55,258 nt of DNA from Catajapyx aquilonaris (Eukaryota). The stretch spans positions 62,001-117,258 of the forward strand of contig KZ538139.1 of assembly GCA_000934665.2 (NCBI GenBank), in the 5' to 3' direction. The position numbers were made by a program, and so were the translations under genes. The notes under the pieces are model-generated. The model was given only the letters and a program-made list of their open reading frames with translations, was not told the origin of the DNA and made no database searches. Shown one piece after another: positions 1-55,258 of this stretch. Positions within the stretch are counted from its first letter, which is position 1, and each line of letters starts with the position of its first letter.

Positions 1-72
1 GTGAGTTGCATTTTTAAAAATTGAAGTGCGATAATTTGGTGATTGGGAATTAACTATGACCACTTATTTCAG

Positions 73-3000
73 TACCTCCATCTTGATGGAGAGAGTCTGT
101 CCACTGATGACCTGCTTCATTTGGGTCATGGAAGTTATAAGATTAAGGTAAACCTTATCCATGGAATTAAAAAACTTGCATTGCTTCTAATATGGGCTAA
201 TAGGTAGATTTAAAAATGACCTCAAGTTAATATTATGCGAATATTATGATGGAACGATAGGTCATTAATATTGATAACCTGTTTATTTGTTTTGAAAATA
301 TGAATGACTTGTCAACAACTCAATTTTTTTCCACTCTAGCTGTCAAAAGATGCGGAAGAGAAAGTTCAAAGGGCAAGGAGTGTTGTGGAAGAAATTATCA
401 GAGAAAACAAAGGTAGACTATATTATTTTGATATGTAATTTATTTCACTCCAGTGTAATGAACGGAGACAACTTTATTTTCAATGTTTCAGTGGTGTATG
501 GAATCACAACAGGGTTTGGAAAGTTTGCCAGGACAGTCATTGGAAAAGATAAGCTAATGTATGTACAGTGACAACTGCAAATTTCGTTACACTATGACCT
601 AGAATTGTAAGGGAATATATTTTATATTGTCGGCAGAGAGCTGCAAGAAAGGCTGATAAGGTCACATGCAGCTGGAGTAGGGAATCCGCTGACACCTCAG
701 AAGACCAGAATGCTTCTGGCACTTCGGATCAACGTGATGGCCAAAGGGTACAGTGGTATCTCCCTACAAACGCTCCAGCAGCTCATTGACGCCTTCAATG
801 GTAAGTTAAAAGGTCACTCTAATCTAGTGTCTGAAAACCTGCAATATCCAGAATTCGCAATATATTCTAGCCACAGTTGACTTGATAAGTCATTTTGACC
901 CTTTATCCTAGAATGTCAAAATTCCACTGTCACTTCATGTAGCACAAAACTTTAACTTTTCATTCCATGAGAAACTGATTATTAGAATTACGATCAGTGG
1001 ATTATGACAATTATTTCTATGTCAACATGTCATACACTGTGAACTACATGCTACCTAACTCTCTGCATAAAGCATCCTGCCTATCATGGGTACCTGAGAA
1101 GGGCACGGTGGGCGCAAGTGGTGACCTGGCCCCACTGGCTCATTTGGCGCTGGGGCTGATGGGTGAGGGCAAGATGTGGAGCCCCGAGACTGGCTGGGGG
1201 GAGGCCAAATATGTCTTGGAAGCGCACAACCTGACCCCAGTCAAGTTGATGGCCAAAGAAGGAATCGCCATGATCAATGGGACCCAGCTGATCACGTCTC
1301 TTGGTGCAGAAGCAGTGGAGAGGGCAGGACTTATTGCCCGCCAGGCTGACGTAGTGGCTGCTCTCACACTGGAAGTGCTCAAGGGTACTTCAAGAGCATT
1401 TGATAGCGGTAAGAATGTTGTATTTCTGACATATGCTGTATAAAAATTACACGCATTGATGGAAACTCCACAGATGTGCAGAAGGTGCGGCCTCACAAAG
1501 GACAGATTGATGTTGCCAGACGTCTACGTGCACTGCTTCATTCAGACACATATCCATCCGAAATTGCACGTGAGTAATCTGTTACTTGCATTTCAGGCGG
1601 TTAAACTGACACGATTGCATTATTGCAGAGAGCCATCGTTTTTGCAACAGAGTGCAGGATGCGTACACTCTTCGTTGTTGTCCCCAGGTGCATGGGGTAG
1701 TTCATGACACCATTGAATTTGTGAGGAGCATCATCACCACAGAGATGAACAGTGCTACAGATAACCCGGTACTTCATTATCCATTCAGTTCTCCAGCTGT
1801 GTTTACATTACCTGAATCGTTCGTTTGCAGATCGTATTTTCTGAGAGGGCAGAGCTCATATCAGCTGGTAACTTCCATGGGGAATATCCAGCCAAGGCAC
1901 TAGATTATTTGGCTATTGGTGTTCATGAACTGGCATCCATGAGTGAGCGGAGAACTGAACGACTTGTCAATCCAGGTTTCAAATTTATTATATGCTCTAG
2001 ACAAATTTTCTTTTAGGCTAGGTTGCACTGCTGATGGTAGATTATCAACTGAGGGTTTGACAGCTCAATTGTTGCCAACAATCCCCTCTGTATCTAATCT
2101 ACCGTCACTAGTGCAATCTAGCCTTAGTGGCATAACAACTGGACTCTTATTGTCCTCTGCTCTTCCCTTCGCAGCACTGAGTGAACTCCCAGCTTTCCTG
2201 GTGCAGGATGGTGGGCTGAATTCCGGGTTCATGTTGGCCCACTGCACAGCAGCTGCCCTTGGTAAATTCTGACTTCTTAAATCCGCATGAGCACACCTAC
2301 TGGAGCTGATAATTAGCACATTACATATCAATAATAATTAGCGCAACAGTGGCACCACACTGACCCTAAATTTTCTACTAAAGTTTCAGAGAACAAAGTC
2401 CTGTGCCACCCTGCCTCCGTAGACTCCCTGAGTACAAGTGCAGGTACAGAAGACCACGTGTCAATGGGTGGCTTCTCTGCCAGGAAGTGTCTGGAGGTGA
2501 TTGAGAATGTAGAGAGAGTGATAGCTATTGAGCTCCTGGCTGCTTGCCAGGCCATTGAGTTTCTTCGCCCACTCAAGACAACAGTACCATTAGAGGAGGT
2601 ATACCGCACTGTGCGCTCAGTTGCTAGGCCATGGGACAAGGACAGATACATGGCCCCAGATATAGATGCTGCCACAGATATTTTGAGGAAAGATAAAGTG
2701 TGGAATGCAGTTCGGAGTCAGATAGAGCATTACCATGCCACACAGGTCAGTCTTTGACTTACTTTCATCCCATGATCTTATCAGTTTTGCATGAAATGAT
2801 TGGTCATCTCCAATGAGTGGTGGCCACACATGCATTACGTAATGATAGACACATATGCCCACCCTCTGTGTCATAACCTGCCATCACCAAGTTGACTAAT
2901 GGTTTCTCAAGATTTGCAGAATCCGCCTTGAATACTTTAAAAATTGAGTGTTTCACACCAATGTGAATATGTTTTCTTTCAGTCTGTGGAAACAAGAGTG

Positions 3001-3111
3001 TTTAGCCCAACGACTTTCCATGTGGCGCATCCTGAAAGAATCAGAGTGACCAGACGTAGCAGTGGAATGAAGAGAAAGAGGCAAAATGGTTCTACCAATG
3101 GCAGTAAATAA
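73..3111 (+). CDS. HAL: Histidine ammonia-lyase (histidase), 5'-partial; exons 73-147, 340-412, 492-558, 637-800, 1073-1408, 1474-1569, 1629-1768, 1831-1975, 2175-2261, 2384-2745, 2983-3111
   Basis: GT-AG exons join in phase to 1674 nt (557 aa + stop). Motifs include [22 protein letters not shown]-forming [42 protein letters not shown] and EDHVSMG. The last exon's [10 protein letters not shown] resembles the vertebrate HAL tail. The window opens on a GTGAGT donor, so earlier exons lie upstream. Confidence 0.97.
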
Positions 3112-3179
3112 AGTTTCATGCGTCTTGCTGGGAGTGTCAAGTTGCTCAATCAACCATTTCTTAATTGTTTGCTATCTTT

Positions 3180-3251
3180 GGGTTGAATTTTCTCCCACTG
3201 CTAGTTACTGATAACTTAGCAGTAACTAGCAGTGGGATGAAAATTCCACCC
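3180..3251. repeat. ~72-bp near-perfect inverted repeat in the HAL 3' UTR
   Basis: GAATTTTCTCCCACTGCTAGTTACTG...CAGTAACTAGCAGTGGGATGAAAATTC; a related partial copy is at ~12653-12708. Confidence 0.85.
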
Positions 3252-3295
3252 TTTCATTTTAAATACTGTATGTCAGGGTTGATGTATACATGAAT

Positions 3296-3301
3296 AATAA
3301 A
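3296..3301 (+). promoter_or_regulatory. Candidate HAL polyadenylation signal
   Basis: AATAAA 185 nt after the HAL stop, followed by U-rich sequence. Confidence 0.55.
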
Positions 3302-3385
3302 GTACAAGATTCTTTGAACGTATTGATATATGAATATTTCAGTTAATTATTTTTATAGTTACAAAAATCCTTTAGATTAATGGAT

Positions 3386-4051
3386 TCATTCCAGGTAGTC
3401 CAGACTGGCTTTTGCTTTTCCTAGTTCGTGCAAGAAGGTGTAGAACTGCTGCAAGGTCATCTCAAAGTGGATGTTTTTCTTCTGATTCCCACCCATGTCC
3501 ACCACCAACTTGACTTGCATGAATGTGCTGCCCACCTTCTTCAACTCACTACTGGCCGCAGTCACTGGAAATAAAATCCAAACCTATTGAACAATGCTTG
3601 GAGGGAGGCTTACTATTAGCATTAGCTCTTGCTATTAGTCAGGCCTCATGCAGTTTGGTCGAAGCACGTAATGGCCTCTCACCTCTCAAATACTGTACTA
3701 GTTTTGATGCAAATATGATATGCAACACTAGGTGGCCCATCTGGAGTTGAATGACAAATATATGTCCTGTGTATATCATACAGTGTCACTTGACAGGAAG
3801 TACCAGAGCCAATGTATTTCCATGCATGAACTAGTACTACTAGTAGCTCGTTATTGTGCGCGGCACAGTACACGGTACACCGTAGAAATGACTGTAGTGA
3901 GTGATTGAACCCAGTGCTTCTCCCATCAGGTGACTCAAGAATGTCAAGATGACACAGAACAGGGCTCGCCTGACGTGTGCCAAGCCAGCCAGTTACCTCC
4001 AAACTTCCACTCCACGTCGAGCACTTGATTGACCGACAGCGTGGAAGCCAT
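3386..4051 (-). CDS. COMMD7: COMM domain-containing protein 7-like; exons 4051-3997 and 3564-3386 (77 aa if the ATG at 4051 is used; N-terminus uncertain)
   Basis: Spliced product MASTLSVNQVLDVEWKFG|VTAASSELKKVGSTFMQVKLVVDMGGNQKKNIHFEMTLQQFYTFLHELGKAKASLDYLE*. It matches the COMMD7 COMM domain as I recall it (..NQLIDMEWKFGVTSGSSELEKVGSIFLQLKLVV..ELTLPQFYSFLHE). The intron is phase 1 with G|GTAACT and TTTCCAG sites. The ORF track missed this gene. Confidence 0.88.
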
Positions 4052-4139
4052 CCTCGCTCGGCGCAGAAACAGCTGCAGCGAAAGGGGCCAGCCCGCAGTA
4101 CAACTCCTCGGGTGTTTTTATCGTACGTGCTACTCGGGA

Positions 4140-4220
4140 GATTTCAGCCGCTTCAGCTTGGCCTAGGTTTCAGCCGGGTTCAGCAATTTCAGCAGCGACA
4201 GGAGGCCGCCATCTTGTTCA
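4140..4220. promoter_or_regulatory. Putative housekeeping-type promoter/5' leader of the COMMD7-like gene
   Basis: GC-rich; YY1-type AAGATGGCGG on - (4206-4215) and five GCTGAA copies on - within ~55 bp. Confidence 0.4.
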
Positions 4221-4433
4221 GGGTGGCCAACTCACTGTCAGTGGGAGTAATCAATCAGTGTAATTTCAATTACTTAAATAGTTTATTTAGTGCACAATAT
4301 AGTTTTAATGCTCGGTTCTGTACTGTTACAGGTAAAGACACTGGCCAACCTTGGCCATGTCTCCCCATGCATTGTTGCCACTTGGGCGGTGGGCTGGTGG
4401 GCCCGACAAGACATGCTCAAACTTGCATTTGTC

Positions 4434-4466
4434 CCGGGTCATAGCCATACTATGGCTATGACCCGG
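4434..4466. repeat. Perfect palindrome, 16-bp arms, 1-nt spacer
   Basis: CCGGGTCATAGCCATA-C-TATGGCTATGACCCGG. Confidence 0.9.
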
Positions 4467-6925
4467 CCACCCGGGACACCCGGGATTACAAGCCGACGGG
4501 GAAACCAGTGGCAAGACCTCGTGGCTCCGTGGACCGGATGGAGGCCCAGCTGATGCCCTCTTGTTGGAGTGGAGCTTACCGCTCTGCCGCCATTCAATCA
4601 AACACATGCATACGCTGCATTGATGCTGATGGGAATGCCGGCAAAGGGGACGACTCGTCGGCGTGTCCACGTCTGTACCTCCATCTCCACCCCATAGTAC
4701 TGTACGACGGCAACCGTGGTGAGCACGTTCGAGCTGGTTTTTCTTATCAGTTATAATATAAATATATTGTAAACTTGGTGGGGTTTGCTCGCCCATTTTG
4801 TCCTATTTGATTGCCATCCCATAGCAAATGGGAAGTCAACAAATATCAGGATCAGCAACTAAAAGGTTTACGGCGAAGACACACACCTCAAGGGCTGCAC
4901 GGCACAAACTCACGTCTTGCGTCAATCCCGTCTAAAGACACTTAATCCTTGGACTTCCAAACATCCGGAGTGAGACAAGAGAGTTCGTGCCTCCTTGGAA
5001 GATATTATAAAAGAGTTTTGACGATTTCCTTCTTCCTTGATAGCCCAATGTAAATGACATGTGTGTACATTATAAACTGTAAGTACTAGAAGTTGGTGAT
5101 TTATGAGGGCAATACACCATGGAAGTGTAATATTATAATGAAAGGTCCACAGATGTTACAGGATTGTGTTAGGAGGTTGCTGACTCTGAATCACATCTTA
5201 TGACATAGTAATTTTAATGATGAGAAATTTTATTTTCTGAGAACAGAATGTACATGTATAGTACACAGAAACAAGAAAATCTAAAGTTTGACAAGTCTTT
5301 ATTCGTATGGTAAATTCATCTCTTAATAGATGCAAGTAAAGAGCAACACATTTGCCTCGCCGAAAGAAACGGAGAACAGAAGTATACGAGAGGTTGAAAC
5401 CTTCCTTGACACTGATAGACGTCTCGAAACAGATACATACACGAGGTATTGTAACGAAATAAAAAAAAGGGTTGCCAACAAAGACGTGTAGTAGGGGGAA
5501 TGAGCAAGTTTTGGCACGACCTTTGCATAACATGGTTTGATGCCAAGTAACCGAAACACCGAACATACTTTGTCACATGAACGCCAATCGTGATATCGAA
5601 AGTGTTGGCAAGCCTAGGTGTTTTTAAAAAATATATTAATTCCTTTAAATAATTCAATGGCGTCCAAACATTTTTGCAGCACACAACAGCATAACAGCAA
5701 GCTTATCTTTCGACAACCACATAAATCAAGTACATAGAAGGGTTCAACCTCTGTAAAAAAGTGCGTCAAGATGCGAGTAAATATACAGCAGCGTCACAGC
5801 TGGTAAATTATTATTATTTTTACTCTTTCGCACGCTCTTTTTCTCAATAATCACTCGCGCACAAAGGTCAACGATAACGATTTTTTTTTTTTTTCAGTAA
5901 GGAATTCAATAGTAGGACTGGATAATTTTTCTTGCATGTTCCCACCACTCAAATGTCACATCATCACAACCAGACGAAAACTATCACCCGTCAGTTTTGC
6001 TTGGAAATCAACATCACAATAATTGATTTGTCTTCTTACTTGCGCAGGAAATAATAATAACGATGATTTAAAAAAAAATGAAACGCCGTAAAATATGGGG
6101 GAAAACGAAATTATTCCGATATTCCGCCACATAGACAAAAAAAAGTTTTTCCCCGAAAAATGGGAAGAAAAATTGATCACAAATCCTCATCGAGCCTTGT
6201 CTAATAAACACCGAAACACCGACCTCTCTTTCTAAAAATAAAACAATATTTCGTTTAGCCTAATAGATTTGTTTAAATTTGACGAGATAGAAACAGTCAC
6301 TATGTCCGGTTATAATTGCTGTTTTTTTTGTGTGTATAGTGTAGAAATAACGAATCCGCAATTGGGGGCTTTGTGGGTGGGGCTACTAATATTTAATTCA
6401 CAAATGGGGGGGATGGTTTTAAATTTATTTATTTATTCTGTTTAATTGGCACCTATACTGCACTTTTTGCTCTTGGAAGTGACCACCTGCATCTACTGAT
6501 GATTAGAATTATTATTGTGATTAATAACCATAATGGAATCTAGTGTAGACGAGAGGCTGTGGCAGTTCATCCAAGTGCGCTGAGCCGTGTACGTGCCATC
6601 CTGGGAATTAACTATAATTAATTCTCCCGTGCTCTAAAACCTCATTATCATCATCATCATCATCATCACCCCCTCCCCCGCCCCTCATTCCCCCCCAAAA
6701 TGCGTTGGAAGAGCTCAACTGATCCGTAATGATGGAAAGGGCCCGCAACCAATGCTACTTGCCTCTGGGTCACAACCTCGGTCCGCCATATTGGTTCAAA
6801 CTACTTCATTACTCTCAGGGGGCAACAAAGGCTCCTTGCTTTAGGCAATTTAAGGGGTTGGGTATGCCACGTGAAGGTTGGCAAACAATGTTGTAATGGC
6901 CTTTTTAAAGAAATATTGCGATGCC

Positions 6926-6982
6926 CCTCACTAGATGGCAGGAGGAGACTTTGTAATCAGTCGTGAAACGGCCTGGCTCCAG
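6926..6982 (+). repeat. 57-bp dispersed module with a CTCF-like motif (copy 1; copy 2 at 39246-39301)
   Basis: CCTCACTAGATGGCAG...TTTGTAATCAGTCGTGAAACGGCCTGGCTCCAG aligns by eye at roughly 80% with 39246-39301. Confidence 0.75.
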
Positions 6983-9900
6983 CGCCCAATATTTGCAACA
7001 CTATTTGGCCAGCTTCACGTGTTTTGCAACCAGGAGCTATTTGTGACAATGTGCAGCTTGCGTTGAACACTGCTGTTGGTATGTATGGTGCGTCGGATTT
7101 ATTATTGCAAAAATTCTGCTTCCACTTTTTGTGCGTCGAAATTAGTAATTTTAGGCTCATACAGGGTAATTCCTCTCGTTGACTGCAAGTTGGTAAAATA
7201 TTAAGAAGCATCTCAGAACTGATTATATTTGGACCCCCTAATGATCTGAATGAAGTGTGATTTTATCTGATTTCGAAAGCACATATGCAATGTCAATGCA
7301 GTCAAGTTCAGATTCACCCTGTAGTTTTGTTCCAGTGTATAAAAAAAACCCTGGTCAATCAATATGATGGATGAGCGAATTTTAATACACCAGGATGGCA
7401 TAAGGCCGTCAGATTCGCATTATGATATTCCACACTATACAATGTATTGTGGGTAAGTCGTCCTCACTCAGGATTGGTCAGATGTGAGCGCCAAAACGGC
7501 TCATTTGGCTTGCCTTGACTGCCAGGATGATAACTACATGGCAAATGGGCGCGTGGGCCAAATGGACCGTATATTCCTCAGGGGGATTCAACCCGGATCA
7601 ATCTGCCAGATAGGCTTGGTTCCAGTTTGAGCCACGTTTTTGAATGCCACCCACTTCTTGGGGTGTGCTCCTGTCTCTTTGGCAATAAATCAGTCTGGTT
7701 AGAATCTATGTGTGCCAACTTAAACTTTTCAGGGTGTGTTATCTAGGGGGTATCACAGTGAGGCTAGTGTAAGCAATGAATTAATAGTTTTGTGGAAGCA
7801 GTTGAGGCAGTGGGCTCGTCTGAAAATATATGTTCAAAAAAAATGCGTGGAAATCAGAGAGCAGGGTTTCGCTCCATTGTACCCAAATGGAGCATTGTTG
7901 GGAACTAATGGAGGTCAGAGGCGGACTATGAAAGAAACAACCTGGGCAAGCATTATTTGATCTGGCAGCGGGCCTCGATCATAACTGATTGGCAGCAAGT
8001 AATTGCCACCTTGTTAACAAATGTCATTCTTTTTGTGACGTCAAGGAACAGCAGTTATTATTTCGATAGGTTCAATCTTCCTGATCGTCCATCGACACAA
8101 TATTCCAGTCTCTAGTAAAACGAATCATTCACTATCGACTAGAGGTTACCCCTATTAATTGTACTGTACTAGGATTTTTCTTATTGTATTTTTCGGTCTT
8201 TTTAAACTTTTCCCACAGCCTGTTTGAACGAGCCGTAGGAAAAAAAAACAATGTGATTTACAAGAGGTGGGGAGAGGGTATTAAAGTAAAACCTAATTGG
8301 GAGAGCACTGTTGAATAGTGCAATATCTCAATCACACGTTTGCCAAGGAAAAAATTGAGGGGGTATACACGGAGACATATCGGTCATGCTTGATGTTTAT
8401 TTTTATTTTTTCGAACGGATCTCGACTAATTGTATAAGAAAAAAACGGGTAGGTACTCAATAGTTAATTTTTCCCTCAGCGGCGCTTATGTTCGTCTTCA
8501 TGCAATAATTAGACGAGACTATTAGAAAGATGGCTGGAAAAAAATAATATATTGTTCAACCCCTAAGCGCGTCCTCCTTGCGATGGGCGCCTCTCTGCCT
8601 TCTTATTTCGAGCCTCAGTGTTGCAACCTCCATAGTAAAAATTGTGCCAATTCTGAACAATGTGCGTGATCTATTTTTTGGGGGGTATGTGGATTTGCTT
8701 TGGTGGGGTGCAAGGTTCATCAAGGAGACTATAATGTGCGACAGAGAGTGTGCCCAGCACTCCCAGTTATTATTTTTTTTCAAACTTTGCGAAAAAAAAC
8801 CTTTCCCATATTTTGAGGACGGGGATATGGTCCGAGAGTAGTTGTGATCACACCACCTGAGATGTCGTTAGTATTGCTCCACTCATTATCTGCTCCTTAA
8901 TTAAGCGAACCCTGGTGGGCATTGTATACAAAATGGAATATGATTGGCTAGTGGTAGGGTTTGCAGCTATGTAGTTTTAGAAATATAAGTTTTGCCTATT
9001 TTATGTGAAATTTTGAAGCTGTTTGAATATTGATGTAAAAGCAAACATGTTATTTGCTCCGATTCTGTCTGAGACAACCCACAAATATTATGAGAATTTC
9101 ATAATGAAATCGAGTAATTGATGCCATCTTTCCTTTTACATCGTAATTATTTAGTTGCAAAAAAAAAATTGGATTCTATTTGGTCCTTGGCCCACTAGGA
9201 TTGAGCTTATCCAGAAGCAGAAAAATTAAGCTCGGTGTTTCGCCTTCAGCAGCAGCTTCATTTCTAATACTGTCCCAGAATGGAGAAACGACGCTTCTAG
9301 ATTTCTGGTGGATGATGATGAATTGTGCTCGAAAGCAATTCGATTAATACACGCGGTATTAACTCGAAGGACGTGTACAGTACGCTAATTCCCAATGTCA
9401 TCTCCGAGAGAAATTAATCGCAGCTACACCGTGGGAGGAGAGTGGAATCCAATGCTTTTTTAATTATTATTATTATTACAAAGGGTATACTGCAAATGAA
9501 CGCTGCCATATTACATGGACGATATTGTTTGAAATTCACTAAGTAGTTTGTGATATTTGGTTTGAATATAAAGTGAACTCCGCTTGATTATGAGGATATT
9601 TAGTAGTAAATGCCGTTGACATGAGGCACAATGTTGTATGGATGAGCGAAATCTATGAAATGCCTACTAGTGCTCGAACGCAGTTAATTATTCCTAGTGC
9701 ATCAGATCTCTTCGTGATTAAAAATTGAATAGGAAACCCAAGCTGTACATTTAAATATACTTTGTTGCATAATTGCAGACAATTGCTTCGCACAAGCAAC
9801 TTGAAGAAACATGACACGTAAAGAAGCTAAACGCGGTTTTCATGAGGTTTTGAAGCACCCTATACCCTACAACTTGTTATAAAACGATTTTTTTTGTGTG

Positions 9901-10196
9901 TGTGGATATTTTGTCGATTGATCCCCTATCATAATTATGCAGCTGATCCATCAGCCTGTAATTCACTTATGCGCCTTCCATACTTAACTTACAAGGTCAC
10001 TTTGAATGTTATTTCGCACAGTCGGTCCTCGTTTCCAGCAAAGCAATTATTGTGTGCTTAATGACTAGTGATCAATTGAAAGCCTCAGGAATTATTTTTA
10101 GTAGCGGTTTGTTAGAAAAATAACGTGTGTTTCGTCGTGCACATTGACCAAAAGCTTCATCTCAAGAGATGGATCCTATGGTTTTCTTTTAAATGT

Positions 10197-10202
10197 TTTA
10201 TT
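10197..10202 (-). promoter_or_regulatory. Candidate poly(A) signal for the distal Shal last exon
   Basis: AATAAA on -, ~480 nt after the stop at 10682. Confidence 0.45.
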
Positions 10203-10681
10203 TACAAATAAATGGGTCACGTAGTAACAATGTGCTACATGTAACAGGGGTGTTGTAGGGTGAGGACGACACCTTCTAGTCCTGGTGGTGTCACCTGGAC
10301 GTGATGGTGTCGGCATCAACCTGTCCACGTGCCTCTTACATGTCGAGCACATGTACTGCGTGAAATGGATGAGCACCAGTGTGTGCCATTCCGAGACTAA
10401 CTGTAAGAGAAATGAAGGTTCTCAACGCTGAAGAGCAAGAACCCCAAGCAGTGGTGGAGCAACATGCTGCAGCCAGCCATCCCCCAGAAAAAAGGGGGTG
10501 GGTTGCCAACATGTGAAAAAATGATTTTTTTTGAGTATAACCACACTGATGCAAAAGGCGGTGTTTAGATCAACCACTCTCCTCCCGCACCCTGGTCACC
10601 ACTCTTCTGCCTGTGCTCAACCACACGGTGGTCGTCACTCGCTCCCAACAGTTCCCGGAAGCACTTAGGGAAGTCAATTCC

Positions 10682-11125
10682 TCACAAGGTCGAAATGCGA
10701 ACCACGGCCGAAGTGACTGAGGAAGAGGAAGAGGGCTGCTGCGGTTGCTGCAGCTCCTGGTATGGCGGCGGGGGCTGATGAGATGAGGAAGCGGATGTTG
10801 TTGGAACAGCAACAGCAGCAACGCCAGGAGAGGTTGCGGTGGAAGGCGTTGGGAGGTCCGTCTCCGATGGGGACACGCACGGGTTGGACATGTGGTGGTG
10901 GCTGCCCACTGAGGCGGACGATGGCAGCGCCGGAAGCTGGTCGCCGCCTGGGGGTGAGGCTGCCCCCGATGTTCCTCCGCTGGCCAGACCAGCCGCGTGC
11001 CGGTCGCCCACCGACGCGCGGTCGGGTGCGGCGGTGGGCGTTCGGTTCTGCAACCGGATCTGGATGTCGTTGAGCTCTTCCTCTGGACCCGCAGTTGACT
11101 CGGGCGTCATGCCGCGCTGGTGCTT
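10682..11125 (-). CDS. Shal: Shal distal last exon (147 aa, vertebrate-like tail ending VVRISTL)
   Basis: Branch point GCTAAC and ..TCCCCGCAG acceptor, phase 0. [15 protein letters not shown] resembles Kv4.2 QELSTIQIRCVERTP, and VVRISTL resembles IVRVSAL (from memory). Confidence 0.88.
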   Translation of the reverse strand, partial: KHQRGMTPESTAGPEEELNDIQIRLQNRTPTAAPDRASVGDRHAAGLASGGTSGAASPPGGDQLPALPSSASVGSHHHMSNPCVSPSETDLPTPSTATSPGVAAVAVPTTSASSSHQPPPPYQELQQPQQPSSSSSVTSAVVRISTL

Positions 11126-14100
11126 CTGCGGGGATTTGGACAGGACGTTAGCCATTGGGGGCGGACATATGGGCGGCCATGCTTCAGGAAGCCAAACATT
11201 CATTCAAGGCTTGCGTTATCGCCAGGTGGGAATCAAAATATATTCCCTCCCGCTCTGTCGGCTCTAGGAGGGAATAGAGTGCTGGCTCACTCTTTTTTGA
11301 TTCCCATCTGGTGTCAGTGATAAGTATCACTCTTTACGTCTCTCAGCATAACACTCAATAATATTAAAAAGGAGATGCCGTCTGGTACTAAAAGAAATGA
11401 AATCAGAATTAATAAATTTATCATTTCAGATCCCTCGGAACATGCTGCTGATGAATATGAAACGCAGGCGGTATGGATTGTGGACTCAAAATTTGTGAAT
11501 AATTACTGTACAACAATTATTAAGGATAGAAAATTTGATGTTTCATTTTCATCGGCGAATCAAACAAACTTACGAGAATAACAGGTATCCGGCCAATCAG
11601 TTGATTTTTAACTCCAATATTAATGTCCTTCAATAAAATTTGTATGCAGGAAATGTTATTTATGATTGGATTTAAGCATATTTATTTTGCCTCGATTGCT
11701 GGATGTTGAAAGTAGGTTGTTAATAATGTACTTTCGATCCAGTTATTATTTCCATATTTTCTGGTCCGCAACGACCAGCACTGGTATATTATACATCAAT
11801 TATCCGGATGCCTGTCAGCATTTATTAAACCAGTAACGTAACATAGGTACCTTTAATAATATACTAAAATGCAATTACATGCAAGTTACTATACATGTAC
11901 CTTTCGAGCCAAATTATAGCTTGCTAATAATGCCTACTCTATGTTCAACGAAAGGTATACGTATGAAGAGTCACACCTTACCAGTTTAGGCCACACGTCG
12001 AGCAAGGTGATCACCTCCTACTTAGTTACAATACTACTGTTACACATTGTTTCAATTCATTACGTGTGTCATTTTGTACGGTTTAAATTTTAGTAATGTG
12101 TAATAACAAATTATTGACAGTAATTTATCAGGCCGCATCTTTTAAATATTTTTGATGAGGGTCACATTGTGTGGAATTATTTGCATTCCGATGCAAATTC
12201 TCTCAAACAATGGAAAATTTTGATGCATCCAATATTGATTCTGCAAATCATTGGTCTAGGACATGTTGAGCATAACTGTGCCCGAGTACAAACCGGTGGC
12301 TTATGTGGCATTACCGACAGATATTCCAATTGCGTGGATAATCATCAGTTGCACTGCGTGACAATGAAATTAATTATCATCAATTCCAGACTGAAAATGC
12401 TGGGGGAAGTTGGGGACTTTCCATAACTGGGGCATATGAACATTATGGCCTATTAATGCATCCACATATCCCTGCTTGTAATTAGAGCTCGATTATCACG
12501 GTACCATACCAGCCCAATTACGTTGTCATGATGTAGCAATCAGTCGGTTTGTAATCTACTATATCCCGTTGTCAATCTGCTGAAAGTTCAAATGCACAGC
12601 TCTATTAATATTTTGAATTTTAAACCTGGTAGCCGCTATTTAGTGACCTTGGCTGGAATTTTAGTCCCGCACTGCTAGTTACTGCTAACTTAGCAGTATT
12701 GTCAGTGGTACAGTGCTGGACATTAATTCCGTCATACTGCTAGCGACATTTTCCGTTGCGTCTGACGTGCAAATCGAGCCGTGCGAGTAAGAAATGGTAG
12801 CCCTTGGGTGACGTCACGGGCGGGGGACAAGCCTTTTCTCCGTTGCCCCCCCCCCCCCGCCGGTGACGTCACTCAAGGCCTACCTCTTCTTACTCGCATA
12901 GTTGGCAGTGTTGGCAGATTCTGTTCCATTCGCCTAGGGAGGCTACAGCCTCTCGAAGCATATTGAAACTTTTATAGCACTGTCTCTTTACAAAACACCG
13001 TGACCTACCCTACACGTATGAATGTCTTTTCGTAGCAAGTGTTGCAGGTAGAATTCAGAGGCAAGGAGCACAATAATGTAATGATGACGAAGGGGAAATG
13101 GGATTCTTGGGGATCGAAGGTGGAGGTTTTGAACCCGGTTGGAAACGTAACGGTAGCCATTTGAGGCAGGAAATGAAAGTCTATCTAGCACCGAAAGATG
13201 AAGAGAGGTGTACGGGCGATGTAATTCGTCGGACGAGCCTTGTCACAATGACGTCTTCAAACCCGGGCAGAATTTGATATGCCAGGTACATCGTACTTAA
13301 CCGTTTTCATCTTTAAATGAGATTCGTCATTGCGAAAACTTGCTTCCTTCAAACTTTTGTCTAAAACGCGAATAAAGTTCTTTTTAATATTCAACGTTCT
13401 GCGGGACATTTTTATTGAAGTGAGGAGACGTGACTCACATAATCGAGTCCTACTTTTTTTTTGTCTCTCCACCGATCTAGTTCCAGTTCTACGAATAAAA
13501 TGAAAGCGCTTGAACTCTAGGCCCGGGGGAGGAGAGCATGTAGCTACCTTACGGGCAAGTTTAATTGCTCAGGCTAATGGGTAAGTACGTACGACGACCT
13601 CTTTTCTTGTGGGACAAAAAAAAGCAGCGAACGGTGCTTGAGCAATCTAATTACTGGGAAGGCCTTAAAATCACCCAATTGCACCCTAACCATTACAGGC
13701 TTATTCGTGGATAGGGATTTTTTTTTGCGCTAAATTGCGCGGTTTCTTTGACTCAATTCGGTGATGCCAACTGTTGGTGAAGAGTCAGAACTGTTGGTGA
13801 CGGCCCAAATAAAAGCCGCAGGATTACAACTTGTGACAGGTTTTTCTGTCCAACCTGCACGATTGCAGTTGATGACACAGGCCTGGTTTTGATCGGGTCG
13901 TGTGTATAAAACCACTTGTTAGGCCACGGTTGTTGTGTTGGAAAATCGAATCATAAGATGGGACAGTTTTTAGGCGATAGTGTCCGTCCTTTCCAGGCCG
14001 ATAAAACGCTGTCATTTCCCCGTTTCCGTAGGATAATTGAAGTTAATTTGCACAGGGACGCATTGTCTGATTTGGTCTAAAAATGGTTTTATTCATGTTC

Positions 14101-17100
14101 TAGGTCAGGTGTAACCCCAGGTATGCAGCAGACCATGAAGTAGAGCAAAGTGCAAACTTCTGGAAGTCGTTAATCGTTTTGCGTAATATCGATTTAAAGG
14201 TCAAGCGGTGACAAATAAACATCGGTTGATAAAGTAACGGTCTGGGCTTTAAAAAAAATATATGGGGCTAAAACTACTGGCACCGAATTCCACGAGTTAA
14301 ATGAGTTAAGTTCTGGGTCGGTCTCGCGGGAAAAGTTACGAGGATGTTACCTCAGAGAAGTAATTGCACCTCGGACTAGTTACTAACGCTGTGATATACT
14401 GCGCTGCATTCCAACAGGTATCATCTGAAAAGAGAACAACAGCAGCCTAGTAAATTCGCAGAATTGCAGTACATTCCTGATAAGGACTTATGAACTCTCA
14501 TTTCGAGTGGATTTTTTTGATCCATCCAATATGCGTTGACCCTGAGTAGTTTCTTCTGAGGCATTCTTCTCCTTGGGTTTGATCATTCGTCTTATATCGT
14601 CTCCTCGCTGGCCACTCGCCAATTTGGCTGGCTGAGAAAAGAAAAGAACTGGGAAGAAAGCCCATTCGCTTCACTCGTAACTTAAGCATCTTAAGCATTG
14701 CTAATAACATGCGGTCTGGTCTGTCAGTTGCGGCTTTGATGATTACATCTGAACGATTCGGCTGTTATTAGTATGTGGCAAAACATGTCGAATGTCATAA
14801 TCCAGTTATCAGCTAATGACCGTGATTATGGTTTCTCCCGTCAGTCACCTGCAAACATCGCAGAGCAGCCATATTTTAGCCTAAACGAATTCAGCTGATA
14901 TAATACATGGACCGCGTTTTGCAAGTAATTGCCCGTAAACTTACAACCAGTCCTGGTCATAAAAATTAGAGGGCACCAACTAAATTTTTGACCAGACCAG
15001 TTTGATGATGTCCGTCAGCCAATCTGCGCAGTTATGACCGCCCGTTAAAGGCATTATTGTGAGCCGCAGATCAACTACGAACTCAATTTGGATGATGTCC
15101 ACATGATGACGGAAAACTAGGGCCTTGAAGGCAAATATTTTGGGCTCAACCTAACCTAACCTAACCTAGCCTAACCCGGTGCCTTCAAAAACCGGCTCGT
15201 AAATTCGGCCTATTAGGGGTAGGTCCTGAATAGTGTTTTCGTAGAATGTACCATCTGATAGTGCTATCTGGATGTTCCGGAGGGGTTGTACCAGGTCATC
15301 TGTGCCCTCCGCCCCCAGTGTCGCGCTCCAATAAACGTATGGGGGGAAATCAAATGACACTTGCCAGTTCTAAGTGCGACAAGCGGGTATGTGCAGCCTG
15401 GCGTTGAATGATCAAAGAGGTTGTCTGCCTGTGTTTGGACTCAAACGAATTTTACACCCGCCTCGTTTTTTTCGCCCTCTATTTTGTATTGACTTTTGTA
15501 ACCCCCCTCTGTAATTATGTAACGGTTTGGTGCCTCCCCTTGATTCGAGCGGGTAAGTTTGAAATTTTATTACGCAGATTGCCCAGGCGCGAGGCGAGTA
15601 TCCGCAAGCAGGTATAAAATCACATTAATAAAGCATGCGGCGTTAATTAACGACGCGAACTGCATCCAAATTGATTTCAATTTGGGAAGTGGGGTTGGTA
15701 CTATTCTGTACTTTGGGAAGGGACTTCATTTTTGGCCTATTGATTCGTAGGTTTTGTCAACCGCCATGTTGACAAAACTCAAATGTTCTTGCAATATGCG
15801 GCTGTGCATGTGACATTTTGGCAGTTGACTACGACGAACTAATATCAGATGTTGTAGAGGATGAACTATTTCGTTTATGAGCCAGGTAATATACAGAAGG
15901 AGGAAGGAGAGAACGCTTCCTTCTGACACCAATAAACTAATGGTTCTAGGGTAAGATTATTGCTTCGCTAAGTACGCACAAAGCCCTAAGGTTTCCTTGT
16001 ACTTTGTCAAAAGTACGAAGTTGGTGGGGTAAAGGCGTGCATATTCAATCGATATAGGGAAATGGGCCTGCCTTTCTCTGCATCTTTCTTAGCATACCCA
16101 TTTTCACTACTCTCTGGTCAGGACAAAAGGGGAGGAAGATCCTCCCAAAAGTTGTCCACAAGGGGAAAGGGGGTGTGGATTGATTTTTTTTTCGTCTTCT
16201 TCTTCCTTTTTCCTTTTTTCCTTCTCTGAGGGATTACTTCCCTCCTTCTTTGAACCTCAGACGATGCAGCTGCTTTGTTGCTGCGAGGAAGGAAACAGGC
16301 CCATTCCTCTTTGCCTCGACGCTTCGGGATGGAACAGATCGATTCCGGCTGATTGCCATCAATGGAACTTTACGTGATTACCTCTGCTCAACATTTTATC
16401 AATTTTGTGGGCGGCCCGTGTAATCCGTGAGGTTTGTAATGCTCATTGCAGAAGTGGTGTCTTCTTAATAGGCTATAATGCCGCTTTAATTAAAGAACCA
16501 GGAGGCCTGAAAAGGATGTCTTCTGGAGAAAAATGGGAATTGGGATTAGTTTCGAGAAGAAATCTGGAAGAAATCTGGAAATCTGGAAACCAAGCTTAAC
16601 CCTGATGGATTCTAACATATGCTGCTGATCGTGCTGTTTTCTACGGTAAGTTTAATTTTAAATATAAAAATGCAAACCAATGTAGCTCTGTATAAACCCT
16701 AATTGAGGAGGGCAGGAGGGAGTCTACCAGTGAGTAAGGTGCTGGTGTGGTGGGTTGGATTCCACAGGCAAAGAGAGAATCAAAAAAGAGTAGAAAAAGT
16801 AGTAAGTATATACGGAGGAGGATGGATGCGTCATTACCTGTTTGACCTCGATCTTGTGGCTATAAACGTAGACTACGCGGTCACGGCCAGGACTGCAGGA
16901 CGCCAGGAGGGGGATGGTCTTCACAGTCATGCAGGCCAATGGGCATGCACACAGAGCAAGATGGCCGGTAGTGAACGCCATGCATGTGATATGTATCATT
17001 TTGTAAATTGGTTATTATTATTATTTTTGGTCAGCAGATCATCAGTAGCATCATTCGTCAGTCAGCAGCAGCATCAGCAGCAGCGGCAGCAGCGCCAGCG

Positions 17101-20100
17101 GCAAGAACAGTGTTGGTGGTGGTTTTGGTTGGTGGGCGGTGGTTGTGGTGGGCGGGCGGTGGTTGAATGTGGTGGGCGGTGGTACGTGGTGGTAGTTGGA
17201 TGGAGACACACAGACAGACGGTGCAAGTACCATCAAGGGATGGAAAGCAGAGAAGAGGGAAGAAGCAAGTCAAAACGAGGCCTCAACGAGGCAAGTCCCG
17301 TCTACCCCCGCCTCGGGTGCTGGCTCGGCCCCGTCTTCATCGCAGCAGCTCCTCTCCACTGCCATGAACTGGGGCCGAGCGCCAGCCAACTGGAACGAAT
17401 CAGGCACACAGACACTACTACTCATCAGCAGCAGTCTGCCCAGCCTCCATTGCATTGGAGGGGCTCTCTTCCATTGTGCAATACTCTCTATACTGATGGC
17501 TGCCCTGCAAAACTTCCGAACAACCCCCCCAAGCAAGCGACACACCAGCTGGAAAGACACCCTCTGAAGGTCACTTATATTGCCAACGGCAATTGCTACT
17601 CTTCCAGACAATCAGCGACTTTCACGGGGGGGCTCCAGGTGGTGTGCGGATTCATCTGAGAGAGCGATTCCCATTACTAGAGTGGTGTCTGTTAAGAGAG
17701 CCTGCAGTTTCTGTTGTTGCCAAGGTTACATATCTATAAACTATAGAGGGTCTTTCTGGAGATTGATTGGGGGGCGTTTGTAGCCTTCTACCTCTTTCTG
17801 GATGGCTCCCCCAGTTGTCTTTATGGAGCGTTTTGTGTTCCTGGGCATCTCTTAATTGAGGATGTGGACGAGAAGCCCAGGGAAAAAGTGCTCGAGAAAC
17901 CCTTATTTGGGCTGCTTGTCCACGCTGGAAATGGCATCCTTGCCTACTTCCTACACCACTCCACTACCGTACTTCTATAGAGGTGGGCCTACTTGCTCTT
18001 TATCTACTCATAGTCTCATACAGTCTATTGTATGATTGGAAAGCTGTGACCTTTTGGCGCCAAGTCTATAGTACCGGATGGATCTTGGGCCAGATCAACG
18101 TGAAAGCACTGGAGTGAGGAACAAAAACACTAAGACTAGTTTTGCTGCAGGCTGCTCGGAGCAAAGGAGCAAAGCCCTACTGAATAAATGTCAGAGGAAA
18201 TGCTTTGGTAATACTCACGGAGAGTGGGAATTGTGGGGTGCCGAAACAGAGATATGCATCAAGATTAGAGGTTGAAATCGTCCGATGCGTGCTACGTCCA
18301 TAATCAGAAGGCACATCACGAAAGGGAGAACCCAAAACAATCGAATGCATCAGACGACAGCGTGAGTTTGTTGTTGAGAATGTGTGAGAAGTTTGTTTAT
18401 ATGACAATGTCTAGACAGTGTAGTTTTGGCAGATGTACCAGTTTGATTTCGTGTCTTTTTGGAAATGGGTGAGCAGCTCTCGAAAGAGTGCATTGACTTG
18501 CTGCTGCCAATTTACTAGGTTATTTACGCAACTATTTTTAAATTGATATTGCCTTCTTAACCGCCAGCAGGAAGAATGCATTGAGGTGCAGAAAGGGTTA
18601 TGGCGTAAAACATTTTAAATAGAGTGAGCCTCTCTAATATTTTTCACTGGCACGCGACTTTGCCTCTGCCAAGACCAGCAGCCTTTGAGAAATGTAGTCC
18701 AAAATGTAAGATTTGGAACCAATGACTCCAAGCACACATTAACACACGCCTTATTTACTTTACCAATTAGATGTGACGTTTTTAGTGTCATTGGTTTATT
18801 TAAGGGTTTAGCACCACAGTAGAAACCATAGTTCCCACTTTAAATTTAACAAAGGTTGTTATTCGAAAGTTAAGTCACGGGAAGAGCCTAATTTTATCAA
18901 ATCAGATTTTGTTACCGCATAAAATGTTCTGCAAAGATCTGCTCTGATTCTAAACCCTTTAGTCGTACATTCCCCCTGCATTTTCTAAAACCAACATGTC
19001 AGTGTCTTATCAGAACAAGTGTACACCTGTAACGACAGAAGCAGCAGCGTTAAAGTCCCTGATTCTGCGAAGTATATCTGGAAGTGTGAAATGATCACCA
19101 GAGAGATTTATTCACGGTAGAGACCCATGCCACCTTTGATCATCAGACTGCAACAACTCGAGTGGTCAACAGCTTTCCTTCGACGGGTAAGCGAACCACA
19201 AACTGTAGAGGCGGGTGTGATATTACGTTGCAAAAAAATAAAACCTTGGCAACAATACCAGAGAAAAGATATTGGATGTGTGGGGGGTAAACAAAAAGGC
19301 AGTACCAGAGGATTAGTCGAGGCGTAAGAACTAATCTACAGCTGAAAGATTTCCATTGGGGGAGGGGGGGGGGGGGGANTGATATAAAAATAAAGAATGG
19401 TCGGGGCGGGGGTTGGGGGTAAGCAGAACACTTAAGCTACTGTCAATGAGAAAAGAAAACAGATATACAGTACGACTAGTGGATTAAATCCGTCCTGTGG
19501 GGCTAATCCTGGAAATGAAGTCGAAGGGGATTTGTCGTATAGTGTATAAGAGAAGCACAGCAAGTAACACACACTCATGAACTTGTCACCACTGGAAAAA
19601 GACGTGCAATTTGTGTGAACTAAGCGGTGAAAAAGTACACCTAGTAAGTGCTTTCTCGACAAAAGAGTGGACACATTATTGTGGTGTGCACATGTGACCA
19701 TTGTAGGGAAGTAGATTTTTAACTTTTGCGATTGATTGTGTCAACTACTCTATTGGGGTGTCTATCAGACTTGTCCTGAACTTGTCTGTTTGATGCCTTT
19801 CCAGCGAGTATTGAGTAACGTACCGCCGGTTATTGTCTTTTATCAACCGGCGATGGGCAAGTTTTTATACTTGTTTCAATATAAGCAAAGTGCAGCCATT
19901 GAGTCATGATGTCGTATGTGTGAAGTTACAGTGTGTCGAATCATTGTAGCCTTGCCGAATTAATTTCATTCAGCAGGGATTATGCTTTAGTAAATAATTT
20001 CTGGTGATATTGTTATGAAAGACTAATGTATTTTAAAAATTAATAGCAAAGCACGACGTCAATATTGTACTAAGACGATGCATAATCAACATAAATTGCG

Positions 20101-23100
20101 GACTAAATCTCAAATGAGCAATGAGACATTTGAAATGACTAAGCTTCATTACAGTATAATTAGAGTCAAAATAGAATCCTTCTCATTCTGATGTTATGTA
20201 ATGTTATGTATAACTTTTCAATCATGCTTTGTTTCTGATTTGCGCAATGGAACTGCCAACAGGCATACAGTATGTCCAGAAACTTCCCATTTTGAACAGG
20301 GTTACTTTCAAGCTGCACTGTAGATATTCCTATAATAATCAAATTACTGTGTGCCTGTGGGGTTATGCCAACCTTCTTGCATTGCTTACCTTCAAAAATG
20401 CGATCTAACTGTAAGACGAATCATATTAAATAAATCCCCTGTAGCTCATGGCTGTACTTTGAAGATATCCGGAATGTAAACTTGGCTTGCCTATGTATAG
20501 CTTTTCAAGCGAGTGTATGAGGAGTGTCGTTTGGTCCCCATGTTGTCCTATTGGGCACACAAACGTACAGGAAAAAGAGACAAGGAGCAACGGTACGAAT
20601 AGGTGACACAAGTGGCTCAACAAGTGACAGTGAGGGTGTCGGTGAAGGTGTACATATCAAAGAATAAAGTGATAACAACCGTGTACAGTAATGAACCAGA
20701 AGGAGAAAGAGGAAAAACTTTCTTATCCTGGGACATGACTGGATACAAGCATGTGAAGTGGCTGCAAGTGCTGGAAGGAAAAGCCGTGTGAAGTGGAAAA
20801 AAAAGGGCCATAAGTGCGCTGGTATTGGCTGGTTCGTGATTTTATACACATAGCCTCGTATTAAGCAATGAATAATGTGCCGTCCAATAATTGTAAAAGT
20901 GATTAAATTTTTAAAGAGTGACGAAAGTGTACTCACGCTTTCCATACGTTCATGGGCATTTTAATCTCAATTGGTGCTGACTTTTAAAGCGGAAACGTGT
21001 GCATGTGGTAGCGGAAGTTAGTTTAACGCCCATGTGCTGGCGCCACTGTGGCAAACCAGCATGGCCTTAGTTGTGCTTGATTAGTGCTCGGGGATTTACC
21101 ACTTGACCTAATTGGCTGCCACTACCCAATCGAAACAATTGCGACTGACCCCATGTGCCTATTTTACTACGTACATATGAAGTGTCCTGCAGTAACCGGG
21201 TTAAAGAGTCGAGCAAAATGTGTACGGGTCGTACACATGCAAGGTCCGCGTATGGTGTGCCAGCGGCCCGCTTTTTATTAGGACGGGATAAAAGCTTTAC
21301 GAGGCTCTGCGTCAAAATTCAGGCGAGGCGTCCGCCTATCACCCGTTCCAGGTTTTTACTGGCGCCATTTTCCAGCCTCGTCCCTCCAATTTGAAGCTCG
21401 TTAGCCTTCAAAGCTAATTAGGCCTAGGCGCTTTCAAAGGAGCCCAGCCAGACCTGGGCGTAACGTACACCGTCGAAGGAACCTCCTGAGCATGTTCACA
21501 ACCTCAGCCCTGCCGGCGTCTCACTTTTCACTGCATTGCCGTACCCACCTTTAACCCCTTCTCTGGATGCTCAGGTACCCATTTGCTCCTGGCGTTGAGT
21601 TATAAATACTTATGTTATCTTAAAAAATAAATGCAGTGACTGTTGTACTAAGCTACCGTTAAATATTTGCATTGTTGGCCCTTACCAGTGGCGAATGGGG
21701 CAAGGGAAACAATGTAGGCCCCGCGAGCAGTGTACCTTCTGCGCGAAGTTACTGCGCATCTCGCCCGTTTACACGAGGCCGCTGCTATTCTTATTTGGAA
21801 TTAAATGCTATACATGTGGACGAATCCCCTCCCTGAGAATACCTTTGGAAATGCCTATGCCATATTAGCTATGTCCAAGCGACATTATGCCCTTTTTTTC
21901 CACCCATGACTGGTAGTTCTTATTTGCTCCACACGAAAATTAGGGGGTGGGGAGTAGTTATAAGATCATGTTAATAATGTGCAAAAAGGGGGAATGCAAC
22001 AATTGGATATAAAAAAGGTGCTTTATCTGGGCTCCCTTCTTACCCTAGACTTTTTAAATATCCATTTATCAGCATAGGACACTATGGAACAGCGACGAAT
22101 AATGGCCATCCTTGCTTCACTTTCAATTTTCTCCCTAAAAAAATCCAAACGGACAGGGCGTTAAGATATTTTTGAGTGTTCAGGTCAGGACTCATTTAAC
22201 AGTCGCTTCGCACCTGTAAATTGGATTATTTTGGGACCGGGAGAAAAGGGAGAGTGAGTAGAGTCAAAAGTGACGTGTTTGCTTTGTTACGAGTAAACAC
22301 AGTGTCTTCCATCAACGTGATGACATAGTGGGAGATAACATGTTAAACGGATTTATCATACGTTTGATGAAACTAATTAAGCGGCTATGTTTGCCCACTT
22401 AAATTTTATTCCGGGACTATATGACTTGTTAGAACTCATGAAGTGATTTAGGTTCTGTTTAGTATGTAATATCAATTTAATATTAAGTGATTTTCAACCT
22501 CCCATCATGTTTTCACTCATCAATACAGGGTAAGGGACAAGTTAAGAGTAGTAGACGACTAAAAGTGAGAGAGAGAACGTTAATTTCCAACAAGAGAGGT
22601 GATCAGCACTAAAGTGGTTACCTGGTAGCGCTGACCGCAGCATCGTCCGCAGCATAACTGCATTAAGCGCGATCCTCCTCCTCGTCCGCCGACAGAAGGA
22701 TTCGGACTCGGAGGTGGGGACGGAGTTCCGGGCCTCTTTGGAGCCCCATTATACGGAACTTCCATCTCCACAAACTCCCGATCCTGCAATGAAAGACCAG
22801 GTTTTAGAAAGAGCTTTTTTTTAAAAAAAATCACCGCTGCAGGCGAAAAACCGGCCATACCGCGGGACCGAAAATCAGACCTGACGCAACGAAATGGCGA
22901 CCGGGCTTCTGGAACTGATCTGCATAGATATAAGCTGGGTCTAACGTGTACACTCTCAGCCAGTTTAATTGCCAAGGGAAATAAAGTGTTCCTTGTTAGC
23001 CTAGGCAAACATGTCGCTTGGATTGCTCACACTTCCCTTTGCATTATTCAGTGTTGCCTCGTATATGTTACTCTCTTTCCACATTAGGTGCTCGGAAGAG

Positions 23101-26100
23101 ATGTAGACAAAACCTAGATACTCAGGCGCCGTTGCCTTGCTGCGGTAGATAAAACCCTACCCACACAGTTCTAGACAAAAGGAATTTATAATGTACGGGT
23201 TTTTACACGGAAATGGCTGCTTTATTACTTTTTAACTCACTTTGTGCACACTGGTCGCCGGTGATTTTGCGTATCCTGCGTCATGTACCGATAGAATATC
23301 GGAATTAAGCAGCATGTGCCATCTGCTGATTTCCTTCCCAGGTGTATTTCAATAACCTGTGTGTTATGATACTCCACATCTAATGCCGACCTTAGTGTAC
23401 GGTGTTGAGACCCCCTAGTCAGTGCGGCGTCACAATGACGTGAATGCGGTTTTGGGGAGGCTGGGAACCGGCTTTACCCGGACCCCCATGAGGGCGGTAT
23501 TTGATTTTCTCAGCGAGCTCGTTATTGTTTCGCAGTAGGATGCTGATGTGATTTTCCACTTCTGATAGCCTCATGCGGCTTAGGCCTACTTTATTTCCAT
23601 AACGGGAGAGAGGGGGGGTTTTCGGAATCGCATAGCCCTTACCACTCATAAGCACCGGATTAGAGCGTTTTCGTTGCATTGTCCAAGCTTGTGGGGTGTA
23701 AAGCTTATGGGATGGTCGACATTTTCTGTGGGAAAGACGATGCCAGCATTTCATGTTTACTCACAGTACCACTCTAGGTGGCACTGCTGTCAGTGGGTCA
23801 AATTTGTTTATTTGCTGTATTTATGAGTGGAGAGTAAACAAACTCGTGCCGATGCAGTCAGTACAGTGGGAACATTTGTCTGGGTTTGTTTGATTTACCA
23901 CACAAGCTTTCAGTTCATGACCATACCGGCCTAGATTGGATGTTTTATGACAAGTGGGAACAACTGGAGTGCCTATTTGCATGGGAATTTGCGCGATGGA
24001 AGCCAAATGACACCTACTCAAGAGCCGTTTTGCTTTTTTTCTTTTTTCATTTTTTTTAAATAAAAAGACTCTTGTTTGCATGAGATTCGACATTCTCAAA
24101 ATGCGGGTAATTAATTGAATCACTTATTTGCAACTGCGATGATAGAATTTGTCACCTGATCTAATCGCCGGTGTGCCTATAATAATAGCGAATGTCCATT
24201 GACTTGTGATTTGAGTTGCCTTTCGTGATACCTTTCAGAAGCGTAGAATTGGATCAATGTTGCAACTTGTACTTTGATAGAGTAAGGTCAGTTCTGTCAT
24301 AGAGTATGCACAAAGGCAATTGAATAATTTACTGCATATGCCAGAATTGAAAGACAGCTTGGCTGCTAGGTCTAGTCGTACAACAACAATAATAGCATAT
24401 TCTGGAGCCATAGATCAGAAGATGAATTGAGTCTTACGCATGAAAAATGTGTGAGGCAGCAACACCATGTGACAAAGGCGATAGTTTACACTGAAATGTT
24501 TGACCAGTTTCAGTGCTATCTATTAAAGCTCTATCGAGATACGTTTTAACATAACCCATATCTAAATATATACAAAACTGAAGCTGTCCCACACGTGTAC
24601 GTGCTAATAATAACACACTTCAATATTGATTCCGGAGACATACTAATTAAACGCAGCATAGCATTTTGCCCTGGAGACCTTGTCCTTGCATTTAGAGCGG
24701 GGCCATAGACGAGAAGAGCATTTAGCATCATGAATTTCCCATGGACGCCCCCCACCCCTCCCCCATAGGCCCATAGCCCTGGGCATGGCGGCGGAATTTC
24801 CAACAAGCCATAGCCGGGAACGAGCTGATAGCTTTTGGGCACTTCCATGCCCCCCCCNCCCCCCCCCGCTCGTGTCTGTGTGTACACGATATATTTTACT
24901 CACATGGCTGGGAATGCTTTTCGTCACTGGGAAAATTTCGTGGATCATTTCGAGGGCTGCTATTGATGGAAAGTGTTAGTCGTTTGAAGTTGGCAGTAAC
25001 CAAATTTGCAAATTTTTGTAATTTAAATATTCTGTATGATTTCACTTATATGGGTCATCTAAATGCGTCAGAAACTGCAAAGTTGAATCTCCCAGGGAAT
25101 AGCAAAGGTTAACGTAGCCTTTGGAGTACACACTTCCTGGCTTCTCAAGGGAGATGGGCTTATGTTAGGTAACACTTCAGGAGGAAAGTCGGGTCGAGGT
25201 CACTTTTATTGCTCCCGAATGCCTAGTTACACTTCACAAGTTGCAATGCATATTATTGCTACCCCTTGGCTACTCCAGTATACGGAGTTTTGGAGAGTGT
25301 TGTTCAAGGGGGGAAAAGTCTGATGGCTGCTAATTGCATTTTTAATATTTGTAGATTTTCAGGATAATCAGGATCAGTAGACTCAGATTTCAAGTGTGGT
25401 GTTTAGATTGCATAACCTGGCCTGTGCAATGCTTATTGATGAGGCTATTGGCAGCAGTTCATTTCAACATGTAGAGTTTGCACTATTTTGAAATTAAAAC
25501 TGCCGAAATATGAGCAGCTAACTGCCTGCAAAATTTCCAATTACTAATGCATAATCTAGTGTTAAATGACTTTATACAGGGTGTCCCTAAAGTTCGAACT
25601 TTCAGGCATATTTCAAAATATATTTTGTGATTACCTCTCTAATAAAAGCAACTACAGGATGACTTAAACAGATAAAGTCCTAAAAACTGTATGCCCAGTA
25701 AAAGGCTTGACACTACAATTTACTTGAGACTCTTGTTCGCTGGGTTGCATCATGCCAGGATGAAACAAAGCGGAGGTGGGAGGGTACTATGGGGCTCAAA
25801 TGGTTTTGGCCACTTTATCCTGGTCTTAAAGCAACCCTTCGCACAGGCCCTACGTTGAGCAGGTGTGTGTGTGAAGGGTTGCTTCTAGATCAGGATAAAG
25901 TGGCCAAAACAATTTGAGCCCCACAGTACCTTTACTGCCGTGTAAGTTTGTACCATAAACTGGACATCCCAGCTGCATCTCTCACCATTTTGACCCAGAT
26001 ATGACCCCAACCCTGCTGAGATTCTACCCCTATCCCCTGTCGCCCTTCTTCCTTCCAACTACTTTACCCCTCTACCTCCCCTAAACTAAACCCCTTCATT

Positions 26101-29100
26101 ATCCTTAAGCCTGTTTGGCTTCCAAACCCATCTTGGGACTTTTCCAAAGCGCTCTAACAAATCTGTCGACTGGATTGGAGGGCTGAATTGTGTGTGTGGA
26201 GGGGGGGGGGGGGGGGNGGGGGGGGGTTAAAATTGGGTTTTCTCTATAACCGGGTTCGTCATTATGCCAGGAATCAAACGGAAAACCTGTTGCCTATCTC
26301 CTGGAGCACATTTTGGGATAGTCCAACAACTCGATTTGGGTCATAATTCAACCTAATTTAAATATGTAAAAATTAGTAGGTCGAAGGAGAGCTTTACAAG
26401 CGGCTAATTACGCAATTTGAAGTATGAGGTGATTGTAATTTCAAATGGAGGGAACCCGGATTGCATGGACGATCAGCTCGATTTTTAGATGATGCGCGTG
26501 CGTGTGTCTTGGCGATAAACTTCTAATGAGTCTGATAGGTGCTGAAGTTTTACGGTCAAGAGCGTGACAGTTACTGTCATTTTGTGCTAAAAATACCACC
26601 TTCGGAAGGCCGATGTCCAAAGTTAATTCTGATGACACTGCGCCCTTCTATACGTACAGGCGTATAGGTCAAAGGTTAGTGGTCGTAAAGCAATATTAAT
26701 ACCATAGCTTTTAATATTAAGAACCATAATCTCTGTTTCTTGGTACTGTACTGTAATGCTGCGGAATTATTTCACAACATCTCTGTTATTATTGAACCCT
26801 ATCATTAATTATGTACAGTATACACTATACAGGCTCTAATATATCAGGCCTTCCACGAAATCTTGATCTGGCCAAAATCTTACAGGCTCTTGTGGATTTG
26901 ACACGACCCATGAATATTCATCCCATCCTCAAAATATTCTTGTTATTGGAGCTCCAATATCTGACAAAAACTATATATGATTCACCCAATGAATTTTTCT
27001 ATCTAATACAACCAGATATTTCGAACATTACAAGATGACTTACCGTAGTTTTCTCGAGGCACCTCAGTAAGTGGTGGTGCTGCAACTCGAAAATGTCTTC
27101 TTCCTTGCCATCCTCGAGTTCTATGCCCGATTCCTGGGCCGCCAGTCGCGCTTCAACCGCCTTCTTTTTGCTGACGAAGGCAGCTCCTGAAGACGCTTTG
27201 GCGATCCGGATTCGTGCCAATCTCGCTTTCTGCGAAAAAAAGAGGAACGACGATAAAAATGGGGCCACTTTAATTCCTTGCAAGTTTATCCAAAGCCTTC
27301 TTTGCGTATATAAAGAAATCCAGGGAATGGGGGTTTGGCTTAGACGTGTGCTGGGAATGCCTAAAATACCTTCTGGAAATGTACGGGTACCAGTCATGTG
27401 GAGTGTAATATCCTATATAGGGTGTGCATAAAATGACTCGAATTGGTGTTTCCAAGCACGTGCAGACCGTAAATTCGGCATAAATCATCCAGTGCGAGTA
27501 TAAAAAAAAAAACGGGTAAGGTTTTTTGGAGGAAACATACTGCACATACATAAAAGTGGGATTTTTCCGGTACTATAAACAAATCTAGTTCGAATTCCAT
27601 TGGTGGGTGTGCCAGAAACCTGCCACCCGAATTGCGTGTGTAATATCCATTGCTCTATATAAGGCAATGAAAGTATGCAAATTGATTTACCTGCACTGGG
27701 CGATATTATTTTTTATGATTTAAATCGATTTAAATGATATCGTACTGCTAGCTATGAAATGACCCAATATTGATGGAAAAAAGCTAAGGAATATTAGTAC
27801 TAATAAAAAGATGCCGTTTGACGAAAAAGGAAGAGGAAAGTGGAAAATAAGGCAATTTAAATATGAGGTCGGGAGCTGAGGCGGAAGAATGACAGTCGAA
27901 ATTGGGCGTGGTGGGGCCTGGTCCATGCTCGCATCCTGAGGCGAGATAAAATGGTCGGGAAGGGCAATAAAAAAAAGCCGTGGTGGATATGATGATGATT
28001 TTTTCTGAGGGAAGGGAAGGGTCTTCATCATCGTATCGAGATCATGACGTGAGCATTATTATTTTGGGGGGAATCTGTGACGTCATGTCGTTGACGTCGC
28101 TTTTTTTTATCCGGAGGGTAGTATCGATTGAGTGCTGATGACGCAACCTTCTTCGTCAACAGTCGAGCCCATTAACCCGTAGGGTTATCCTCTTTTATTT
28201 AACCAAAGTGATGTCAATTTGACTGGTCACAGCAGTGTTGATTGCCTGTTTTAATTTTAATACTGATTAATTAGTGCGCAGTCATCAAATCGTCAATTAC
28301 ACTGCCACCTGTCGTGGCTTGAGAGCAACAACTCCCGCCGATGTGGTTGACTATATGAAACATGGCGACTTCCTTAATATTAATCGGCCTCTTTCCTCTC
28401 GAGGCGTCGAGGGGGGAGTGCTAAATCCTTTTTGCGGGGTTTCTCCCCTCTCCCTATCAATAAAATCCTCCTCCTCCTCCTCCTCTTCTCCCCTCCCTTT
28501 CCATGACTGGCTTTGTTCCGCCGCATTTCCCGCCAGCTGTCGTTACTGCCGCGCCCAACTTTAACAAACAATTTTCCGCTTGCGACCGCCTTTCAGATCT
28601 CTCGCCTTTGCAGCAAGTAATTTTCTTCCTTGCAACACAGTCCTAAAGATCGCGACTTCCATTCGGATTCATTATCAAGGGAGGATGGTGGCAAGGGGAT
28701 TGGAAAGTGGCGTCACTTTTTCTTTTGTGGCGGTAGAGGGCGGTGGGCACAAAATGGCCACCAATTTGGGGAGCTCATTTGTGAGCACTCAGGCCTAGAA
28801 CAAAGGTCTGATTTTGAAATATGGGGGTAGCTAGAGATTCGTTTCATTTTGGTGGCGTTGTTCTGTGCAGGGTGAGATAACATGGATGTTATTGCACTGC
28901 AAGTAACGTTACACAGCTCCACTAGATGGGATTGATTGCAAGTTGGGAGTTAAGCCAGAAGATGGCGTGGATGCTTTGTAACAAGTCGTGTTGCAGCCTC
29001 AGACGTTGACCACTGCAGGGGAGGTGACCTATAGGCAAATCAGATCTCACAATCTTGAATGCAGAGGTTGTCTCACCCTATACTGACAATCGAAGCGAAA

Positions 29101-32100
29101 CCAACATGATTGTCTCCTTGGCAAGGGTACTTGGAACTTCATGAACTTTGGCTTGGCGCAATAAAAGTACCGCTCATTGGCAAGCTAAGGAGAGACTGAT
29201 CGAAGAGAGGGGATGCCATCATCCTCCCAATAGCTGCCAGTATAGAGTTGGATGAGGGTGTATAATGGCGTTTCTGAGGAGTTAAAGTTCGGCCAACTTT
29301 CATCGCCTTGAGGGAATAGATGAGTTTTATGTTCCGCTCTCTGGTTGGTCAGGTTGTCAGCCGGGTGCTAATAAGAGTGGAACTTTTCTCATGCTTAGAC
29401 AAAGGTGATGTTGACGTTCTCTGAACAAGCTACTTTTATTAAGAATTTTTGATAACAAGGATGTAATTACTTGGTATGGGGAGGGGATATAGTTTGAAGG
29501 CAATTTTTGTATTTTAGGGCTCATATTTATGGCGATGTCTGCCTGTGGACAATGTTGATAGGGCTATAAATGCCAAATATGATTCACTCAACATGGCCAC
29601 CCATGTTGCGTTGAATAAATCTTCATTCTATTGCATTACATTTTTCTTTTCATCTTTTTAATTCTGAATAGGTTTAATTTTATACAATGATTACATTACG
29701 TACTGTACTGTACGTGTGTCTCCTGCATGGTTATAGAGAGAGCTGCATATTTCGCTTAATAGTGAAACTTTGGACCGTGGCCATTATCAATATAATTTTG
29801 GTGGCATGTATGTAAACACCGAAATGGAGTGATGAAAACGGTACAAGTCCATTGAAATACTTCATGTAGTATTTATAACTTACTGTGTTTGTCTCGGTTT
29901 TTACTCAACATCCATGGTGTATATGCAAACACCCACAACATATGCATGATATGTAGGTACAATTAATTTATTCTCTTTTATTCTGTCTCAGACAAATGAT
30001 ATATTTGTGCCATGAGGGAGGAGCGATGCGGGAGATTAGTCATGAATGATGAACGCAGGCTCTGTCCTTGTGTTATTTATTAATTACGATATTGATCCGT
30101 AAATCAACAAGGTAATATCAAGCAGCGCAACAGCAATATGCAAACAATTGAATGAATTTACTTAATTTTCTCTCCAGAATATGTATGAGTTGTGGTTAGA
30201 ATGTACCTGTCCTGCAATTAAAATTTTTCCACCTAAGCTGGATATACTTTCGCCAGTCACAGCTTAATTTTGATAGGCCTATCATTAAATGTCTCCTGCA
30301 GTTAGTGTCGCTAATGAAGACGTCGCCAGGGAGCAGTAGAAAATGAGAATGATTCGCCTCCAGAAAAGGGTGGGTAGACTCGAGTGCAACACTTGGGAAC
30401 ATCTGAATCGCTCCAGAAATGTCCTTCTGATGGCCCCGCAGGTGGAGCAAAGGGCCTTCTACTTAAAAACCATTCCCTTTCTTTTCGTTTTCTTCCCTTT
30501 TTTTCCTCCTTGTAACATCCCATCCACTTTAATTCCCCTTTGGCTTGCGCTGGGAGCTTTTTCTAGTCACAATTGCTCGGGGGAGATCTGATGGCACCGC
30601 CATCTACTTGATTTGATTTACTTCCCGTTTCCTAGAGATGTGTCATGATACTGGTAATTACAGAGAAAGGAAAGTCAAGGGCCCATAAAGGCTCCCGTGC
30701 ACAGGAAGCGTGTCCGATTTCCTAACTATTCAGATCCATGTAGATAAACTCTGGTGGATCCGGTTATGTAGCTAAGGTTTCTGATATTGTCATATCGCCT
30801 GGTTGAACAGTTTGTTTTAATAAATATTTAAAAATTTAAGTACATTTATGATGATCACCTAATTACTTCATACCATTTCCATATCTAGACTCTAGTTGAT
30901 GTTAGGTCACCACAGGTTAGTTAATTGCTGGACCTCATTCGGTGGGATAATGTAATAAAATGAGTCCTCCGCCATCAATTTGCACCAAAATCGGCGAGGC
31001 TATTACGCATCAGTTCCCAAAGGGAATCGCTTAGCCAATAGCCCTCCTAGCATTATTTATCAGCCAACGTGATTGGCAGACTGTTAATTTTGGCGCGACC
31101 AGGGACTCTGGGTTTTTCGCTTTCGCTGTTTTTTATCGTCTGAACGACGCCAGTGTTGAAGGAGGAGAAAAGTCAGATTAGCGAATCGATCTCGAAGCCC
31201 CCCCTTTTATTTTATGTACTGTGCTCGTGGACCTTTCAACAATTAAGTCGCTGAGCAAATGTTGCCCCAGGTGACACGAAAGCTCCTGGACCCAGGATAT
31301 TGAGGGAAAAAAAAAGTCTATCAAGTTCCTAGACATAATCAGATTAAGTAGATGAACTCTCATCTGATCAAGCACGCACACTGATAGATCCATCTATACA
31401 ATATAGTATAATAGAGCTGTAAAATTCATAATTTTTGATTAAGTGCAGTCATGTCCAGAATTGTTCCAGATTTCTATTATACTGTGCCTTAATAAAATTT
31501 GAGTGTGACGTATTGGAAGGTGAGAATGGCTGACGAAGAAAAGAGCGTCAGCAGGAGAGGATTAATTTATAGTACCATGAATCAAGCCTTCAGCCCTTGC
31601 GAGAAGGAATACAGATGTTTCTCCTTTTATTTATAGTTCCGCCTTGGGTGGTGGATAAAGAATGGACCAAACGACGAAGAAGGATTCTCCGGGACACTTC
31701 TCTGCTCCTGACACTTACGTTTTCTACTTATCTCTCATTTTGTCACTGTCAATCCCAAATATATTAGGACACTGCAGTGTTGGCGTCACAATGCGGGGAA
31801 GGGTGCGTTCAAATAAAGGCCGATCTGCAATAGTTAACCTTTGCGTAACTCGACTTCGGGAATAGTTTTTAGGGGGAGGGCACGGGGATATAAACGGCCC
31901 AACCTTTGTTACTAAGGTCACAGTGAGAGTGTGTGAAAGGCGTTAGTACCTTGGGAACCATAAATTTTCTGGCTTGTCACCAAATCGGGGCCTGATTAGA
32001 TGCTTCGTTAACTCGCTTAATTTCCTGCAAGGCAGACTATGAGTCAAGTTCACACTGGCTCTAACTTTTGCTTTGGGGAGGTCGGAGGGGTAGGAGGCTG

Positions 32101-34435
32101 TAATTACCCACTTTTTGACACACTCAGCTTAAAATCTGCCAAACTTTTGGATGCATGCGATGTCGGTAATACCCTACGGTGATAATATCTGAAATGATCT
32201 AAATCATTGGAGACCTAACCTAACCTAACCCTCCTCTTCGGCTAGCTCACGACTAGCCTCCGTTCACCTCAGCATCCACGCTATCTCTCAGGCCAACTCT
32301 CAACTAACCCTATCTTGTGGCTGCGGGAGACGTCACAATTCCATTAAATATTTGGTGAAATTTTTCCCTCACACTCGCCTGACTAATATCATATGAATGT
32401 GGACCATTTTGCGAGCCGATGATATTGACTCTTCGCTATATTTGGGAGGTCGGCCGGACACGCGTGACGCATTTGTTTGCGGATAATTGGACAGGAACAA
32501 CATGGGATTGGAGGATTTATTTGCACAAGCGCAAAACTATGCAAAGGGCACTTTGGTCCAAGTTTTGGGAATTAGGAAGTCTAATTGGAGACCCCGTCCT
32601 CTTTGCGCTGCTTTGACTGTAAAGGGATAAAAGCAAACACCAATCGGGCGCATTTGCCTTCCAGGTGAGTCTATTTGTGGCCAATCCGAGCCATGCTCGT
32701 TAGAGCCAACATTTCATACTTGCATTTAATTGTCCACATTTCCTTGCCCGACTGTGTTTGCCTTGGCCTTCAGTGTTATTTGGAGGGGTCGAGCGGGATT
32801 ATCCCATCTTGGTAATTAAACCGCCAAGAAAGGAAACAATCAGTCCAAATACAATCTGCTTTGATCGCCCAGGAACGACAGCCCAAGCGACATTGTCATC
32901 AGCCAGCAGTTTTTGATAGGTTTTTGGCGAGACACATAGGCAGGTGATTGGCAATATAGCCATTGGAGAGAGGAATTCCGACATCTCGATGTGACATATT
33001 GCACGAATTTTTGCTGTTCCTAGGAATGTCAGATGGGTCCACAAATCATACGAACATACATCCTCATACAGTATGTTAAGTCAGAAAGTACACTTGCAAA
33101 GTGGAGGCAGTCAGGCTGCATAAAACAACAGGGAAACAAGCTCCTCCTAGATAGGCTTTTATATAAAGAGGATAATTTTGGGCTGGGAAAGCCTCTGGGG
33201 GATTCAAGTCTGGTTTCGGGAGAGGATTTCCACGGAGGAAGGCCTGATCACAGCTCATTAAGGAGCAGAGTCGGAGAGAAGATAGATTGCCGGTTGCCCT
33301 GGCAGCTGGGCTCTCAAACAGGGGATCTCCACCACCTGATATGGCCCACACACTCTCTCACCAGTCTTACTTGCTTACACAGGGGCTCACGCCTTGATGA
33401 AAGCAAAACACCCACCAATGGCTTTTATCAGATTGACTCCTGAAGTTGGGAACATTCGAACTAGCAAAAACCGGGCCTAACGGTTCCGAGCTAACCACGT
33501 GGCAGCCATGAGAAAGAACCATCATGGTGAGGCTGCTGAACACTTCAGGAAATGTCGGTTTTCTCCAATTTCTCTGATGTTTTTAGTTGAGTAGAATTTA
33601 CAGGTGTAGACATATAGAGTCTATATGTCTATATCTGTAAATTCTACGCAACTACTCTTAAAATCATCAGAGAAATGGGAGATATCCGACATTTCCCGAA
33701 GTGTTTGGCAGCCTCGCCATGATGGTTCTTTCCCATGGCATGCCGAAAACATTTCCTGAAGTGTTCAGCAGCCTCACATGATGGTTCTAGATCTAGAGTA
33801 TATATGCACACAAATACTACTTTATATGTTGTCTATTCTATAGAGATCACGATAAGTTTCACCATGGAACGCACTTGTGGCGAAGCGTCGAACTACATCC
33901 TCGTTGGGCGCCATTTTGGTTCGCGCCTGATCTCATTACATCACAGACTGATTGATGGTTCTAGTCACGAACCAGGTAAAAGGCGGGATCTGTCTGATTA
34001 CACAACCGTTACAAAAATGTCAACTTCCTTTTCTGCTGAGATACCGGAAAGGGAACCCTGGTCTAATCTGCAGTCATTAAGGCAGCCGACGAGCTTGGCA
34101 CGAAATGCGGTGCATATACGGAAGCTGTCATACCGTGTATATGAGTGTGACATGAGCACGAAAGGATTGCGTGCAAGAACACCCCTCACAAAATCTGGAT
34201 TCCTGGTGGGCAACAACCCTTGACTTGACCTGCCGAGAATCTGAACCACGCCCTATAAACATTGACCAGTACCTTTTGAGCTTTCCTCTTGTCAGCCCTC
34301 TGGTTTTGGTGGTAGATTCGGCTGAAGTTGGACACAATAACGGGCACAGGAAGGGCGATCACCAACACACCACTGAGTGAGCACACACCACCCACGATCT
34401 TGCCAGTTATCGTGCTGGGCACCATGTCACCATAT
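10682..34435 (-). CDS. Shal: Voltage-gated potassium channel Shal/Kv4 (KCND), 5'-partial; exons 34435-34273, 27229-27044, 22783-22622, then 11125-10682 or 17389-17270
   Basis: Pore/S6 [32 protein letters not shown], the Kv4 dileucine motif [16 protein letters not shown] and [19 protein letters not shown]. All junctions are GT-AG and in phase. The N-terminus to S5 is not in the window. Confidence 0.96.
12653..12708. repeat. Partial copy of the 3180-3251 hairpin family
   Basis: GGAATTTTAGTCCCGCACTGCTAGTTACTGCTAACTTAGCAGTA shares its core with 3180-3251. Confidence 0.75.
12711..12898. mobile_element. Truncated MITE, same family as 42781-43038, opposite orientation
   Basis: CAGTGCTGGACATTAAT..GTCATACTGCTAGCGACATTTT terminus; internal GCGAGTAAGAA..TTCTTACTCGC arms; the spacer GGGGACAAGCCTTTTCTCC is the reverse complement of that in the 42781 copy. 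Confidence 0.85.
15148..15177. repeat. Interstitial (CCTAA)n = TTAGG arthropod telomere-type repeat
   Basis: AACCTAACCTAACCTAACCTAGCCTAACCC, flanked by a short inverted pair TTGAAGGCA/TGCCTTCAA; a similar tract is at ~32214-32231. Confidence 0.8.
16651..16656 (-). promoter_or_regulatory. Candidate poly(A) signal for the proximal Shal last exon
   Basis: ATTAAA on -, ~610 nt past the stop at 17270, after a low-complexity UTR-like stretch. Confidence 0.35.
17270..17389 (-). CDS. Shal: Shal proximal alternative last exon (39 aa, Drosophila-like tail ending [10 protein letters not shown])
   Basis: Acceptor GTGCCTGATTCGTTCCAG, phase 0, matching the QRYQ donor. Encodes [39 protein letters not shown]. 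As I recall, Drosophila Shal ends ..DGTYLVEASF. Confidence 0.8.
   Translation of the reverse strand: MAGARPQFMAVERSCCDEDGAEPAPEAGVDGTCLVEASF
22622..22783 (-). CDS. Shal: Shal internal exon (54 aa)
   Basis: [48 protein letters not shown] acceptor and GTAACC donor. Confidence 0.93.
25787..25926. mobile_element. 140-bp MITE with long TIRs and TA flanks (Tc1/mariner-like)
   Basis: TA|CTATGGGGCTCAAATGGTTTTGGCCACTTTATCCTG...CAGGATAAAGTGGCCAAAACAATTTGAGCCCCACAG|TA. Confidence 0.85.
27044..27229 (-). CDS. Shal: Shal internal exon (62 aa) with the dileucine dendritic-targeting motif
   Basis: [48 protein letters not shown] acceptor and GTAAGT donor. Confidence 0.96.
33505..33788. mobile_element. 235-bp fully palindromic MITE-like element (33505-33739) plus a partial duplicate of its right arm (~33749-33788)
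   Basis: GCCATGAGAAAGAACCATCATGG...TAGACATATAGA/TCTATATGTCTA...CCATGATGGTTCTTTCCCATGGC. Confidence 0.85.
34273..34435 (-). CDS. Shal: Shal pore/S6 exon (163 nt)
   Basis: (G)[54 protein letters not shown]; the phase-2 TTTACAG acceptor falls within the first Gly codon of GYG. Confidence 0.97.
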
Positions 34436-37244
34436 CTGTAAAGCAAAGAGTGTGTTTACTGCCAACTATTCCACCAATCACACTAACTGTAAAAGTAAGT
34501 TTGGGCCCAATTTTTGGATAATTGTTTGTAGGACTATCCAACCGAATGTGGTCCTTTAGTGGTGACCCCCCCCCCCCCNCCCCAGAAAAATAAGGCACCA
34601 TCAATGTATGGCATTTTGAACCCCTTTTTCCTCTACACAAAACCCTTTTCCAGCAAAGCTTCTGGCTTCTCCAGGAATCATGACGCCATAAATATGAGTG
34701 CAAAAAAAATAGAGTTTGGGTCACTTCACACGGGAGACCTCAATATGAAGGCAGAATGGAGCATAAATCTTTTCGCGGTCGCAACGAGAAGAAGAAGAAG
34801 AAGAAGGAGAAGACGGAAAAAAGTATCGATGGATGTGAAATATCGTCAAGTTTATGGAGCTAGAAAATGGAACTTGAGAAATAACAAATGAGGACGTTTT
34901 TTTGGGTCATGTTTTGGGTGGGTCTAACCGATGTGTTTCCGGATGTCACATGATGGACAAATAATCCGGTAGTGTGCTGGTAATAATTTTGAAAAGTTTT
35001 TAATGGAGTTGAAAAAAAAATGCAGTTGGGGAAAAAGTTTTATCTTGCTGAAATGTGCACTTTTGATCTTGCTTGTAAGAAATGCAGCATTTTTTTTTTT
35101 GCTTCTTTTTTTTGAGATAATTAGGAGTCTGTTGTCTGATGCTGACTTGGATGGAAATATCTGACGTCAGGAATTTTCCAGCTTTTCAGTCAACTGGCTT
35201 ACAGAAAAGGTGCTTAGTTCCACTCGATTCGAAGAAACACAGAACGTCACTGCGATTTGCATTTTAATCCGCAATCTCAGCAAACAGTTTTGCAAATTGA
35301 AAACATTTTTTTTGTAGGGGGGTGTATAGTCACAGTGAACATGAGCCTATACGTATATATTTCAATTTAGGTAGGCAATGCAGCGAAAATAGACGTCAGA
35401 AGCAAAATTGGGTCAAACGTCGATTCCAATGTTAGATCTGGAAGGTTATTCCTGTATATGATTACCATAAATTTTATTCACCGAAAATACTGTAAGGCAC
35501 TACGTACTCCCGTAACTGTCCATTTCTAGCAAATATATTGCATATCTAGGCCACTACCTTAAAATGGAGCAAGAATTTGCACATTTGGTAATACCCACAT
35601 AATTATTTCAGACATATGCAATATGTACTCGGTTAGTAACATCAAAAGGTGTAACCTGTGATGCAGACACCCAACGAAAGACAATGCATGCTATACCTTA
35701 TTTTTATTGCATGACGCGCAGTCCACAAACTGCCTGTGGAAAACCCGAGGACAAAAGGTGGTTCCTAAATCGGCGGAAGAGGGCCCGATTGAATCTCATT
35801 GTCACCGACACGAGAAGCACAGTTATGAAACAATTTATAAACATTGGGAGCCAAAATGGAAGCTGATCCTGGACCGCTCACAAAAGATTCGGTCTGCAAA
35901 GTGGCCAGCTCCCTAATGGCGGTATAAAAGCCCTGGGTTCTGGTTAGTTCGCGTTGAAAGCTAGTGCAATCTCATAAATAACAAAATAATCAGATAGATA
36001 ATAAATTAATCAGTACCCCGCTGCAGTTGGGAGGATTGCTAAAAAAAACTGTTCCTAATAGAAGGCGGGGATTTCAAGAGATTAATGGATGATGAATTTT
36101 TTTAAACCAACGGTTTATTGCAACCTAGGTAAACTGCTGGTCCACCGCACAGCATGAGATTATGGGATCGAATGGCAATTATTTCGATAAGCGTACTTGT
36201 CACACAGAAATGAGTCCAGGGGTTATTACTGTGGCTTGACTTGGACAATTGCGTACGTGGTTGTCAACTGATCAGAGAAATTATTTGCCATGATTGTCTC
36301 AATTTTTTTAGCTGGGTTCAGAGCACCGTGAAATCCTGGTGTTCATAAGGCTGGGCTAGGAGTTGAGCTGGTTTAGACCAAGAACATTCCGAACACCTTG
36401 CTGAGGTATCAATCACCTGGAAGCAGATTATAGTCCCCAAATTGCATGCATAAACTAAGAGAACCATATCTAGCCAATAAGTAGACAGAATTGTGGCAAA
36501 GGGTTTTAGGTAGTTGGTAGTAATAAGGCCCGCCTGGTCCATCGCTCGCAAAGATAAGACGCACTCGCCCTCTTCATATATGGAAAGTAAACCATTCGCC
36601 AGGACAAATTGAGAGCATCTAGGAAAGGCTTCTCCTCCAGGGCCAAGGAGATTAGGGAAATTCGTGGAGCTCCTCGACCCCCTCCGCCCCTGGACCTATT
36701 CTACATAATATGGCCATTTGTTGTGACGACATGCTTGTAGGAATGGATGGAAGCAGAAGGGCGCGCGCATCTTTTACGCCGTATCTTTTCTCTGACAACT
36801 ATCTGGTACGGATGACATTCTTTGAAAGGATTTCGGTTCGGCTCCTCCTTTTTTCTGGCCGTTTTTTTAAAGCTTAGTGTGTTCTTTTTCGGTGGATTCG
36901 ACTTGCAGATGGGGGCCTGTGTTGGTATGTTCGTCGCTAACAAAGGAAACGTAGACGGCTGAACTGTGCTCTTAGGCATAAATAAGTGGGCTTTCTTCCC
37001 AGTTGACGGCTCTGCCCTTTGCTTGTTCAGCTATCAGATGTCTGTGTGTCCTTTAATGTTTGAAGTTAATTTGTAAATTATTTACAGGATGTTTCACTAA
37101 ACCTCTGAGATCTGACTTCCCTAGCAGGCCTCAGGATTGCCACCCACCTGCTCCGGTGCGCTTATGCCGATGCCGGTGCGCTTATTTCGGTGCGCTTGTT
37201 CCTACGGCCCAATTAGCCTTGTCTCCGGCTGTCTCCCGACTGCA

Positions 37245-37530
37245 CCGAAGCAGACTGGCATGGTGGATAAGGCGTCCGATTGCTAATCGGGAGGTCCTGG
37301 GTTCGAATCCCGGGCCGACCATCCTGACTGTGGTTTTCCACGGCGGTCTTTCTAGGATAATTCCGGGGTCGCTTTCGTATAATAGGCCACAGCCGCTTCC
37401 TTCCTTCCCTATCATTGGAGGTTGAAGAGGAAATGCCGGGCCAACCTTCCTATTATAAAGTGTTTCACGACTGCATACAACTCCAGCCAAATCCGCCACC
37501 TCGCCACCTCTAGGTAAAACTACAAACTAG
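37245..37530 (+). mobile_element. tRNA-derived SINE
   Basis: A box TGGCATGGTGG (37256-37266), anticodon-like arm CCGA-TTGCTAA-TCGG and B box GGTTCGAATCC (37300-37310), but no acceptor stem. The body GGTTTTCCACGG..AATAGGCCACAGCCGCTTCCTTCC resembles the conserved central domain of insect SINEs. Boundaries are approximate. Confidence 0.8.
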
Positions 37531-39245
37531 CTAGTAATGCCATCTTGTGGCCAGTTTTGAAAGCAGAAATAAACGAATATTCACACAGTTTTTGACACCT
37601 CTTAAGCTAAGGGTCACGACATTTGCCTTGTTTATCACTCAGCAAGTTATGCAGACTCCATTACCGCGTAAAGTCCGCACATTTGCAGCTATAAATAACT
37701 GCAACAGTCATAACAACATTACCCTTACATGCTTTGTTCTTCAAAATGAGATGCGCCAAACGAGACAAGTGCTGTGCTCATTAGTCCACGTGGGCGTTCA
37801 CCATGCCAGATAAGTTATGCAAAACAGTTCAAATATGCATCATTTTGAACTCCAGGCATAAATCAGCTAGGCAATTTGTATAAAAGTAAGCGAGGTGCCA
37901 CTTAGAACGTCTACCTCAGAACTTTATCTGAAAGTAATTTAACTCTGAAGAAGCTTTTTGAAGGGCTGAGGACCGTCCTTCGGCTTGGGGATTTATGGGA
38001 GTTGGACGTCCTCTCGGGAATGAACCAGCACTATAAATTGAGTCTGCAAGAGAATTACTGTACCTACAGTAACATAACAGGCTTGAATAATTAATGCGAC
38101 AGGTGAGTTAGCGGAAATGTCAACGGTTTACAAAGAATTTTGCTTTTCCTTTCCTATAGGGATTATTGGGTGATGACTTATGAATAGAACACCCGGTGGT
38201 TTGTAACTGATGTAATTAGTTGGTACGATGCGGCAGTGTCCTTGGCGTGTGTGAGACAATCAAGAGGACAATATGCGTGAGGCATGCGATTCCCCACAAT
38301 ATGAAGCACCCTGTACACAACTGTTTTGTCCGAAAAAAAAATTACATATTCGAACAGTCTGAACCGTACAAATTAGCTAAAGTGGCGCAGTGTGTTTATG
38401 AAGCGGACTTGGGTCGACGTAATGAACGATTTTGACGCAGGTTCAACTGGGAAAATAAATTTTCCCACGGAATTGCAACTCATTGAACTGCCGGGACACA
38501 CTGCAAAAACCCCGATGACAAATCGTGGTCGGTCTCATTTACGTGCCATCGGGTGTGTCGGACCCACAATAAATCAACAACTCGACTAGCAAGATCATAG
38601 AAATATGGTTTTTTTTCAGCATTTTTTTTTTTTTGCAAAAAGAAGGTTAATATTGGAAGAAGTGATGAGTGATGAGTTTGCATTAATTTCTGTGGGGTTT
38701 GTAGCGCTGTGCGAAATTTTCCCATTGGCCTGCTACTATGCTTTGTATTGATCAGGTAGGGTTGAGTATAGGGTTGAGAGGGGGGGGGGGGGTAGCACTG
38801 CAGAAAAAGGGTCTAGATACAGAGATACACACGATGTTGAGCCTCACACACGCAGGGTTTCATTATAGTGCAAAAATGAGGCCAATAACATCTTTTGATC
38901 ACACTACTCGATAATTCTACGAATCGCTATTATCTTTCTACATTCACAGATAGCAACCATTTTATGTCGCCACTAGGGATGGGCTACATATTACAGAGCT
39001 GAGTTAGGAAAAAAGGACATTCAAGTTGAATTTAATTGCTTATCTTCCAACATGACGTTGCATTTGTTCTTATGTGTCAAAACTGTCGACCGGGATAATT
39101 ACCCAGTGCAGCTCTCGCGGGTATCATTAGGAAGCAATTAGCAAGAATTACTAGTCAGATGCAACTTGGGAATAGCAGAATTTCGGCTCGCAATAGTACA
39201 TGAGAATTATATTCGGTCGAAACACTGAATTCGTCACAATCACCA

Positions 39246-39301
39246 CCTCACTAGAGGGCAGTGGCAGTTTGTGAGTCAGTCGTGACACGGCCTGGCTGCA
39301 G
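39246..39301 (+). repeat. Dispersed CTCF-motif module (copy 2)
   Basis: CCTCACTAGAGGGCAGTGGCAGTTTGTGAGTCAGTCGTGACACGGCCTGGCTGCAG. Confidence 0.75.
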
Positions 39302-40493
39302 GCTGGTCCAGAACCTGTGTATTATTGGACCTGAGTCGGGAGGGATGTTTTATTTCAAATTTTAACAATTTTACCCAGTTATAAGGCCAACAATTGAGCA
39401 TGAGATGTACCTAAAGAGTAGCTGTAGGTGAAATATTTCCTCCTACAGTTTGCTGGATCGAATTTGTTCGATCGCCCCAGGGGAGGTGACAAAAGGTGTG
39501 GGCGTAATTTCCTGGGCCGGCGGAGTGTAGACAAAGTTGCGAACCCGACAAAAAAAAGAAGAGATGGGGGGAAAACCCAACGGCCCGATAATGAAGTTGG
39601 CAGCCTTCATACAAGGTTCCCAACGTGTCCCAATCTCAGAATGCCAGGCGCTGACTTTCCAAGACTTCCAGAAACTTTTTATTGACATAATTTGACGTAT
39701 TTCTTCCGCAAACGATTTTCATTGGTTATTCGGATATGTTTCGACACAATTTTTAGTGAGTTATGTAGCTTATTTTCAAGAGCTTTAATGATTTAATTTT
39801 TTTATACAGGAATATCCCTGGGAAGATTAGACAGGTGGCAGCACGAGACTCATAGTCATCAATCACGCAGAAGGTAATGGTCTCATTATGAGTTTTTAAT
39901 TACACAAACACATCCATAATCATACTAATATAATTAGCTATTGATTACATCATGGGTGTGTTTCACAGAGGATATTAATTTTTTTTTGCAAATGTTTTCC
40001 ACTTGTGACGTCACATTTTATTTACGTCTAGTAGCCTAAGATTGACAAGAAAAGGCAGAGCTAGAAATAACATTTCCTATTTACTGGAAGGTGGCCCTCA
40101 AAAGCAGAACTAGACTCGTAAAATGGGGGGTGGGTTTCACGATCTAAAGGGTTAAAAATGGCTGCTGGGGAAATAAATATTTTATAGGCGCGGTCTAAAT
40201 TGGATGTCCCTAATTGTTCTCCGAGCAACGTGCCTTATATGAATTCCCCCCGCTTGGCTCTAAGCCCAACTAAAATGGATCTAAAATGGTTGTACTTCAC
40301 AGGCGAGGCTTGTTGGCCGCGGATATATACTTAACAATAGCCAGGCGCAGCTATTCTGGAAGTCCTTTTGTGCCTCGTGAATAATAAATTTGCTATAAAA
40401 CTTTAGATCGATTCCGGTTTGAATTGTGACCATTTTTTCTGGCACTAGTTGTGGATGTCATATTTTTTAAAAATGTAGTCATATCTTCTCAAA

Positions 40494-40562
40494 TTTGCTA
40501 TCGGAAATGTCTATGAGCAACAATAAATTTTATTGTTACTTACAGACATTTCCGATAGCAAA
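40494..40562. repeat. 69-bp hairpin
   Basis: TTTGCTATCGGAAATGTCT..AACAATAAA-T-TTTATTGTT..AGACATTTCCGATAGCAAA. Confidence 0.85.
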
Positions 40563-40699
40563 CCTCCCAAGTTGATATGATCTAACGTCTTAAAGGGCGT
40601 AATTGCTAGGATTTACGTCGTCTGAGTGGGAAATGAGATCTGAACCTGCTGACACATCTGATTCGCTGATTCTACTGGCTGAGCGACAAAAAAACGTGG

Positions 40700-40762
40700 A
40701 TCTGATTGGACGATATCATCTGATTGGACGATATCGCCTCATTGGCCGATATCGCCTGATAT
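40700..40762. repeat. ~17-18-bp tandem repeat, about 3.5 copies
   Basis: CTGATTGGACGATATCAT / CTGATTGGACGATATCGC / CTCATTGGCCGATATCGC. Confidence 0.85.
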
Positions 40763-41577
40763 GCATTTAACGCTGAATTCATATTGACTTTCGATTATAA
40801 CTGTTTGGAACGTCTTATCTCTCCCTTTTCTGGAACCGCCCCTTCCGTCACAAAAGAACCTCTTGAGAGCCAAGACGTGATCTGAAAGACAGTATTTAGC
40901 ACCCTACTTCTTCCTCATGGTTACCCCCCACCCAACTGGGGGATATAGGCTAACATACTTAAGAAGAAGAAGAAAAAAAAAGTCCAAACGACCGTGTCTA
41001 TGAGGTTGGCCGGTGGAATCCAAAAGAAAGGATGCAACTTCCCCCCTTGACCCCCTTTGCCCCCCATAGTCTCCCCCCATAGTCCCCTGTATAACTATAG
41101 CGGCCCAGTTTATTTTTAGCAATCGATCGATATCGGATTGCGCAGACGGACTCCGCGGTTTTCTCTGGCTGCCATATCAAAAGCGTGGCTTTTTGGGGAT
41201 TCTGTATCTGATGTGGGGATACCCTGTGGGACATTACCTTCATAGACTCCAAGGACGTAGGACAGAAATAGGTGCCAGAGTTTTTGATCCCGGTTCGAAT
41301 GAATGCCTTTGGGTGGGCATGTGTCAAGGAGGATTGACATAATTGGTAGGTGTGTTTTGGCATAGGAGATGTGCTTGTTTTGCAAATGAGTTGGGTGTAA
41401 GCTTGTTAGCGGAGTAACTGGATACGTCAGATTTAATGATTCTCAGATTCGGTACAAGTAAGGCACGGATATGCCTCGACTTACTTAAAAACAGAAAAAT
41501 ATTTAAAAAAAAATTAAGTTACGTTAAGTTCAATATTTTCAGTGCCAAGATGATTAGGCCGTCCCAAAGAGAAACAC

Positions 41578-41761
41578 CATAAAATCTGCCGTTCTAAGGA
41601 GAAACACCCTATCTCCAAAACTAGTAAGGGTGAAAGTCGCATGCATGCCCTGTACTAATCCCCCACCGACTCATGAGGGATTCGTGCAGGGCATTCATGC
41701 GACTTTCACCCGTACTAGTTTTGGAGATAAGGTATTTCTCCTTAGAATGGCAGATTTTATG
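41578..41761. mobile_element. 184-bp palindromic MITE-like element
   Basis: CATAAAATCTGCCGTTCTAAGGAGAAA...TTTCTCCTTAGAATGGCAGATTTTATG; arms pair for ~85 bp. Confidence 0.85.
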
Positions 41762-42780
41762 AAAGGGTAGCAGTAATGGAAGTTCATTACATGTAGATTC
41801 CACCTTTAACATTCTGAAAGTCGATGCAACGAAAATTGTGTTTGCTTTATTGAAAATGAACAGTGCAACACTGATGACTTTGTAAATTATTCATTTAGAA
41901 AACGATGGGCAAAAAATTACTACTACTACTACTACTACGTCTCACCATTATTTATTTACGCTCTTTGTGCTCGACAACCAGAATAGTAACTCCGTTACAA
42001 TCTACCTTCTATTTTTGGGAATTCTGACGTAGAGATGTTTCTACGCATTTTCGTGACGTACAGTTGGAGCGTTCCTGATTGGGACAAGCTTAAGCTGATC
42101 TTGACGCTGAACCGGAACCGAAACTAGCTGATTGGCCTCCTTCTTTCCACGAGTCACTTGCACCCCCTAAGATATAACTCACTAAAAAACCAGGCAGCCC
42201 CACCTCCTTCCTCAAGAAATTATAGGGAACATCCGATGCACGTATCACCAGGGGGCAGTGTCCAATTTTTCTTCCGAAAAGCGGCTCCTCGATGCCACAT
42301 AAATTCATCTCTCCAGTTGGCTTAGTTTCGGGTCTCGGCCTTAATATCACATGACAAATGTTGGGCTGGACTTTTGTTCGGAAGGATTCGTTAAAAATGC
42401 TGGTGTCTGCTATTTTTTTAAGCGATTTTATTAAAGAGTTATTTGAAATTCAGGGGCATTGTCCAGGATGGCATGTAGCCAATGATAAACCCACCACTTA
42501 TCACAGCATGAAGGCGATGACTCACCGCCCCTTCATTAACACCCTCGCTCATTGGCCCACAGGTGTCCTTGAGTTCTTTTAAGCCAATGACAAACGCCCA
42601 CTTCCAAGTGCTCTCTAGGGCCAATGGATGCGTGTGGTTGAGAGTGGGCGTTCAACAGCTGGAGTTGAAGCGACTCTCAGCCACAACAAGCCTACCATTA
42701 ATGCCATCCTTATTGTGTGTTATTCAGGACATGAACCCAACACCCGGAGGCCTAACAGTGCGTCTTACCCATATATGGTA

Positions 42781-43038
42781 CAGTGTTGGACATTAATCGC
42801 GTCATACTGCTTGCGACATTTTTGTGATGCGGCAGAAGTGCAAATCGAAGTGAGCCGTGCGAGTAAGAAGAGGAAGGCCTTGAGTGACGTCACCGACTGG
42901 GAGACAATGGAGAAAAGGCTTGTCCCCAGCTAGTGACGTCACCCAAGGGCTACCTCTTCTTACTCGCACGGCTCGTTTACACGTCTGCCGCTTCGGAAAA
43001 TGTCGCTAGTAGTATGACGCGATTAATGTCCAACACTG
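42781..43038. mobile_element. 258-bp MITE with long TIRs (CAGTGTTGGACATTAATCGCGTCATACT)
   Basis: 28-bp perfect terminal inverted repeat extending imperfectly past 100 bp; second copy at 12711; no clear target-site duplication. Confidence 0.9.
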
Positions 43039-46000
43039 CCGGTATTGTGCCGATATAGATGACGTGGATGCTAGTGGGAAGGGTTGTACAGCAGTCGTGA
43101 TGCAGCCGGATACGACAGGTCAAACCACAGTGGGTTAATGAACTTGTAATTTTCTCACTTTGTTTATCTCATCCTTTTCTTCGAAGTAAGAAATCTATAC
43201 TCTGTGCGGTTGTACGTAAGTAATTGGATGCTCCAGCCGCAAATTCCAGGACGGCTTGAAGGAGGGTCGATAAAGAACCAACGAGGGTTGAATTCGCCTT
43301 TTTCTCGCCCGGTTTTAGTATAGGAACCGCGTCTCCGGTTCTGGAAGGATGGAAATAATGGGCCTTCGGTCTGACTACCAACCAACTTGGTTTCAGGGAC
43401 ACATTCAGGGTGGTAGTACGTTACGCCCTTTTACCTTGTACAGTAACCGGGGTACTGGTCACGTCCGACTTAAAGCCTTATATAAGGACCTAACGTGATC
43501 TCCGTCTCATCATGCTCAAGAGTGTCAGCTAGTGACATTGGACACACGTGAGTATCGCCAGTGAAGTCATTAGGAGGCCATGCACTAAAAAGGGTTATGA
43601 ATACCGATATGAACTGTACGGCGACGTACCTCGAATTAAAAGCACAATATCCGGAATCTTGCAGAACATGAATTATTCCGTAACTGTACAGTTCCTGCTT
43701 TGCTTCCTAGATTTTGGTCTTTGTCATGCAAAAACATTCATTACTATGTTAAAATGGTGCCCAGTTTATGAACTGCACTGTACTTTACTGTCATCCTGGC
43801 GTGTATGCAACCGTACCTTTGCACAACGGGCTTCATAATCCACAGGCGCTGGCAAATGAACAACGACGTTTCTTATCAGTGGTCAAATAAACGTTTCCAA
43901 GAATCGGGAATCGGGAATTGTCACGGGGGCCAATATGCCGGGGGCGAAACGGCGGGGGCGAAAAGTCCGGGACTCTTTTCAAGATCATCCGTTCCGTTTT
44001 TTCCAGTACGAATTGACTGGGCCATACCCTAACGAACGTATGTAACCAGCTGGGACTAGGAAATGCAGCAAAACCGCTTTTTTTTGTACGAGTCAGACAC
44101 TTGAGCGTTTTGACATGCTCAACGGGGCACTACATGCACTCTCGGCGATTGGGGTCCGACCGTTTTTTGGTCCGGAATAACACTTGACGCAGCTGCCCTC
44201 GGATTATTGTGCACCGTTCCTCACCTTCACCAGCGACCATTTTGCGGTTTGGAAACGTGTGTCGAGTACGATGGACCAATCGGTACTGGGTACGTTTTTT
44301 TAAAAAATAGCTGAGCCCTATATGTACTAATGGAGTGTACCATTAGGCATAGACGTCAGCTTGCGAAAACCCATATTTTTTTGGATGTCGATTAGAAGCT
44401 TTTGTAGTCAGCTGCGGGCCTAATTAATAAATCCATATATGCGTTGCACGTCGCACTGATCACAGACTTCTAATATAAAAGCGGGGGGGTCTGTACTGAG
44501 AGCCACGTTCGGTCCTGATATCTAATAACGTAATATGTGATGGATATGCATTACGGGACTGGGCTGTGGCTGATTATAGTGTCAAACAGACCGAAAGTGA
44601 TCTATAAACCGGTCGGATCCGACATTTTTGAGCAAAAAAGTTGCATTGTCAGTCGCGGTCACTTTTGTAATTGTGTTTTTCCACAAAAATTTTGTGATCC
44701 GCAGTATTTTACGACCAGCTCCAAAATTTAATTACAAAGTTTTCCTCCAAACTTACCACGTCATTTAATCCAGCCATTACAAGTTGTAAGTCGCATCTGC
44801 GACGCCCCCCTTTTCTTACGCGCTTCAGAAAAAATTATTACCCCTTAGATCCACTTTATAATGAAGCAATTTTGTTGCATGTATGTTACGAAGCCCCCAA
44901 AAATAAACGGGATCCCAACCCTCAAAAGCTCTTGTCGCATCATATAAGCCGCTGTAATTACATAGAATTCTCCTTAGAACTACGGTCCTACAGCTGCCAC
45001 TTCCTACATTCGATACAAGACCAGTTGTTATTATCTTGCAGCAACGCCCACTGCGTCATCCTCAAGCTCTTTTTTTGGTGGAGGTTTTATAGATGGTTTT
45101 TTTGGGGGGGACCCGGTTCTTGGAGAGGGATCTCTTCGTGCGATGAGTTTCAAACTTGATGTTCTTGACTGTGGTGCAGTTGAGAGGAGATCCTACTTGG
45201 GGCAATGCAGTTCGAACTTTTCTAGGATCTGGGAAGATGCTGCTGTCTCATATCAATTCTCATATCAGCAGCCACAGGCTACCTTTCATCCTACTTCATT
45301 CTCAAGGTTCTTTGGGCGAATCTGGTGGAATAGAGAACATATTGGCTGTGTGGTAATGAAATTATTTGGGCGCGAAATAATTAGGAGTATAATGAAGTCA
45401 TCAGGGAAATTAAGGGTGTTTCTCACACAGTTTCCTAGCAGATTTCTTGGGCGTAATTCGGCGGAAACATGATAAGACCAGAGGAAATTATCCGGGGTTT
45501 TTCAGCGAGGGTGGGGCAGAAATTTTTCATGTTTGCGGAAAAGTTGGCAGAACTTTTTCCCTTTCTGTCCAATGATGTTTGCTTTGCGGAAGGATCCTTT
45601 TCATTGGGCCCTATCCTGAATACTTAAGGAAGGGGTTGGGTACACTATTCCGGAAGCTGCTTTTGTCGGAAGGGAAGGAGAAGTCATTTGTGCTCCAAAC
45701 GGTGGACCAGGACTGGGAATATCCGACAATTTTCTCGGAGAAAGGGAACATGAAGACATTAAAGACAGCAGACGTCTCTGGAGAATTCAAATTCAATCCT
45801 GCAGACACTGTGGGCTGTAGAATCAATAGTAGCATTACATAGTTCATGGGACGTCCATAAAAAATAGGTGACAGGTCGAAAATTGTGCGGAGTACAAATG
45901 GTTGTATCCAAGACGCCCGAAATTGATCCCGAATTTTTTAAACGGCCTAGAAACGTCAAAGCCCGCCATTTGATATATTCTTTTTATATATCCATCCACA

Positions 46001-49000
46001 CTTTAGAAACTGGAAATATCAAGTTGGCAAAAAAATTCCTGTCGCGTGTTCTTGACATTTGACTTTTTTTTTGCGCCCACTTTTGTCCCTCTCTCTCGAA
46101 TGTCATGTAAATGTCAGGAAAGGATTTGTTACTCTCTGTCTCTCTCTCGGATCCGGATTCCAACGTCACCTTTAAAGTAGTACGCCCGATCTATTTCCCT
46201 TTCCGACTTTTTGACCACCTGTTGTGGCCATTTGCCCACCATATCTTCACCATCTTAACTCGTAGGTCTGGATACAAAGGGGTTTGCTTGGAGGCACCTA
46301 AGTTGGAGGTACAAAGCACCCAAGTTAGGTACAAAGGAAATTCCCTCAAACTGTGGGAGAGGGCTGGCCAATAGCCCGGAGAATATCCGGGGCCGATAGC
46401 AGCCTTTAAGGGCTTGTCAGTCAATACCGAACTGAATTTGGGATAAATACTCGGGTTTCACGCAGAATTGACTGAAAAAACGTAACTGATATACGGCGCG
46501 AAAAACGGCGCGACAAACACCGCGAAACACTCCAGAAGCGACGAATCTTCATGCCGATGTGTCGTTCGTCAACAATCTCATTTTCTTTTCTATTATACCT
46601 CTCCGTCAGCTCAATTAGTGTCCGTCATAGTATTCCTCGGAGAAAAAAATATCGCGGCAGTTGACACGGCTATTAAGGGTGGAAATCAGCTTAAGGATGG
46701 GAAAAATCCATCTTTAGAAAGCGCTTCATATAAGAGGCTCAGAAAATTCTTGGGGGAAGGCAACGCCACCTTTTTCCCCTTTTGAAGTCGGAACAAAGCT
46801 GGGAGAAGAAAGCAAGGGATGACACACTTTCCTCACCTGACTGGTTCCATATTCTTTCTGGAGCAACCCCTGTCATCTCATGGTCTTCAGACTGTCTTAT
46901 AGCCATCAACAGCAACAGACATGGTTACTGTACTTCGGGAGGACTTCTTATATAAACAAATTAATAACGAAATATTAAAAGCGCTTCAGGCAAATTGAAC
47001 CGCTTCTTTTTTTTTGAGAATTTCGATGTGGAGAATACTTTTAGAGAAAAGCAATTCTCTTGGGGAGAACGAGGTATCAATTCATTCTCCTCGAAGGGGT
47101 CGGAAAATTTGTCTGTCCCAAAGGAAAATCGAGGAAGCCTGGTTGCTGCGAAGAACGAAAAGAGTGGTGTTCCCCAAGGTGCCGTCTGCGCTTGCGTTGC
47201 ATTGGCGACAAAGGACACAGCTGGGGCGTTTGATTCGACCAAACTGATGACCCCATACGTATTAGAGCAGTCAGATTAAATTCCTACGACGTGGATCAAA
47301 GTGCCTCTACTTTCAAACAATAAGGGACAGCTCTTGACGGTAACTGCTCTTTCAATTGTTCGGGAAGGAAAGTTTCGGCATGCAATTTTCATGCCAATTG
47401 ACCCAGAGCTCGAATTTAGTAGACATGGGCTGGTTTTCGTATAGAGATTGCCAATATACTATGAGAGGCTATTCGCGTTCATTTATTATTATGTAATTTT
47501 GTAACATTGCTGCACTGTTCCTTTGTTGCCAGTGGGTACTGGCCAATATTGGAAATTCCAGAGAGAGCCAATATGGGGCTGTATCAAGCTTTAAAAAGTA
47601 TCGATTCTAATTTAACGAAAAAAAGGGAAATTACATGTTTGTATTTCAAGAGCTGCGATATTTAAGACTTTGAACATTTATTGGGGACAAACTCTGAACC
47701 AATACAATAATGAGGACCTTTGTTGCATCTAATTGCTAATTTTTGAAAATCGATTTTTTAAAAATCATGCATGAAATAAATAGTAATTGCCCTACATTTT
47801 TGTGCACATTTTGCTAGTGGAGGTTCGTGGTTCCTGCTTTGCATCCACTCATTACACAATGCTTTGTTTATTACTTTAAAAGTCTCAAAGAGCGATTTCA
47901 CGGCTCCTTTCCCTCAGTTTGCGTTTGCCAGTACAACTGTATTTTGTGGTAAAAGCAAATGGAAAAAACCGCATGGCCGAACTATTTGCTAGTTGTCCAC
48001 CAAGCGCGATAAAAGCCGGACCCTGCAGTAGAGGAAACACGATAACAACTCTGCTTCTGGCACACACCATTGTTGTTTCCCAATGTTACAACCCTCCAAA
48101 AGGACGATTCTTTCATCCATACGATGATCCATACTCGTATAGTGGTGATTGATTTTCGTGAATTTCTACTGAAGTTCGACATGATCACCAGGTGATATTG
48201 GTGATGTCCATCCCTTTACAACGTGTTTTATCTCAAGTTTACACATCGCCTAGCTATCGGCCATGTGTTGAAGGTTCCTTTGTCCAGAACAGGATGCAAC
48301 CGAAACGCTTCGATGCTCTCCAAACATCATAACACAAAGGGGCACCTTCTCCTCTTGGCCTGACCTTGTTCCACTTTGTTCTTCCGACTAATCTGACGAC
48401 TTTTGCTGGCAATGCGGAAGGTTTTAGACGCCAGTCCACTTTGAGGACCGTTCCTCCAAGTACAAAAAAAAAATATCCAAACGGCTGGTGCGGATGGCTG
48501 CAGAAAACGTGAGCCAACAAGTGGGCAGAGGTCTCTTGTAGGCCAGGATGACACATTGCCAACTGCTTGCATGTTTTGGCCAGAGGATGTCCCTTGGTAA
48601 TCAGGCGCAACTTGACCTCTTTTGGGACTTATACACCAGCTGGTCTCATTTGCCTATACAGATCTTGGCAAAAAAAATTGCACAAAAAATCCGGACTCGC
48701 TGAAAATTAGACATCTTTTCAGGAGTCGGCCGATATACAGATTTAGAGCCCACTGGAGCTATAAATAGGCCAACACAAAGTGGAACCCGCTAATTTGCCC
48801 ATGATAAATGGAAGCCAAGGTATATAGAACGACAGCTTCAATTTGGCCAACTGTGCCAGCAGAAGAATGAATGGAAAAAAATGGATGTCTTTTGACACAC
48901 TTTTATAGAAGGGCGGTTTATTGGCTGTTTTATATGGAATGATTTTTTTTGTGATAACTGCGAAAAAAGTGTGGAGGTTATTGATCATAATCTTGTTTAA

Positions 49001-50190
49001 TAGAGCTGGGAAATATTCTATGCAAATTTTTTGGAAGGTTATGACCACTGGGCAAATCCTGGGCACAAAAGAATTCAAAATTGGCTAGAATTTCAATCAC
49101 AAATGGTTATAAACTATTCGAATTTTCCTATTTAGTACAGCTGTACAGGACCAGTTGAACTGCATGCAGGGTTTCTTAGTACTTTGCAGCAATCTTGCCT
49201 ATTGTATACTGTAGTAGGATAACCTAGGTCGATTCTCTGTTGCCGCACACGCCAAATGCTGTAATCGCCCTGGGATTCGGCCACAGCTGCAGCTGATTGG
49301 AGCAGCCCAGGCCACATGAGACTCGATATTGTGTGCAGCGAAATTCAGTCGCATTTTGAAAATAACTCTGACGCATTGTTCATCAAGTGATACTTGTGGC
49401 ATTGAAGGTTTTTCCGGCGAGTTATTCAACAGGTGAGGCACATCAGGCTTCTGCTGTACCATCTTTGAGGAAATGTCACAGTCAACATAATTTCCATGTA
49501 AAACCGAAATTGTTCGTATGTGCGACATTACATAGGAGAATTCGTCCGATATTTGGAAAACTTCGTCTGCCGTCAGCTTAATGGTTCAAATTTGAATGCT
49601 CATGATATCTAATGGCATTGTTAGTAAAGCGAAATTGAAGATAAACTTCTCGTATCTTTTTTCAACACCTTAACGATATTAAAAATATCGGGGCCGTATT
49701 TTTCAAAGACGTCCTGATTCTTGCCCATCTGAGAAGCCATTTCGCTCCCCAGTAATCTCCGCCTCCGCTTTTATTGAAGCGGCCAACATTTCTAAAACAC
49801 CTTTTAGCTCCGGTAATATCGCAATTACCCTCCCCATAACGACGACTCCTAAGCCATCAAATGCAGTGCAAGCCTAAGAACATGGGCCGGCCCCAATCTT
49901 ATACCATAGAGCGCCCAGACCCCTACTTGTGTTATTATAGGCTAGCCCTGGGAATTATATACTGCCAGGTAGAGGAGGATTTCTATTCGAGCCTAGAATT
50001 TTCGCTGAATTTTCTGCTTACTTTGGTAATGAGGTTGAAGCGCATATTATGTAGGTTAAGTCTAAAAATGGCCACACCCTGCATTGCCCTCATATGTGGT
50101 TGAAAATAATGTTTATAAATAATTGGACGCCAGGATCGCCACACACTAAGGAACTACAGCGCCGAAGCGTCAATCCCACTCCCTACTTGT

Positions 50191-50303
50191 GGCAAACCCC
50201 AAGTAACCTAACCTAACCTAACCTTTCTTCCTTGCGGATACAGCCATATCTTCAGAAGAAAGGTTAGGTTAGGGCCGGTTGCGGTGACCTCTTGGGGTTT
50301 GCC
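50191..50303. mobile_element. 113-bp MITE-like element with 13-bp TIRs enclosing inverted TTAGG tracts
   Basis: GGCAAACCCCAAG-(TAACC)4-TTTCTTC...GAAGAAA-GGTTAGGTTAGG...CTTGGGGTTTGCC. Confidence 0.7.
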
Positions 50304-51126
50304 TATATGCATAAGGATGGGTAGGAGTGTCAATGGGCTGGTCGGCACAAAATTGCAGCAGTAGCGCAGTTGACAAAATCGAACATGAGGAATTGCATAC
50401 TTTTTCGCTCTGCTTACCTTCCGCAAGAATAATAGCGGCATTAAAAAAAACTGCAAAAAATGGCCAGCACTCCATCACTCGTAGAAGTAAAGAAGCCGTT
50501 TGCCATCCAAATTAGCGCATTAGCCAGCCATGCAGCTCATCAAATTGAGCATCCAGACGTGGGATAAATCGAGTTCCACTTTTCGACTGTACATCACACT
50601 TTTTTTTTTGGCAGAGCCTGTAATTAACAAGGCTTGGCGACCTATTTCAAAAAAAAAATTAGGGGCCACAAAAAAAAGTAGTGTTCGTTGGTCTTGACGT
50701 CAGCTGAACGAGGTCGGATAAGACAAACCCTTGGCCATTTTTCCTGATCCCCATATAGAGTCGTGCCTGCCCTAGTTGGAGTCTGGATGCCCCACCCTAT
50801 CTGCCCTTCTGGCTGACTCTGATTCTCTATTCCCCTAGCCACCCCTTTCCCCAAACCCCCATCCTAATCTGGGCTAAAAATAGACGGCTAGATCAATGAG
50901 GCGGTCTCTCTAGCTAGCTCTCTCTCAACTGCAGCTCCAAATGATTCTAGTGCATGCGAGCCACACCTTTTTTTGTTTTTGTTTTTCTAACACTGTCTTT
51001 CTATTCGTTTTCAAGATAAGGTGTTTTAAGAAACAGGGTGAGGAAAAGGGCATGGTCATTAGAGATTGGTGAAAAATTGGTATGAAACACGCTGGACACA
51101 ACAGAAGTACAACAACAATAATATGA

Positions 51127-51652
51127 CCCCCGTTCTGCGCCTGCGCTATGGGGAGAGGCAGCGCCTCTGGTGGCTGAGAGAAGGAACTAGTAGCCTAGTA
51201 ATGTAATAATATATTATAATAAATTATAATATTACTAAACTACTAGTAAAATAACTATTAAGTAATTATTATATTATTAGATAAATAAAATAATTAATCC
51301 TTAGCCCATGTCCTTTCATCCTTGCACCGGAGTTAGAAGAAAAATCAGAAAATTGCAGGAAAATGGTGGTATTCCACCCCCCCCCCCTATAAGGGCATAT
51401 GGCCCTATCAACGGGGCAACGTAAAAAATAATTAATATTATATTATTAAATAAAAATAATAATTAATTATGACATTATTAAATAAAAATAACAATCAATT
51501 ATTATATTATTAAATAAAAATAAAAATCAATTATTATATTATTAAATAAAAATAAATAACAGTAATAAATATAATAAATTATATTACTTGGATACTAGTT
51601 CCTCCATCAAGACACCAGAGGCGCTACCTCCCCCATTGAGCAGGCACGGGGG
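51127..51652. mobile_element. ~525-bp foldback/MITE-like element with internal AT-rich ~32-bp tandem repeats
   Basis: Arms GCCTGC..ATGGGGAGAGGCAGCGCCTCTGGTG..GGAACTAGTA and TACTAGTTCC..CACCAGAGGCGCTACCTCCCCCAT..GCAGGC; about four copies of AATCAATTATTATATTATTAAATAAAAATAA at ~51430-51555. Confidence 0.8.
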
Positions 51653-54197
51653 CCAATCGTCGCGCAAACAATATACGGTGGGCCAATCAGAAGCATCCGT
51701 CATACAACGAACAATTTTAATATTATAGACATAATTATCGTGAATGTGGGTAATATTTACGCGGCAAGTACAGTACGTTGAGATGCAAGTGTGCTCTGTT
51801 TAATTACCCAAAGGCACCGTTGCATTTTTGGTACATGCATGGGGAGCGTGCACATGTGTCAAAATAATGGGGCAATGCTTTAGGATGAAATCAGCGTGCG
51901 TTGAAAACAGTTATGCTAAAATGCACTTGTGTAATTGACCTACATGCTTTCTTTCCGCATTTTGAATGCGCACTATGCACTGCAGCTTTTTAGCTCTTTT
52001 TTAAAAAAACAAAAAAAGGGTGGTACGACACCGCACCTTTACAGTGCAGTGGAGGCCACCAATTTTGGACCATACTGTATTCATGATTAGACCGCGCCCT
52101 GATATAGCTAGAACACAAACTAGAGTCTGGGTGAGAATTATGTTTTGCTTTGCATGCAGCAGGTTAGGCTTGCATACGACTGTAGATAACACGGTGTAAG
52201 AGCAAAGGTGGACTATAAACAATTTAATAGCCAAGCAAACAGGATACATTTTCTCAACGGTATTTTTGTCGCTGGTATATACGACACGGAGCATCTATAA
52301 AGAACGCTTTAATTGCGTTAAGAATTGTTCATGCTTGTATTTGGGGTAGGTAGGCCCGTGAAGGCCAGCCAACTGCTATTTTGCCGGAAAGTCACGTGGC
52401 TTATCGGATTTGAAATGGACAGGTCCGATTTTACGACTCACTATTCGTGTACCGTGTGTGTTTCATAGGTTCTGTGTAGCATGGGTATAGTATGGCCATT
52501 ATGTAGAGTGAATAATCGCTGCTTGCTGACACCCGGATGCTGAGGAATGGTGGGCCGGATGGGGAAAGGGAAAGTGCTTTATGGCCATGTTTTTTTTGAT
52601 CGAAGAAGGGTGCACATTACTTGTCCCCAGAAGCGGTCACAAGTTTCCCTTAACGCTGGATAAATAAATCAAAAAAAAAAAAATTATAACCGAGTTTGGC
52701 GACAGTTATAGGTTGGGGCATACTACTGTTTGATGCTAATTGTTGTGCTTTTGAGGTTAGATTTAACGACTTACAAATTTGCTCAATAAATAGACTGCGA
52801 TGGGAAGCAATTTGAAATCGGTTTTTATGTGACAATGAGTGAAAACAACTCTGTTTTTGAGTGCAAATAGTCAATCAAAGCAGTTGTTTTGAATAAATAA
52901 TTGCTGTCCAAATAATTTATTGCACACGACGTAATGGCACGTAACTTTTAAATGTTGACCCACATTCTATCATCGTTCCCCCACCAGTAAATATTTCCCC
53001 CCCATAATTAAATGTGACGTTGCCATGATTACTGTGTCCAATGAATCACATCTTGCGTGTTTGGACACCGGGACGTACTGCACCAAAATGGGTTTTATTT
53101 GCTAGACAAATGGCCAACAGCATGAAAAAATTAACTAATTGATACCTATCATTTAAAAAATCATCCAGGTTTAAAGAGTCCAGAGATAACTTTAGAGCTC
53201 ACAAATTACGAGCGTTGCTATTAAAACTACTAATAGTCACGTAGAAGTTAGCACGATATTCCGTCATTTATCTGCATGATGACAGCCAAGGGTTTTCTGA
53301 AAGTAACTTAGGTAAAAGTAGCTTGGAAATAAATTTTTGAACAAGTTGGAGATGGAAACAGGGACATGAAATTTTAAAGTTTTTGGAGGCCATGCCTATT
53401 TTTACTGATATAAATATCCGAAAACCGGTGACGTGATCTGGTTGTAGGTCACACTATAAGGGTCTGTTGAAATTTTTATGACCACCTTTTTTTTAAAAAA
53501 TAAAAATCTGCTTTCCACGCACATTCTTCAATTTCAATTGTTGAAAGGTCGACCCCATTATTTATTCGAAACTCGCCCATTACTTTTCGAATAACATTTT
53601 CAGGCAGAAGCCATTGATCATATTATGAGATGGAAACAAGCCAACGTTCGATAGATGCGTATATATAACCACATTTCCAATAATCGGATCAATTTTTTTT
53701 TTTTTGTTTAAAGCTATACCTTCACACTTTAAGTCTGCTCCATTCTTCAGGGTTTTAGGACCAGGAACTTTCTCAACCGGTGATGAACCTACCCCGTTTG
53801 AGCCAGGAAAGTGGAGAGTGGGCCTCCGATAATTAATTGATTTAGCCGCGGATGGGAATGGAGTAATGGTGGTGGGTTGTGGGGAGAGGAGAAGAGCGGG
53901 GAGAGGGGGAGTAATATATATATAAAAAAGAAAGGAGCGTTAGGCGCCTTTTCAAAGAAAACGGGCTGACTTTGGCAACTCGCTAATGGAAATTGGAATC
54001 TGTCGCCAACTGGGCTTAATAGTCCCTGATAAGACTATACCGGAGTTTTTGAACGGAGACAATGTGGCAATTAAGGGACTGATGGCGTAAATTTTAAGTT
54101 GGTGAAACAGTGCGCTAGATGGAGTTGGAGCGAGTTTGATGAGGCCTAGTGAGAGGCTAGGCTGCTTGTCATTAGCTACCTGAAGCTATTCGATCTA

Positions 54198-54459
54198 CAG
54201 GGTGTTAATCCTAAGCCTGTCACCAGAAAGGGCGCAAGTGTGAGCATTTTTGCATAATGAACTAGGGGTCGGAAACGCACCCTCACCGAGTCACTCCGCC
54301 GCGTGCCGCACGCCTCTTGCACACTGCCTGCTGCAAACTTGAAAGGGGCGTAACTCGGTGAGGGTGAGTTTCCGACCCCTAGTTCCTTATGCAAAAATTC
54401 TCACACCTGCGCACTCTACCACCACCTTTTCTGGTGACACGCTTAGGATTAACACCCTG
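54198..54459. mobile_element. 262-bp Tc1/mariner-type MITE
   Basis: TA|CAGGGTGTTAATCCTAAGC...GCTTAGGATTAACACCCTG|TA, with ~100-bp imperfect TIRs. Confidence 0.9.
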
Positions 54460-54992
54460 TAGGATAACCTAAAAAATTCTCAAAGTGGTACCGGTACAGA
54501 TGACATGGGTTGATGTGTGCCGTTCGTTCCATTTGAACTCATGTTATCTCTAAAACAATGTGGCAAATCATGTGTTAGGGTAGTACTAATGCTACTTCCA
54601 ATTTAATTTATTGTCACCTGTTCAGAATAGTAGTTAATTAGTACACACATGTTAGCAGGGGTCTGAAAATAACGGTTAATAACGTTGCGCACAATGTAAG
54701 CTCTTTAAATGCATTATTATGTGATGCATCATGCGAATTATAGGGGCATATAGAAGGTGCCTGGGTGCCTGCTGGAGTGGGTGAAAAACAGCCCTCGAAG
54801 CTGATTAACTAAATCGCGTTCAAATAGTAATTGAACAGTATTGTAGCATGCCATAACGCTCAAAACCCTTGTCGTCATGATTATGACCATGTACATTTCA
54901 TGACTTGCAGCGTCACAGAGGATGTCACGTACTAATTAGAGACATGTACTGTACTGTACAGTACAGTATGTTCCAGTTTATATAGTCCGGGC

Positions 54993-55258
54993 CCTAAGCG
55001 TCTTAACCTTGCATTTTGTGATAAGAAGGTGCCACTTGGCACATATGTTCCTTAGGCCTATAGGAGCGATTCCAGAGTTGCAGGCAACTGATCGGCCCCT
55101 TAGGTCACGAGTTATGCGGTGTTGCCAACATGGCCGGGGATGACCTGAGCGTTTTTAACGCTGCATTTTGTGATAAGAAGGTGCCGCTTGGCACATATGT
55201 TCCCTAGGCCTGTAGGAGTCGTTTGAGACATGGCGGCACTTGATCGGCTCCTTAGGTC
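54993..55258. repeat. ~152-bp tandem repeat, at least 1.7 copies, running off the window edge
   Basis: GCATTTTGTGATAAGAAGGTGCC(A/G)CTTGGCACATATGTTCC at 55011 and 55163. Confidence 0.85.

What the first reader, a model, noticed from the sequence alone, without database searches (positions are those of the whole stretch)
10682..17389. One Shal/Kv4 gene keeps both the insect-type and the vertebrate-type C-terminus as alternative last exons
Seen: the phase-0 QRYQ donor (22622) fits two separate terminal exons, each with its own acceptor, stop and candidate poly(A) signal: 17389-17270 (..[10 protein letters not shown]) and 11125-10682 (..[15 protein letters not shown]...VVRISTL*). Recalled knowledge: Drosophila Shal ends DGTYLVEASF, and vertebrate Kv4.2/4.3 end V-R/K-VSAL, a class I PDZ ligand. 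ISTL fits S/T-x-L and EASF does not. Inference: splicing and polyadenylation switch PDZ anchoring of the A-type channel on or off. The locus may also show how the fly tail arose, by an exon gained inside the ancestral last intron.
Basis: partly seen in the sequence, partly recalled or inferred. Interest (0 to 1): 0.75.

Follow-up and report, generated by a model that had tools for sequence, protein, structure and literature searches.

The report
Shal channel gene, three alternative endings
A wingless hexapod's single Shal potassium-channel gene carries both the fly-type and the older crustacean-and-cockroach-type protein ending, with an overlooked small optional exon between them, a layout also found in termite-like DNA that suggests how flies came to use a different ending.

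Summary
Both exons are real and correctly placed: A (17389-17270, ends EASF) and B (11125-10682, ends ISTL), each in frame with the donor at 22622. Neither is peculiar to this animal. B is the annotated Shal end in 43 of 73 named non-holometabolan proteins fetched; A ends 55 of 108 holometabolan ones. The order A-C-B recurs in 7 termite-like loci. C has an unusually long AG-free zone upstream: 361 nt here, 148 in termite-like and 340 in ant-like DNA. Here and in termites the zone starts at A's stop codon, which looks like C's distant branch point. So A, C and B are best read as three competing acceptors. A's own poly(A) site is unsupported: the hexamers are at chance density here and absent in termite-like DNA. 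No RNA evidence could be examined. B's S/T-x-L end fits a class I PDZ ligand; A's end is conserved too, so a partner swap is as likely as 'off'. A solid, modestly new variant of known C-terminal splicing.

The parts
34273..34435 (-). Shal exon 2 (pore end, S6, to ...ADKRKAQK)
   Evidence: Pfam Ion_trans on 34431-34273. Exon 1 is not in the window; a single Shal-type first exon lies on another contig (L005)
27044..27229 (-). Shal exon ending LEKTT, phase 0-0
   Evidence: PF11879; one match in the genome; best named hits are springtail Shal, 94%
22622..22783 (-). common exon DREFVE...QRYQ; its donor (GT at 22621) serves all three downstream acceptors
17270..17389 (-). exon A, 39 codons plus TGA, fly-type tail ending EASF
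   Evidence: homology
16921..17281 (-). 361-nt AG exclusion zone in front of exon C
   Evidence: longest AG-free gap on the minus strand (3156 AG sites), next 180; GA occurs 13 times as expected; 0 of 20000 base shuffles AG-free
17230..17273 (-). candidate distant branch point (TTGAC, branch A = last base of A's stop codon, 17270) and pyrimidine tract (33 of 40) for exon C
   Evidence: same arrangement in termite-like loci (CTGAT, 36 of 40); inferred from motif, not mapped
16928..16984 (-). three TGCATG motifs (Rbfox-type) within 66 nt before exon C
   Evidence: only 100-nt stretch with three of the strand's 23 TGCATG; three GCATG at the same place in termite-like loci, none in the ant-like locus
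16838..16918 (-). exon C, 81-nt in-frame cassette (TIPLL...IEVKQ), donor CAG|GTAATG, weak proximal acceptor
   Evidence: 18 of 27 identical to the cockroach cassette, 0 of 1000 shuffles; present or absent in RefSeq isoform pairs
16651..16656 (-). nearest poly(A)-like hexamer after A (ATTAAA), downstream of C; not above chance
10682..11125 (-). exon B, 147 codons plus TGA, ending ISTL; tandem acceptor CAG|AAG|CAC
   Evidence: cockroach X3/X4 and aphid isoforms differ by the first K
10197..10202 (-). first AATAAA after exon B, candidate poly(A) signal
   Evidence: spacing not above chance

Best explanation
This is the single Shal/Kv4 gene of a non-winged hexapod, with a three-way choice at its 3' end. 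Shown by sequence and homology: the donor at 22622 is in frame with A (stop, EASF tail), with C (27-aa cassette that then splices to B) and with B directly (S/T-x-L tail). Inferred: B, with or without C, is the ancestral pancrustacean and probably the main product, and can bind class I PDZ scaffolds. A arose inside the last intron before winged insects. It became the main end in beetles, moths and flies, where no B or C was found; bees and ants keep A, C and a different distal exon. Inferred mechanism: C is recognised from a distant branch point that lies on A's stop codon, followed by scanning along an AG-free zone that holds Rbfox-type motifs, so A and C are competing acceptors of one unit. 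An A-type mRNA runs on through C and either ends in the C-B intron or splices from C's donor to B. The functional effect is most likely a change of C-terminal partner or of channel amount, not of gating.
For: Intact phase-0 exons with AG/GT. Junctions common-to-B and common-to-C-to-B appear in annotated cockroach, cricket, locust and damselfly isoforms; common-to-A in fly, beetle, moth, bee and ant. One bee gene (Hylaeus) has both X1 (C plus distal exon) and X5 (EASF). A-C-B order in 7 of 12 metagenome loci found by the A motif (four haplotypes, 95-97.5% identical); A-C in 2 more, one of them ant-like. TTTCAG/TTCCAG acceptor in frame before A in window, termite-like and ant-like DNA. AG-free zone before C is the longest or tied longest gap in the window and in all 5 loci tested; the other five Shal acceptors have 21-54 nt. 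Verified distant-branch-point exons have this anatomy (PMC1431707, passages). Tail classes by group. A tree puts the window outside winged insects, next to a springtail.
Against: No RNA from this organism was examined. Outside Holometabola only 1 of 73 named proteins ends in EASF, a termite gene model whose last exon looks over-extended, so use of A there is not shown. The metagenome loci were found with a pattern that demands the A motif, so they cannot say how often A is missing. The termite-like AG-free zone alone is weak (220-275 of 20000 shuffles AG-free). The window's zone contains simple repeats that lack AG anyway and six other YTRAY motifs. In the ant-like locus the zone starts about 650 nt after A's stop and has no GCATG cluster. 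A review notes PSD-95 is low or undetectable in native Kv4 complexes (PMC3973911, passages). The node that excludes the window from winged insects is 92/98, not starred, on 166 columns. Absence of B and C in flies, moths and beetles rests on fetched proteins, not on their genomes.
Confidence: 0.68

Rival explanations
1. One reading: A and B are two true last exons, each with its own poly(A) site, and the choice turns PDZ anchoring on (B) or off (A).
For: Both exons are intact. B fits S/T-x-L in 43 of 44; A fits no S/T-x-L. Kv4.2 binds PSD-95 through VSAL (PMC3973911, passages). The ant-like locus has AATAAA 68 and 79 nt after A's stop, so A is probably a true last exon there.
Against: No AATAAA/ATTAAA between A's stop and B in the termite-like loci tested (L016, L015; about 1960 nt, only variants such as AGTAAA). 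In the window the first hexamer lies behind exon C at chance spacing. A's last residues are strongly conserved, which a mere 'off' state would not need.
Confidence: 0.3
2. Outside holometabolans A is mostly a regulatory or poison choice: the A acceptor gives an A-spacer-C exon spliced to B, with an early stop and a long 3' UTR, degraded or poorly translated. Its 3' end is kept partly because it overlaps C's branch point.
For: EASF ends only 1 of 73 named non-holometabolan proteins, although the exon is in termite-like DNA. The codons GAG GCC TCG are identical in window, termite-like and ant-like DNA. Stop codon and pyrimidine tract have branch-point anatomy. A diverges faster than C or B among cockroach/termite sequences (22 of 33, versus 27 of 27 and 82%).
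Against: Frame, length (33 aa in termite-type sequences) and protein similarity at both ends of A are kept, with differences mostly at third codon positions (biased, since the search pattern allowed mainly synonymous change). The same peptide is the main C-terminus in flies, moths and beetles.
Confidence: 0.25
3. A or B is a leftover of a paralogue or an assembly artefact, not part of one transcription unit.
For: The assembly is fragmented (20583 contigs; exon 1 on another contig). One metagenome locus (L018) breaks off between A and C.
Against: Single match in the genome for exon 27229-27044 and for B. Same order in independent termite-like DNA. L018 is 100% identical to L015 up to a short repeat and then unrelated, as a mis-join would be.
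Confidence: 0.02

Closest known systems
RefSeq Shal isoform sets of Hymenoptera (e.g. Hylaeus X1 XP_053992995.1 and X5 XP_053993046.1)
   Same: One gene with an EASF end and a distal end reached through the same cassette C; A precedes C in ant-like DNA.
   Different: Their distal exon (DLKKRG...SETA) shows no similarity to B (920 and 281 of 1000 shuffles score as well) and has no S/T-x-L end. In the ant-like locus A has AATAAA close behind its stop.
RefSeq Shal isoforms of Periplaneta, Schistocerca, Anabrus, Ischnura, Hetaerina
   Same: Common exon to B, with or without C; one-lysine tandem acceptor variants in Periplaneta.
   Different: None of the isoforms listed ends in EASF (4 of 4 Periplaneta and 4 of 4 odonate entries are B-type); only part of each cluster was listed.
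Drosophila Shal1/Shal2
   Same: Isoform B ends in the A-type tail (P0252); two spliced isoforms are reported (PMC12037467, passages).
   Different: No B-type tail or exon C among 24 dipteran proteins fetched; a 490-aa D. willistoni isoform stops right after LEKTT (P0191).
Lobster shal splice variants (Baro et al. 2001, PMID 11566511)
   Same: Alternative splicing of arthropod shal is in print (title seen in a reference list; recalled: many isoforms, little effect on gating).
   Different: Paper not held, so I could not check whether its C-terminal variants match A, B or C; the two crustacean tails fetched are B-type.
Vertebrate Kv4.2/Kv4.3 tail
   Same: An anchored profile aligns EELNDIQIR with ELSTIQIR and runs on to residue 605 of 630; Kv4.2 ends in a PSD-95-binding VSAL (PMC3973911); two termite-like loci end ISAL.
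   Different: A B-only profile finds no Kv4 chain at E up to 10; the alignment stops before the last 25 residues.
Distant-branch-point exons (tropomyosin, alpha-actinin, PTB exon 11; Gooding et al. 2006, PMC1431707)
   Same: Long AG exclusion zone, branch point and pyrimidine tract at its 5' end, regulatory motifs inside, alternative use.
   Different: Here the upstream partner is a stop-containing exon whose stop codon is the candidate branch site; nothing is mapped experimentally.

Membership tests
Shal/Kv4 channel gene | Shal-type N-terminus, T1 domain, six-helix Ion_trans core, Kv4 C-terminal domain | tested here: met
   PF11601, PF02214, PF00520 on L005; PF00520 and PF11879 on window exons. 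The link of L005 to the window is inferred, not shown on one contig.
Alternative last exons | each exon has its own in-frame acceptor and stop | tested here: met
   acceptors at the same place in termite-like and ant-like DNA
Alternative last exons | proximal exon has its own poly(A) site | tested here: inconclusive
   hexamers at chance density in the window, no canonical one in termite-like loci, two close ones in the ant-like locus
Alternative last exons | both junctions seen in RNA of the same organism | not testable with these tools
   no run could be laid on the window; annotated isoform pairs exist only for bees, with a different distal exon
Class I PDZ ligand (exon B) | free C-terminal S/T-x-hydrophobic | tested here: met
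   ISTL here; 43 of 44 B-bearing proteins end S/T-x-L, only position -1 varying among the last three; the exception is a fused gene model
Class I PDZ ligand (exon B) | binding to a Dlg/PSD-95-type PDZ domain | not tested
   no binding data; no complex prediction was run
Class I PDZ ligand (exon A) | free C-terminal S/T-x-hydrophobic | tested here: not met
   position -2 is A (81 sequences) or E (4)
Distant-branch-point exon (exon C) | AG exclusion zone of 100 nt or more | tested here: met
   361, 148 and 340 nt in window, termite-like and ant-like DNA
Distant-branch-point exon (exon C) | branch motif plus pyrimidine tract at the 5' end of the zone | tested here: met
   TTGAC plus 33/40 and CTGAT plus 36/40 pyrimidines; motif only, other YTRAY motifs lie further down
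Distant-branch-point exon (exon C) | branch point mapped by lariat sequencing or mutation | not testable with these tools
   needs RNA or a minigene
Vertebrate-type Kv4 tail (exon B) | homology detectable without the channel core | tested here: not met
   B-only profile gives no Kv4 hit at E up to 10; with the core as anchor the ELxxIQIR motif lines up

The most novel reading that the evidence does not exclude
The fly Shal tail began as an exon that formed just upstream of another exon's distant branch point, with its stop codon serving as the branch site. In wingless and hemimetabolous hexapods it is a minor or poison choice without its own poly(A) site. Holometabolans gave it a poly(A) site, moved C's branch point away (the ant state), and then lost C and the PDZ-ligand exon B. 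One locus would show a spare exon being promoted to main C-terminus, and would predict that fly Shal, unlike cockroach and vertebrate Kv4, is not held by Dlg.
Probability: 0.3. Interest if true: 0.65.

Novelty: new variant of a known kind. Interest (0 to 1): 0.42.

Why it matters
Alternative C-termini that change PDZ ligands are a known theme in ion channels (recalled), and each tail here is already in public annotation. What I did not find in print (searches) is the A-C-B layout, the switch of main tail at the base of Holometabola, or the branch-point anatomy tying A to C. If right, Drosophila Shal is a derived model for Kv4 anchoring, while cockroach, locust and crustacean Shal keep the vertebrate-like ligand. 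The window pushes the origin of the fly tail back to before winged insects and gives exact junctions to test.

Tried and rejected
RNA runs: none was listed for 10000-17700, so no reads were laid; this is no evidence either way. B-only profile against solved structures: only low-complexity linker-type hits. RNA structure across A-spacer-C: no better than shuffles (z = +0.98); no conserved non-coding blocks between window and termite-like DNA away from the exons. Further alternative exons: 184 distinct tails against the window gave only the common exon, A, C, B and one stop-containing chance hit at 4820-4692. Homology of the bee distal exon to B, and of A to B: not detected, so A is not a visible duplicate of B. 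Stop-codon read-through of A: 72 open codons follow here, but the frame closes after 14 in termite-like DNA; rejected. Profile search of 50%-cluster representatives with A: 23 hits, several unrelated repeats, none named outside insects. L018 set aside as a probable mis-join; L017 and L024 end too early to show C. Earlier scan notes: nothing on this locus. A structure prediction of tail plus PDZ was not run: a pass would follow from likeness to solved pairs. Baro et al. 2001 was not held. No supplements were consulted.

Full report
Observation. On the minus strand the window holds Shal exons at 34435-34273, 27229-27044 and 22783-22622; the last ends QRYQ with GT at 22621. Exon A (17389-17270) and exon B (11125-10682) start after AG, are in phase 0 and end EASF* and ISTL*. 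Exon 27229-27044 and the start of B each match once in the genome. A Shal-type first exon lies on a separate small contig. The poly(A) signals are not more than chance: AATAAA or ATTAAA occurs every 594 nt on this strand, and the nearest lie 614 nt after A and about 480 nt after B.

What the tails are. A aligns to Drosophila Shal isoform B (12 of 31 identical; 0 of 1000 shuffles). B aligns to cockroach and springtail Shal ends (58/119, 45/140). I sorted 181 species-named proteins out of the 289 fetched. Among 73 from crustaceans, myriapods, springtails and hemimetabolous insects, 43 end in B, 1 in A (a termite gene model) and 29 otherwise (fragments, read-through or other ends). Among 108 holometabolan proteins, 55 end in A, none in B, 18 (all Hymenoptera) in a different distal exon and 35 otherwise. 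These are cluster listings, at most 15 members each, not a census. So B is the older arthropod tail rather than a vertebrate oddity. Its link to human Kv4.2/4.3 shows when the channel core anchors the alignment (EELNDIQIR against ELSTIQIR), but a B-only profile finds no Kv4 chain. A tree on 166 columns places the window outside winged insects, nearest a springtail (88% identity; the separating node is 92/98, not starred).

A missed exon. Between A and B lies an 81-nt phase 0-0 exon, C (16918-16838), with donor CAG|GTAATG. It is 18 of 27 identical to a cassette that is present or absent in annotated cockroach, cricket, locust and damselfly isoforms, and is related to a bee cassette. A scan of 184 distinct tails showed no further exon.

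The layout is shared. A pattern for A's last eleven codons found 12 metagenome loci. Seven termite-like loci (four haplotypes, 95-97.5% identical) hold A, C and B in that order. One more holds A and C, an ant-like locus holds A and the bee form of C, two end too early, and one breaks off at a short repeat, probably a mis-join. The pattern demands A, so it cannot show where A is missing. In the bee Hylaeus both an EASF isoform (X5) and a C-plus-distal isoform (X1) are annotated, but that distal exon is not detectably related to B.

How the choice probably works. C's proximal acceptor is poor in pyrimidines. Upstream of it there is no AG for 361 nt: the longest gap on the strand (3156 AG sites, next gap 180), against 21-54 nt for the other five Shal acceptors. 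GA is not depleted, and 0 of 20000 base shuffles are AG-free; simple repeats in the zone make that figure optimistic. The zone is 148 nt in four termite-like loci (longest or tied; about 1% of shuffles) and 340 nt in the ant-like locus (longest of 152; 0 of 20000). Such zones mark exons with distant branch points, where branch site and pyrimidine tract sit at the 5' end and regulatory elements lie inside (PMC1431707, passages). Here and in termite-like DNA the zone begins in A's GAG codon, A's TGA lies in a YTRAY motif, and 33 or 36 of the next 40 bases are pyrimidines. Three (T)GCATG motifs sit within 66 nt before C in both (97 and 32 of 5000 dinucleotide shuffles reach three); UGCAUG is the Rbfox1 site (PMC8742874, passages). 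I infer that A and C are competing acceptors of one unit. No canonical poly(A) hexamer lies between A's stop and C here, or between A's stop and B in the two termite-like loci tested. An A-type mRNA must therefore run through C and either end in the next intron or splice on to B. The ant-like locus differs: AATAAA 68 and 79 nt after A's stop, an AG-free zone starting far downstream, and no GCATG cluster. All of this is anatomy; no branch point or junction was observed.

PDZ claim. Picked by internal motifs alone, 43 of 44 B-bearing proteins end S/T-x-L, with only position -1 varying among the last three; two termite-like loci end ISAL. Kv4.2 binds PSD-95 through VSAL, though the same review says PSD-95 is low or undetectable in native complexes and has little effect on channel properties (PMC3973911, passages). 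A has A or E at -2 (81 EASF, 4 EESF; the other 14 of 99 are read-through or partial models) and is not a class I ligand. Its conservation suggests another partner, an RNA-level constraint, or both. 'On or off' is therefore one option, not the default.

What is known. Two spliced Drosophila Shal isoforms are reported (PMC12037467, passages). Alternative splicing of lobster shal is in print (title in a reference list; paper not held; content recalled only). Searches for Shal splicing, PDZ and evolution returned no paper on this layout; the library lacks most subscription papers. PMC3519636, PMC6386995 and bioRxiv 2025.09.16.676508 (passages) gave nothing on Shal tails.

Verdict. A real feature, shared across hexapods and partly visible in public annotation. 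The new elements are the cassette and branch-point anatomy linking A to C, and evidence that the fly tail predates winged insects and replaced an older PDZ-type tail. Use of A in this animal and any binding remain untested. Interest 0.42; new variant of a known kind.

Noticed in passing
window 979-2754 (+): Exons of an aromatic amino acid lyase gene (Pfam PF00221; probably histidine ammonia-lyase), facing Shal tail to tail.
   Followed up: partly
window 11125-11122 (-): Tandem acceptor CAG|AAG at exon B; cockroach and aphid isoforms differ by the same single lysine.
   Followed up: partly
window 17269-17051 (-): A's stop is TGA followed by C, then 72 open codons; not kept in termite-like DNA. 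The stop is TGA in window, termite-like and ant-like DNA.
   Followed up: partly
window 16892 (-): A pyrimidine-rich AG inside exon C (16 of 20) is out of frame and would stop after three codons.
   Followed up: no
window 37255-37330 (+): Stretch resembling a tRNA with a B-box-like GGTTCGAATCC, not called by ARAGORN; possibly a tRNA-derived repeat inside a Shal intron.
   Followed up: partly
window 40700-40753 and 51422-51579: An 18-bp unit in three copies containing ATTGG, and an AT-rich 32-bp array.
   Followed up: no
proteins P0108, P0109, P0113, P0195, P0199, P0217: Annotated isoforms that skip the common DREFVE exon and join LEKTT straight to B (aphids, prawn) or to A (a fruit fly, a caddisfly).
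   Followed up: no
protein P0226: A divergent Shal-like ant protein that still ends in the A tail; possibly a duplicate gene.
   Followed up: no
L018 near 1524: Identical to L015 up to a short GC-rich repeat between A and C, then unrelated sequence; probable mis-join.
   Followed up: yes
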